This document shows, in pieces, positions 1 through 64,000 of a stretch of DNA of 64,000 bases (position 1 is its first letter; every line of letters starts with the position of its first letter). The notes beneath the pieces were generated by a model. The model had not been told where the DNA came from, did not search any database, and worked only from the letters and a program-made list of their open reading frames with translations. This stretch comes from Selaginella moellendorffii (Eukaryota > Plantae > Lycopodiophyta): contig NW_003314326.1 in assembly GCF_000143415.4 (NCBI RefSeq), forward strand, positions 372,001-436,000. Reading direction: 5' to 3'. A program made the translations under genes and the position numbers.

Positions 1-1395
1 GATTGTTCCACTCACTACGTCCTTTACTGCCATCTTTGCGTGGAGCTCCCTGGCATTTTGGAGGCAGCCATTCTCGACAAATGCCGTGACCAGTGCCGAA
101 GCTAGCAGTGCGTCCGTAGGAAACTTATCAAACACGGACTTTGCATCGTTGATCCGTCCCAGTCTGCCGTAGTTTCGAACCAGAGCGAGAGCAAAACCAG
201 CGTCCACTTCCGAGTATCTCCAAAGGAAATTCTCGTGGACGCTCTTGACGTCCATCGCAGTCGAGCAAACATTAAGAGCAACCGCGAGAGTGCTACAGCT
301 CGGCCTTGCGCCATCCAGATTCATCACCTGGTAATACTTCCACGCATCTCGCGGCCGCTGAGCGTGGTTAAATGCCGTGATCATCGTGCTCCAGGAGATA
401 GCATTCTTCTGAGGCATGTCACGGAAGAAGCTTTCCGCTTCGCTGAGACGTCTGTTCTGGCAGTAAGTTCCAAGCATGGCGTTCCAGCACATAATCTCCT
501 TCTCCTTTTCCTTCTCCGGAACCGCATCAAACGTCCTCCTGGCTTGGTCAACTCGGCCTCCCTCGCCATAAGCCGTGATCATCACAATCCACGAAATTGT
601 GCTTCGCTCGGGCATACTTTCGAACCGCTCGATAGCTCTTTCCATACGTCCGGATTGAGCATACGCTGCGACGACGATGTTCCACGATGCAACGCTCCAC
701 TCGGGCATTTTGTGAAAGAGCTCCGCTGCGTAGTCGCTACACCCGCACTGGCTATACATGAAGAGTAGCGCGTTCCTCGCCAACAGGCCTGTGACACCCG
801 GCCTCTCATCTATATGAAACGCAACCTTCTCGCCATCTTCCAGGGACTGTAGCTTCGCACAGGCATCTAAGGAGCTGACGAAAGTAGCATTCGTAGGCTC
901 AAGGCCATCCAGGCACATTTTCCTGTACTGCTGGAGAGCGTCCCTGTAGTGCCCGTTCTGGACGTAACCGGAGATCATGGCGTTCCAGGAAACTGTGTCT
1001 CTCTCCGGCATCTCGTCGAAAAAGAGCTTGGCTTCAGTCACGTACTCGTTCTGTGCGTATCCAGTAAGCATGCTATTCCACAGCACGATGTTGTGACTCG
1101 GGCTCTTGTCAAAAGTCTTCCTTGCGAGACTTATATGCCCGTTCTGGGCATACGCCACCATCATGATATTCCAGGTGAAAACACTACGCTGCCTCGTCCG
1201 GTCGAATGCCTGGCATGATTCCTCCAATCTCCCACAGCTTCCATACGTTCGCACCAACAGGCCCCCGATAAGCGACTCCTTCTCGCATCCAAGCCTGGCA
1301 AGCTCGCAATGTAGCTGCTTTCCATGAGCAAGGGCCTTCTCGTTTCCGTGCCGACGGAGAAGATTTGCAAGCCTGCCGAGTTTACCATCTCTCAT
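1..1395 (-). CDS. PLS-class PPR protein (3' end runs off the window)
   Basis: Manual translation from ATG 1395 is open to base 1: MRDGKLGRLANLLRRHGNEKALAHGKQLH...TYGSCG...VFTWNIMMVAYAQNG...EMPERDTVSWNAMISGYVQNG. It is absent from the ORF track because there is no stop inside the window. Confidence 0.9.
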   Translation of the reverse strand, partial: MRDGKLGRLANLLRRHGNEKALAHGKQLHCELARLGCEKESLIGGLLVRTYGSCGRLEESCQAFDRTRQRSVFTWNIMMVAYAQNGHISLARKTFDKSPSHNIVLWNSMLTGYAQNEYVTEAKLFFDEMPERDTVSWNAMISGYVQNGHYRDALQQYRKMCLDGLEPTNATFVSSLDACAKLQSLEDGEKVAFHIDERPGVTGLLARNALLFMYSQCGCSDYAAELFHKMPEWSVASWNIVVAAYAQSGRMERAIERFESMPERSTISWIVMITAYGEGGRVDQARRTFDAVPEKEKEKEIMCWNAMLGTYCQNRRLSEAESFFRDMPQKNAISWSTMITAFNHAQRPRDAWKYYQVMNLDGARPSCSTLAVALNVCSTAMDVKSVHENFLWRYSEVDAGFALALVRNYGRLGRINDAKSVFDKFPTDALLASALVTAFVENGCLQNARELHAKMAVKDVVSGTI

Positions 1396-1417
1396 GCTCT
1401 GCTGATACTCATCTCAG

Positions 1418-3571
1418 TCAGCTCGCGCTCACGGAAGCCTCGAGCTTGGAGCTGAGCTCGTGGTTGAGCTTAAACCCGGTGTCCACCATCGACTTCGAAA
1501 CCTCTGCTAGCAGATCCTTGTAGCTCTTTTTGTCGACAAGGTGGCCGACCAGGGTGGTGTACGTTGCGTTGTCGGGCTCGCAACCACACTGTCTCATCAC
1601 CTCAAACAAGTCGACTGCGTCTTCTGTCAGAGACGCATCGCAAAACCCCTTGAGCAGTGTGTTGTACGTGACAGTGTCGGGAACCAGTCCAGCTCTCAGC
1701 ATTGTCTCCAGCAATTCACCAGCTTGGCGAAGCCTTCCACGCTTGGACAGCCAGTCGATGAAGATGCTGAAAGTCACCACGTCCGGATACGAGCCTTTGC
1801 TGAGCAGGAGCTGGAGGATCTCCAAGGCCTTGTCCAGGTTTCCAGTCTTGCAGAAGCCATCGATGAGCGTCCCGTAAGTTATCGCGCCTGGATCGAATCC
1901 ATTCTTGAGCATGAGCTCCAGGACGTTGTTTGCTTCGTCCATGAAGCGCCACTTGCAGAGGCTGGAGATGACGATGCTGTAGGTGACATCGTCCGGAGCT
2001 AGACCGTCACTGAGCATCTGGAGAAACAGCTTGTAGGCCCGATCCACACGCTTGGATTTGCACAAACCATCGATGACCGTGTTGTAAGTGATAATATCCG
2101 GTGAGCATCCCTGCTTCCTCGTCATCTCTCGGAGGAGGTATTCGGCCTGGTCGAACCTCCTGCTCTTGCAAAGCCCGTGAACCAGCGAGTTGTAAGTCAC
2201 TAAGTTTGGCGTGCAGCCGCTCTCCTGAATCAAGTTGAAGAGCTCGTAAGCTATGTCGACCCTGTATGTCTTGCACATAGCATCGATGATGGTGTTGAAT
2301 GTGACGATGTCTGGCACGCAGTTGTTGCTAAGCATCTGTTCGAGGAGAAGAACGCCTTCGTGTACCTTGGTTGCCTTGCAAAGCCCTGCTATGACTGTGT
2401 TGTAGCTCACCACGTTTGGAACACAGCCCTTCTGGATCATCGAGCTTAGAAGTTGACAGGCTCTCTCTACTTCGTCCTTCTTGCAAAACATGTCCAGTAG
2501 AGAGTTGTAAGTGAAGAGATTTGGCACGTATCCTTTCTCCACCATCACCTCCACCAGGCCGATGGCATCCTCAGCCTTGCCACACTTGCAAAATGCGTCG
2601 AGAAGAACCGTGTAAGTGACAACGTTTGGCTGGCAGCCGCCGTCCACCATCTCTTCCAAGAGGTGATACGCCTCGTCAATCCTTCCTAGCTTGCAGTGAC
2701 CGTCGATTATCGTGTTGTAAGTGACGATGTTGGGAGAGCAGCCACTTCTAGTCATTCTCTGCAAGAGAGCCGTCGCTTCGTCGAGCTTCCCGGCCTTGCA
2801 GAGCCCGTGAAGCAGCGAGCTGTAAGTAACAACGTTTGGAGAGCATCCTTTCGAAACCATGTCTTCCACAAGCCGGCAAGCATCGTCCACTTTCCCAGAC
2901 TTCACGAGCGAGTCCACGATTGTGCTGTAAGTGAACACGTCCGGCGGGCAGCTCCCCGATTCTTCCATCTCTTTGAACAGCTCCAAAGCACTGTCAAGCT
3001 TTCTGGCACTGCACAGCCCCTTGATCACGACGTTGTGGAGGATAACGTTTTGTGGAACGCCATGCCTGGGCATCTCTTTGAGGAGCTCGTAAGCAGTCCC
3101 GATATCTCCAGCTCTGCAAAGCCCGTGGATCAAAATGGTAAAAGTGAACATGTTGGGCGAGCAGCAGAGCTTGTTCCTGTACACCTGTAGCGCATCCTTG
3201 GGTCGCTTGAGCCTCAAGAGCGCTTGCAGCAAGCAGTTGCACGTATAGGTGTCGTGGTTGTATCCTTCTTGAGAAGTAGCCCAGTCGAAGAATCCCAAGG
3301 CAGCATCGCCATTCCGAACGCCCTGTAAAACCTTCCCGACTACTGTCGTCGTCAGCTTCCCTGTGAATCTCTCCAGTGCCGTCTCTGCGTACTCCCAAGC
3401 AAACCTGCTGTTGAGTATCCTTACAATCTTGTGATGAAAACCACCTTGCGTCGCTACTGCTGTTACTCTGTACTGGTGAGGCCTAGGAGAAAATTGGCCC
3501 TGCTGGTCTTTGGAATCTAGAACTCGAGTTTGGCTCGTCAAGGCGGCCATAGGAACCGCCATAGCCATCAT
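1418..3571 (-). CDS. P-class PPR protein
   Basis: Long array of 35-aa P motifs (PNVVTYxxLIxGLCKxG). The likely start is MMAMAVP at 3571, because the ORF-track start at 3631 lies inside a 60-nt GT-AG intron (3642-3583). Confidence 0.92.
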   Translation of the reverse strand: MMAMAVPMAALTSQTRVLDSKDQQGQFSPRPHQYRVTAVATQGGFHHKIVRILNSRFAWEYAETALERFTGKLTTTVVGKVLQGVRNGDAALGFFDWATSQEGYNHDTYTCNCLLQALLRLKRPKDALQVYRNKLCCSPNMFTFTILIHGLCRAGDIGTAYELLKEMPRHGVPQNVILHNVVIKGLCSARKLDSALELFKEMEESGSCPPDVFTYSTIVDSLVKSGKVDDACRLVEDMVSKGCSPNVVTYSSLLHGLCKAGKLDEATALLQRMTRSGCSPNIVTYNTIIDGHCKLGRIDEAYHLLEEMVDGGCQPNVVTYTVLLDAFCKCGKAEDAIGLVEVMVEKGYVPNLFTYNSLLDMFCKKDEVERACQLLSSMIQKGCVPNVVSYNTVIAGLCKATKVHEGVLLLEQMLSNNCVPDIVTFNTIIDAMCKTYRVDIAYELFNLIQESGCTPNLVTYNSLVHGLCKSRRFDQAEYLLREMTRKQGCSPDIITYNTVIDGLCKSKRVDRAYKLFLQMLSDGLAPDDVTYSIVISSLCKWRFMDEANNVLELMLKNGFDPGAITYGTLIDGFCKTGNLDKALEILQLLLSKGSYPDVVTFSIFIDWLSKRGRLRQAGELLETMLRAGLVPDTVTYNTLLKGFCDASLTEDAVDLFEVMRQCGCEPDNATYTTLVGHLVDKKSYKDLLAEVSKSMVDTGFKLNHELSSKLEASVSAS

Positions 3572-3987
3572 CAACACATCACCTGGGACAAAGTCATGGT
3601 TATTCAGAAAAGTTAAAAGTCTTAAAAACAAATGCTAATTACCTCTTATAACAAATCGGTGCAGTCTGGCTCCGTTAGCGTTCCACTGTCCCTTGAATAA
3701 ATAACCAGTATCTTTTCCAATAAGAATGTCATCAACCTTGCCGAAATTTGAAGTCATTTTCCCCTATAGTCTTCCACTTGGGACCTCGATCGCACAGATC
3801 GACATAAAGTCCCAACTTTTGGAGAGACCTCGCCCATTTTACGAGTAACCAGCAGGCCTGTTCTTCGATCTCTTTAAACATCTTCAGTTTCCTGTCAAAC
3901 CTTCTGGCACGTATCCTGATCTAAAAGTCCTGTTTGCAATGTCAGCAACACATGACCTGCACAAAGCCATGGCTATCAGATAAAAAT

Positions 3988-6177
3988 CTATACGCAAACG
4001 AAAGTTTGGCTGTTTACCTCTTCTGTCGCCTCCATTTCTTTCAGAAGTTGCTCCACTAGCTCCAGATTGTTGGTCTTCTGCAGAGCTCTTAGAAGCGTGC
4101 CGTAAGTCATCCTATCCGGTAGACAACCTTTGTCCTTCATCTCCCTGAGAACTCGCCAGGCTTCCTCCAAACGAGATGCATTGCAGAGGCCGTTGATAAG
4201 ACAAGTGTAAGTGATAGAATCCGGTGTACAGCTTTGCTTCCTCATGATCTCCAGCATCTCAGCTGCTTGCTCGACTTTGTTGATTTTGCAGAGGCCATCG
4301 ATGAGCGTGTTGTAAGTCACCAGATTGGGAGCACAGCCGCATCCCAGCATCTCCTGGAAAACGTCAAAAGCTTTGTCAACTGTCCCGGCCTTGCACAAAC
4401 CATTGATGAGAGCACTGTACGTGACCACGTCCGGAACACACTTCGCCTCTTTCATCCGCTCCAGCATCTTAAAGGCCGAGTCGAGGTTATTGTCCTTGCA
4501 AAAGCTGTGAATGACGATGCTGTAAGTCACCACGTCTGGCATCACGCCTGCTGCTCTCATCCGATCGAACAGAAGAAAGGCATCGTTAATCCGCCTGGAC
4601 TTGCAGAGACCATCCACGACACTGTTGTAAGTCACCACGTCGGGGTAGCACCGGTTCTTCACCATAACGTCCAGCCAGCTTTCAGCCTCTGGCAGCCTCT
4701 TAGCCTTGCACAGTGCGTGGATCAAGATGCTGTAGGCCACCACGTCTGGAGCACAGTCCATGCCGATGCTCATACGCAAAAGCTCCTGCGCCGAGTCGAT
4801 CGCTGCTGCCTTGCAAAGCGCGTCGATGAGAGTGCTGAGACAGGCAACATCCGGCCTACATCCACGTCGAATCATCTGCTCCAAAAGGTCGTGTGCCTCG
4901 CGTAGCTTTCCAGCCTTGCAGAACCCGGAAATGATCGTGCTGTAGTTGATTGCATCGGGAGGACAGCCGGTTTGGATCATCATCTGCAAGACTTGGTGAG
5001 CTCGCTCCATGTCGTTCCTCCGGCAGAAGACGTGCATTATGTTGTTGTAAGTGATGGCATTCGGCCTGTATCCTCTCTCCGTCATCTTCCGGACGAGCTC
5101 CACGGCACCATCCAAGTCTCCAACTCGGCAGAAACCGTCCACCAGCGTCCCGTAAGTTATCACGTTTGGCTGGCATCCTCTTTGGATCATCTTGTCCATC
5201 ACCCGGCAAGCCTCATCAACTTGATCCAACTTGCACAAACCATTGATCACTGTGGTGTAGCTCACGACGTCCGGAGGACATCCCCTCGTCACCATTTGCT
5301 CCAGCAGCCAGAGAGCATTCTCCACACGGTTGGCCTTGCAGAAACCATGCAGCACGGTGTTGTAGCTGAAAACGTTTGGAGCGAAGCCATTGTCCACCAT
5401 CTCTTCCAGGAGCCGGATAGCATCATCTAGCCTGTCCGACTTGCTGAGCCCGTTGATCATCGTGTTGTAAGTCACCGAGTCCGGCGGGCACGTCTTGCTC
5501 ATCTCCCGAAAGTGGAGCACCGCGTCCGAGCACTGGCCGGCATCGCACAGACCCCTGAGGATGCTCTTGTGTACTCCAGCGTGAGCCTTGAGACCCTTTC
5601 GATTCATCTCGTCGAAGAGCTCGTAGGCTGGCAAGATCTTCCCTGCTCGTATGAAGCCACTGATCAAAGTGCTGTAAGTGACCGTGTCGCCGCCCCACTG
5701 CCCCTCGATTCTACTCCGAAACAAATCGTGAGCTTGGCTATACTGGTGCGCCTTGACGAGAACGTTGAGCAGGCAATTGCAGCAAAAGATCTCGTGCTGG
5801 TAGCCATCTCTCGTCTCGGCCCATTCGAAGAACACCAATGCGGCCCCTGGATCGATCAGTCTCTGGAGTACCTTGCCGACAATCTCTGGAGATAATTGTC
5901 CCCTATACTCGTCCAGAGCCACTCGCAATGCCTGCTCGTCACTGGCACCCTGGACAATCCTCTCTAGAACAGAGATTGGACTGTCACTGCCCACCCATCT
6001 GTCCACTCTTCGCAGCGAATTCTTCTTGTAGAGCGCGAAGTGTTCCCGGATTGTGAGCCTATCTTGGTGCGGCCGGAATGTCCGAGGAGCGCTCACCGAG
6101 TCGCGTACCGTGAGCAATGCCGTGGTCGCCACCAAGCTCGATCGCTCCAGATTGGCGGCAGCCATCGCCATGGACAT
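3988..6177 (-). CDS. P-class PPR protein
   Basis: 729-aa ORF with a transit-peptide-like N-terminus and tandem PDVVTY motifs. A GAG|GTAAAC donor at 4017 suggests the true 3' end is spliced; a 61-nt intron to 3956 gives ...EEVMCC*. Confidence 0.92.
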   Translation of the reverse strand: MSMAMAAANLERSSLVATTALLTVRDSVSAPRTFRPHQDRLTIREHFALYKKNSLRRVDRWVGSDSPISVLERIVQGASDEQALRVALDEYRGQLSPEIVGKVLQRLIDPGAALVFFEWAETRDGYQHEIFCCNCLLNVLVKAHQYSQAHDLFRSRIEGQWGGDTVTYSTLISGFIRAGKILPAYELFDEMNRKGLKAHAGVHKSILRGLCDAGQCSDAVLHFREMSKTCPPDSVTYNTMINGLSKSDRLDDAIRLLEEMVDNGFAPNVFSYNTVLHGFCKANRVENALWLLEQMVTRGCPPDVVSYTTVINGLCKLDQVDEACRVMDKMIQRGCQPNVITYGTLVDGFCRVGDLDGAVELVRKMTERGYRPNAITYNNIMHVFCRRNDMERAHQVLQMMIQTGCPPDAINYSTIISGFCKAGKLREAHDLLEQMIRRGCRPDVACLSTLIDALCKAAAIDSAQELLRMSIGMDCAPDVVAYSILIHALCKAKRLPEAESWLDVMVKNRCYPDVVTYNSVVDGLCKSRRINDAFLLFDRMRAAGVMPDVVTYSIVIHSFCKDNNLDSAFKMLERMKEAKCVPDVVTYSALINGLCKAGTVDKAFDVFQEMLGCGCAPNLVTYNTLIDGLCKINKVEQAAEMLEIMRKQSCTPDSITYTCLINGLCNASRLEEAWRVLREMKDKGCLPDRMTYGTLLRALQKTNNLELVEQLLKEMEATEEVNSQTFVCV

Positions 6178-6439
6178 GATCCTCTTCTTTTCTTAAAGCG
6201 CGCCAGCGTCTCATCCCTTCACACATACGGATAAGCGAGCTTTGCTGCTAATATCGCAGTAAAAATCTCTTGCGGTACCTGGCAGGGCGAATGCTGGTTC
6301 GATTCGCACGAAATGCGAAGGCGCCGATCGCAATCCTCGCGTCGCGATGGATTCCATCGAGAGGACGATCCGCGCTTCCGCTCCCCCTGATCACCGCCAT
6401 CGCCAAGAACCCTGAAACCCTAACAATCGCTGGGCATGG

Positions 6440-8542
6440 ATGATTTTGGGGAAATGCCCAGATGCTATCGTCGATCTCGTCCGGGCTTGTGCCCGATCCA
6501 GGCATCTGGGAGAGGCCAGGCGGATCCACGCCCAGATCCTGGCCAGCCCCCATCGCGGCAACAAGCTGATGCTGGATCAGCTGGTGATGATGTATGGGAA
6601 ATGCGGCAGTGTGGAAGACGCCCGCGAGGTGTTCGAGAGCATCGATGCGCCGGATGGCTACTCGCGCAATCTTCTCATGGTTGCGTACGCGCACAACGGG
6701 CAGATCCACGGAGCCAAACTCGCGTTCGACAGCATGGGGAGGAGGAGTGTGGTGTCGTGGAACGTCATTGTTCTTGCATTTGCCCAGATCCGGCATCTAG
6801 AGGAAGCACGGATAATCTTCGACTCCATGCCTGCCAGGACGATCGTCTCGTGGAACACCATGATCGCTGCCTACAGTCAGGCTGGGTCAGTGACTGAATC
6901 CAAACTTCTCTTTGATGCTATGCCTGGTCGCAGCGAAATCTCTTGGAACAGCATGATTACTGCATTTTCCCAAAAGGGGCATTTGGAGAGTGTGACCGCT
7001 TGCTTCTACAAGCTACCCAAGCGAACGATCGTGTCGTGGAACTCCCTACTTTCAGCGTTTTCTCAGAGAGGACACACGCAGAAAGCCATCGAAATCTTTC
7101 GAGCTATGCCCGAGAAGGACACGATCTCCTACAACGCAATGCTGATCACTTATGCTCAAGCTGGGTTTGTGGAGGAGGCCAAAAGGAACTTCGACGAGAT
7201 CCAGGAGAGGAGCATAGTCTCTTGGACAGCGATGCTCCAAGCGAGTGTCATCAGCAGCGATCTGGATGGGGCCAGGATCATCTTCACGCGAATGCCGCAG
7301 CACGATTACGTCTCCTGGACAGCGATCCTCTCGGCGTGCGCATCGAGTGGCCGGATCCAGCAAGCCAAGGACATCTTTGAGGAGATGCCCGATCGCGATC
7401 GTCACGAGGGCGCTCAGAGCGCGATCATTGGAGCGTATGCCCAATGCGGGTATCTCGAGAGCGCGAAGAGAGTGTTTGACAAAATGACCACGCGGACGAG
7501 CCTCTCGTGGACCGGACTCCTCTCAGGCTATGCTCAAGGTGGCCATGCTGTGAAAGAAGCAAAAGATCTCTTCGATAGAATGCCCGATCACAACGTTCTC
7601 GCTTGCACGATGATGGTCTCGGCGTACGCACAGGACGGAGACGTGGTGGAAGCGAGAAAGATGTTTGATTCCATGGCAGAGAGAAACGAGGTCTCTTGGA
7701 ACGCTCTTCTTGCCGCGTATGCTCAAAGAGGAGATGTGGAGGAAGTGAAGCAACTATTCGATCGGATGCCCGAGAAAGACGTTGTCGCGTGGACTGGTTT
7801 GATCCAAAGCTATGGTGAGGCCGGAAATCTCCTGGGAGCGCGGCGCGTGTTTGATCGCATGCCCGAGCAGGACGTAGTTTCGTGGACCGCCATTCTCTAC
7901 GCGTATGCGCTCCACGGGCATCTAAGCGAATCGAAGAAGCTGTTCTTGGCGATGCCCGAGCGAGACGCGCTGTCTTGGATCTCCATGCTGGGTGGATACG
8001 CCGCCAATGGCGACGTGGAGACGGCCAAGAGTTTCTTCGCGAGAATGCCGCAGCAGGACGAGATCTCATGCACGGCGATCATGGCAGCGTTTGCGCACAA
8101 TGGCTACTGCTCCCAGGTGGTGGAGGTGTTCTGGCGGATGATCGTGGAAGGCGTCAGCCCGGACGAGGTCGCCTTCGTCACGGTTCTCACGGCTTGCAGC
8201 CACGCCGGGCTGCTGGAGACGAGCTGGGAGCTCTTCGTGTCCATGCGGGGGGATCATGGATTGAGGCCTCTGAGCCAGCACTACCTCTGCATGATCGATG
8301 TTCTTGGGCGATCGGGATTGCTGTCCAGCGCGGAAGAACTCATCGCCACCATGCCGTTCATCCCCGACGAGGTGGCGTGGGGGATGCTGCTGGCGGCATG
8401 CAAGGTCCACAAGGACGTGAGCCGTGCCGCCCGGATAGCCCGGGATGCTGTGGCGGCAGACCCCGAGGATTGCTCCTCGTACGTCTCGCTGGGCAACACT
8501 CTGGGCGTCGCTGTGGAAGAGAAAGACGGAGATTTGCGCTGA
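6440..8542 (+). CDS. PLS-class (SS-motif-rich) PPR protein with E domain, no DYW
   Basis: 31-aa repeats (VSWxAMxxAYAQxG...FDxMPER), then P2-L2-S2 (FVTVLTACSHAG; HYLCMIDVLGRSG) and E1/E2. The ORF stops before any DYW domain. Collinear paralog of 30635..33367. Confidence 0.92.
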   Translation: MILGKCPDAIVDLVRACARSRHLGEARRIHAQILASPHRGNKLMLDQLVMMYGKCGSVEDAREVFESIDAPDGYSRNLLMVAYAHNGQIHGAKLAFDSMGRRSVVSWNVIVLAFAQIRHLEEARIIFDSMPARTIVSWNTMIAAYSQAGSVTESKLLFDAMPGRSEISWNSMITAFSQKGHLESVTACFYKLPKRTIVSWNSLLSAFSQRGHTQKAIEIFRAMPEKDTISYNAMLITYAQAGFVEEAKRNFDEIQERSIVSWTAMLQASVISSDLDGARIIFTRMPQHDYVSWTAILSACASSGRIQQAKDIFEEMPDRDRHEGAQSAIIGAYAQCGYLESAKRVFDKMTTRTSLSWTGLLSGYAQGGHAVKEAKDLFDRMPDHNVLACTMMVSAYAQDGDVVEARKMFDSMAERNEVSWNALLAAYAQRGDVEEVKQLFDRMPEKDVVAWTGLIQSYGEAGNLLGARRVFDRMPEQDVVSWTAILYAYALHGHLSESKKLFLAMPERDALSWISMLGGYAANGDVETAKSFFARMPQQDEISCTAIMAAFAHNGYCSQVVEVFWRMIVEGVSPDEVAFVTVLTACSHAGLLETSWELFVSMRGDHGLRPLSQHYLCMIDVLGRSGLLSSAEELIATMPFIPDEVAWGMLLAACKVHKDVSRAARIARDAVAADPEDCSSYVSLGNTLGVAVEEKDGDLR

Positions 8543-9339
8543 CTTGGTTTCATGACGTGAATATTCTCGAACGAAGACTATTCTTGAAGAGGAGAAGCAT
8601 ATTCTTATCAAGATCTACGTGGACATCATCAACGAATGAATGTTTCCAGTCACCAGGCTTTGGATGAGAGTGTGACAGAAGTGGCAAGGAAGCTTGGAGC
8701 AAGAGACTAGTGCTAGTTTCATGCAGGTGGGGCAGGTTTATCTTGAGATGAAGCAGCTCATGCTTCCATCAATAGGCTAGCTGTTTGTCCATTGTTCAGA
8801 TAAAAATATGAATTGTTTGGATTTTGGATCTCAATCCAAATGCATTTGTAGAGGACTTGGTTATCCCAAGTCCAAGGACAGTGCGGTCTGGGTGTAAATA
8901 TGCCTTACTTGTTTTTAAAAGTATATTCTTAAAGGTATTAAGAGGTATATTTTAGTTTTTCATAAGTATACTTAGGGGTAAACAATGAATGCAAAGGTTT
9001 GCCATCATTCACATAAAGTGAATTCCCCAGAAGAGGCTACTATGGCAATGATAAATCTCCAACATGGCCCATGGGACAAGAAGCACATATTTTTGTTGTC
9101 ATTTCATATGTCACACATGAAGATTTTATTAGAATAAGCAATTGAAATAACAGATTTCATAGTGATTTTTAAACCACCTTAAACATTTTCTATTTTAATT
9201 AAAAAATAAGATTATATTATCCTCCTTCAACTCTTTAAAAAACTTACTCTTATTATAAAGCTGGTTGTTCACAACATACATGTCTATAATGTTGGATTCC
9301 CAGCAAGTTTTTTTTTTAACGAATACAAACAATTTATAT

Positions 9340-10411
9340 TTATTTAGTTAGGCATAATTTATGATTATTTGTCTCTGTATCCCATGTAGGAATATTTGGA
9401 GATTTTAAAGAATATATTACTAAATTACAATCATCTTGAACTTTAAGTATAGAATCATTAATACAATCGGACTTTAAATTTTGTAAACAATATTTATTAA
9501 TTATAAACCATTCTATCTTGCTATTTGATAGCAAAATTAGATTTCCATTGTTTTGTATTGCAGAGCTTTCCATTTTAATGCAGAAACAAAATCACAATGC
9601 TGTCATCATGGTTGTGTCCAAATAAAAAATAGAAACCATTTCCCTGAATTGCACTACCACCTCCTTTTAAAGACTATTGTGCATTTGACAATTTAAGGAA
9701 AACTTTGTCACCAACTTTGTACTCCTAATAACAATAATGATCATTAGCTAATCTCTAAAGTTGACAGAATAAAACCCTGTTTCTTCCTGATTTAGAATCC
9801 CAAATTTTATTTACTCCTGAAAACAAAACTAGGTTGCAATCATTTTGTAGATATAATATGTTTTTCTGGTTTGGAGAAATTAAAAATTTTGTAGAAAATA
9901 AAGTATTAAAAGGTTTTCTACTTATTAAACTGCTGACAAATATATCACATGTGGAGAATGAGTTTATACTATAGTTCCTATTATAGAATTGCTCAGGTTC
10001 AGACTGACCATCTAAACTATAATAAATTGTGTATGTTCTTGCTTTAAAAATTGCCCATTCTGCAGCTTTTGCAATTAACATACTTTTACTTCCTTGTAAA
10101 ACACTATTAAAACCTTTATATACATTTTCTGGCTTAGCTGTACTAGCTGCACCACATGTTCTTATTATTTTAATAACTGCCATTCCTCTTGAAAGGAGAA
10201 CATAATCAATATTATACCATTCTGGAGGGTATCTTTCTAAATCTGTATCTGTTATTTTCTTTATTAAATTTTTAAACCCTATCCAAATCAAATCCATATC
10301 AAAAGAACTAATTTCATTTTCTTTTCCAAAATCAGCATCAATATAACTATAACTAAAATTTTGAATATAAAGAAATAATAAAACTGATAGGATCAAGTAA
10401 TATAAAGCCAT
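9340..10411 (-). pseudogene. Secreted bulb-type (GNA-like) lectin-domain gene, copy 1, interrupted by a ~195-bp insertion
   Basis: Signal peptide plus three QxDxNxVxY-type motifs (LQNDCNLVLF, IQNNGNLILL, VQDDCNLVIY). Comparison with copy 2 shows extra DNA at ~9560-9754 that resembles the gypsy integrase tail (EYKVGDKVFLK). Confidence 0.8.
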
Positions 10412-12613
10412 AAAAAATATATAACAAAAAATATAGTAAATAAAATTTTAGTATAAGGTTATATACTTGCTTCCATTATACAGAAGGTAGCCATATGTCA
10501 AATAGAACATAAATTACTTTTAAAAATTTTTATTTTTAAAATAGGCTTCATTTATTAAACAATTCATTAAAATACTATAATAAAAATTTATGATTTGTCA
10601 CATATCTATTTCTCTATATTTAGTAAGTAGTATATTCATCATTACTAGCTATGAATAGAATCGAACCTTTACTTATAAGATTTAAACTCTTATGCACACA
10701 AATGAATTAACATGAATTGATACTTAGATTAAGTTTTTGGATTAGCTTTCAAAGCCCCTATAAAATTATAAATTGTTCAATCTTTCTTCTCCAATATTTT
10801 ATTAGTAATTTCATCATTTCCCCTTCTCTTGATTATGAGCTCTTGACAATTTGAATATTTTTATATTAGTGGGTTCTTTGGGTCTCTTTTTTAGCTCTAG
10901 TTAGATTTTGATACTCTATGAAAGTTATATCAAACATTGGAGCAATCTAATATGGCATTTGAGTTGCAACTATAGCAAATTATTTAATACTAATAATAGT
11001 AATTTTGTTCAAAGTTAAAGATTGGTATGCTAGAAAAGATTGATGGCATGTGATCTGAGGAACTCAATTTCGGACTTGGTTTCGGACTCAATTTTGGACT
11101 CAATCTCCGATTCGACCTCAAACTCGGTCTTGGGCTCAGTTTTGAACTCAGTCTCGAACCTGATCTTGGATCTCAAACTCGATCTTGAACTCGGTCTCAG
11201 AGTCAGTCTCAAACTTAATCTTAAACTTGGTTTCATCTGATGAACTCTTTATCATCCCGGTCATGGTTTCAAAGATTCTTTAGCTTACGACACTTCGGAG
11301 AGTTAGTTCCTTATAAGAACCAAAAAAGAGGCATCTTAGTAAAAAGAGATTTAATTACCCCATATAAGAAATCAATCAGTCATATTGTATAGTGATTCAA
11401 TGTTTAACTTAATTAAGGAAGACACAGAAAGATCGAGTTCAAGATCGAGTTCGAGACTGAGTCCAAATATTAATATAGGTTGTGAGGTGAAAGCAATCGT
11501 CCCACAGAGGGGGAGGGTTTCTATAGAGGGTTCTAAAAGTATAATAGGGATAGTGAGGTCCAAGAATTAATTTTGAAGGAACTCTCCAACGATGCTTTTA
11601 AACTGATTTGATGTTGAAATTAGGGGCTAGTTGCCTTGGGTGGGAGTGAGCATGGACTCAGGTGCTATTAAAGAAGCCACCCAAGGAAGCATTTAAGAGC
11701 AACTCCCACTTGCAAAAGGGAAACCAACTACAGTACTCTTGGCTCATATGAAGTAGTGCCCCACTAAGTATCTTGCGGTTCATTAGTCTTTGCTCCTTCC
11801 TAGAGGCTTGGGCTTTCCCTTTGGGATGGAAGTGGGGGAGTAAGAGTACCCATACTAAGTTATTAAGTCATAGTGTTTCCCTTTGGAGTCCCAAAGCAAG
11901 TGATGCATCCAAAGCTTAGGATTTAGAGGGCCTAATAATTAAGTCTTATTGTATAAAAGGATGTTAAAAACTTGGAGGCTTAGTGTGTTTGGATGCTTGT
12001 GTTTGTGGGGGTGTAGTCAAATCTTAAGTCCAATTTAACCCAAAGAGGGGGATTAAGAGAGAATTTAGGAATTTATGGATGGAAAGGTAACACTCCATTG
12101 TTTATGTAGTGAATTGTTGAAACCAAGTAGACCAAGTAGAAGCTGGTACAATAAATGAGAAATTTTGTGAGGGAATTTAATTAAGGCTAAGGAAGTTGTG
12201 GTTGGATAGATGAGGTAAGCTGGCAAATTGGAAAAAAGAAATTTATAGTTTACAATTTGGTATCGAAGCCTTTTCCTTAGTTTTAGTGAAGGATATAAGT
12301 AGATTGCTAGGAGATAGCTAAGATAAGGCATAAAATAACCAAGGCAAAGATAGAACCTTCTTTGGAGTTAGAGCCTTTGGTCGAACAAGAAACTATAAAT
12401 GAGGAATCTTTGCATGAGGAAGACTCTAATGAAGAAACTTCTAAATAAGAGTTTAGTGGTGAGGTTTGATCATCCAAAGCTCAATTAAACGTTCTAAAAC
12501 GACAATTGGCATAAACCAATGCCCTGCTAAAGACCCTTGTATGCAAGTTAAAGCATGATAAAAAGTGGAAGAAAACGCAAAACACTACAAATGCTAGCAA
12601 TGTAGAAGGCATA

Positions 12614-12808
12614 TGTAAGTAACCAAAGGGAACGATTCGAGAGACGATCCATAGGGGTTCAAATATAGAGGGAAAGGGCCCATGAATAAAAGTGCACCCC
12701 CTTTTCCAATCGGTCAAGGGTCTTGGGATATTTGGGGTTAAGCGTCCTTGGGTTTGAATAGTACTGGGTTGGGTGACCTCCCGGGAAGTCCAAACTCAGG
12801 AGCTTACA
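12614..12808 (+). mobile_element. Cassandra-like solo LTR containing a 5S rRNA-derived core
   Basis: 195 bp, TGTAAG...CTTACA termini, perfect 5-bp TSD GCATA. 12737-12791 GTTAAGCGTCCTTGGGTTTGAATAGTACTGGGTTGGGTGACCTCCCGGGAAGTCC matches the A-box/IE/C-box region of plant 5S rRNA. Strand given is the 5S sense. Confidence 0.88.
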
Positions 12809-13343
12809 GCATAGACCCTTTGGTAGGAACTAAGGTGGAATTGAACAAAGTCGAACAAACTAAAGTGGAATTAATCTTTCAAGTAGTTCCCAAGTACAAA
12901 CCAAAGCCCTCACTAGTCTTCAAAGTACTAAATGACTATAAAGTGATGGAGGATTGATTTTATAATATGGAGGATTATTTTTGAATATTGTGGTTACTAA
13001 GCTTGAAGAAAGTCCCATATGCAAAACCATATTTGGCAGATAATGTTAAGTTTTGGTGAAAAACAATAGAGCCCAACGAAAAATTGATAGCCACTTAAGA
13101 AATGATAAAGGTGAGGATCCGCATAACTTATGTTTCTTTAAATGCTACTCTGCACCTAAAAGATGAGTTAAGTAAGTTAAAGCAAATAACAACCATTCAA
13201 AAGTATGTGAATGCATTTATGGTGAAGAGGGTCCTTATCACAAACATGGGTGATATGGATGCATTCTATGGCTTTATAATAGGCTTACAAACTTGATGCA
13301 TTGAAACTCAACCAACTACAAGAAAATATTAGATGCAGCTATT

Positions 13344-13448
13344 TGTAAGCTCCTAAGTTTGGACTTCCCGGGAGGTCACCCAGCCCAGTACTATTCAAAC
13401 CCAAGGACGCTTAACTCCAACTATCCCAAGACCCTTAACCGATTGGAA
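13344..13448 (-). mobile_element. Truncated Cassandra-like LTR (5S core intact) abutting a large LTR element
   Basis: Reverse complement of ~12704-12808. It starts TGTAAG right after CTATT. Confidence 0.85.
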
Positions 13449-13682
13449 GTTGTGAGACACAAAATCCCTAGGCCCCAAAGTGGAGCCGGAAGGGTGCCAC
13501 ATGGTAGTGGCCGAAGCGAGAGCCAAACGAGCGTAACACGTTTGGACCAAAAGCTCTGACTTGAAAAGTCAAAAGCGGGAGTGGAACTCCCAACGAAGTG
13601 CTCGAGGAACGAGCACGAAGCGAGCAAAAGGCGAGGCTCCAAAAAGGAACCCAAAAGGACCAACACATGACACGTGGGAGTG

Positions 13683-13997
13683 TCCGAGATGGACTCGAGT
13701 TGGAGTCCGAAGTGGAGTCCGAGATGGACCCGAGTTGGAGTCCGAGATGGAGTCCGAAGTGGAGTCCGAGGTGGACCCGAGATGGACCCGAGTTGGAGTC
13801 CGAAGTGGAGTCCGAGATGGAGTCCGAGATGGAGTCCGAAGTCGAGACCGAGACCGGGACCGAGACCGAGACCGAGACCGAGATCGGGACCGAGACCGAG
13901 ACCGAGGCCGAGGCCGAGACCGAGCCCGAGCCCGAGTCCGAGTCCGAATCCGAGTCCGAGTCCGAGTCCGAGTTCGAGTCCGAGTCCGAGTCCGGAG
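13683..13997. repeat. LTR-internal satellite (GAGATGGAGTCC / GAGACC / GAGTCC units), 5' LTR
   Basis: Directly visible tandem 6-, 11- and 12-mers. They generate the spurious SESESE/RDRDRD ORFs. Confidence 0.95.
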
Positions 13998-16900
13998 CCT
14001 GAGAGGGTGAAAGCCCAAAGCGTTCGTCTCCCAGACCCTGGGGGGTTTGGTGAGCTCCAAAAGTATAGTAGGGGGAGGACTGCAGTGGAGCCAGTTTGGC
14101 CAGGAAAGGCCAGTTTGGCCCAGGAAGGCCGGACCCAGTGTTGGGTGATGAGCTGCCCACTGGGAAGTCCAAGACTAGAGTGAACACGGACCGACAAGCG
14201 GGGTAGCTTGGTGAAGTGTTCAAGAGCCGGCTCTAGTTCCCCCGGGAGATCGACTGGCCGATGCTCCCAGTCCAAGTGTGGGTGGCACTACCTACTTGGA
14301 TACCTGGTGTGGCTCAACGGAACCCGCTCTAAGCCCATGGCTAGAGCACCCAAGGGCAGAAGGCGAGGAGAGTACCCAGGTGGCTCGCGTAAGGCCACGG
14401 TGTTCCGAAATGTTGTCCCAAAGGCCTAGATTGTGGAAAGGAAGAGGAGCAGTCCTCTGGGGTAGTGACCAAGGACACAGTCACACAGTGAGGAAGTCCT
14501 AGAGGATAGTGGGACTTAGTGGTCGGGCCGGTGGGCCTCGATCCAGTGGCAGTGTTGGTGAACACAGCCAAGGACAGAAAGGGACTTAGTGGGGACCGGA
14601 ACAGAGATGTTGGGGAAGGCTATTCCCCATGTCTGTAGGCATCCTAAGGATGTTAAGGAGTGGATCTGGGATGATCACTCATGGAGGGATGACCCAGTCT
14701 TTGAGAGACGGGATTGGAATGTAGGTGGTGTTAGACCACCAGTGTGACCGAGGTAAATGGGCATGGCCTTAGCGTAACGGGCCGATATGTCGGTGGTACC
14801 TTGGGGTGTCGATCATGGGATCGGACACGTGGAGCACTTGGACCAAGTGCTAAGGTTGAGTGGCATGGATGCCATTCTCGGGGCTAGCAAGCCCCAAGTT
14901 CTGAGTTGGGCTTATGGAGGTTGTGAATGAGACTCCTCCAAGTGGTCGGAGGTATAGTTAAGTGACTAAAGTAGAATGGAAAATTTAGTCGCTTACAATT
15001 TGGTATCGGAGCTGTTCCTTAGTCCGACTTTTATTGGTGCTCAAGTATATCACCACTGGTGTTGGCATCGGAAGGTCCGAGGAGTGGGCCTATCCTTGAG
15101 GAGTAGCAAGTCGGGAAGACATGGCTCTCCATTACAGTTCATGTGTGAACTTGTAGACGAGGTGGTGGATAGAAAAGGGCCAATAATGGAACGACTTTGG
15201 GATCTTGGGAACAGTATATGGTTTTCCTCAAAGAGTTGAGGATGTGATCCAGATGAGCGTTTGACTTAGCAAACTGGCTAATGTAGTTGTGGTAAACAAC
15301 TATAGTTGGGATCACGGGAAAGATAAAGACTCCAAAAGCAATAAAGGAGTCACAAGATTTTCCTCATATAGTTGAGGTTGGTGCTCATGAATGTAAGACC
15401 AGAAGTAATGACCGTGGGAGGTCAAATACGGAAGAGGACTCAAGTCCTTGAAAAGGTAGCCGGGGCTACCTCTAATAAATGCTGGAACAACCCAAGGAGT
15501 TGGGGGTGTATTAAGTGGATGAGTTGGTGTTCTCATCACATGGACAAGTAGTCCTAAGGGGCAAAGGTTGCCCCCAGAGAACAAAATCAAGTGTCGGAGT
15601 AACACTTGTGAAAATAGTCCTTTTGAGTAGGATAGGAATGCAAGAAGTGTATTCCAGTGAGCTAGTGCCTCACAAGTAGGACCTTACGGGTCTGTGGATT
15701 AACCAAGTCCAAAACTGCTGGATGACTCAAGTAGAGTCAACGGATGGTCCTAAAAGGACTGATGGAAGCATTTGGACTGAGGTGTGTTGTACCCCACAAA
15801 GGATGGGGGGGGATCATAGGATCCAAGGATGAGAACAGAGGGTATCTCATCGATGGCAAAATGTGCCATGCTAAAGTTATGGGAAAGGTGTTCCCAGAAG
15901 AAAACAACTTTGACATAAAGTTGTGTGTGACCTCTATGGTGCAGTGCTAACGGATGGTTGGCATGAGAAAGAGCGGTGTTGGTCTTGGCAAAGACTTAGA
16001 CACGAAGGGGAAATGTCATAGAGGTAGGCTTGTGGAGCCGATGGTGTGGAGACACCAAATGTGCCAAGGTGTGATACCTTGAGGCTATGTTGGTGGGTTC
16101 ATGAGAACCCCTTGCCAAAGGAATCCCAATGGAAATGGGAATAGCATAGCCTAAGCTGCAGAGCATGCAGTTGGAGTGTGGTGACCCAGATAATGATGGA
16201 GGTGTGAAAGCACCAAGCAATGAGTTGTAGGACTTGACAACTATGAGGCAACTAAGCAAGAGGTGCAAAATAACTGGTTAAACGGGTAGAAGGTAGCTAC
16301 CCAAGACTTCTTAATAGCATAGGGAAGTTGGATATACCCTTACGGGGGATAAGTTGCTTGTGTTGCGATATAGTAAGTCAATGTCATAAAAGGAAATACT
16401 CATTGTCAAGAAAGCTATCATTGGGACACCCGAACACTCTAGAACACTAGAAGGTGGTGTTTGATGTCGCGAGGGCAATGGATAAAGCCCAAGGGACTAA
16501 GTCCCTAGCGAATGATGGATAGAAGGTGCTATCCAAATGTCCAAGGTTACGGAGACAGGAGAGGACTGTCTACCCGAGTTGGACAAAGCCAAAAATGGAA
16601 TTTTGGCAAGGCTAGTGATGGGCATGCAAAGGCCCATAAGCAACAATGTAATCCCAGTGTGTGGGATTATAAGGTGAGCATACCCGGATTGAGGAACCAC
16701 TCCCTAGGCTATTGGGTAGGTTCATCCCTAAGAATACTTGCTAAAGCATGATAGAAAGTGCAAAGTTATCCTCCTAGTCTGGAGGAGAATGACCAAAGGA
16801 AAGGTGTGAAGCCAAAAAGCAAGAAGTAAGGGGATAGAACCGAACCGTAGGAATCAAAAGGCATAACCAAGGTTGGTTATGCCAGCTGGGAGTGGAGAAT

Positions 16901-19328
16901 CAAGTGGGGGCTCGAGGGTGTTACCGCTAGCAATCGTGATGCCATGGAGAGTCTAAAATATGGAATTGTCCATGTTAGACTATGTGGCATTTGGAAGGCT
17001 TGCAAAAAGGGAGGCCTTAGCAAGCTGAGGGACAGAGTTCCTTCAAGGTTCCCAAAGACGATTCTAGGTAGCTTAGTACCTAGAAAGGCCAAGTGTAAAT
17101 GGTTCATGGAACGCGCGAAATCAGAGTGGCGCAGCAGAAGCGTGGTCTTGAAGCTTGCCATAAGGCAAGGCTATCAAGGTTAGGGAAGTAGTTCCCGAGT
17201 GTTCAAGGAGAGGGCTTTGAACGAAAGTCGATGGTCAAGGACTTTCACGCTTATGCAGGAACCATGTTACAGTGGTCGAAGGACTTGCCAAGCGAGATTG
17301 GCACGTCGGGGGAACAAATACCCTAGTTGAAGGTGATAACTTCAAAAAGGGTGGGCCATGGGGCCGAGCATGGAGGAGTCCATGCATGATCACAGACATG
17401 TCAAGTGAGAGGACTTGGCAGTGTGGAGGAACTAGGTTCCTAAGCTGTGATCTGTAGCGCGCTTTAAAAATAAGTTGGTGCACCGGCGTGGGGAGTCACG
17501 CCAGGCATCTTGTGTGATGCCGTCCGTAGATGCATATACGGAGGTTGGGTTCGAGTCCCGACCCTCTAGTGCTTGGGTTCGAGTCCCAAATCACTAGGGC
17601 GTGGTGATGGTTTGGAATATGAGGACACTCATATTTTGGTGGTCATGGACTCTCAGTGGGGAGACTGGTTTGGGCACACCGCCAAGCGAGGGATGCCTCG
17701 GAGTCGTGATGCACGGTTAGATTGCTTAGTGTGAAAGCTCAGCATATCTATCTTGAACGCTTTGGTGCAAGTGGCACCAAAGTCGTGGTGAGTGAGATGG
17801 GGACACCTAATCTCAGTTGCTATGAACCCTTGGCCGTAAGGGCTGGCTTGGGTGCACCGCCAAGTGTGGGGGATGCCCCCGGGGTTATAGTCAACAACTT
17901 GGAGGTCTAGAAGACCAAGTACCTCTTGGCAACTCTGTTAAGGTGCCAAGGTGGGATCACTAGGTGATCTTATGGCCAGATAAGGACAAGGTCCTTGGTT
18001 GGCTAAGGAATGAAGTTCCTGGTTCAAAATGTTGAAATTGAACTGTTTAAGGTGGTGTGGCTTGGTCGTGATGACCAAGTGGGAAGAGCACCTAAGGGAA
18101 ATAAACTATGTCCATGCGATGGCATAGTGAGTCCGAGGAAAGTAGTCTCTATAAAAGACCCATGGGAGGGTCACGAAGTTGGGCTGTGGATAGAGCCCAT
18201 AGCAGAAGATGCTAAAGAGACGTACTAGGGGTGAACATCCTCCGGACTTGGCAAAGAAGAGTCTTTGCTATGGAACCGAAACAATACTTCAAGGAGGGAG
18301 GTAGAGATTCGATGTTGCTTGGTGCAACAATCAACGGATAGGAGCAAAAGATGAGTGGCCAAGATAGGGCCGTGGAATCCCTTGGAAGGAATCCAAGTGA
18401 CAAAGTTAGGCGAGGAACACTAATATGTTGGACGCTAACAAGTTGCGGAAAAGGAAGTGTGTTTCCAAGGAGGGATTCCGAAATGCTCCGATTTGGCGAA
18501 AGTGGAAGCTCCAAGGGAGGGAGCGGTAAGGTAGCCAAATGATAGGGCCATGAACAGCCCTAGCACAAAGTATGATAACTGGAACTTTGGCACGAAATAG
18601 AAGAGAGGATGATGGTGCCCTCGAGTAGAGAACTTCCTAGGATGGGAAGTGGAGTTGCACAAAAGGTGCAAGGCAAGGTGTCAGAGACACCTAGGAAATT
18701 GATTCCAAGAAGTCAAAATTCAAAGTTCCAAAGTGCAAAGGTTATATCGATGGAAATTGAGACTACTCGAGGAGTAGTGGGATTGACTTAGAGAAGGGTC
18801 TCTAAGAGGTTTAGCGAGAACTAAACCAATAAAAGGAGAGAACCACTATATGTGGTCCAATCAGTCTCTAAGTTGGAAAGACTACCCTCCTTAGAGGATA
18901 TGCAAAAGGCATGGTGAGCCTTCAATGTCCAACCATTGACGAATATGGAGAAGGCATGGTGAGCCTTCAATGTCACACCATTTGACAAATATTGGCTACG
19001 CGCCAAGGATGGAAATGGTAACACATGCGGGTGTTACTTTATAAAATGGTTCACCGTTCGATGAGGACATCGAACTTCGTCTATGGGTGGTGGAGTTGTG
19101 AGACACAAAATCCCTAGGCCCCAAAGTGGAGCCGGAAGGGCGCCACATGGTAGTGGCCGAAGCGAGAGCCAAACGAGCGTAACACGTTTGGACCAAAAGC
19201 TCTGACTTGAAAAGTCAAAAGCGGGAGTGGAACTCCCAACGAAGTGCTCGAGGAACGAGCACGAAGCGAGCAAAAGGCGAGGCTCCAAAAAGGGACCCAA
19301 AAGGACCAACACATGACACGTGGGAGTG

Positions 19329-19870
19329 TCCGAGATGGACTCGAGTTGGAGTCCGAAGTGGAGTCCAAGATGGACCCGAGTTGGAGTCCGAAGTGGAGTC
19401 CGAGACGGACCCGAGATGGAGTCCGAGATGGAGTCTGAAGTGGAGTCCGAGGTGGACCCGAGATGGACCCGAGTTGGAGTCCGAAGTGGAGTCCGAGATG
19501 GACCCGAGATGGAGTCCGAGATGGAGTCCGAGATGGAGTCCGAGGTGGACCCAAGATGGACCCGAAATGGAGTCCGAGATGGAGTCCGAGATGGACCCGA
19601 GATGGAGTCCGAGATGGAGTCCGAGATGGACCCGAGATGGACCCGAGATGGAGTCCGAGATGGAGTCCGAGATGGAGTCCGAGATGGAGTCCGAGATGGA
19701 GTCCGAAGTCGAGACCGGGACCGAGACCGAGACCGAGACCGAGATCGGGACCGAGACCGAGACCGAGGCCGAGGCCGAGACCGAGCCCGAGCCCGAGTCC
19801 GAGTCCGAATCCGAGTCCGAGTCCGAGTCCGAGTCCGAGTCCGAGTCCGAGTCCGAGTCCGAGTCCGGAG
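19329..19870. repeat. LTR-internal satellite, 3' LTR (expanded)
   Basis: Same units as in the 5' LTR. The LTR offset changes from 5646 to 5873 across it, so this copy is 227 bp longer. Confidence 0.95.
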
Positions 19871-21557
19871 CCTGAGAGGGTGAAAGCCCAAAGCGTTCGT
19901 CTCCCAGACCCTGGGGGGTTTGGTGAGCTCCAAAAGTATAGTAGGGGGAGGACTGCAGTGGAGCCAGTTTGGCCAGGAAAGGCCAGTTTGGCCCAGGAAG
20001 GCTGGACCCAGTGTTGGGTGATGAGTTGCCCACTGGGAAGTCCAAGACTAGAGTGAACACGGACCGACAAGCGGGGTAGCTTGGTGAAGTGTTCAAGAGC
20101 CGGCTCTAGTTCCCCCGGGAGATCGACTGGCCGATGCTCCCAGTCCAAGTGTGGGTGGCACTACCTACTTGGATACCTGGTGTGGCTCAACGGAACCCGC
20201 TCTAAGCCCATGGCTAGAGCACCCAAGGGCAGAAGGCGAGGAGAGTACCCAGGTGGCTCGCGTAAGGCCACGGTGTTCCGAAATGTTGTCCCAAAGGCCT
20301 AGATTGTGGAAAGGAAGAGGAGCAGTCCTCTGGGGTAGTGACCAAGGACACAGTCACACAGTGAGGAAGTCCTAGAGGATAGTGGGACTTAGTGGTCGGG
20401 CCGGTGGGCCTCGATCCAGTGGCAGTGTTGGCGAACACAGCCAAGGACAGAAAGGGACTTGGTGGGGACCAGAACAGAGATGTTGGGGAAGGCTATTCCC
20501 CATGTCTGTAGGCATCCTAAGGATGTTAAGGAGTGGATCTGGGATGATCACTCATGGAGGGATGACCCAGTCTTTGAGAGACGGGATTGGAATGTAGGTG
20601 GTGTTAGACCACCAGTGTGACCGAGGTAAATGGGCATGGCCTTAGCGTAACGGGCTGATATGTCGGTGGTACCTTGGGGTGTCGATCATGGGATCGGACA
20701 CATGGAGCACTTGGACCAAGTGCTAAGGTTGAGTGGCATGGATGCCATTCTCAGGGCTAGCAAGCCCCAAGTTCTGAGTTGGGCTTATGGAGGTTGTGAA
20801 TGAGACTCCTCCAAGTGGTCGGAGGTGTGGTTAAGTGACTAAAGTAGAATGGAAAATTTAGTCGCTTACACTATTAAGGTGCATTTCAATAATAAGCTGT
20901 GAAAGAGGAACACAATGGGGTTGGGATCCACATTTAACAAAAGAGCCAAATTAAAAAAGATATATGGCAAAGGGAAATTCAAAAAGATTTTCTCTAAGGT
21001 AGATTTAGTGGTTAATAAACAAGTATGTGGGGAGTCAAGCAAAAAAATAACAAATTTACTAATAAGAAGGCTAAGTTTGGTAGTAGCGTGGGAAACAATA
21101 TATGCTTCAATTGTGGTGAAGTGGAACATTTTTTGAGAGAATGTCCCTATATAAAAAAGGCCAGAATTAATATAGCCATTAAGTTGGGTGAAATTTAAAT
21201 TGAGGTATGTGATCTTGTGGATTCGCCATTTTAGTTTGGCCAATTAGTGCAGAGAAGGCGTGTATTACCTTGGCTAGATCGCTTGCCTTAGCCTCGTTAC
21301 CAAGCGGAAGAAGCTCTGAGACATCTTTTAGCACTATGTCCATACGATCCAACCCCTAGCTCAAAATTACTCATTACACAAGTAACTTTGGTAAAAAGTC
21401 ATTTGTAATATCTATTAGCCCTCCGAGAAGCTCAAAAGTAGCTTTGTTGAAATTTTTATTGACATGAGTGTTTTAAATAATTTTGTGGTTGTAGACATAG
21501 TTTGGCAAGCCAAATTAATGGTGCAGTGGTTGGGTGAACCAAAGACTATAGAGTTTA

Positions 21558-23165
21558 TATAAACGACTAAATTTTTCATTCTACTTTAGTTATTTAACCA
21601 TATCTTTTATCACTTGGAGGAGTCTCGCTCACCACCTTTATAAGTTCTATTTTTGACTTAGGATATGCTAGCCCCATGAATGGCATCTATACCACTTAAC
21701 CTTTGTATTTGGTCCAAGTGTTCCATATGTCCAATCCCATGATTGACACTCTAAAGATACTACTAACATATCAACTTGTTACGTTAAAGCCATGTCCATT
21801 TACCCTTGTCTCATTAGTAGTCCTAGACCACCCATGCTATAATCCCATCTCTCAAAAACTAAGATATCTGTCCATAAGTGGTCATCCTAGAACCACTCCT
21901 TAGCATTCCCTAACATCCCTTTTTTGGTCCAAACTAAGTCCCTTTCAGTCCTCAGCCATGTCAGCCAACATTGTCACTAGGTCAAAGGCCCAACCCTTAC
22001 ATCTTATTGACCTTTGGGACTTCCTACCACATGATCACATCCTTGGTCACTACATAAGAGGATTGTTTCTCTTCTTTTCCATAGTCTGGGACTTTGGGAC
22101 AACATTTCGAAACACCTTGGCTCTATACGAGCCTTGTGGGTACTCTCCCCACCTTTTGACTTTAGGTGCTTTAGCCATGTGGTTAGAGCGAGGTTTTGAT
22201 GAGCCACGCCAAGTATCCAAGTTGATAGTGCAATTCACACTTGTATTAGGAGCATTAACCATTTGATCTCCCCAGAAAGTTAGAGTCAGCTCTTGAACAC
22301 TTCACCAAGCTGCCCTATTTGTCTATCTATATTCACTCTAGCCTTGGACTCCTTAGTGATTATATCATCATCTAACAAATGGGTATAACCTTCCTTGGTC
22401 ACATTGGCCTTTTCTAGCTAAATTGGCCCCACTTGAGTCCTCTTTCTGCTATACTTTTTAGCTCACCAAACCCCCCATGGTCTGGAAGATGATCACTTTG
22501 GGTTTTCACCCTTAGACTCAGATTCAGACTCAAACTCGGACTTGGACTCGGTTTCGGTCTCAATCTTAGTTTAGGGTCCATTGGCTCTACTGAAGTCCTC
22601 CCCCTACTATACTTTTGGAGCTCACTAAACCCCCCAAGGTCTGGGAGATGATCACTTTGGGTTTTTACCCTCGGACTTAGACTTAAACTTAGACTCGGAC
22701 TCAGACTCGGACTCGGACTCAAACTCAAACTTGGACTTAGATTCGGACTCGGACTTGAACTCAAACTCGGACTTGGACTCGGTCTAAGACTTGGTCTTGA
22801 ACTTGGACTCAGACTTGGTCTTGGACTTGGTCTTAGATTTGGTCTCAGACTCGGTCTCGGTCTTGGTTGCGGTCTTGGTTTTGGTCTTAGTCTCAGTCTC
22901 GGTTTGTTTCTTGGCCTTGACCTCAGAATCCATCTCAGGTCCATCTCGGACTCGACCTCAGACTCGATCTTGGGTCCATCTCAAACTCCATTTCAGGTCC
23001 ATGTCAAACTCCATCTTGGGTCCATTTTGGACTCTATCTTGGGTCCATCTTAGATTCCATTTTAGGTCCATTTTGGACTCCATCTTAGGTCCATCTCGAA
23101 CTTTATCTTGGGTCTATCTCGGGTCTTTCTTTGATCCATATCAGACTCCATCTTGAACTCTTTCT
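21558..23165 (-). mobile_element. Old, inverted, truncated LTR of the 13451-20870 family
   Basis: TATAAACGACTAAATTTTTCATTCTACTTTAG is the decayed reverse complement of the LTR end. Collinear degenerate match including the hexamer satellite and an internal duplication at ~22440-22680. Confidence 0.85.
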
Positions 23166-26100
23166 TGACTTCAACAAGCAAGAGTTGAAGTAAGGATATG
23201 GAAAGTAAACATAGATTTCACCGTGTTAGACATAGCAAGATTTGACATAATATTTGGGATAAATTGATTCAAACAGTTTGTGATAACCCTACATGAACAA
23301 GGTAAGAATGTGATGGTACTAACCAATACCTGAGGAGAACAATCCAAAGTAGAGGCCTAGGATCTAAAGGTAGGGCAATGTAAGGCCAAAAACTCCTGTT
23401 TGAACCTGTTGTCCATGAAAGGACAATTCACTAAAGGAACTAATACAACATTTTTGTGCTTACTCTTAGTGAGAAGACCATGCAAAAGGAGCTTTTGGTT
23501 GGGTTACCCTCCGCACAACTGATAAAACATAAAATTGAGTTGATCGAGGGTGCTAATGCAGTGGTTCATCCCCCTTATCGGTTGAATGAAAAGGAACTCG
23601 AGGAACTCAAGTACTAATTTGAAGAGTTGGTGGATAAAAGGTATATTAGGTTGAGCAAGTTATTATATAGGGCACTGATGTTATTTGTGACAAAGAAAGA
23701 TGTATCTATGCATATGTGCATAGATTATCGATTGTTTAACAAGTATACAAAGAAGAACAAGTACCCTTTACCAAGAATTGAGGACCTGTTCAATAAGTTG
23801 GGAAAAGTGAAATACTTCTCAAGGATTGACCTAACATTAGGATACTACTAGATTAGAGTAGTAGAGGAAGATGTTGTGAAGACAACCTATCATATTTTGT
23901 ACCCTATCTAGATCAATTTGTGGTTTTTTATATTAATGACATCTTAATCTATAGTGAGATGCTAGAGGAGCATGCCAAACACTTGATGAAGGTGTTTAAG
24001 AAATTAGGGGAATACAAGTTATATACTAAAGAGAGCTAATATAACTTTGCTCAACAAAAGGTAAAATTTCTTAGGCATGTGGTGGGCATAAGATATTCAT
24101 CAAAGAGGTGAGTTGCTTATGGAAGAAAAAATAGGTTATGTAGAACACAATAAACTTATCTATTATAAGTAAACAAGGGTGTATATTCCACATAGGAACT
24201 AAGGAAGCTAGTCTTAGAAAAGTTATGATAGACATTTTGTAGAATATGGTGGAGTGCCTAAGACGATGGGCTTACTCAAAAGAAAGTATCACTGCCCAGA
24301 CATGGTTAAAGACGTCCAAAACTATGTAAAGACATGTCAGCAGGTCAAAGCTGTAACTAAGGCTAGTGGGGGCTTGTTACACAGCCTTCTAATTCCAAAT
24401 TGTTGATGGAAATGTTTTATGATGGATTTCATCATGAGACTCCCCCCAAGTGAGGGGTTTGATGCGATATTCGTGGTGGTAAACCAATTTTCAAGACTCA
24501 ACATTTGGAATCTAGTAAGGGATTCCTTAAAATGGGCTTAACAAAGGCAAACTAAATATGTGAATATAAAGCATTAGGATGTAAAATTCCAACCTAGGGA
24601 GAAGGTGTGGCTAAACATTAAGTACATAAGGTTACCAAGTGGGATGAGCCAAAAGTTGACACAAAAATAAAATGCATATCTTCTTGGAAATGAATTGATA
24701 TTGAGTTTCTTAAGCAGGTTCATGGAGCCTTATGAGATTAAGGCTTAAACTAGTAAAGTGGTTTACTGCCTCCAACTTCCTTGGGAGATGGGGAAGATGC
24801 ACTCTATGTTCCACGTGAACTTATTTAAACTATATTTTGAGGGCCCACTTTGCAAAGACCAAGTAAGACCTTTACCTAAAGTTATCTAAAAGGAGGAAGA
24901 ATACGAGGTCAAGGCCATCTTCAATGTGTGTAAGAGCAAGTGACAAGGACATGAGGTGAAGGTGTGATACCTAGTTGCCAATACAAAACACCTTACGATT
25001 TCCTCCCACTTTCCCGTCGAACTAGATATGGACTGATGTGTGGCTCTTTTAGGATTTCTAGCTACCTGAGATGACGGAGTATGCAAATACTGATGATTTT
25101 GTGGATCCTGTCTCAGCTGTGTTGTACTTCCTACTACTCTTAGCTACAAAAAAACTGAATCATTTGCGAGAGATCTTTGCATACAAGAAGAAGATCATAG
25201 ACAAGCTTCTTATGGTGCTGAAACAAAAGGCATTTGGCGAGAATAAGTGATACCTCTACCTCTTCTAGCAAGTTGAAACCAAAGACTGGTAGCGCCTTGT
25301 CTAGACACTCCTTACCGATTGGGTGAGTGATAACCAAGCTTTGCCACATAGAAAATGCTCCAATGGTCCTAAGAGTACAATTGAGTCACAAGATACAAGG
25401 GCTCATATGGAAAGGGTATTGATCTAGAGAACCATAGATCAACTTGAGTGATGGATTCAAGTTTTTGAGCCAAAATGCACCATCGCTCATGATTGGACTC
25501 ATCCCATTGTAGTTGGATACTTTGGAAGGAGCAAATGTAGACCCAATTGATAATGGTTGCATCATGTTTGACCCATTGGAGAATTTGAGTGGATGAAAGT
25601 TCCCTTTTGCCACCACATGAGTTCTTGACACAACCTTACACTGCCTTCCAAAACCATATAAGTTGTGGACACTTACAAATCCTTTAGGATGGAGATCCCC
25701 TTTAGACGCATTTGACTGGATCCAGATGGTGGCTTTACTATAACCAAATATGGTATAGTGGTCAAAACAAATAGTGGAAGCATTATACCGACATGTAATG
25801 TTAGGGAACTACACTTATAAGCCAACTATCCAATTCCAAAAGATTGTAGATGAGGTTTTCAAGTAAGTTGCTTTCCATGGATGATGTGATGGGGATGCTT
25901 TTTTGAATACAAAAAGCTAGAATCTATCAGAAGGGGACCAATGTACATGGAACCAGCTTCAACCGTATTGCCATTGTGACTGCTAGGATATGAAGGAGGC
26001 ATTTTTTGGCTTGACTTGTTGTTTTGGTATATGCTGAATAATTTGGACAAGTATTGGCCTGACTCAAGCTTGACGTCATCAGACCACCTTGCTATCTTCC

Positions 26101-29100
26101 TGTCCCTGCACACTGCTAATCTGCAAGTGATTCTCTAGATAGCTGCTTTTCTGCAAATCTAAGAATGGATGTAAGCAGCTGCTATTGAAATGGCAAAAAA
26201 GCTAACCAACCCAGATCTGGAGTTCATTCCACATGGCCAGACTAAGGTGAACATATGCAAGTTCATCCCCGTCCAACAGTACAAGTCCCTAACATCCTTA
26301 CGACATGATGGTAGTTGATCACCAGGATGGACAATGTCTACTAGGTTGACATCACAAGAGACTAACACACCACCATCAGTCTCCAAAATGTTTTAGGCCA
26401 ATGCAAGCTTGAATAAATAAAAGTTACACAAGAGGCTCAATGTAAGAAAGAAGTGATATATAATTTCTATTTTCTTCTTCCATGATTGGTATCTAATGAA
26501 AATGCTCTCATAATTACTTACATAGTGTACTCTACACTACATCCATCATTTGGCCAGAAGAAAATGGCTAGTCAAAGAAGGAATAGAGAGTGAACAAAAG
26601 TTTATACACCTCCAATGTATTAGTGTTGGATTTGAGAGGATCACTTACCATGAGTTCCTTGGTTATGCTTAGAACAAAGAGCACAAGTGAACCATTGATT
26701 AGATTTATTTTCTGTTTGATAATTAGAAAATACAACACAAACTCTATTTTCCCACAATGGGATAGACCCCACAGTTTGATAACAAAGGTTTTTTTTTAAA
26801 AAGTCTTGTTTACAAAAAACTTTATTATCCCATTAATAAGATAATGGAACATATGAATAGACATGCCATGGTAAAAAAAAAAACTTTGGATTCCTTATAG
26901 AATCTTGCATTGAGAGATATGCTATATGGCTAGGCAAGCTATAGCTATTCGACTTCATGGCCACATGCATTGTATTTTTTCACACCAAAAAGTATGAAGC
27001 AATGAGAAATAATGTTAGGGTTTCTCACTTGTATCTGTCGCTGCTGCATTCTCCAGGAGTGCATCCAAAAGCATAGCAAGGTTGGGCTGCTACAAGGCTG
27101 TGTGCTAGCACAACCATGCACATTCCTCGCCCACACCAAGATCAATAGTTGCTTCGTTACGCATCAGAAAAATGAGTAATGCCAATGAAGTGTTTGCTTG
27201 GGTATAGCTCAAAACAACTACTAAGGTCGGGAGGAATCTCACTACCACTTTCCTGGCAGCGCAAAAACTGGTACAAATGATTTGGTTTTTGAGTCTTTCC
27301 TCACCCCCAGCCTGTAGGAACTCTTTACGGCCAGAATGCTGGAACTTAATACAACGACAGAAGGGGCTTTCACAGACTCTGCTCAGGTAGTGCTTGTGAT
27401 ATCGACTGATCTAGTATCTAATCACCCCCTCAAAAAAAAGACATGATGACGGTGATTAGACTAGACAGTGAGATTCATGAGACAATAGAAAGCAATCAGG
27501 TTGAGCATGTTTGTTCTAGTCTTTGGAAGTCACTTCTGGTGTGCAGCTCAGACATGTACCTAAGTACATTGGCTTGTGAGCATCAATCTTGCATGTGTCA
27601 TTTCATTCTTGAATCTTAGCTTTGTACTTTTATAAAAATGAGAGATAGAGCTAGTGGAGATTGCATTACTAATCCTCATTTTCCATGATACAGATTCTAC
27701 CTAGACACCCAAACTATAGGAGGTGACATAGGAAATGTTTGGAGATATTGTTTTGGTCGTGGTTGGTACTAGGTTACCAGACAAATGATCGTACACCCCA
27801 AATGAATGTACCAGAAATGTATGAGCTTTTGCTTCTAATTTGTGTAAGGGTCAGTCCCATAAATCCTCCAAACACAAATCTAGCTACTAAAACTCTAAAA
27901 TCTTCCTATCTTGCAAAACAATTCACTAGGAAAGTTAAATTAGTTTGTCATGCTAAGTTCACCACTTATTGGGAGATGAGGGCTATCCCAACCTCTTTAA
28001 CTTAAGATCTCCATAGATCCATCACAAACTCAAGCCCTTTCACATGCCCTAAACTCCTTTTGCTAAGTTATAATTTAGCTTATATTTATGCTTTCTCTAT
28101 TATAACTTGCATAAAAGATATGATGATCCTGAGTTCAAGTTCAAAGACTGGTAAGTTCACTTTTAATAACAACTTCCTTCCTCCAAGTCAAAGATTGGTA
28201 TGAGGTCTAAATCTCATAGTTTAGCTTCCTCAACTGAATTATGCTTATGCAAACTTATGAATATTCCTATATAATTGGGATTGATAGGATCTACCTTGGA
28301 GAATTCCCCCTGGAGGGTAGAAATGCCTACTAGGTTATTATACCAGAGAAACCTTATGATATCAAAGGTTTCCCATTGCATGCACACTATGACTTAGAGG
28401 GAGGATTGATCTCTCCTCTCTCCAAGCTTTCCAAGAATTGTGCAGGGCTGAATAGCTTATCTTTTGTGAGGCCTAATGCTTTCACTCTTTTCCACATTAC
28501 TAAAGTGGGAATATGATCAGTATTTGTTTTTCTTGAGGATTTCAAAGGATTATGATGCCAATGGAGGCAATGGATCAAAGACTTCCACGACCCAGCAGGC
28601 ATGCTCAAGACATACTTTCATTAACAAAATATAAATAAAAACATATGATAGAAATGAATAATGCCCTCCTTATTGCTGCAGCTATACTTATATAGTCCTC
28701 AATACATTACAAGACATATATGCAAATGCATGACTTATACAAAAGAAAATTATAGAAAGGTGGTGTGTGGATAAAGAAATTGGTAGCATATCCATGCACT
28801 TTAATGCATGCATTGTAGCTGCTAGAGCTGGATGTTGCAGCACATTCTCTACCTGAATCATAGTTCCATAGCTTACACCCTCAAACCCAGATTGAAGAAT
28901 CAAAGAACCCTTGGCAAAGTTGTGGGTATGTGGGCGTCCATAGCTTTGGCATGCCATGGCTATTATTGGTAAAATCTTCCCATCTTAATTTTAAAACTTA
29001 GTTTTTTTATATTTCATATGTATATGCTTATATTTTAGTTATCAACTGAAAAATATCTCCTTTTCTTTCTGGTTTTGAATTTTGCCACAACTTAGTACAT

Positions 29101-30106
29101 TTAGTCTCTATTTAAAATGTTAGCTAAATTAATTTATGGAGTATTTCATTAAGGTTTTAATATTTTGTAAGTATGTTTTTTCCTGATTATACTTATAATT
29201 CTTTTTAATAAAAAATACTATTCTAAAACCGGGTAACTGAATTTTTTATGATAAATTTCAGATCTTTGCTACTCAATCACTTGTGGTCTTGATTGTTAGT
29301 GTTTAAAACTAAAGCACAACACATCATGTCATATTTGAATACTATGAAGTAAAGGCAAAATTTTATCACCCAAATGGCTATATTATGCATAGTCTTAAAG
29401 AATAACATGACATTTCTTTTGTTCTCCAAAGAGAAAATATATTCTTTAAAATATTTCTTATTGTGTGTTGGGCCAGTTCAGCCACAGGAGAAAATGGGTT
29501 TGTGCTGGAATTCTCCCAGGATTTAGGTCTATTTTCAATGAGAAGGATGGCAAATTGATGATGTGGAGTTTGCTAGCAAGGTGGATGGCAGTGATGTAGT
29601 GATTGTAGGCTCACACGGTTGATCCAAAACCAACAGTTCTAGAGGAGCAAGGAGGAGCTAATGGCAGTAAAGAGAAGGAGCAACATTTTTTATCGCAAGA
29701 TCTCTAGGTAGGAAAAAATAGTTAAAGAGAACTTTCAACCTAGTGTTCTTATTGATGCTACTATGAGATATAGGAAAATTTGGTGTGAAACTTAATTATT
29801 CTTGTTAAGTATTGTGAATATGACTATAAATATTAAAAGTTATCAGTTAGAGTCAATAAGTCCTTTTAAATATTCTTCTTAGTGGCAGGAGATCAGTAGA
29901 AAATCATGACATTTAATATTTATATGTAGTCCATTATATCATTTATAAATTTTTAACATATAAACACAAGATTAATTTAAATAAATTTCAATTGTTAAAT
30001 AGTAAAAAATAAATATATCCAAAATTACAGTGTTCTTTAAAAAGGAAAATAAGAGGAAAGATAAATGTGAAGTATAGTAGAAACATGTGTGGGTCTCCAG
30101 AGAGAG

Positions 30107-30357
30107 CAAGAGCAATGATGGCCACCAATCCAAAGTACTCCAGCTTCAACACCGTCGCTGGACCATCACAGCCTGTGTCTCCCAGATGGCCCACGCTCTC
30201 TCACGCCGATTCCTCCGACCCAAGAAGGTCGCCACGCTTGTCCGCCCCATGATCCTCCTCACCTTCATGGGCAGCGTCCCTCTACCAGGCCGCAAGGAAT
30301 CCCCAACCTCACCCCACGATTGTTGAGGTGGGCAATCCACCCCTCCTTCCTAACTGG
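30107..30357 (+). pseudogene. Deletion-riddled copy of the fasciclin-like gene at 49583
   Basis: Blocks such as GCCACCAATCCAAAGTACTCC and GTCCGCCCCATGATCCTCCTCACCTTCAT are shared with 49685-49890, in order, separated by deletions. Confidence 0.85.
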
Positions 30358-30634
30358 GAACATTCGCTCATCAGCAAGAGTTGACGCACAGGAGGAGCTC
30401 CTCACTCTCTAAACCGGAAGCTGGCTGCTTGGACCGGATGGGCAAAATTCTACGGGTACGACGCTGGGGTACGCCAGTTCTTCAATGGTCTTCCAAGGGT
30501 GATCCTTGGCGACTCGGTGTTGAAGATGACGCAGGAGGATCTCAGGAAAAGGATGAGGCTCAATGATGAAATTGATGAAGTGCTGAATAGCGACCTTCCC
30601 GATTCTAGTTGATGGAAAGGTATACACGATTTCC

Positions 30635-33367
30635 ATGAATGGTGAGAGCTCGCGAGCATTGTGGCAGCTGAGACAGCTGACCAGGTTGGTGCGATCCTGC
30701 GGGAGCTCGAAAAACCTCGCCGAGGCAAGGCGGCTTCATGCCCGGATTCTCAGGAGCGAGCATCGCAACACCAAGTTCCTGAACGATCAGCTGGTGATCA
30801 TGTTTGGAAAATGCGGGAGCGTGGATGATGCTCGCGGGGTTTTTTCTGGCATTGCTGAGCCGGACAGTATCTCCTCAAATAGTATGCTTGCAGCATATGC
30901 CCAAAACGGGCATCTTGACGAGGCAAGAGCCATCTTTGAGGGCATGACTAGTCGGACAGTGGTGTCGTGGAACTCAACTATGTCGGCTTACGCCCAGAAT
31001 CGCAGTTTGAATGACTCAAAAGCGATGTTTGATGCGATGCCTGAAACTACATATGTTTCGTGGAACACAATTATATCAGCATTTGCCCAAACTGGGCATA
31101 TGGAAGAATCGAAGAGACTTTTTGATTCCATGCCTGAAAGGAGCGAGGTGTCATGGAATAGCTTGATCGCTGCGTACGCCCACCGGGGCTGTGCGGGAGA
31201 AGCCATGGATTGCCTAGAGAGAATGCCCGAGTCGAGCGTGGTGTCGTGGAATTCGGCCATGGGTGCGTACATCCAGGCCGGAGAGCTCAAAGGAGCCGTG
31301 AAGATCTTCAAGAGCATGCCGGAGCGCGACTCCATCTCTTGCAACGCGATGCTGGCGGCGTATGCCCAGTCCGAGCAGCCCACCAAGGCAAAGAAGGTGT
31401 TTGATCGATACAAGCTTGGCAAGAGCGTGGTGTCGTGGACTTCTCTTCTCCAGGCAAATGCCATGGCTGGAGATCTGGACGAGGCAGAGATCGTCTTCTT
31501 GCTCATGCCGCAGCACGATTTCATCTCGTGGACCGCTGTGGCCTCGGCGTTTGGATCGAATGGTTGCTTGGAGCAGCTGGAGGCGAGCTTGAATGGATCG
31601 TCCTCGGCCGAGAAAGAGGGAGCACAAACGGCGATGGTGGGAGGCTACGCGCAGTGTGGACAAACCGAGAATGCCAAGTCCATCTTCGACACCATGCCCG
31701 CTCGCACAATCCTCTCGTGGAGCAATCTTCTCTCGGGTTATGCCCAGCGCGGGCGGAGTAGCGACGCAAGGATGGTGTTTGCCAAAATGCCGATACACGA
31801 GGTGCTGAGCTCCACCGTGGTGATCTCGAGTTTAGCGCAGAGAGGCGAAGCGCTAGAGGCGAGGGCGATCTTTGATGGAATGGTTGAGCACAGCGACATC
31901 ACCTGGAACTCTATTCTCTCGGCCTACGTAGCGCAGGGAGATGTGGAGCAATCCAAGAGGGTGTTTGAGTCCATCCCAGAGAGAGGTATTGTTTCCTGGA
32001 CTGGAATCCTTCAGGCTTATGCCGAGACTGGAGATTTGGCACTGGCAAACATGACGTATGATCGAATGCCCGAGCAAGACGTGATTTCGTGCACAACACT
32101 AGTCCAGGCATATGCCCAAACGGCGCATTTATCAAGAGCAAAAGAGTTGTTTTTGGCCATGCCTCGGCGCGATCGTCTTTCGTGGGTGGCGATTCTCACT
32201 GGTTTTTCATGTCAGAGAGATGTCAATTCGGCAAAATTAGCGTTTGATCGCATGCCCGAGCAGGACGAAGTGTCATGCTCGGCTATGATAGCAGCATATG
32301 CCGAGAATGGGCATCTTGTAGAGGCGGAGATTTTGCTTCGGAGCAAGCCCAACCAGCAAATTTTATCATGGACGGCGATCATCACGGCGTACGCACAGCA
32401 AGGATTCGTGTCGAAAGCCAAAGAAACTTTCGAGAGGTTGAAGAATGTCAAGGACGTGATGCTTTGGACTGCGATGATCGTGGTGTATGCTCGAAACGGG
32501 CATTGTCGAGAGGCGGTGGTGACGTTTGAGACGATGACACAGGAAGGAATGAGACCCGACGAGGTTTGCTTTGTGACGATCCTCACAGCGTGCAGTCACG
32601 GTGGTCTTTTAGACGAGAGCCGGATGTTCTTTCGATCACTAAGAGATTTTGGGATTCAAGCGACGAACCAGCATTACCTCTGCATGATCGACATCCTCGG
32701 AAGATTAGGACACCTCGATCGAGTGGAAGAGCTCCTCCACACCATGCCTTTTGTTCCAGACGAGGAGGGGTGGGGAGGCTTCCTGGGCGCTTGCAAGATG
32801 TATGGCGATTTGGATCGAGCTGACCAAGTTGCGAGAAGGACCCCTGGACTGAACGCTGCTTCTCACGTATCGCTGAGAAACATGCTTGGAATCGCGGGGA
32901 GAACAGAGGACGCAGCAGCCGTGAGGAAGAAGATGGTTTCTAGCGGCTTGAGCAAGCAGCCCGGGATCAGCCTCATCATCGTCAACAGCGAGATGCACAG
33001 CTTCACATCCGGTGACGAATCCCACCCTCGAATCCACGAGATCCGCGCGGAGCTGCAGAGGCTCACGTCTCAAATGCGCGAGTCCGGCTACGTTCCCGAC
33101 ACGCACGACGTGTTCCATGCAGTGAGTGAGGCGGGCAAGAGCGAGCTTGTGTGGCACCACAGCGAGAAGCTCGCTATCGCGTTTGGATTGATCAGCACGT
33201 CGCCGGGAGTGCCACTGTGGATCAGGAAGAACCTCCGCGTGTGCCTCGATTGCCACAGTGCCACCAAGTTCATCTCCAAGGTCACGGGACGGTCAATTGT
33301 CGTCCGGGACTCGTACCGGTTTCACAAGTTCGAGAATGGATCGTGCTCTTGTGGAGATTTCTGGTAA
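30635..33367 (+). CDS. PLS-DYW PPR protein (organellar C-to-U RNA-editing factor)
   Basis: 910-aa intact ORF with SS/PLS repeats, E domains, PG box (KQPGIS), the deaminase signature HSEKLA...CLDCH and terminal CSCGDFW. Confidence 0.95.
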   Translation: MNGESSRALWQLRQLTRLVRSCGSSKNLAEARRLHARILRSEHRNTKFLNDQLVIMFGKCGSVDDARGVFSGIAEPDSISSNSMLAAYAQNGHLDEARAIFEGMTSRTVVSWNSTMSAYAQNRSLNDSKAMFDAMPETTYVSWNTIISAFAQTGHMEESKRLFDSMPERSEVSWNSLIAAYAHRGCAGEAMDCLERMPESSVVSWNSAMGAYIQAGELKGAVKIFKSMPERDSISCNAMLAAYAQSEQPTKAKKVFDRYKLGKSVVSWTSLLQANAMAGDLDEAEIVFLLMPQHDFISWTAVASAFGSNGCLEQLEASLNGSSSAEKEGAQTAMVGGYAQCGQTENAKSIFDTMPARTILSWSNLLSGYAQRGRSSDARMVFAKMPIHEVLSSTVVISSLAQRGEALEARAIFDGMVEHSDITWNSILSAYVAQGDVEQSKRVFESIPERGIVSWTGILQAYAETGDLALANMTYDRMPEQDVISCTTLVQAYAQTAHLSRAKELFLAMPRRDRLSWVAILTGFSCQRDVNSAKLAFDRMPEQDEVSCSAMIAAYAENGHLVEAEILLRSKPNQQILSWTAIITAYAQQGFVSKAKETFERLKNVKDVMLWTAMIVVYARNGHCREAVVTFETMTQEGMRPDEVCFVTILTACSHGGLLDESRMFFRSLRDFGIQATNQHYLCMIDILGRLGHLDRVEELLHTMPFVPDEEGWGGFLGACKMYGDLDRADQVARRTPGLNAASHVSLRNMLGIAGRTEDAAAVRKKMVSSGLSKQPGISLIIVNSEMHSFTSGDESHPRIHEIRAELQRLTSQMRESGYVPDTHDVFHAVSEAGKSELVWHHSEKLAIAFGLISTSPGVPLWIRKNLRVCLDCHSATKFISKVTGRSIVVRDSYRFHKFENGSCSCGDFW

Positions 33368-33426
33368 ATCTATATGGTCATAGCAGTCGTTCTTCTATTA
33401 CAATCCAAGCCATGCCAAGAAACTCA

Positions 33427-33950
33427 ACGAGGACGGGGGCTCAATAGTGTCTTATTGCTTCCTGCGTTCTTTCTTCTGGCTGCTCGTTTAGATCCTCGAA
33501 GCGAGCTTCAAGGATTTCCTGAGATAGAAAGAATTGCAGTCAGAGACACGAAAAGTATTAATGCTTGCCTCGCTGCCGCTTCAATCCACTGAGCATTTTC
33601 CCTACGTCTTTCTTCCTCGAGACAGATGAGTTTTATACTTAAAACAACTTACCCATCAAACCTGCGATACTCATCCATGCTCACTCGTCCAGCCGCGACT
33701 TGGAGCAGTACAAGTGACCCTCTTTCCAAGGGTGGATCACTTGTCAAGCAACTTAGAGAAGAAGTAGTTCGTACGAATACGTTTATTTCTCTTAGAGACG
33801 AGCGACTATTTGATGGAATCTGGTGGTAAACTATGCGATTTAGCGAGCTATTATTACTGGTCTGCAAGAGTTCATCACCACTGTTCTTCCAAAGCAGTTG
33901 TTAATCTTGTTTTCCTGGACAAGCTTATGCGTTTTGAGGAGATTTCTTCA
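33427..33950. pseudogene. Rearranged, decayed third copy of the eIF4A-like half-helicase gene
   Basis: 33427-33740 is the reverse complement of the 3' exons (CTGCGATACTCATCCATGCTCACTCGTCCAGCCGCGACTTG). 33770-33950 matches exon 2 in the forward orientation. Confidence 0.85.
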
Positions 33951-34127
33951 CATCTACTTAAGAGTCAAAAAACAAAGTTTTCCTATCTGTGAGATAAGTG
34001 TCTAAAAAGTAAACCAATTAAAAAATGAGTAATTACTTTAATTAGAAACACTGTTTAATTTCTAGATTTATATGCTTATTTTAAAATTAGAAAGGACTTC
34101 TAAGAAAAATAAAATGTATAAGATTAA

Positions 34128-34600
34128 ATAATATATAATAATTTACATTTTTAACATGAAAATTTAGTAAATCAATATTTGTTATATCTAAATTAAATTT
34201 AATGAGATATTCCTAAATTTTAAATTATCATTAATATTTGTTGGATTAGGGCAAAATATAAGCACTTTAGCGATAGATTGTGACAAGAAACCTTGGTTTT
34301 AGTGTTTTTCTCATCATTAAAATTTACTGCTAGTTATTTGGAAATTTATTTACTTTAATTTGATTTTATAATTATAATTAATATCAAGAAAATAACAATA
34401 TAATCAAATAATTTAAAAAATAAATTAGAAAACTAAAAGATCATATATATAACTCTTTGGAATCCATGTTTTAATGAATAGAGTGGAATTTTTAAAACTT
34501 TTTTGTTTTTTAAAATAGATATTTATATTTGTACATATTTATATTGATAAATGGTTTTATAAACAGTAATACTTTCTTGTACATTAAGTTTTTTATTTTC
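34128..34600 (+). repeat. AT-rich dispersed repeat, second copy at ~48610-49100
   Basis: Collinear shared strings (AAAATTTAGTAAATC, GATATTCCTAAATTT, GAAACCTTxGTTTTA, TTTGGAATCC). Confidence 0.65.
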
Positions 34601-34612
34601 TTCATCTAGAAA

Positions 34613-34736
34613 TCCCATAAATAAGAATGCACCCCTTCTTTCTAACTGGTTATGGGTATTAAGATAGATTTAAATAGTACTAGCTTAGGACAAAGATTAA
34701 GGATCCTTGGGTTTAAATAATACTAACTTAGGTGAT
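34613..34736 (+). mobile_element. Degenerate Cassandra-like LTR fragment
   Basis: CCCATAAATAAGAATGCACCCC... and TTAAGGATCCTTGGGTTTAAATAATACT align with 12679-12778. Confidence 0.6.
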
Positions 34737-35845
34737 AGAGATTAAATAGCTTTTGAACAACTTTCTTATATGTTCTTTTGTTCCTCTTTTATTCTCTCTC
34801 AACTTCTACAATCACACAAATTCCAACTCCACTAGTAGCAATTGTATTATAGTGAACAATCTTTCTAAAAAAGTTAAGAAGAAGATTTTTTCAGCATACT
34901 CAAAAGTATAAATTTGAAGACTCACTAGCTTTTTTATCCCTTCTATAATGATCTTTGTATAGTGAGTTTTTTAAATAGTTTAACTTGGACACTACAAGGT
35001 TGATTATTCACAATTGAAGAATAAACAACAGGACAAGAAGAATGGCCAATCTTCTACTCACAGTAAGTTAGATATTAAAAAGTTGTAAACTTTGCAGTGT
35101 GAGGATGACAAGAACGACCATTTTGATTGGAGGAAGAAACTTTCAATCGTTGCTTGTCAGCTCAACTGTGTGTGGAACAAGATGGAACTCGAAAATACTT
35201 GTGAATCAACTTTAATGCTAGAGGGCGTGTTCTATGGCAATCCAATGTGGATTTTATTGAATAGTGGGAGCGATAACAACTTTGTTTTGGCAAAGTTTGT
35301 TGTGGAGCATGGCTTGATCACTTGAAGAGTTCTTCCATACACGATAGAAGGTGTAGCTACCTCTACTTAACATTTCGATGTTTGTGTCGAGGGGCTGGAA
35401 GTGTTAGTTGGCAAAACCACACTTGTAAAGACTTTTTATCTCGCGAATATCCATTGTGTGGATCTCATTCTTGGGATGCCATAGTTGATGAAGGTGGATC
35501 CAAAGATAAAGTGGAGTATTAAGCGTGTCTTGCTAGAGTATAGTGGCGTTAAAGATGTGTGGTTTGAAGAAGGAGTTCAACCACCAGTTGTTATACTCTC
35601 TGCTACATCTTTGAAGTGGGCTTGTCGTAATGGAAAAGCACTTTCGAGTTACTTGCTATTTGTTCGTAACTTGGGGAACTAAGACATATGTGAGGGAGAA
35701 GCAGTAGTACAGGATGTACTTGACAAGTTTTCTAATGTTTTTCCTCCATTATGAGGTGTGTAGCATGGGTGTAAGCTTTTGAATTTAGACTTTTCGGGAC
35801 AAGTTTTCTAATGTTTTTCCTCCATTATGAGGTGTGTAGCATGGG

Positions 35846-36039
35846 TGTAAGCTTCTAAATTTAGACTTCTCGGGAGGTCACCCAACCCAATACTATTCAA
35901 ACCCAAGGATGCTTAACCCCAAATATCCCAAGACCCTTAACCAATTGAAAAAGGGGGTGCACTCTTATTCATGGGCCCTTTCCCTTTATATTTGAACCTC
36001 ATGGATCATCTCTTAAGTTGTTCTCTTTAGTTGCTTACA
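35846..36039 (-). mobile_element. Cassandra-like solo LTR with 5S-derived core
   Basis: 194 bp, TGTAAG...CTTACA, perfect TSD ATGGG, reverse complement of 12614-12808. The left junction is duplicated in a ~76-bp tandem (35722-35873). Confidence 0.88.
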
Positions 36040-37841
36040 ATGGGATTACATTGGAGCTGGGGACACGGCCAATTTATATGCGTCCATTTCAATTAAGTTA
36101 TGCGGAGGAGCAAAAAGTTCAATGACAAGTCAAAGAGTTACTTGAGTTTTGATTTATTCAACTAAGTAAGTCTCCGTTTGGTGCTCTGGTCTTGCTTGTG
36201 AAGAAGAAGGATGGTTCAATACGAATGTGTATTGACTATTGTGCCTTGAACAAAAAAGACAGTGAAGGATAAAATGCCGATGCTATGTGTGGATGATATC
36301 CTAGACAAGCTTAGTGAAGCACGAGTGTTTACCAAGATTGATTTGAGGAGTGGATATCATCAAATTGCAATGGATGATGCATCTATCTCTAAGATGGCAT
36401 TCAACATCAGCTTCGGACATTTTGAGTTTACAGTTATGCTATTTGGTTTAACAAATGCACTAGCCACATTTACTCGGTTGATAACAGACATATTTGGGCA
36501 TTATCTTCATGAGTTTGTGGAGATTTCTTTGGACAATATTCTTGTTTTCAACAAGAACATGAAAGAGCATAAGGTGCATTTGCGCAAGGTTCTTTTCTTA
36601 CTCCGAGACAACAAACTTTATGTGAAGAAGAGCAAATGTGAGTTTACAAAGTCGGAGGTGGAATATTTTGGCCATATTGTGACATCTAAGGGTGTCAAGA
36701 CAAATCCAAGGAAGGTGGCTATGGTGGAAAACTGATCTACACCAAATATAGTGGCCGAGTTGTGCAGTTTTCTTGGTATGGCTAGTTACTACTGATGTTT
36801 TTAGCATAAGTTTGTAGAGGTGGCTATTCCTTTGATGCAATTGCTACGCAAAAACGTACCATTCGAGTGGAAGAAGCCACAAAAGGAGTGTTTTATGGCA
36901 CCAAAATGATTGTTGAGCAAGACTCTAGTGCTTCGCATTGCTGATCCATCAAAACCTTACGAGGTGACATGTGATGTGAGTGGTTATGCACTGGGAGGAG
37001 TTCTCATGCAAGAGGGAGAGCCTATTGCATATGAAAGTTGAACTTTGAATTTTGCAAAACAACGTTATTCCACATATGAGCGAGAGTTATTCTTTATTGT
37101 TCATGCTTTGCAGACGTGGTGGCACTATCTTTATGATGCAGTGTTCGTGGTGTTGACAGATCACAAACCACTTGTGTATCTTTTCACACAGAAGGAGTTG
37201 AATATTAAGCAAGCTTGTTAGATGGTCAAACTCATGGAGTTTGGGGATTTTCCTATTGAGCATCGTCCAGGAAAATCAAATGTGGTGGCAGATGCTTTAT
37301 TTCATGTTCGTCATGTAACGACATTACAAACATGATTTTGTCATTATTTGAATAAGGTGGTCAGTGAGTTTGGACAGTTGCTTGAGCGTGCTCAAGCTCA
37401 GGATGCTAAGGTGGCCTCTTTGCAAAACTAGATAGAAGCCCTTTCTCATTGGTGGATGGGATTTTCTGGCCATGTATATTTGCCACGGGTGGATGCGTTA
37501 ATTACTCAAGTTTTATTCCACTATCATGATCATCTAAAGGCTGGTCATTTTGGGGGAAAGAAGATATATGAGTTGATTAAGTGCAATTTTTATTGGAGGA
37601 ATATGAAGGCTAATATCCTCAAGTATTGTAAATCATGTGAGCTTTGTCAGCAGGTTAAGGTGCCATGGGAGAAGTCAGGGGGACTTTTGCAACCAAACTA
37701 AGTCCTTACTTTGCCATGTTTGGAAGGCATCCCCGAATAGCGGTGGAATTGGGATTACATTTGAGTAAGGACGTTCAAGATAAACTTAATTCCAAGGTAA
37801 CTCATTTGGCCACAGAACTGGATGAGATTCTAGTGGTGTGC

Positions 37842-38989
37842 TGTAGCGCACCTTATTTCTCTCCCCTTAAGCCAATTGGAAAAAGGGCAATTGCTTGATG
37901 GGAGAGCCCTTAATGGCTATTTTATCCCCATTTATCCCCTAAGGTTCTAAAGATCTACGGTGATAATATATTTAAATCTCATCCTATGATCACATGCGCT
38001 ACATTCACCCCCCCTTTAGAGATGTCAATGTCCTCATTGACTATTAACTAACAACCCCTACTGAGCCAAGGGGAACCAGTACCTCCATTTTCGCACTCAA
38101 TCTACCAATCCTTCCATTGGTTCAAAGCCAATTGGAAAAGGGGCAATTGCTTGATGAGAGAGCCCTTAATGGCTATTTTATCCCCATTTATTCCCTAAGG
38201 TTCCAAGGATCTACGGTGATAGTATATCTAAATCTCATCCCATGATCACATGCGCTACACTCACCCCCCCTTTAAAGATGTCAATGTCCTCATTGACTAT
38301 TAACTAACAACCCCTATTGAGCCAAGGGGAACCAATACCTCCATTTTCGCACTCAATCTACCAATCCTTCCATTAGTTTAAAGCCAATTGGAAAAGGGGC
38401 AATTGCTTGATGAGAGAGCCTTTAATGGCTATTTTATCCCCATTTATCCCCTAAGGTTCCAAGGATCTACAGTGATAGTATATTTAAATCTCATCCCATG
38501 ATCACATGCGCTACACTCATCCCCCCTTTAGAGATGTCAATGTCTTCATTGACTATTAACTAACAACCCCTACTGAGCCAAGGGGAACCAGTACCTTCAT
38601 TTTTGCACTCAATTTACCAATCCTTCCATTGTGTAGACCAGCTAGTCCCACAGTGGATACCTTCGTCTGGGATACTCCTGAAGAGGAATGGATGCCATAC
38701 ATGGATGCCCAATACATACAATTTTCAAATTTAGGGGTAGGAATATGCCTTGCTCAAGGGTATATTATATTTTAAGTAGCCACTAATCAATGAGAATTGA
38801 ACCCATGCCATTTGCTCCGATACCAACTATAGCGCACTTTATCTCTCTCCCCTTAAGCCAACTGGAAAAAGGGCAATTGTTTAATAAGAGAGCCTTTAGT
38901 GGTTATTTTATCCCCATTTATCCCCCAAGGTTCTAAGGATTTACGGTAACAGTATATCCAAATCTCATCCTATAATCACATGCACTACA
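37842..38989 (-). mobile_element. TRIM (miniature LTR element) with an internal 256-bp tandem array
   Basis: 162-bp LTRs 37842-38003 and 38828-38989, perfect TSD TGTGC, minus-strand PBS TGGTATCGGAGC (38825-38814) and a G-run PPT. The unit repeats at 37869, 38125 and 38381. Confidence 0.9.
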
Positions 38990-40242
38990 TGTGCAAACAG
39001 AATTTGCAGGCAGCTTAGGATAGAGCGGAGAAGTTTTCTAATGAGTATCGCCAATTCCAGGAATATAAGGTGGGTGATCTCATCTTCGTGCGAATAATTT
39101 TTCTGTCAAGTGAGCAGCAGAACACCTTGGTGCCTTTATGGATAAGGAAGAGTGATAAACTTTCCCATTGATATGCTGGTCTATATGAAATGTTGGAGTG
39201 CATTGGTAAAGTAGCTTATCGAGTGTGGCTGCCAGCTGGGGTGAAAATTCATCTGGTATTTTATGTCAGCTAGTTAAAAGGTGTACTATCTCAGAGTGAC
39301 AGGCCCAATGCCTCCTTGATGTATACGGCTGTTGAAGATGGACCAAGAGCTTGAGTAGGGTTCCCCATAAAAGGTGATCATCGGTATAACTCGTCCTTAG
39401 GACAAGGACTTTGTTGGGGGGGAAGAATTGTTAGGTGCCAACTTTGACCACGTGGTCAACTTCAGTCAAAGGGAGGCTCAAGGGTATATTAAAACATGTT
39501 AAGGTAAAGGACTTAACCTACCCTAGGGCTCACAGTGGAGTGGCGGCATAGTGGAGCTTTTGAGGTAGCTCGGGGGTGGTTGGGTGGTGAGGAATCTCAA
39601 AAGGTGGTATAACATAGTCTAGGGTGGCTATCTCTGTCTTTTTGCACCAGATCATAACATCTTAACTCTAAGAATCAAAGGATAAATGAATTGTTAATGC
39701 TCCTTGAACTGCTAAAGCATTACCCCCACTCTTTTAAATTTGGTATAATGCCTTAGAAGAACTATTAGTTGAAATAAAAATAAAATTATCTAGAGTTGAT
39801 TATTCCTTGCTATTAGTGTTATCTGAACCTAACCCAAATGAGAGTTTAACCCTATATTTATGTTTCTATAATTAAAACCTATAAAAAAACATAGAAGTTT
39901 ATATTAATACTTTTCTTTTGAAAGTTTCTTTTCATTACAATATTTCTTTAAAAAGGGTTAATTAAAATTTATTATTCTATTAAATTTTAAATACCTCTTG
40001 AAGGGTATGAAAGCCATTAAAATTGAGGTATGATAGAGAAATTGATTAGTTGACCAAATTCTATTTAGAATGATTAAGTCTAACCATGGATCTCTTCTCA
40101 CTAAAACATTTTGGTTTTGACCAACTATATAGCTATATAGCCATATGGCCAATTGGTTTATAATTTATTTTTATTATAAAATAATTGAAATGATATTGTA
40201 GAAGTAGGATTACTAAAAGTAGAAAGATTAAATTACTCTGGT

Positions 40243-40415
40243 GTAAGTGATTAGATTTTTAGTCACTTAACCATATATTTAACCACTTTAAGGAATCTCA
40301 CTAACTTGGGGTACTTGCTAAAACTACTAATAATGGCTTCAAAGCCATATTGACTTTGTATTTAATTCAAGTGCTCCATGTGTCAAAGTCCGACACATCC
40401 AAAGATACTATTGCC
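40243..40415 (-). mobile_element. Short decayed fragment of the large-LTR end
   Basis: TGTAAGTGATTAGATTTTTAGTCACTTAACC...CAAGTGCTCCATGTGTC matches the reverse complement of ~20690-20870 with deletions. Confidence 0.6.
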
Positions 40416-40572
40416 AATTTAGGGTTTAAAATTTGTTAATAAGTTAAGTATATTCTAAAACATTAAAAGTTATTTCTCTTCTATTTGACATATGTCATAC
40501 TTCTGTATAATAATACAGGTATATAACCTAATATTAAAATTGTTCTACTATATTCTTATTATATATGTTATT

Positions 40573-41448
40573 ATGGCTTTATATTACTTAATCCTATTAG
40601 TTTTATTATTTTTTCGTCTTCAAAGTCTAAGTTGTAGTTATATGGAAGCTGATTTTGGAAAAGAGAATGAAATAAATTCTCATGATATGAATTTAATTTG
40701 GATAGGTTTTTCAAATTTAATAGGAAAAATAACTCATACAAATTTAGAAAGATACCTACCAGAATGGTATAATATAGATTACGTTCTTCTGTCAAGAGGA
40801 GTGGCAATTATTAAAATAATATGAACATGTGGTGCATATAGTACAGCTAAACCAGAAAATGTATATAAAGGTTTTAATAGTATTTTAAAAGGAAGTAAAA
40901 GTATTTTAATTGCAAAAGCTGCAGAATGGGCTATTTTTAAAGCACGAACATACACTATTTATTATAGTTTAGATGGTCAATCTGAACCTGAGCAATTCTA
41001 CAAAAGAAACTATAATACAAACTCATTCTCCACATGTAATATATTTTTCAGCAGTTTAATAAGTAGAAAACCTTTTAATACCTTATTTTCTACTTATTTC
41101 TTAATGTCTCCAAACCACCGAAACATATTATATTTACAAAGTGATTGCAACCTAGTTTTATTTTCAGGAGTAAATAAAATTTGGGATTCTGAATGAGGAA
41201 GAAACAGGGTTTTATTTTGTAAACTTAGAATACAAAACGATGGAAATCTGATTTTATTATCAAATGAGAAGATAGAATGGTTTATGATTAATAAATATTG
41301 TCTACAACGTTTAAAGTCCGATTGCTATAATGACTCTATACTTAAAGTTCAAGATGATTGTAATATAGTAATATATTCTTTAAAATCTCCAAATATTCCT
41401 ACATGGGATACAAAGACAAATAATCATAAATTATGCCTACCTAATTAA
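40573..41448 (+). pseudogene. Secreted bulb-type lectin-domain gene, copy 2 (two in-frame stops)
   Basis: 292-codon frame collinear with copy 1. TGA at 40822 and 41194 where copy 1 has Arg and Ser. Confidence 0.82.
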
Positions 41449-41631
41449 AGATAAATTGTTTGTATCATAATTTGTGCACGAGCAGTTTTTTAAAGAGTTG
41501 AGTGAGAAGTCTCAATGCTAGCTCTTTCCTCAGCTGTCTTGATGCGCTTAAGCGGCCTTAAGTCGTGGACATGGAGCACACTGGTTTGGACATCTTCGTG
41601 CTCCACCAAGTCCTCTACAAATGCATTGAAA

Positions 41632-42365
41632 NNNNNNNNNNNNNNNNNNNNNNNNNNNNNNNNNNNNNNNNNNNNNNNNNNNNNNNNNNNNNNNNNNNNN
41701 NNNNNNNNNNNNNNNNNNNNNNNNNNNNNNNNNNNNNNNNNNNNNNNNNNNNNNNNNNNNNNNNNNNNNNNNNNNNNNNNNNNNNNNNNNNNNNNNNNNN
41801 NNNNNNNNNNNNNNNNNNNNNNNNNNNNNNNNNNNNNNNNNNNNNNNNNNNNNNNNNNNNNNNNNNNNNNNNNNNNNNNNNNNNNNNNNNNNNNNNNNNN
41901 NNNNNNNNNNNNNNNNNNNNNNNNNNNNNNNNNNNNNNNNNNNNNNNNNNNNNNNNNNNNNNNNNNNNNNNNNNNNNNNNNNNNNNNNNNNNNNNNNNNN
42001 NNNNNNNNNNNNNNNNNNNNNNNNNNNNNNNNNNNNNNNNNNNNNNNNNNNNNNNNNNNNNNNNNNNNNNNNNNNNNNNNNNNNNNNNNNNNNNNNNNNN
42101 NNNNNNNNNNNNNNNNNNNNNNNNNNNNNNNNNNNNNNNNNNNNNNNNNNNNNNNNNNNNNNNNNNNNNNNNNNNNNNNNNNNNNNNNNNNNNNNNNNNN
42201 NNNNNNNNNNNNNNNNNNNNNNNNNNNNNNNNNNNNNNNNNNNNNNNNNNNNNNNNNNNNNNNNNNNNNNNNNNNNNNNNNNNNNNNNNNNNNNNNNNNN
42301 NNNNNNNNNNNNNNNNNNNNNNNNNNNNNNNNNNNNNNNNNNNNNNNNNNNNNNNNNNNNNNNNN
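41632..42365. other. Assembly gap (734 N)
   Basis: Run of N. Confidence 1.
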
Positions 42366-42782
42366 ACAATTCATGTTTTTATCCTGAACGAGTTCCCATT
42401 GCTGGATGAACAGCCATTCTATTTCCCCACGGGATGGCAGCATGAGCTCCTCTACCAGTGTGAGAGGATGAGCAAAAGCCTGCCCTTCACTCATTAGAGT
42501 CCTGTCTGTGCGTGAAACTTGAACCAGTCTCTTGCTCCTCTTGTGTCACACTCTCATCCAAACCCTAAGCTGAAAACTTGTTGGTGACTGGAAACCTTCA
42601 TCCACTTTGATGATGTCTAGTAGAAAGTTGCCAGAATATCCTCATGGTAACAGTTCGCAGTGATCTGTCAAGATGGTGAAATTTAGGGATCCACCAAGGC
42701 AAGAATATTCTCTATTCTCCTCTTCAAGAATATTCTTTGTTTGAGAATATTCATGTCATGAAACCACTTTTAGATGAATCTC

Positions 42783-42977
42783 TTCCACAGCGATGCCTAG
42801 AGTGTTGCCCAGCAAGACATATGAGGAGCAATCCTCAAGGTCTACTGCCACGACATCCCAGGCTATCCACGCGACATGGCTCATGTCTTTGTGGACCTTG
42901 CATGCCACCAGCAGCATCCCCAACACCACCTCGTCATGGATGAATGGCATGGTGGCAATGAGTTCTTCTGCATTGGA
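42783..42977 (-). pseudogene. Inverted duplicate of the 3' end (E domain) of PPR 6440..8542
   Basis: SNAEELIATMPFIHDEVVLGMLLVACKVHKD...DCSSYVLLGNTLGIAVEE versus SSAEELIATMPFIPDEVAWGMLLAACKVHKD...DCSSYVSLGNTLGVAVEE. Confidence 0.9.
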
Positions 42978-42979
42978 CA

Positions 42980-45900
42980 TTTGGGATTTTTGTTTAGATT
43001 TAGCTTTTACATTGTCTAAATCTCACTTTCCTTATAGCTTTTCCAGTTTCTTTTCTTTTGCTTTTTTTTTCCATTCATTTTCATGGTGGAGTAGCAGCCT
43101 CCTCCTCTTTTGACCCTAGAGCAGCAGTTGGTGCAATTGCTCAATGCTATATAGTTGCAATTAAATAATCAAACTCAATTGATAGCAACATTCATGGCAC
43201 ATGGTACACCTTCTCCTTCTCTTATTGCCAATCCCAATGTCCGACCGGAGTTATTCTGTGGAAATCCTAAGGATGATATGTACTATTAGTCCATCATTTT
43301 ATAATGATTGCTACATATCATTTTTGGGATAATATTTGGTATTTACATGAGTTTCTTACATGTCTCCAAGAGATGGTCTTGTAGTGGTACAATGGTTTGA
43401 GTGTAACTACTCATGCAAATTAAAGCATTCTCCTCGATATCTTCAAATGCCCATTTAGACATGCCAACAATTGTGATAATGTTTTTCAACAATTGCATCA
43501 TCTTTGTTAAGGGTCATCTGAGTCAATAATATAATTTAGCATTCATTTTTGGAGCCTTTTGCTTCATGTGGAGTAAAATATATCAAAGCAGATCAAGTTG
43601 GGAATGTTGTGGCCAACACTTCATCAAGATCTTGTAAAATTTGTGCATGCATTTACTTCAGTCACCTTTGATATTAGTCTTTACTTGACACAACATTATA
43701 AAATATCACCTTTTCCACTTCTTATTACATGTCTTTCAACTCCACTTCTTGTAGGAGATAGTTTTGTTTTAATAGAAGTTGATGCTGCTATTACCTAAGT
43801 TTAAGGACAAGGGTGAGGATGTGGTTGTGGCTATGATATTTGCTGTTAGGTGTATGATGAAGAAGGTCACACTTATCAATGTTGTCGACTTTTTTCAAAT
43901 TAGCAATCTTCATTTCCTGAATAGAGATCTTGGTGTCAACAATGTCCTATTGGTGCTATTGCAATAAAAGTTTTAGACACTAAGATGTTTTTGGGAAATG
44001 AGGAGTTATGCGAATAACAGAGGGTCCTTACACAAATAAGTCAATGATCTCTTCATTTTTTTTTTAGGAGTATTATCAAGGGATTCACTCAGCACCAGTT
44101 CATCCAGTATTTACCTTTCAACCTCGTTTTTATAACAAAAAGTTGTAAGGAACCAACTTCCCAAGGTGTCATAGTTTAAAAGATCCCTAAAACCATGATC
44201 GATCGAAATGATAAAGAATTCATTAGATGAGATTGAGTTTGAGACCAAGTTTGAGATTAAGTTCGAGACCGAGTTCAAGACTGAGTTTAAGATCCGAGAT
44301 CAAGTTTGAGACTGAGTCCGAGATCGAGTCCAAGACCAAGTCATAGCATTGCATAGGGTTCCAAAAGTATAGTAGGGATAGTGATTTCCAGAAACTAGTT
44401 TTGAAGGAACTCTTCAATAGTGTTTCCAAATCAATTTAAGGTTGGGACTGGGGGTTAAGGGCCTTGGGTGGAAGTGAGCATGAATTTGATCGGGTGGTGC
44501 TAAAAAGGCTAACTGAGGAAGTGCTTAAGAAGAGCTCCCACTCTCGGAAGGGAAACCGACTGTAGTGCTCCCAACTCAAGTGGGATGGTGCCCTATTTAA
44601 GTACTCTGTGGCTTATTAGTCCTTGCTCCTTCCTAAGGGTTTGAGCCTTCCCTTTGAGAGTATGGGTACTCAGTAAGGGTACCCATACTAGGCCATTAAG
44701 CCATAGTGTTTCCCCTCAAGGTCTCAAAGTAAGAGATGCACCCAAGGCAAGGTCCCATGATCAAGTCTTGCTATACCACAGGATGTTAAGAACTTGGTGG
44801 TTTGGTGTGTTTGGATATTTATGCCTGTAGGGATTGTAGCTAAACCTTAAATTTAATTTAACCCGGGGAAGGGGATTGGGAGAAAATTTGAGAATTCATG
44901 GATGGATGGTTAACATTCTGTTGTTTGTATAGTCAGTTATTGAAATTAAGTAGGACCAAGTAAGAGCTAGTACAATAGGTGGGAACCTTGGTAAGGGAAC
45001 TTAACTAAGGCCAAGGTAGTGATGGTTAGATAAACGAGGTAAGTTAGTAAATTGAAAAGGAAAATTTATGATTTACAAAGGTTTCTTATTATTCTTTTTG
45101 TGTTGATTAATATAGGCTTGTGTTTATCTTTTATTACTCAGCCTATTGCCACATGGTGCCATCTTCATTTGTGTTGAATAGTAGAGCCAATTTTCATTTT
45201 TTATAACAACGGCTATACACACGTATGTACAGGGGATAAGATGGACCTAGTTGTGCATGTGGGTGATCTTAACCTTAAGCTATAGTCATTGCAAGTGGCA
45301 CCGATTCAAACTTTTAACCTCATTCCTAATATGTATTGGCAGTAGTGCAATTATACCAAATATGAATTTAAGGCTTCTCCCCCTTGTCTCACACTTCCTT
45401 ATATTGTTTTTATTCCTTTTACTTTTATTACTCTTTATCCCTTTATTTTTACCTCTAATTCCATCACTTTGGTTTCTTCATTATTTTTTCCTATATTTTT
45501 GTCTTGTTTCTTTATTCCTTCTTTAAATCCCTCTAATGATCTTTGTGTTGTAGCAATTCATCAAATTATAAAGGAGTATGCTAATCTAATTGAATTTGAC
45601 TTATTATCTATAGCCAAGATTGCAACAAGTCATCCTATTCCAACTAGGGATGCTCATCTAATCAAGGTTTTTTTTTTGTATCAGTCACTAAAAGAGATTA
45701 AAATTTTACATACAAACGTTAAAAAGATGTTGGAAAAGAGTGTTATTTGAAAGTCATGGAATCCTTGAGCATAAGAACCTCATCTTATGATAAAGCTTGA
45801 TAGGAGTATTTGTTTCTGCATTGACTATTATCCATTAAACAAAATAATGATTCCAAATGTGTACCCTCTTCCTCACTTTGCTAATTTTTTAGATCATTTA

Positions 45901-48601
45901 AGGAAAAGTCATTGGTTCACCAAATTAGATTTTACTTCTGGGTATTAGCCAATGTTAATGGCCGAGGAAGATATTTCTAAGATTTTTTTTGTAAATCATT
46001 TGATTTGTATAAGGTCTTAGTGATATTGTTTGGTTTAAACAATGCTCTAGCAACATTCCAGGGGATAATAGATGAGGTTACTATTGACTTTATTAATGAT
46101 GTCTTGATCCACTCAAAAGGGACATAGGAGGAATATGTCCATAATAGTTGTAAAGTGTTAGATCAGTTATGGGAAGTTGGTTTAAAGCTGAAGTGATCAA
46201 AGTGCATGTTCCTAAACATAACTTATCTCAGGTACCATATTTCTCGTGAAGGTTTGCAAGTTGATCCTAACAAATTTGTTGATTTTAACTTCCTTACTCC
46301 AAAGTGTGTGAATGATGTGTAATGTTTCTTAAGCAATGTGTAATATTTTGGTTGTTTCATTGATTATCTTTTTAATTATACTGTATTGTTGCGAGCATTG
46401 TTGAAGTTATTAGTGTTGTCTTTCATCTAGTCTATGGACTATGAGTGGGTATTTATGGATATTAAAGAGATGTTGATGACTCCTCTGGTTTTGGCATAAT
46501 TTAACTACACTTAACTTTTTATTTTATAAATAAATGTTTTTGATATCGGTCTTAGAGCCAACATGACCAATGGATACTCCAAAAGTGACCTGAAGGTACC
46601 AATCCACAAATTCAAATGTACCTAATTAGTGCCATCCTATTGCATACATTAGTTGTACATTACAACCAACAGATGTGAATTACTCCATGATAAAAATAGA
46701 GTATTTAGCAACAGTTTTGGGTTTCAAGAAACTTCATGTATATCTACATTGTTTTTAAATATTACTAAAAAGTGATTATACTGCAGTTACTTCATTATTG
46801 AAGTAGAAGAACTTGATTAGTCATATTGTTTGGTGGGCTTTGAATCTTTAAATATATGATTTCGATGTTATTTATTACCCGAGGAGTTTTATGATTGATG
46901 TTGATACTCTTTCTTTATCTCTTCTTCCTTTTTCACTCTCTTCTCATATTTCTGACAAATTTGATATTCTAGTATCTGTGGATTTTTTGGACAAGAATTC
47001 TATACCATTGACTGTTGTTATACTTGATATTTAGTATTCATAAAGTGTAAAGCAAGATTTACCTTCTCTTGATAAAATTCATGTGAGCCGTGAATTTGAA
47101 GGCTTTGCGATGGGTTTGAGAAATCTATATCACTTCTTGATGACTTGCCATTTGAAATTTACATTCTCAATATCGTTTTAAAAAAGACATTTTTCATTTT
47201 ATGGGGATAGATCTTGATGATCATTTATAGTTGGTGGTGCCTTTAATCTTTATTCTATACTTTCTTTATGTCTACCATGATTCTCCTATTTTAGGCAAAT
47301 ATATAAGACATCATTATATGACCAAAAAGCTGTGCAAATCTTTCTATTGACTGAAGATGCAACGTGATGTTATTCGGCATATGCATAACTGCATTTGGTG
47401 CCAAGCTCATAATACTCCTCTTTGTGTTACAAAAGGATAGTTAGAGTTAATTGCAATTTCCCATTTATTTGAGTTCGTGGCATTTGATCTAATGTGGCTT
47501 TTTCTAATATCGACTATTGACAATAAATATGTCATTATTACTTCTAACTACTTGATTTGTTGGGTGGAAGTTAGTACTCTTACTAGTGTGTTTACAATTA
47601 TTATTGAATACTTCTTCCTCAATCAAATGGTGTTTTAACATTCCTATTTAGAGAAAATTCTTTTGAATAATGGTTGAGGCATTTCATATTTTAATATCTT
47701 AGTTAGGGATATACCACACTTTCACAAGTGTTTATCATCCACAGTCAGATGGTTTGGTGGAATGGCTTGTTCGAATCTTCAAAGGGATGATCGTGAAAGA
47801 TATAAACTTTCAACATTCGGATTAGGATAATTATTTACTGTCTCTTTGATATGCATATATCATAGGGGTGTAGAGTTCTATTAGTGCTTCACCATATAAA
47901 CTAATATATAGTCATGATCCAATATTGCAATGAAATTGAGTTTACCTTCACGATTGCTACAAGCAGCTAATGCTAGGTTTTAGGATTAATATTTAACAAA
48001 CATTCTTCTATTGGTCTGAGTAGAGTTTGCTGAACACTTGGGCCACATATAAATGGGACAACAATAACATTACAACTCCCATCATCATCCACCTACAGAG
48101 TACAAAGTGGATGATTTAATGTTAATCCATGTTCTCAATTTTATAGTACGTGGTTTTTTTAAGAGGCTTCTTATTTAGTAGAAGAGACCCTATCAGATGT
48201 TGTGCCAAGCTAGACTGCAAATTTATGAGGTTTGGCATAACATCCAACAAGTGGATCCTCCTGAAATTATATATATATAATAGTTAAAACATTTTATACA
48301 AAAGGATCAAGAACAACTAACACCATCTACAATTCCATTAATACCTCCTCCTAATGTTCCTTTAAATCCCAGCCCATTTACTAAATAACCTTAATTGCCT
48401 TCTATCCTTTTGAGAGGAGGGGAAGATATGAGGTCCAAATATACAATTACAATGTTGTATATTAATTTTAACATAGTGGAATTTTGATAGCCGTTTAATT
48501 TGTTTTAATGTGGACCACTCGCTCCTATATATAAGCCAAGGCTTTTGGGTTAATTCATATATACATTTTTGTATTCCATTTCCATATTCCATGCACTCAT
48601 A
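42980..48601 (+). mobile_element. Heavily decayed Ty3/gypsy element, same family as 60725-64000 (5' LTR lost)
   Basis: gag/pol collinear with 61100-64000, with integrase remnants at 47200-48300. PPT GAGAGGAGGGGAAGA precedes a 3' LTR 48427-48601 that matches 60725-60900. Confidence 0.88.
44144..45077 (+). mobile_element. Solo LTR (family of the 11060-12254 LTR) inserted in the gypsy element
   Basis: TGTAAG...TTTACA termini and near-perfect TSD AAAGT/AAGGT. The host sequence is uninterrupted at ~62180 in the sister element. Confidence 0.85.
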
Positions 48602-49582
48602 CATATAAAGGTAATTTATAATAATTTATATTTTTAATGTCAAAATTTAGTAAATCTAAAATTAATTATATATGGTATATCTAAAATTAAATTCAAAAGA
48701 TATTCCTAAATTTGAAAATCAACCCCTCAAAGTTTAAAAGTAGCCTCTTGATTGGGGTAAAATATAGGTGGTGTTTAGTGGATGCATCAGTACAGAATTG
48801 TGATGAAACCTTAGTTTTAAAGTTTTTCCCGTCACTAAAATATACTTTTAATTATTTAAAAATTTATATATTTTAGGTTGATTTCATAATTATAATATAA
48901 AAATATCAATATAATAAAATAAATTTAAAAACTAATATATAATATAATATATATATATATATAACACTTTTTGGAATCCTTTATGCTCCATAGAGTGAAA
49001 TGTTTCAAACTTTTTTTGACTTAAAATTAAATAAATTATATTCATATAGTATTTAAATAATTTATAAACAAATTTAAACAAGTAATTATACATTTGTATT
49101 TTTATTTTCTAACATGTTTCAACCAACATTACAGCAAATTAAAATCGCAAAAAACAAACAAATGTATTCTACCTATTTTATATATCTACCACAAATGTTA
49201 TCTGGCATGATATATTCCCGAAGTGTATCCTCAAACAAATTATTATCTCTGGCATATTCTTGCCTTAGTCTGAACTTCAAAAAACGCTTTGCAGGTTATC
49301 TTTTTCTTAAATTTCCTCACTATTGATTCGCTGTCTGTCCACGGAGAAGCTGGCTGCATTCCGCAGCGCATTCATTGGTGGCGGGTAAATAAGAGGTAGA
49401 TCTGATCCATGGAATGGAGGGAGTGAAGCAGTCAATCCAGCAACAAACCATTCCAACAAGAAACCAAAAAAAAAACAACCGAAGAACACTCTGTGGCTCT
49501 AGAGAAGAGAGAGAGAGAGAGAGAGGAGCAAGCGCTCCCAATATCCATTCCAATTAGCTGCTGCCAAGGTAAAATTAGAGCA

Positions 49583-50362
49583 ATGAGGATCCCATTCCTC
49601 CTCTCCATCGCAATTGCTGCCATCGCCATTGCTGCTCGAGGAGCTCTGGGAGAATCCGGCAACTTCAACATCACCGAGGAGCTGGCCACCAATCCAAAGT
49701 ACTCCGACTTCAACACCGTCCTCTCCAAATCCGGCCTCGCCGACACCATCAACGCCATGAACTCCCTCACAGTCTGCGTCCTCACGAACTCCCAGATGGC
49801 CACCCTCCGCTCCACACTCTCCCACGCCGATTCTTCCGACCCCAAGAAGGTGGCCGCGCTCGTCCGCCCCATGATCCTCCTCACCTTCATCGATCCCACC
49901 AATCCCAACACCGCCAGGAGCATCCGCGGCAGCCAGCAAGTAGCGTCGCTCTACCAGGCCGCCGGAGCCGCCAGCACGGACCAAGGAATCGCCAACCTCA
50001 CCACCACTCGCAAGGGATCTCTCCAGATCGTCGCCGCCGGGGGTTCCAACGCCACCATCACCAAGAGCGTCAAGCTCATCGCCTACAACCTCAGCATTGT
50101 CGAGGTGAGCAATCCTCTCCTCCCTACCGGTGTTCTTGGCTCCGACCAGAACGCTCCTGTTGTCTCGGTAGTCCCGTCACCCCCGCCAGTGAAAGCTCCC
50201 GCAAAGTCGCCACCCAGTGCCGCCGAGGATTCGTCTTCCACTCCGGACGAGAGCGACGATCAAGCTGACAAGACACCAATCAAATCCGCAGCTGCTCGAG
50301 CTTCTCGGCTCGGATTGGTGGCCTGGCCGCTGCTCCTGCTTCTTGCTGCTCGGAAACTCTAG
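49583..50362 (+). CDS. Fasciclin-like arabinogalactan protein (signal peptide, FAS1, Pro/Ser/Ala linker, GPI signal)
   Basis: MRIPFLLSIAIAAIAIAARG signal; NITEEL...YSDFNTVLSKSGLADTIN...LTVCVLTN; YNLSIVEVSNPLLP (H2 motif); hydrophobic C-terminus. A (GA)n tract lies in the 5' region. Confidence 0.88.
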   Translation: MRIPFLLSIAIAAIAIAARGALGESGNFNITEELATNPKYSDFNTVLSKSGLADTINAMNSLTVCVLTNSQMATLRSTLSHADSSDPKKVAALVRPMILLTFIDPTNPNTARSIRGSQQVASLYQAAGAASTDQGIANLTTTRKGSLQIVAAGGSNATITKSVKLIAYNLSIVEVSNPLLPTGVLGSDQNAPVVSVVPSPPPVKAPAKSPPSAAEDSSSTPDESDDQADKTPIKSAAARASRLGLVAWPLLLLLAARKL

Positions 50363-50404
50363 CCTCCTTGCAAATTATCCATGGATCTTCCAGATCTAAA
50401 AAGC

Positions 50405-52249
50405 TTATACCACGCTCTTTATCCTGGCTTTCCTCCGCAGTCGGTTCCTCCTGAGGATCTCCCTCCGACGCTTTCTTTCTTCCATCCTCGCAGCGATTTC
50501 GAGCTTCTTTTCTTCTTCCTCCGGTTGGAATGGCCGAGGCTGCTGGAACTGTTTTGGGATTGGCATTATCTCCGATCTCGTCTGTGCAACTTCCAGCGGG
50601 TGCCTCGCGAGTGAGAATGGCATGTTTGGAACGTCGGTGTCCAGCCAAGTAGCCAGATCTACGTGTTTAGGCAGTAACTTCTTACGCAAAACACCGTAGA
50701 CGTCTTCCACAACCTTGGGTCTTAACACCACCTCGGTTTTGCGTTGCTGGTCTTGGCTCCTGGGATCGTCAAGGCCTTCACGAAAATTCCCTGACCCATC
50801 GACAAATCCAGAGCGAGCCAGGAGATCCATTACGCTCGCGTAGTCCGGAGTGATTCCATAGCTCTCAACCATGATGAGCAGCTGCTCACGAGCATCATCC
50901 AGTTTTCCTTCTCGACAGCAGCCAAACACCAGCGCTCTGAAACTCTCGGCATTCGGAGCTGTGCCATCGAGCTGCATTGTCCTGAAGAGCCTCAAGGCTT
51001 CACAGCTATGCCCGTTAGAGGCATACGCAGCAACGATCGCAGACCAGGGAAGAACTCCAAGACCGTCCTTGCTCGAAACCATCATCTTGTCGAAACACTT
51101 TCGAGCGCTTTCCAAGCATCCACAGCTCCCATACAAGTTCACCAATCCAGCCCCGATCTTTCCATGAGCTTGAAAAACCTCTGGCATCCTCGAGTGCACG
51201 CGTCGTCCAACCTGGAGCTTTCGAGCGCTGGCACAAGCCTCCAACACGACTATGTAAGTGATGGGAAAGAAAACCATTTCCTTCGAGCGTTGGAAGATCT
51301 TGAGAGCATCTTTGTGACGGCCATTGGCAGCGTAGACAGCCACCAGCAGCGTCTTCGTGAGCTTGCTCTCAATCTGGTCCTTCTCCGAGTAGCTCAAAAA
51401 GAGTTTCCTAGCCCTCGAAACACTCCCGCAGAAACCATACATGCAAAGGAGTGAGTTCTTCACTTTCCAGTGGCTCTCGAGGCCGGACTCCACGATATGA
51501 GAGTGCAAAGCTCGCCCCTCCGCGAGACTCTTCAAGTGGATGCAAGCGTCCAGAGCTGTGATGAATCCAATCCTCACAGGCTTCATCCCATCACACAGCA
51601 TTCCCTTGTAGAGATCCAGCGACTCCTTGAAACAGCCCTCGTTGGAATGAAGCGCGATCATCCCAGTCCACGACACAACATCCCGGCAAGGCATCTGGAA
51701 GAAGATCTGTCTAGCCCGGCCAAGATGCCCATTGTGGGCATATGCGATGATCATCAAGATCGAAGAGAAAGCGTTCCTGTTCGCGCCCAGAGCATCAAAC
51801 ACCGACCTTGCATCCTCCACGGCCCCGCATTTCCCATAGAGCTTGATAAGAAGATTGCCCAAGAAGACGCTGTCGCCCAAGCCCCTCTTGACGATCCTCT
51901 CGTGCATCCACTTGCCCGTGGACAATGCCCCTGGCTCCAAGCAGCTCAGGAGAATCGTGGCATACTTCTCCTCGCGCCGGCTCCTCCGGCGGCGATCCAG
52001 CCGCGACTCCTCTCTCGCCGCGCGCGAGGAAGAAACCCGCTGCGTCCTGTCCCCGCCGTGGATCCCTATCCTGTCCCGCCAATCCATGATCATCTGGGCG
52101 TACGCCGCCCATCGCGATCCCTCCATCCGCCGAGAGACATAGCTCAGGAAGCTCCCGGGCAGGTCCCCCATTTGCCTCCCTGCGTATCTTCCGAAAGGCA
52201 TCGTCTTCATCGCTGCCCCCGGCCGCAGCCGCCATGCCTGGCGACCCAT
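50405..52249 (-). CDS. PLS-class PPR protein with atypical N-terminal (MPFGRYxG) and basic C-terminal extensions
   Basis: 614-aa intact ORF with PLS motifs (LYGKCGAVEDARSVFD; DVVSWTGMI; WSAIVAAYASNGH). No E/DYW domain. Confidence 0.88.
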   Translation of the reverse strand: MGRQAWRLRPGAAMKTMPFGRYAGRQMGDLPGSFLSYVSRRMEGSRWAAYAQMIMDWRDRIGIHGGDRTQRVSSSRAAREESRLDRRRRSRREEKYATILLSCLEPGALSTGKWMHERIVKRGLGDSVFLGNLLIKLYGKCGAVEDARSVFDALGANRNAFSSILMIIAYAHNGHLGRARQIFFQMPCRDVVSWTGMIALHSNEGCFKESLDLYKGMLCDGMKPVRIGFITALDACIHLKSLAEGRALHSHIVESGLESHWKVKNSLLCMYGFCGSVSRARKLFLSYSEKDQIESKLTKTLLVAVYAANGRHKDALKIFQRSKEMVFFPITYIVVLEACASARKLQVGRRVHSRMPEVFQAHGKIGAGLVNLYGSCGCLESARKCFDKMMVSSKDGLGVLPWSAIVAAYASNGHSCEALRLFRTMQLDGTAPNAESFRALVFGCCREGKLDDAREQLLIMVESYGITPDYASVMDLLARSGFVDGSGNFREGLDDPRSQDQQRKTEVVLRPKVVEDVYGVLRKKLLPKHVDLATWLDTDVPNMPFSLARHPLEVAQTRSEIMPIPKQFQQPRPFQPEEEEKKLEIAARMEERKRRREILRRNRLRRKARIKSVV

Positions 52250-52461
52250 TCTCCTCCATAGCCAAGCGCTTTGACCCTAGAATCTAGATTGAATTTATGC
52301 TTTATAGTTGACTACGTTAATCTCAAACATTATCTGGTCACCCCAGAGTGGAACAGCTGGGATCTCTGGGATCTCTTGGATTCGGAGTAAAGAACTGTGA
52401 TTGGTTTGCTATGCTCAGCAGCGTTCCTTCCATTAGAAACAAAACTACTTCCCCAAGCCTC

Positions 52462-55295
52462 CTATTCTTCAACTCTATCTATGACTGCTCTGCCAAATCG
52501 ATCATAACCGAGTGCTGCTGCCTCTGAGATGTAGCCTTCTCTGAAAAACGGCCATAGAGAGCTCTCAGTATCTGGGATGAATTTGCTCACAAAACTCGAA
52601 AGGAACTCATCTGCATTGAAATCCTCGTCGTCACCATCGTTGTCACCAGGGCCTCCAACGTACTGGACCATCCCCATGTCGATGCAAAACACCTGAGCGT
52701 GGCCTCCCACAACGAATTCGATGTCAGCTCCATTGAAGCCGCCCTTGAAGTGCATCCTGGCAAGAAGGCGAGCTTCGTCGGTGACGACTTTAGAAAGGTC
52801 CAGCTCCTGCTCGAGACCAAAAACCTGGTTGTTCTTCACCAAAAGCTCCGGTCTTTCAAAAAACGTTTTACTATCCAGCTCCTCCAGCCATCTCAACCGC
52901 AGATCCCACGGCACTTTTGGCCTGCCGTCCCATTCTCCTGGAAAGTATAAGCTTCTCAAACGTTCCTCCAAGTTATCATCCATCATGACTCTTTCCTGTA
53001 GGATGCACGGACCTCCAATGTTGAATGGACCATCTTCAAGTAATCCGAAGCACAAAGCTTACGCGATTCCTGGAGAAATTCGACCTCCATCTCTGCTTGT
53101 TCCTGGGAACAGTTCACAGTCTTCTTGATCACTTTAAGAACTCTATCGGTTGTTGTCTGATAGAACACCATTCCATACTGGCCGGAGGATAGAGACACGA
53201 GATCAATGCCATTCCTGTAAAGAAAATTTTAGCATCTCAGAATCTTAAAATCAATTATATACTTACGTCCTCGCCCTGTAATCATCGTTTCCATCAATTG
53301 GAAAGTCCCATGTTGAAAGCATGCGTTCCATCAAATTCTCAAGTGTGGCTCTCTCTTCTGATTGTTCTCCAACTTCACTTTCCAATGCGGTTCTAAGTTT
53401 TTGATAGAATAGAAAAGCCGGTTGACTAAGCGACATCCAAAGATCTTGCACATCTCTATCATTGCCATTTTCCTGAAAACAATGAAAACAATAGTCAATA
53501 GCTTTCCAGAAGCTTTTGAAACCAGACTTACCTCCATGAATTTTACGGCTGCCGCAAAAAAAACACTTTCATGGCATACGAAGGTAGCAAAGGATTCGTT
53601 GGTGTCGACTTTTTTGAGGCATGAGACGCTTAAATACCTCCCAACCATCACAACTTTTCTCACCAAAGTGACGAAAGTCTTATCAATGGAAATCAAAAAT
53701 TCAATACGTAAACTAAACAATCAATCAACTCACCAGTGTTGTAATAAAGCTTTCCAGCTCGAGCATTGCAGCCAGTAAGGCATCGGGGATGGATCCTGTG
53801 TTGAAGCGCCATACGGAAAACACAAGCCTTGATAGCATGGCGCGCACGAAGCAAAGACGAATCTGAAAGCAGCAGCAGCTCAGAAGCTCTTCTAGACTCT
53901 TGGTGCTCAAAGCCAGCAGCAAGCATAAAATACATTGAAGACGTTTCTATGCGGCCAAAGAAGTCGAAGAACTGTCGAACATTCCATAACGCAGGCTTCG
54001 ATGACGCTAAAATTTCTTGAAGCAAATCCACGGGCCTCTTTATGACGATTACGATTGCCACCTGAGAAGTAAGTAGGACTGCTCTCCTTGCTGAAAGAAG
54101 ATGTTGAGTGTGAACTTCTGGAAGCGACCACAGAGCTCGTGCCGCAGCAACTTGTCCCAAGTCCAAGTCCCTTAGAAAACTCGCCGATGCCATACGGAGT
54201 TCATCTACAGGAGGCAGGATGTCCGCAAAAGCAAGCACTTCCTCGTCGACCTGAAAGCTTGCCCCCTGATACCGTACTACGAGACGAGAAGTAGACGCTA
54301 GGAACAGCACTCCAGCTGAGTAGTAACCATCCTTCGCAATAATCTGTGGATATCCTGTGCATATAAAGCCATCTGATCGCCAAGCAACCGTCTCCACAAT
54401 CCTGAAATCGCTGCTCACGTAGACTTGGTTCCCGTTGCACAAAACTGCCACCAAAACTTTATCCGAAGATGCTGCTACACGCGAGAGCGGAGTGATGGAG
54501 ATGGCATCTGTGACAACAACCTCGCCAACGTCCTAGCAGCTATGAAGGTCAATCGCTGTTCTTCTTCTCCGACCGCGAGTATAACAGGTGCCTCTCTTCG
54601 TCATAACATAGCTGCAGAACCAGCGTCCTTCGCCTGCAATGAGCTCTTTTAAACACTTGGAGAAGAATTTCAAAAACGAAATACCTGACGAAGGAGAAGA
54701 ATCCACCAGTAAGTCTCTGGAAGTAAGCTTCCGTCAGCTTGTAAAATGACCATCAAGACCACCCAGAAAAATTCCCTGCCAGGATGCTTCAATACAGGTA
54801 ACCAGAACATTTCCTGTGGGTATTGATGACACTTTTACAAGCTCAAGTGAAAGTAGAATCACCTGGAAATAAAAAACATTGCCAATCACTAACAATTTTA
54901 TTCTAGCACTAGAACTTACCTCCGTGGAGGATGCCAAGACTATATTCTGCTCTTTAGCTCCCACAGCCCTCCATTCATCACCAGGTTGGCATGGATACCG
55001 CAGCAGTTTACCATCCCTGCAAGAGAAAAAACGTAGTTAGTTTTTGTTTTTCAAAAATACTACATCTGACCCTTCAATCCTCCACAGAAAAAAAGAGCTC
55101 TCCGATATTGCCCACGCCCTTGCGATCAAGGGAAGGAAACCACAAGAATGTATTCCTCCAGTCCTTACGTCCTCTGGAATGGAGCTTGCCGTGATCGAAG
55201 TAAAATGATCCATCTCCATCCCCAAGTCCCGCAATGAGTAGGGAGATCTTGAGTTCCTGAGGGTTGCTAAGCAACAGCTAGGTGTTGGATCTCAT
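52462..55295 (-). pseudogene. Divergent Nup155/Nup170-derived gene fused to a DUF3669-like kinase-fold domain (several frameshifts/stops)
   Basis: Six GT-AG introns of 51-59 nt (55070-55017, 54919-54863, 54684-54634, 53733-53679, 53531-53473, 53266-53215). They link Nup155-like segments (CGFLPLIARAWAISESSFFLWR; IFLGGLDGH; YDEERHLLYSR; TQHLLSARR...KRPVDLLQEIL...FFDFFGRIETSSMYFMLAA) to SSGQYGMV...VLKV...LARMHFKGGFNGADIEFVV...IDMGMV...LWPFFREGY. Confidence 0.72.
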
Positions 55296-55538
55296 GGCTG
55301 CAGCAGGAGCGATGCTAGTAAGACTGGTATGGAGTGGTATGCCTTTTAGATTTTGCCCCAAATCGATTATCCTTTCAGGTATCATCACAACTGTTGAAAC
55401 ACGACTCTCTCCGTCGAATCGTCTCGACTTAGACGACCTTGTTTTATCAGCGATTCGAAGATGTTTGATGTTTCCAACCTTCGTTTTTCCTGCTCTGGAA
55501 GGGATCACAAGCTTGATCAATCGACAGCGAGGTACCTC

Positions 55539-56220
55539 ATGCGCTATCCCGGCATTCGAGAGCCGAGTACGAACCTGAATATGTTGCGAGTAAGCTTTGC
55601 ATTTGCTCGTGCCTCAATCGATGGATTTGTTTGTTGTTGGCGATTCAGGAGCAACGAACACACGAAGCTCAACCTCGAGAAGCTCCAAGCTTTGGATGAC
55701 AGCAACAGGTACTTCGATCAATCGGCAGCAACAGTGATCACAAGGTACCTCCAGTTCTTAAGGTCCTTCACTTTCTTTATCGGTCTTCAATGCTGTAGAA
55801 GTTTGCACTGTTTTTTGTTTTCAGCAGGGGTGATTCGAGAGGGAAAAAAGGAGCAGCGCAAGATCACGCCGAAGGTCAGTGATGCTGCTTGTCTTCAAGG
55901 CCTCGAATGTGGACATGAATTCGTATGAACAGGTAGCGCTGTTAACGAAATTCCTTTCCTCTGTTTTATGCTAGTTTCACAGAATGGAGCTGGGTTAATT
56001 ACAGCTAAGCTGGATTACTCAATAAGCGAAATGGATGGTAAGTTGCTGATTAGCTAGAGGGTTTTACAGGCAATTGACAGGGACGGTGATGTATATGGAA
56101 GCCTATTGGAACAGGTATGAGCTTTGAGAGGAATGTGCATTGTTTTCTCATTTCTTTCTTTTTCTAGGCCGCGGCTGTGCTCAGCATTCACAAGAATTTC
56201 GATCGAGAGGGCAACTCGAG
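55539..56220 (+). CDS. Small multi-exon gene or pseudogene of unknown function
   Basis: Several short GT-AG-bounded segments with protein-like translation (SNEHTKLNLEKLQALDDSNRYFDQSAATVIT; AIDRDGDVYGSLLEQ). No family recognised and the exact model is uncertain. Confidence 0.35.
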
Positions 56221-56411
56221 GTTTCTCTCCTTTTTTTTTTCTCGTCCTAGCTCTGATTGTTCTTGTTTGTCAACCACGAACTTCGGCCAACCAGACCTAA
56301 GTTCAGTAAGTCAGCTTCTCCCTTTTAGCCATTAGATATTTGCCATCCGACGGCTAGAAATGCCCTAAGTTTTGAAAGGGGGATTTCAGCCCTAAATCCC
56401 CGAGGGAGACG

Positions 56412-57516
56412 ATGGACAAGCGACGCAACGCCGCCGATTCAAGACTGGAGATTTACGGTGAGCTAGGAATGAAGCGCGATGAGCGCCTCACTCTCGACTT
56501 CGTGGGTCACACGTTCGTGGTTATGGACACGCACGAGGACAAGATCCTGTTCGTCCGCGACCGCATTCGCGAACGCTTCCACAGTTATGTCATCTTTTGT
56601 AACACAGCTGATTCGGTGGCGCTCGTCTCCAGCGCCCTCCTCTCTCCAGCGAATGACATGAAATACAATCCTTTCGACACCTTTCTTGCCGGTGACGAGT
56701 ACAAGTTTCGTCGGAGACCGCGAGCGCTGGTTACAAACAGCGATCTCAGGTAGACAAAATTGAATTTTTGTGACTCTTACGTTTGTTTCTCTCAGGGACG
56801 AGCGGCTGTTTGATGATCTCGACGGGAATCTGGTGGTAAACTATGACATCCCAGACGATCTGGCGACGTATTACTACCGTGCTGCAAGAGTTCATCACGA
56901 CTGTCGCTCCAAAGCAGTTGTTAATCTTGTTTTCAAAGAAGAGTTGCACAAGCTGATGCGTCACGAGGAGCTGCTGCGGCTGGAGATCTTGCCTAGCCGT
57001 CTTATCAATGTTCACATCGACTGGGAGTACGTATTTGTATAAACCTCTTTCTTCTCTTTGTTCTTGACAAGCTTTTGCTCGATCGCGTAGTGATCCACCA
57101 TTAGAAAGAGGCTCACTTACACAGCTCCAAGTCGCGGCTGGACGAGTGAGCATGGATGAATATCGCAGGTTTGACGAAACAAGGGGGTAAGAAAGTAAAA
57201 TCTTTTCAAGTAAAGAAACTCAACCTCTTGGTCTCAGGGAAGAAAGACCCAGGCGGACGGATGCGGCGGGAAGGCAAGCATTAATACTTTTCGTGTCTCT
57301 GACTGTTTTTTCTATCTCAGGGTCTCCTTGAAGGTGCCATGGTTTCACATCGAGGATCTAATCAAGCAGCCAAAAGCACGAAGCAAGAAAGTTATCGAGC
57401 CCCCAAAGCGAGAAAGCAAGAAAAGAAAGGCAGTGGACACTACTATCGAGCCCCCAAAGCGTTCTCGTTTGTTGCATAGTCTCTTGGCATGGTTTGGTTA
57501 TCCCGACTGTATATAA
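56412..57516 (+). CDS. Stand-alone eIF4A/eIF4A-III-like helicase C-terminal (RecA2) domain protein, copy A, 5 exons
   Basis: MKRDERLTLD...YVIFCNT...RALVT...LVVNYDIP...YYYRAAR...VVNLV parallels eIF4A-III VKRDELTLE...AVIFCNT...RVLIT...LVINYDLP...YIHRIGR...AINFV. Four introns splice in frame and the tail is Lys/Arg-rich. Confidence 0.78.
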
Positions 57517-57885
57517 AGTGATCTTTTCCGTGATCGATGAAACTTTTAAAAGTTTCTTGTGGTTCATGGAAAAGATCTTCAGGCAAAGAAAGGTGAGATC
57601 TTTCCTAAATTCTTATAGCTCGAGCTAAACTTCTTAATTTTGCATAGGAGATTCATTGCTCTAATCCTTCAATTCTAGTATTTCCTGATGTCAGGATGTA
57701 TGAGAGAAGCACAATACGCTTACGAAGTGTTTGCTGCGTTGAATCCTTGCAAGTCAAAAATCCTAAGGATTCGATTCCACCAGGAGGAAGATTTTGTAGA
57801 GCCTTTTCGACTAGATGCACTGAGTTTTAAAAACCCCTAGATCATTATGACTATGCCCTAAGTTTTGAAACGGGGATTTCAGACG

Positions 57886-58978
57886 ATGGACAAGCGACGC
57901 ACCGCCGCGGATTCAAGGCTTGAGATTTACGGTGAGCTAGGAATGAAGCGCGATGAGCGCCTCACTCTCGACTTCGTGGGTCACACGTTCGTGGTTATGG
58001 ACACGCACGAGGAGAAGATCCTGTACGTCCGCGACCGCATTCGCGAACGCTTCCACAGCTATGTCATCTTTTGTAACACCGCTGACTCGGTGGCACTCGT
58101 CTCCAGCGCTCTCCTCTCTCCAGCGAATGACATGAAATACAATCCTTTCGACACTTTTCTTGCCGGTGACGAGTACAAGTTTCCTCGGAGACCGCGAGCG
58201 CTGGTTACAAACAGCGATCTCAGGTAGAAAAAATTGAATTTTTGTCACTCTTACGTTTGTCTCTCTCAGGGACGAGCGGCTGTTTGATGATCTCAGAGGG
58301 AATCTGGTGGTAAACTATGACGTCCCAGACGATCTAGCGACGTATTACTACCGTGCTGCAAGAGTTCATAACCGCTGTTCCTCCAAAGCAGTTGTTAATC
58401 TTGTATTCAAGGAGGAGCTGCAAAAGCTGATGCGTTACGAGGAGCTGCTGCGGCTGGAGATCTTGCCTAGCCGTCTTATCAAGCTTCACATCTACTGGGA
58501 GTACGTATTTTTACAGTCCTCTTTCTTCTCTTTGTTCTTGACAGGTTTTTGTAGTGATCCACCCTTGGAAAAAGGCTCACTTACACAGCTTCAAGTCGCG
58601 GCTGGACGAGTGAGCATGGATGAGTATCGCAGGTTTGACGAAACAAGAGGGTAAGAATGTAAAATCTTTTCGAGTGTAGAAACTCACCCTGTGGGTCTCA
58701 GGGAAGAAAGACGTAGGGAGAAGGCTCAGCGGATGGAGGGAAGGCAAGCATTAATACTTTTCGTGTCTCTGACTGTGTTTCTCTATCTCAGGGTCTCCTT
58801 GAAGTTGCCATGGTCTGACATCGAGAATCTAATCGTGCAGCCAAAGGCACGAAGCAAGAAAGTGGACACTATCGAGCCCCCGAAGCGAGGAAGCAAGAAA
58901 AGAAAGGCAGTGGACACTATCGAGCCGCCAAAGCGTCCTCGTTTGTTGCATAGTTTTTTGTCATGGTTTGGACTGTAA
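57886..58978 (+). CDS. Stand-alone eIF4A-like RecA2 domain protein, copy B (tandem duplicate)
   Basis: Near-identical exon 1 and the same intron positions as copy A, offset 1474 bp. The spliced frame is open to TAA 58978. Confidence 0.78.
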
Positions 58979-59293
58979 AAGAGGAACGTACACCTCACTG
59001 TATATTTCCATGATCCAGGGGAACTTTTAAAAGTTCTTAATGTGAAAAAGAATCATCTTTCCCAAATTTTCTTATAGTCAATATGCTCGAGCTAAACTTC
59101 TTTGCATAAGCATTCATATATTCAACTTGCCACCATCTAGTGCTCCCTTCAATCCTAAGATGATTGAAAGAACTACTATTTCCTGAAGTTGAGAGGGACT
59201 GTGTCCGGGGTAAAGTAGTCTCTATGAGGTGTACGAAAGTACAAATCCTACGCAAGGTCGACTAGCTCTTTGTGGATCGAGAAGCTAATGCTG

Positions 59294-59400
59294 CTAGGCG
59301 AGTAAAGGCTTGACAAGCATCCAGACCGGTTGGAAAATAAATGGTGCATTAACAAATAGCATTTTTGCTATCAGGTAGTAACAGTAAAAGATGTCAATCT
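59294..59400 (-). pseudogene. CRAL-TRIO/SEC14 gene fragment
   Basis: YYLIAKMLFVNAPFIFQPVWMLVKPLL resembles the SEC14 C-terminal motif. The remainder is degraded. Confidence 0.6.
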
Positions 59401-60724
59401 TGCATGAAGAGCAAGATCTTCCCTCTCTTCCTCCTTGAGCACTCAAATGTGGAGGGAGGACCAAACTGGAAGTAAAACTATCAACATGGTGCTCATAGTG
59501 GTTGTATAGGAAAATCCTCACCCACGACTAGCCATGTTGCAGCCGTGCTGCTGCCCGCGATTGGGATGTGAATATTCACGTGATGACGGTCCTGAGGATG
59601 GAGTTTGCTGCGTATCACTTGTCCGGAGGTGGTGTGGCGAAACCACCACAACTATTATCATGACGTTTCCTCAGAAATTAGCTGTAATGCAAAGGGTCTG
59701 ACTGCCCAGAATTCAGCCAAGAGCCAGGCATGCTACGAGCAACACATAAGGAATTCGATGTACTTAGCAGCTGCACTGTCTTTGTATGTCGCGAGTGATC
59801 TCTCCGAAAAAGGCAGTGGGTCTGTAGCGAGTTTTACGGTCAGTCGGTCATCACCTCTCTCTGTTGTAGAAAAATGAGGTGATAGCGAATTGCATTTCTA
59901 ATCGCACCAGATTGGAGATGCCTGCATCGAACCACTAGACTCCAAGTTTGAAGCCACACCTGAATAAACTCATCTCCAATTCCAAGCTTTATGATCCGGT
60001 TGATTCATGCGCATATGTCCTCGGAATCCTGCTCGATCGGACCAACCCATCACTCCAACATCGATTGGCATAGTGTTGCATTGCGACATCCCAAAGATGT
60101 TCAAATTTAATGTGTGGCACCACTGATGTTCTGTTAGATAATGTGACCATCATCGTCATAGCGTTATATAAATTCTTCAAATGAGAGTTCTACAATGTTG
60201 GAGGTGGTTTTAAGGTTCCCAAGCATGAACCACATCTACTTGGTGATAGATTAACTCATGGTGGCAGTGTAGCTTGTAGATTTTGTTCTTGGTTTCTAGT
60301 TCCATGTCCTATGTTTCATAATTTTCTTGGAATTATGTGATTGTGTATTTTTGCAGAGAGAGCTCTATATAGCACTTTGTAGAGCTGCTCAAAATCCCAT
60401 GGCTCGATCAACACCTAGTTTATAGAGTGTTTAAGAATATCGAAAGCTAAATTACATTTAATTATATTGGTAAAAGTCAAAATTTTAAAACCTTATGATT
60501 ATATTATAATTTTCAAAAGCAAAACTAGTGGATATATGGATATTCTAGGATATTTTACTATCTAATAGTTGTTATTTATATAGGTTAATTTTGTATTTAT
60601 AATTTATAAATTCCCTAGTATATTCTTGTTCATTTGTTGATGAATCTTAATTTATAAATTATAAATATTTTTATAATTATTAATCAATTAGATTATACAA
60701 TAATACTAAACAAGAATAACACTA

Positions 60725-63700
60725 TATGAGGGCCAAATGTACAGTTACGATGCCGTATACTAATATTAGCATAGTGGGATTTTGGTAATTGTCAAATTGG
60801 TTTCAATCTGGACCACTCACTCTTATATATAAGCTAGGGTTTTTGGGCTAATTGATATGCAAATTTTTTGTATTCCCTTTCCATATTCCAAACATTCACA
60901 TTGGTGGAGGTGAGGGGCACCTTTGATTGTCCCTAAGGAGTGTTTGGATTTGGGATTTTGGTTTAGATCTAATTTTTGCATCGTCTACATCTAGCTTTTT
61001 CCATTTCCTTTTTTTTGTTCTTTCCTTTCAGAATTTTGGTTTAGATTTAGCTTTTTGCATTGTTTAGATCTACCATTTCCTTCTAGCTTTTTTGTCATTT
61101 CTCTTCTTTTGCTCTTTCTTTTTTGTTCACCTTCATGACAGATCAACAATCTCCTCCTTTGACTTTGGAGCAGCAATTGATACAATTACTTGATGCTATA
61201 CGCTTGCAATTGAACAACCAAACTCAATTCATGGTGGCATTTATGACACATGGTCCAACTCCTCTTGCTCTTGGTGTCAATCCTCGTGTTCGGCTGGAGT
61301 TTTTTCGCGGGAATCCTGGGGATGATGTGTATCATTGGTTTGATCACTTCACGATGATTGCCACATATCATTCTTGGGATGATGCTCGACGTTTACGTGA
61401 GTTTCCCATGTGTTTCCAAGGGACGGCGTTGCAATGGTACAATGGTTTAAGCGTAACCACTCATGGGGATTGGAGTATTCTTTTGGACGTCTTCAAATGC
61501 GCCTTCGAACATGCTGACAATTGTGATGATGCCTTCCAACAATTGCATCATCTTCACCAAGGGCCATATGAGTTGGTAATGCAATTTGGTGTTCGTTTCT
61601 GAAGTCTTTTGCTTCGTGCAAAGCTAAATATGTCGGAGTGGATTAAGCTAGGAATGTTGTGGCCAGCACTTCATCAAAATCTTGTCATACTTGTGCAAGC
61701 ACTTGCTCCCGCCACCCTTGATGATGCTCTTTGCTTGGCACAACATTATGAGACGTTGCCTCTTCCACTTCTCGCTGCATGTCCTTTAGCTCCACTTCTT
61801 ATGGGTGATGGTTTTGTTCCAATGGAGGTTGCTGCTTGAGTCCAAGGACAAGGGCAAGGACATGGTCATGGCCATGATGTTCGCTGTTGAATGTGTGATA
61901 AAGTTGGTCATACTTATCAGCGTTGTCGGCGTTTTCCGAATTAGCAACCTCCATTTCTTGGGTGGAGACCTTGGTGTCAGCAACGTCTCATTGGTGTTGC
62001 TGCAGTGGAAGGTCAGGACACTAAGCTACATCTGGGAAACAAAGAGTCGCACGAGTAACAGAGGGACCTTGCACGAATAAGTTAGTGACCCCTCCATTTT
62101 TTTTTCAGGAGTATCATCAAGGGGTTCATTCGGCACCGGTTCATCTAATGTTTATTTTCCAAGCTTGTTTTTATAACAAGAGGTCTCCTATTATTCTCTC
62201 CATGTTGGTTGATACAAATTTGAGTTTATCTTTTATTGCTCGACCTGTTACCACACGTTGCCGTCTACACTTGCGTCGTGCAGTGGAACCAGTTTTCATT
62301 CTTTATGGCAACAGATGTACACATGTATGTGTATAAGATGAAGCAGACCTGGTTGTGCGTGTGGGCGATCTCGAGCTTGAGTTGCAGTCATTTCAGGTGG
62401 TGCTGAGTCAAGCTTTTGACCTCATTCTTGGTATGGATTGATTGCAGCACAATCATGCCAAGTGTGACTTTAAAGCTTTTTTCCCTTGTCTCATACTTCC
62501 TTATGTTTCATCTATTCCTCTCACTTTCATACTTCTTCGTCCCTTTACTTCTACCTCTGCTTCCATTACTTTTGATCCCCAATTATTTCCTCTTATGTTT
62601 CTATATTGTTCTGCTCTTTCCTTTTCCGATCCCTCTAACAATCTTTATGTTGCAGCGGTTGACCAACTCATGAAGGAGTATTTTGATCTTTTTGAATTTG
62701 ACTTATCGTCTAGGGCCACGATTACCACATGTCATCCAATTCCAATTGGGGATGCTCGTCCAATTAAGGTTCTTATTCATCGTCAATCACCCAAGGAGAT
62801 CAAGATTTTACATGCAAATGTTAAGGAAATGATAGAGAAGGGTGTTATTTAGAAGTCATGGAGTCCTTGGGCATGTGAACCTCATCTTATGACGAAGCCT
62901 GATAGGAGTATTTGTTTCTGCATTGACTATCGTCCGTTAAACAAAGTGACGATCCTAGATGTGTACCCTCTTCCTCACACTGCTGATCTCTTGGATCATC
63001 TGGGGCGAAGTCGTTGGTTCACCAAGCTAGATTTTGCTTTTGGGTACTAGCAAGTATTGATGGCCAAAGAAGATATTCCTAAAACTGTTTTTCGTACATC
63101 ATTTGGTTTGTATGAGTTCTTGGTGATGCCGTTTGGTTTGAACAATGCTCCAGCAACTTTTCAGTAAATGATAGATGAGGTTTTTTGTGATATGCCGGAA
63201 GTGACTACTAACTTCATTGATGATGTCTTGATCCACTCGAAGGGGATGTGGGAGGAGCATGTTTGTGATGTTTGTAAAGTGTTGGATCGGCTACAAGATA
63301 TTGGTTTAAAGTTGAAGCAGTCGAAGTGCGTATTTGGGTCCAAGGACACAACTTATCTTGGGTATTGTATTTCTTGTGAAGGTTTGCAAGTTGATCTTGA
63401 CAAACTTGTGGCTATTCTAAAGTTCCCTACTCCAAAGTGTGTGAATGATGTGCAACACTTCTTAGGCAAGGCGCAATATCTTGGTCTTTTTATAGATTAT
63501 TTTTCTGATCGCACAACACCATTGCAAACGTTGTTGAAGTCATTAACGTCATTTTTCATTTGGTCTTTGGATTGTGAGTGGGCGTTCGTGGATCTCAAAA
63601 AGATATTGATGACTCCTCCAGTTTTGGCATATTTTGACTACACTCGACCTTTTATTTTGCACATGGATGCTTTTGACATAGGTCTTGGAGTTGTGTTAAT

Positions 63701-64000
63701 GCAAGAGAGCTCGAGTGTGCCTGGTCAGCACCATCCCATTGCGCATATAAACTGTATATTACAACCAATGGAGATGAACTACTTCACGACAGAGAAGGAG
63801 TGTTTAGCAGCAGTCTGGGGTTTTGATAAGCTTCATGCATATCTACATGGTTCTCAAATGTTACTTGAAGGTGATCATGCTACTGTTACTTCATTATTGA
63901 AGTGGAAGAACTTGGTTGGTCGTACTGCTCGATGGGCTTTGAAGCTTCAGATAAATGACTTTGATGTTGTTCATCGCCCAGGGAGTTCTATGGCTGATGG
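60725..64000 (+). mobile_element. Ty3/gypsy element with short LTR and non-Met PBS, decayed, runs off the window
   Basis: LTR 60725-60900 and PBS TGGTGGAGGTGAGGGG (tRNA-Ala-like). gag (WFDHF...FQGTALQWY), protease (MLVDTN), RT (FCIDYRPLN; FIDDVLIHS) and RNase H are present with multiple stops. Confidence 0.9.

What the first reader, a model, noticed from the sequence alone, without database searches (positions are those of the whole stretch)
52462..55295. Nucleoporin Nup155 N-terminal half fused in frame to an atypical kinase-fold domain
Seen: seven exons joined by canonical 51-59-nt introns. Introns 4-6 splice in frame (...ESFITTL|TFVTLV...AAVKFME|ENGNDRD...YRART|NGIDLVSLSSGQYG...), running straight from nucleoporin-like sequence into the kinase-like domain. 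Established (recalled motifs): the upstream segments follow plant Nup155 in order through the beta-propeller and the start of the alpha-solenoid. Inference: a fast-evolving, truncated Nup155 paralog acquired an enzymatic domain in place of its C-terminal solenoid. This could be a pore-targeted kinase or a decoy-sensor fusion, an architecture I do not know from any described protein. This copy has several frameshifts/stops, so an intact version would have to exist in the other haplotype or in paralogs.
Basis: partly seen in the sequence, partly recalled or inferred. Interest (0 to 1): 0.8.

Follow-up and report, generated by a model that had tools for sequence, protein, structure and literature searches.

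The report
Broken allele of nucleoporin–kinase-like fusion gene
This stretch of the Selaginella moellendorffii genome is a frameshifted copy of a real, expressed gene in which the front third of the nuclear-pore scaffold protein Nup155 (about residues 60-590 of 1464) is spliced in frame onto a small atypical kinase-like domain; an intact 826-residue version sits on another scaffold, probably the other haplotype.

Summary
On the minus strand, 55213-52462, lie seven exons and six short introns (five canonical GT-AG, one with its acceptor lost). They run from Nup155-like sequence straight into a kinase-like domain.

- **Nup155 part:** pieces of the window and the intact protein hit solved NUP155 chains collinearly, up to E 1.1e-14, and no other family significantly.
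- **C-terminal domain:** the last exon is a very divergent member of the fungal/algal "DUF3669" family. A confident model (pLDDT 86) has a protein-kinase-like fold closest to PRPK/Bud32 and Rio1 (Z 15.1 to 12.4).
- **Window copy is broken:** it lacks 1, 2, 26 and 28 nt in exons. A 14-nt deletion removes one acceptor. A roughly 1-kb inversion sits directly upstream of the start codon.
- **Intact copy exists:** the counterpart on scaffold GL377637.1 encodes an uninterrupted 826-aa protein, RefSeq LOC9639921, annotated as uncharacterized. Spliced RNA contigs from three studies carry that version, including the nucleoporin-to-kinase junction.
- **Selection:** the two copies differ with pN/pS 0.23 (p 5e-7), so the fusion has been under purifying selection.
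- **Spread:** no fusion of this kind was found outside this species, and no paper mentions the gene.

Function, such as a pore-targeted kinase or pseudokinase, remains inference.

The parts
55071..55219 (-). Exon 1 (ATG at 55219, or at 55213 as in the intact copy). Encodes the Nup155 N-terminal motif ...CGFLPLIARAWAISE..FLWR.
   Evidence: hit to NUP155 9sob_D residues 81-111; exon span 55213-55071 and RNA joint 55015/55070.
55017..55070 (-). Intron 1, 54 nt, GT..AG
   Evidence: RNA joint in X2, X15 and X16. Matching intron in L002.
54920..55016 (-). Exon 2 (Nup155-like beta-propeller)
54863..54919 (-). Intron 2, 57 nt, GTAAGT..CAG
54685..54862 (-). Exon 3 (propeller; ...IFLGGLDGH motif). The window lacks 1 nt at about 54746, which shifts the frame.
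   Evidence: RNA and DNA contigs carry one extra base after 54745; aligned to NUP155 residues 182-214.
54634..54684 (-). Intron 3, 51 nt, GT..AG
53734..54633 (-). Exon 4, the largest Nup155-like block (end of propeller and first helices of the solenoid). The window lacks 2 nt at about 54560 and 26 nt at about 53835; both shift the frame.
   Evidence: E 2.8e-9 to NUP155 residues 459-591..
53688..53733 (-). Intron 4. In this copy its acceptor and the first 12 nt of exon 5 are removed by a 14-nt deletion near 53687.
   Evidence: 14 nt put in behind 53686 in DNA run X1, and 11 letters between the joint sides in RNA..
53532..53687 (-). Exon 5. Predicted helical, with no detectable homology.
53473..53531 (-). 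Intron 5, 59 nt, GTAAGT..CAG
53267..53472 (-). Exon 6, the last exon upstream of the kinase-like domain. The window has 21 extra in-frame nt (53288-53268, NDDYRAR).
53215..53266 (-). Intron 6, 52 nt, GTAAGT..CAG: the fusion junction
   Evidence: joint in all three RNA runs..
52462..53214 (-). Exon 7: the complete DUF3669-type protein-kinase-like domain plus the stop codon. The window lacks 28 nt at about 53053, a frameshift inside the N-lobe.
55297..56270 (.). Segment of about 1 kb that is inverted between this scaffold and the sister scaffold, directly upstream of the start codon. In the sister copy it supplies the spliced 5' leader of the transcript.
   Evidence: blastn orientation. 'opposite strands' joint 55216/55700, and GT..AG joints on the + strand at 55325/55378 and 55589/55649.

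Best explanation
Shown. The window (Selaginella moellendorffii, GL377630.1) holds a decayed copy of a lineage-specific chimeric gene. The intact counterpart lies on GL377637.1, with the same neighbouring genes, and is most likely the other haplotype. It has seven exons and encodes an 826-aa protein. Residues about 1-385 descend from the Nup155 beta-propeller and the first solenoid helices. Residues about 385-566 are helical and of unresolved origin. Residues 567-826, encoded wholly by the last exon, are a complete DUF3669-type protein-kinase-like domain. That copy is transcribed and spliced as one mRNA. The two copies differ mainly at synonymous sites, so the fusion protein has been under purifying selection. 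The window copy has four frameshifting deletions, a lost splice acceptor and an inversion that detaches it from the 5' leader. No contig of at least 99% identity to it was seen in the RNA runs laid.

Inferred. A duplicated 5' part of Nup155 captured a DUF3669 gene as its terminal exon, because the domain boundary coincides with the exon boundary and with the N-terminus of free-standing family members. The Nup155-derived part probably acts as a targeting or scaffold module. In Nup155/Nup170 the N-terminal region contacts the pore membrane and inner-ring partners (recalled from the literature, not tested here). The kinase-like domain keeps the beta3 lysine, the catalytic-loop Asp/Glu and the DFG-type Asp. 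It has lost many family-invariant residues, so it may be a nucleotide-binding or weakly active kinase, or a pseudokinase, working at the nuclear envelope.
For: - **Organism and locus:**
- **Nup155 homology:**, with E down to 1.1e-14, four collinear blocks, and NUP155 as the only family hit.
- **Intact copy:** (P0011, 826 aa); it is encoded exactly by 7 exons and 6 GT-AG introns in L002; the flanks are collinear and carry the same neighbouring genes.
- **Transcript:**. One spliced contig of 2565-3273 nt in X2, X15 and X16 (three studies) spans exon 1 to the 3' UTR. It has all six introns removed and carries the intact-copy indels (+28, +26, +2, +1 nt); these inserts are found verbatim in L002.
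- **Selection:** one search gives 27 synonymous and 20 nonsynonymous differences, pN/pS 0.23. One search gives binomial p 5e-7.
- **Kinase-like domain:** (E 2e-7 to a Klebsormidium DUF3669 protein); relatives pass PF12417, including four free-standing Selaginella paralogs; pLDDT 85.9, pTM 0.88. Foldseek probability 1.0 to PRPK and CK2. Z 15.1 PRPK, 14.0 Bud32, 12.4 Rio1; the family profile hits A-Raf, Wee1 and CK1 at E 2e-4 to 1e-3, aligning G-x-G-x-x-G, the beta3 Lys and RDI..EF/..DF with HRD..N/..DFG. K33, D179, E181 and D194 are kept.
Against: - The window copy itself cannot make the protein.
- The fusion was found in one species only.
- The kinase-like domain sits on a branch of 3.74 changes per site against a median of 0.49. 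It has lost the family's signature NDPYYPRP motif, the 98%-conserved D176, and the G15, N138, Y123 and G125 positions. That fits relaxed constraint or loss of the ancestral activity.
- Only 8 of the 47 allelic differences lie in the kinase-like part, so selection on that domain alone is not shown.
- Residues 385-566 have no detectable relative, and the N-part could not be modelled (pLDDT 36).
- Pfam Nucleoporin_N is below threshold (15.4 against 23.7 bits).
- The RNA evidence comes from assembled contigs labelled 'RNA?' by guess, although intron removal shows they are RNA. Contigs cannot give expression level or exclude expression of the broken allele.
- Localisation and activity are untested.
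Confidence: 0.8

Rival explanations
1. The chimera is a young, effectively neutral accident. A Nup155 fragment lay next to a DUF3669 gene and happens to be transcribed and spliced, with no function. One copy has already decayed and the other will follow.
For: - One of the two copies is broken in at least five places.
- The kinase-like domain has an extreme branch length and has lost family-invariant residues.
- The propeller is shortened by about 150 residues relative to NUP155.
- It is found in a single species.
Against: pN/pS between the copies is 0.23, with p 5e-7, even though one of the two lineages is a pseudogene. An 826-codon ORF is kept across seven exons with all splice sites canonical. 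The spliced transcript is assembled in three independent studies.
Confidence: 0.15
2. The window copy is actually intact, and its frameshifts are errors of the draft assembly.
For: Over 53407-55330, the 2024 DNA run X1 shows only the version with the extra bases. The window contains a scaffold gap elsewhere, at 41632-42365.
Against: Deletions of 14, 26 and 28 nt, a 21-nt insertion and a 1-kb inversion are not typical sequencing errors. They travel with about 1.9% substitutions across the coding exons (47 of 2478 sites), as expected of a distinct haplotype. In X1 both versions appear at about equal depth where two contigs are listed, at 53184 and 53437. Contigs drop one branch of a bubble, so absence is not evidence.
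Confidence: 0.05
3. Two separate genes, a Nup155-like remnant and a free-standing DUF3669 kinase-like gene, are joined only by gene-model or assembly artefact.
For: Free-standing DUF3669 genes of about 300 aa exist in this genome. De Bruijn contigs can join neighbouring transcripts.
Against: The link is a precise removal of a canonical 52-nt GT-AG intron, in frame, in contigs of three studies. Exon 7 has no start codon at the family's N-terminus: its first Met lies inside the glycine-rich loop. The only ATG in intron 6 is out of frame and runs into a stop at the start of exon 7 (sequence).
Confidence: 0.03

Closest known systems
Nup155 / Nup170 / Nup157 inner-ring nucleoporins (plant NUP155, PDB 9sob; human 5a9q, 7r1y)
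   Same: Collinear sequence homology runs from the CG(I/F)(F/L)P.I.RAW...FLWR motif (NUP155 residues 81-118) through GRIF.AG.DGH (182-214) to the block 457-591, which ends the beta-propeller and starts the alpha-solenoid. NUP155 is the only family hit in the PDB.
   Different: The NUP155-aligned block is about 365 residues (20-382), against 511 in NUP155, so the propeller region is about 150 residues shorter. The C-terminal 870 residues of NUP155 have no detectable counterpart and are replaced by a kinase-like domain. Pfam Nucleoporin_N is sub-threshold and there is no Nucleoporin_C. It is a divergent truncated paralog, not the pore scaffold orthologue.
Free-standing 'DUF3669' (PF12417) proteins of fungi, green algae and Selaginella (e.g. 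Klebsormidium GAQ78122.1, SELMODRAFT_424621)
   Same: It aligns end to end. It shares the beta3 Lys, the D-I-E-F-V catalytic-loop motif, the Asp of the I-D-F-N motif, and the C-terminal W..F...Y helix. E is 2e-7 to the Klebsormidium protein.
   Different: Identity is only 20-28%. There is no Pfam PF12417 hit. The NDPYYPRP signature is lost, along with D176N, F195M/N196G, N138E and G125L. The domain is fused behind a nucleoporin fragment rather than free-standing. Its branch is about 7 times the family median.
PRPK/Bud32 and RIO atypical protein kinases
   Same: They are the best structural matches: Z 15.1 (rmsd 3.0 Å over 181 residues) for PRPK, 14.0 for Bud32 and 12.4 for Rio1. They share a minimal bilobal kinase fold without the large ePK C-lobe.
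   Different: There is no significant sequence similarity to them (15-18% identity in the structural alignments). The catalytic loop is three residues shorter, with Glu in place of the metal-binding Asn. There is no KEOPS or ribosome-biogenesis context.
Vertebrate KRAB zinc-finger 'DUF3669' domain (ZNF746, ZNF777)
   Same: It shares only the Pfam accession with the fungal and algal proteins.
   Different: The vertebrate domain is a short oligomerising repressor module (PMC6923878), reported to derive from LINE-1 ORF1p (bioRxiv 10.1101/2025.03.01.640934). The proteins related to this gene are whole kinase-fold proteins. The Pfam label 'Zinc finger protein' is misleading here.

Membership tests
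Nup155/Nup170 nucleoporin | N-terminal beta-propeller homologous to Nup155 (Pfam Nucleoporin_N PF08801) | tested here: inconclusive
   phmmer against the PDB gives NUP155 chains only: E 1.1e-14, 1.6e-12 and 1.6e-6, in four collinear blocks. The Pfam model scores 15.4 bits against a cut-off of 23.7. Single-sequence AF2 was unusable, with pLDDT 36. Descent from Nup155 is shown, but the propeller fold is not verified.
Nup155/Nup170 nucleoporin | Long C-terminal alpha-solenoid (Nucleoporin_C PF03177), total length about 1400 aa | tested here: not met
   The protein is 826 aa. Residues 567-826 are a kinase-like domain. There is no Nucleoporin_C hit and no NUP155 alignment beyond residue 591 of the 1464-aa chain.
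Nup155/Nup170 nucleoporin | Residence in the inner ring of the nuclear pore | not testable with these tools
   Needs localisation or interaction experiments.
DUF3669 (PF12417) kinase-like proteins | Pfam PF12417 signature (…IDFNQ…NDPYYPRP…) above 22 bits | tested here: not met
   No PF12417 hit for the window ORFs, P0001 or P0011, even at E up to 10. The motif reads K--FIPDT. All relatives found pass it.
DUF3669 (PF12417) kinase-like proteins | Full-length homology to family members | tested here: met
   phmmer gives E 2e-7 to 6.5e-4 to five DUF3669 proteins in 1.84 billion representatives. ESM-feature score is 0.97 to a DUF3669 cluster.
Protein-kinase-like (PKL) superfamily | Bilobal kinase fold | tested here: met
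   AF2 with a 55-sequence alignment gives pLDDT 85.9 and pTM 0.88. The 50 listed Foldseek matches are nearly all protein kinases (plus one APH and AceK, same fold), probability 0.93-1.0. VIA-align gives Z 15.1, 14.0 and 12.4 to PRPK, Bud32 and Rio1.
Protein-kinase-like (PKL) superfamily | Catalytic residues: beta3 Lys, catalytic-loop Asp, metal-binding Asn (or equivalent), DFG Asp | tested here: met
   K33, D179, E181 and D194 (numbering of P0011:562-826) are invariant in the family and kept in the fusion. Their equivalence to K / HRD-D / N / DFG-D rests on the profile alignment to CK1 and Raf. The first Gly of the G-loop is Ser, and the Arg of the 'RD' pair is Ala.
Protein-kinase-like (PKL) superfamily | ATP binding / phosphotransfer activity | not testable with these tools
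   Needs biochemical assay.

The most novel reading that the evidence does not exclude
Selaginella has evolved a functional protein that uses a cut-down Nup155 propeller as an address label to place a Bud32/RIO-like atypical kinase or pseudokinase at the nuclear pore membrane. It would be a nucleoporin-derived signalling enzyme with no described counterpart in any eukaryote, and it segregates as a presence/absence (intact/broken) polymorphism in the sequenced plant.
Probability: 0.3. Interest if true: 0.7.

Novelty: new variant of a known kind. Interest (0 to 1): 0.5.

Why it matters
Core pore scaffold proteins such as Nup155 are normally single-copy and architecturally frozen. This is an expressed paralog, kept by selection, that trades the C-terminal solenoid for an enzyme-like domain. 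It would be a rare natural experiment in re-using a pore-targeting module.

It also gives a first functional handle on the large, unstudied fungal/algal 'DUF3669' family. That family is shown here to have a Bud32/RIO-like kinase fold, despite its misleading Pfam label.

The intact/broken pair in one genome offers a ready-made natural knockout comparison. The find is limited to one species so far, and the copy in this window is dead, so its general importance is moderate.

Tried and rejected
- **Pfam on window ORF pieces:** nothing relevant at E up to 1.
- **Word-index protein search with the 197-aa C-terminal ORF:** nothing. The exhaustive HMMER search was therefore used.
- **Candidate intron 53062-52996 as an explanation of the frame change in exon 7:** rejected, because splicing there is out of frame. 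The real cause is a 28-nt deletion.
- **Plus-strand GT..AG joints at 55325-55649:** I first read these as the 5' UTR of the neighbouring plus-strand gene. I replaced that reading when blastn showed the segment is inverted in the expressed copy.
- **D176 as catalytic base:** I first took it as such from the 5-residue spacing to E181, which would have made the fusion a D-to-N pseudokinase. I withdrew this after the family profile aligned R-D179-I..E-F with CK1's R-D-I-K-P-D-N-F.
- **Residues 380-566:** no signal from phmmer against the PDB or from ESM features.
- **Single-sequence AF2 of residues 1-566:** pLDDT 36, not used for a fold search.
- **Placing the kinase-like domain in the family tree:** unresolved because of its long branch. 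A clade with the Selaginella free-standing paralogs is not rejected (AU p 0.41) but not shown either.
- **Paralogs inside the window:** none.
- **Literature:** no paper names the gene, and none links DUF3669 to a kinase-like fold.
Full report
**What is in the window**

The region 52462-55295 lies on the minus strand of Selaginella moellendorffii scaffold GL377630.1. Three-frame translation shows coding-like segments that switch frame repeatedly. They are separated by short GT..AG introns. Pfam found nothing in the individual ORFs.

Two pieces hit solved NUP155 chains, and they do so collinearly:
- The 253-aa ORF at 53696-54454(-) matches a 1464-aa NUP155 chain (9sob_D) at residues 459-591, E 2.8e-9.
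- The ORF at 55040-55291(-) matches residues 81-111 of the same chain.

**The C-terminal domain**

The 197-aa terminal ORF (52465-53055) had no Pfam hit, no PDB sequence hit and no word-index hit. ESM features pointed to DUF3669 clusters with a score of 0.97.

An exhaustive HMMER search of 1.84 billion representatives returned only six proteins. One was the annotated model of this locus: P0001, SELMODRAFT_424102, UniProt D8SNT7, 699 aa. The other five were proteins of 124-305 aa, including one from Klebsormidium nitens. All five pass Pfam PF12417.

A profile search then found 158 family members in green algae, fungi and a chytrid. It also found four free-standing paralogs in Selaginella itself. 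Earlier first-stage notes on this genome likewise report several free-standing DUF3669-like genes.

The fused domain aligns with these proteins from their N-terminus to their C-terminus. The alignment begins exactly at the first codon of the last exon.

**Kinase fold**

| Test | Result |
|---|---|
| AF2 on P0011:562-826 with a 55-sequence alignment | pLDDT 85.9, pTM 0.88 |
| Foldseek top matches | PRPK, Bud32, CK2 and Aurora, probability 1.0 |
| VIA-align | Z 15.1 PRPK (rmsd 3.0 Å over 181 residues), 14.0 Bud32, 12.4 Rio1, about 12 MTR kinase and APH(2'') |
| Family profile against the PDB by sequence | A-Raf E 2.4e-4, Wee1-like 3.6e-4, CK1 1e-3 |

The profile alignment pairs the glycine-rich loop, the beta3 lysine, and R-D-I..E-F / ..D-F-N with the HRD..N / DFG motifs.

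The fusion keeps K33, D179, E181 and D194. It departs from the family at many near-invariant positions:
- G15S
- Y123R
- G125L
- N138E
- D176N
- F195M and N196G
- the NDPYYPRP motif

Its branch in the family tree is 3.74 changes per site, against a median of 0.49. Whether it came from the Selaginella paralogs cannot be resolved; a joint clade is not rejected (AU p 0.41).

**The intact copy and the transcript**

Laying contigs of one DNA run and three RNA-type runs from four studies on 52300-55700 gave one spliced contig per RNA run, 2565-3273 nt long and about 98% identical to the window. It runs from exon 1 to the 3' UTR with all six introns removed. It differs from the window by +28 nt after 53050, +26 nt after 53833, +2 nt after 54559 and +1 nt after 54745. 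These are exactly the places where the window changes frame.

A word search with P0001 found P0011 (826 aa, RefSeq 'uncharacterized protein LOC9639921 isoform X2') and P0012 (875 aa, SELMODRAFT_446530) on scaffold GL377637.1. P0011 is encoded there exactly by seven exons with GT-AG introns of 54, 57, 53, 48, 59 and 52 nt. The RNA-specific insertions occur verbatim in that scaffold.

P0011 hits NUP155 of several organisms at E 1.1e-14, 1.6e-12 and 1.6e-6. The blocks are collinear: 20-56 to 81-118, 93-124 to 182-214, and 254-382 to 457-591. Pfam Nucleoporin_N stays below threshold.

**How the two copies compare**

The scaffolds are collinear over about 15 kb and share neighbouring genes, including a PPR gene downstream. 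Identity is 92-95% with gaps counted. One segment of about 1 kb (window 55297-56270) is inverted, directly upstream of the start codon. In the expressed copy this segment provides the spliced 5' leader. This is inferred from the 'opposite strands' joint and the plus-strand GT..AG joints.

Within the CDS the window differs from the intact copy as follows:
- It lacks 1, 2, 26 and 28 nt in exons.
- It lacks 14 nt that include the intron-4 acceptor.
- It has 21 extra in-frame nt.

There are 47 substitutions, 27 synonymous and 20 nonsynonymous. That gives pS 0.047, pN 0.0105 and pN/pS 0.23. The synonymous excess has binomial p 5e-7.

Purifying selection has therefore acted on the fusion protein for most of the time since the copies diverged, and the decay of the window copy is recent. 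No RNA contig of at least 99% identity to the window was seen. Contigs cannot exclude low expression.

**Limits**

- Residues about 385-566 are predicted helical but have no detectable relative.
- The N-terminal part could not be modelled without an alignment (pLDDT 36).
- I could not retrieve Selaginella's canonical Nup155, so the duplication is undated.
- The fusion was found only in this species. Lycophyte sampling in the databases is thin.
- No paper mentions the gene or the kinase-like nature of fungal/algal DUF3669 proteins. The DUF3669 literature concerns an unrelated-looking vertebrate zinc-finger module.

**Verdict**

The window holds the broken allele of a genuine, expressed, selectively maintained Nup155(N)-kinase-like chimeric gene. 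That gene is already present in databases as an unnamed model and has never been described. A role as a pore-targeted kinase or pseudokinase is a reasonable inference but is untested.

Noticed in passing
window 55297-56270, compared with L002 10097-11078: A segment of about 1 kb is inverted between the two scaffolds, directly upstream of the fusion gene's ATG. No long inverted repeats were found at the breakpoints: the only pair is 18 nt, 83% complementary, and lies inside the segment.
   Followed up: partly
window 56412-57519 and 57865-58971 (+): Two tandem copies, about 91% identical to each other, of a gene annotated as 297/298 aa. Their ORFs begin MDKRRNAADSRLEIYGEL.... The only Pfam signal is a sub-threshold Helicase_C trace (14.3 bits). 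They may be a truncated DEAD-box-like duplicate pair.
   Followed up: partly
window 50405-52249 (-): A 614-aa PPR protein ORF starts about 30 nt downstream of the apparent 3' end of the fusion transcript. Its N-terminus shows a borderline hit to QSregVF_b (22.5 bits, E 1e-4).
   Followed up: no
Family level (proteins P0002-P0129): The fungal/algal 'DUF3669' proteins are complete Bud32/RIO-like kinase-fold proteins. Their catalytic loop is shortened (R-D-I-E-F), with Glu where kinases have the metal-binding Asn. The Pfam model covers only 66 positions around the DFG-equivalent and is labelled 'Zinc finger protein'. No paper in the searchable library describes them as kinase-like.
   Followed up: partly
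window 41632-42365: A scaffold gap of 734 N lies inside an AT-rich stretch (GC 0.23-0.32).
   Followed up: no
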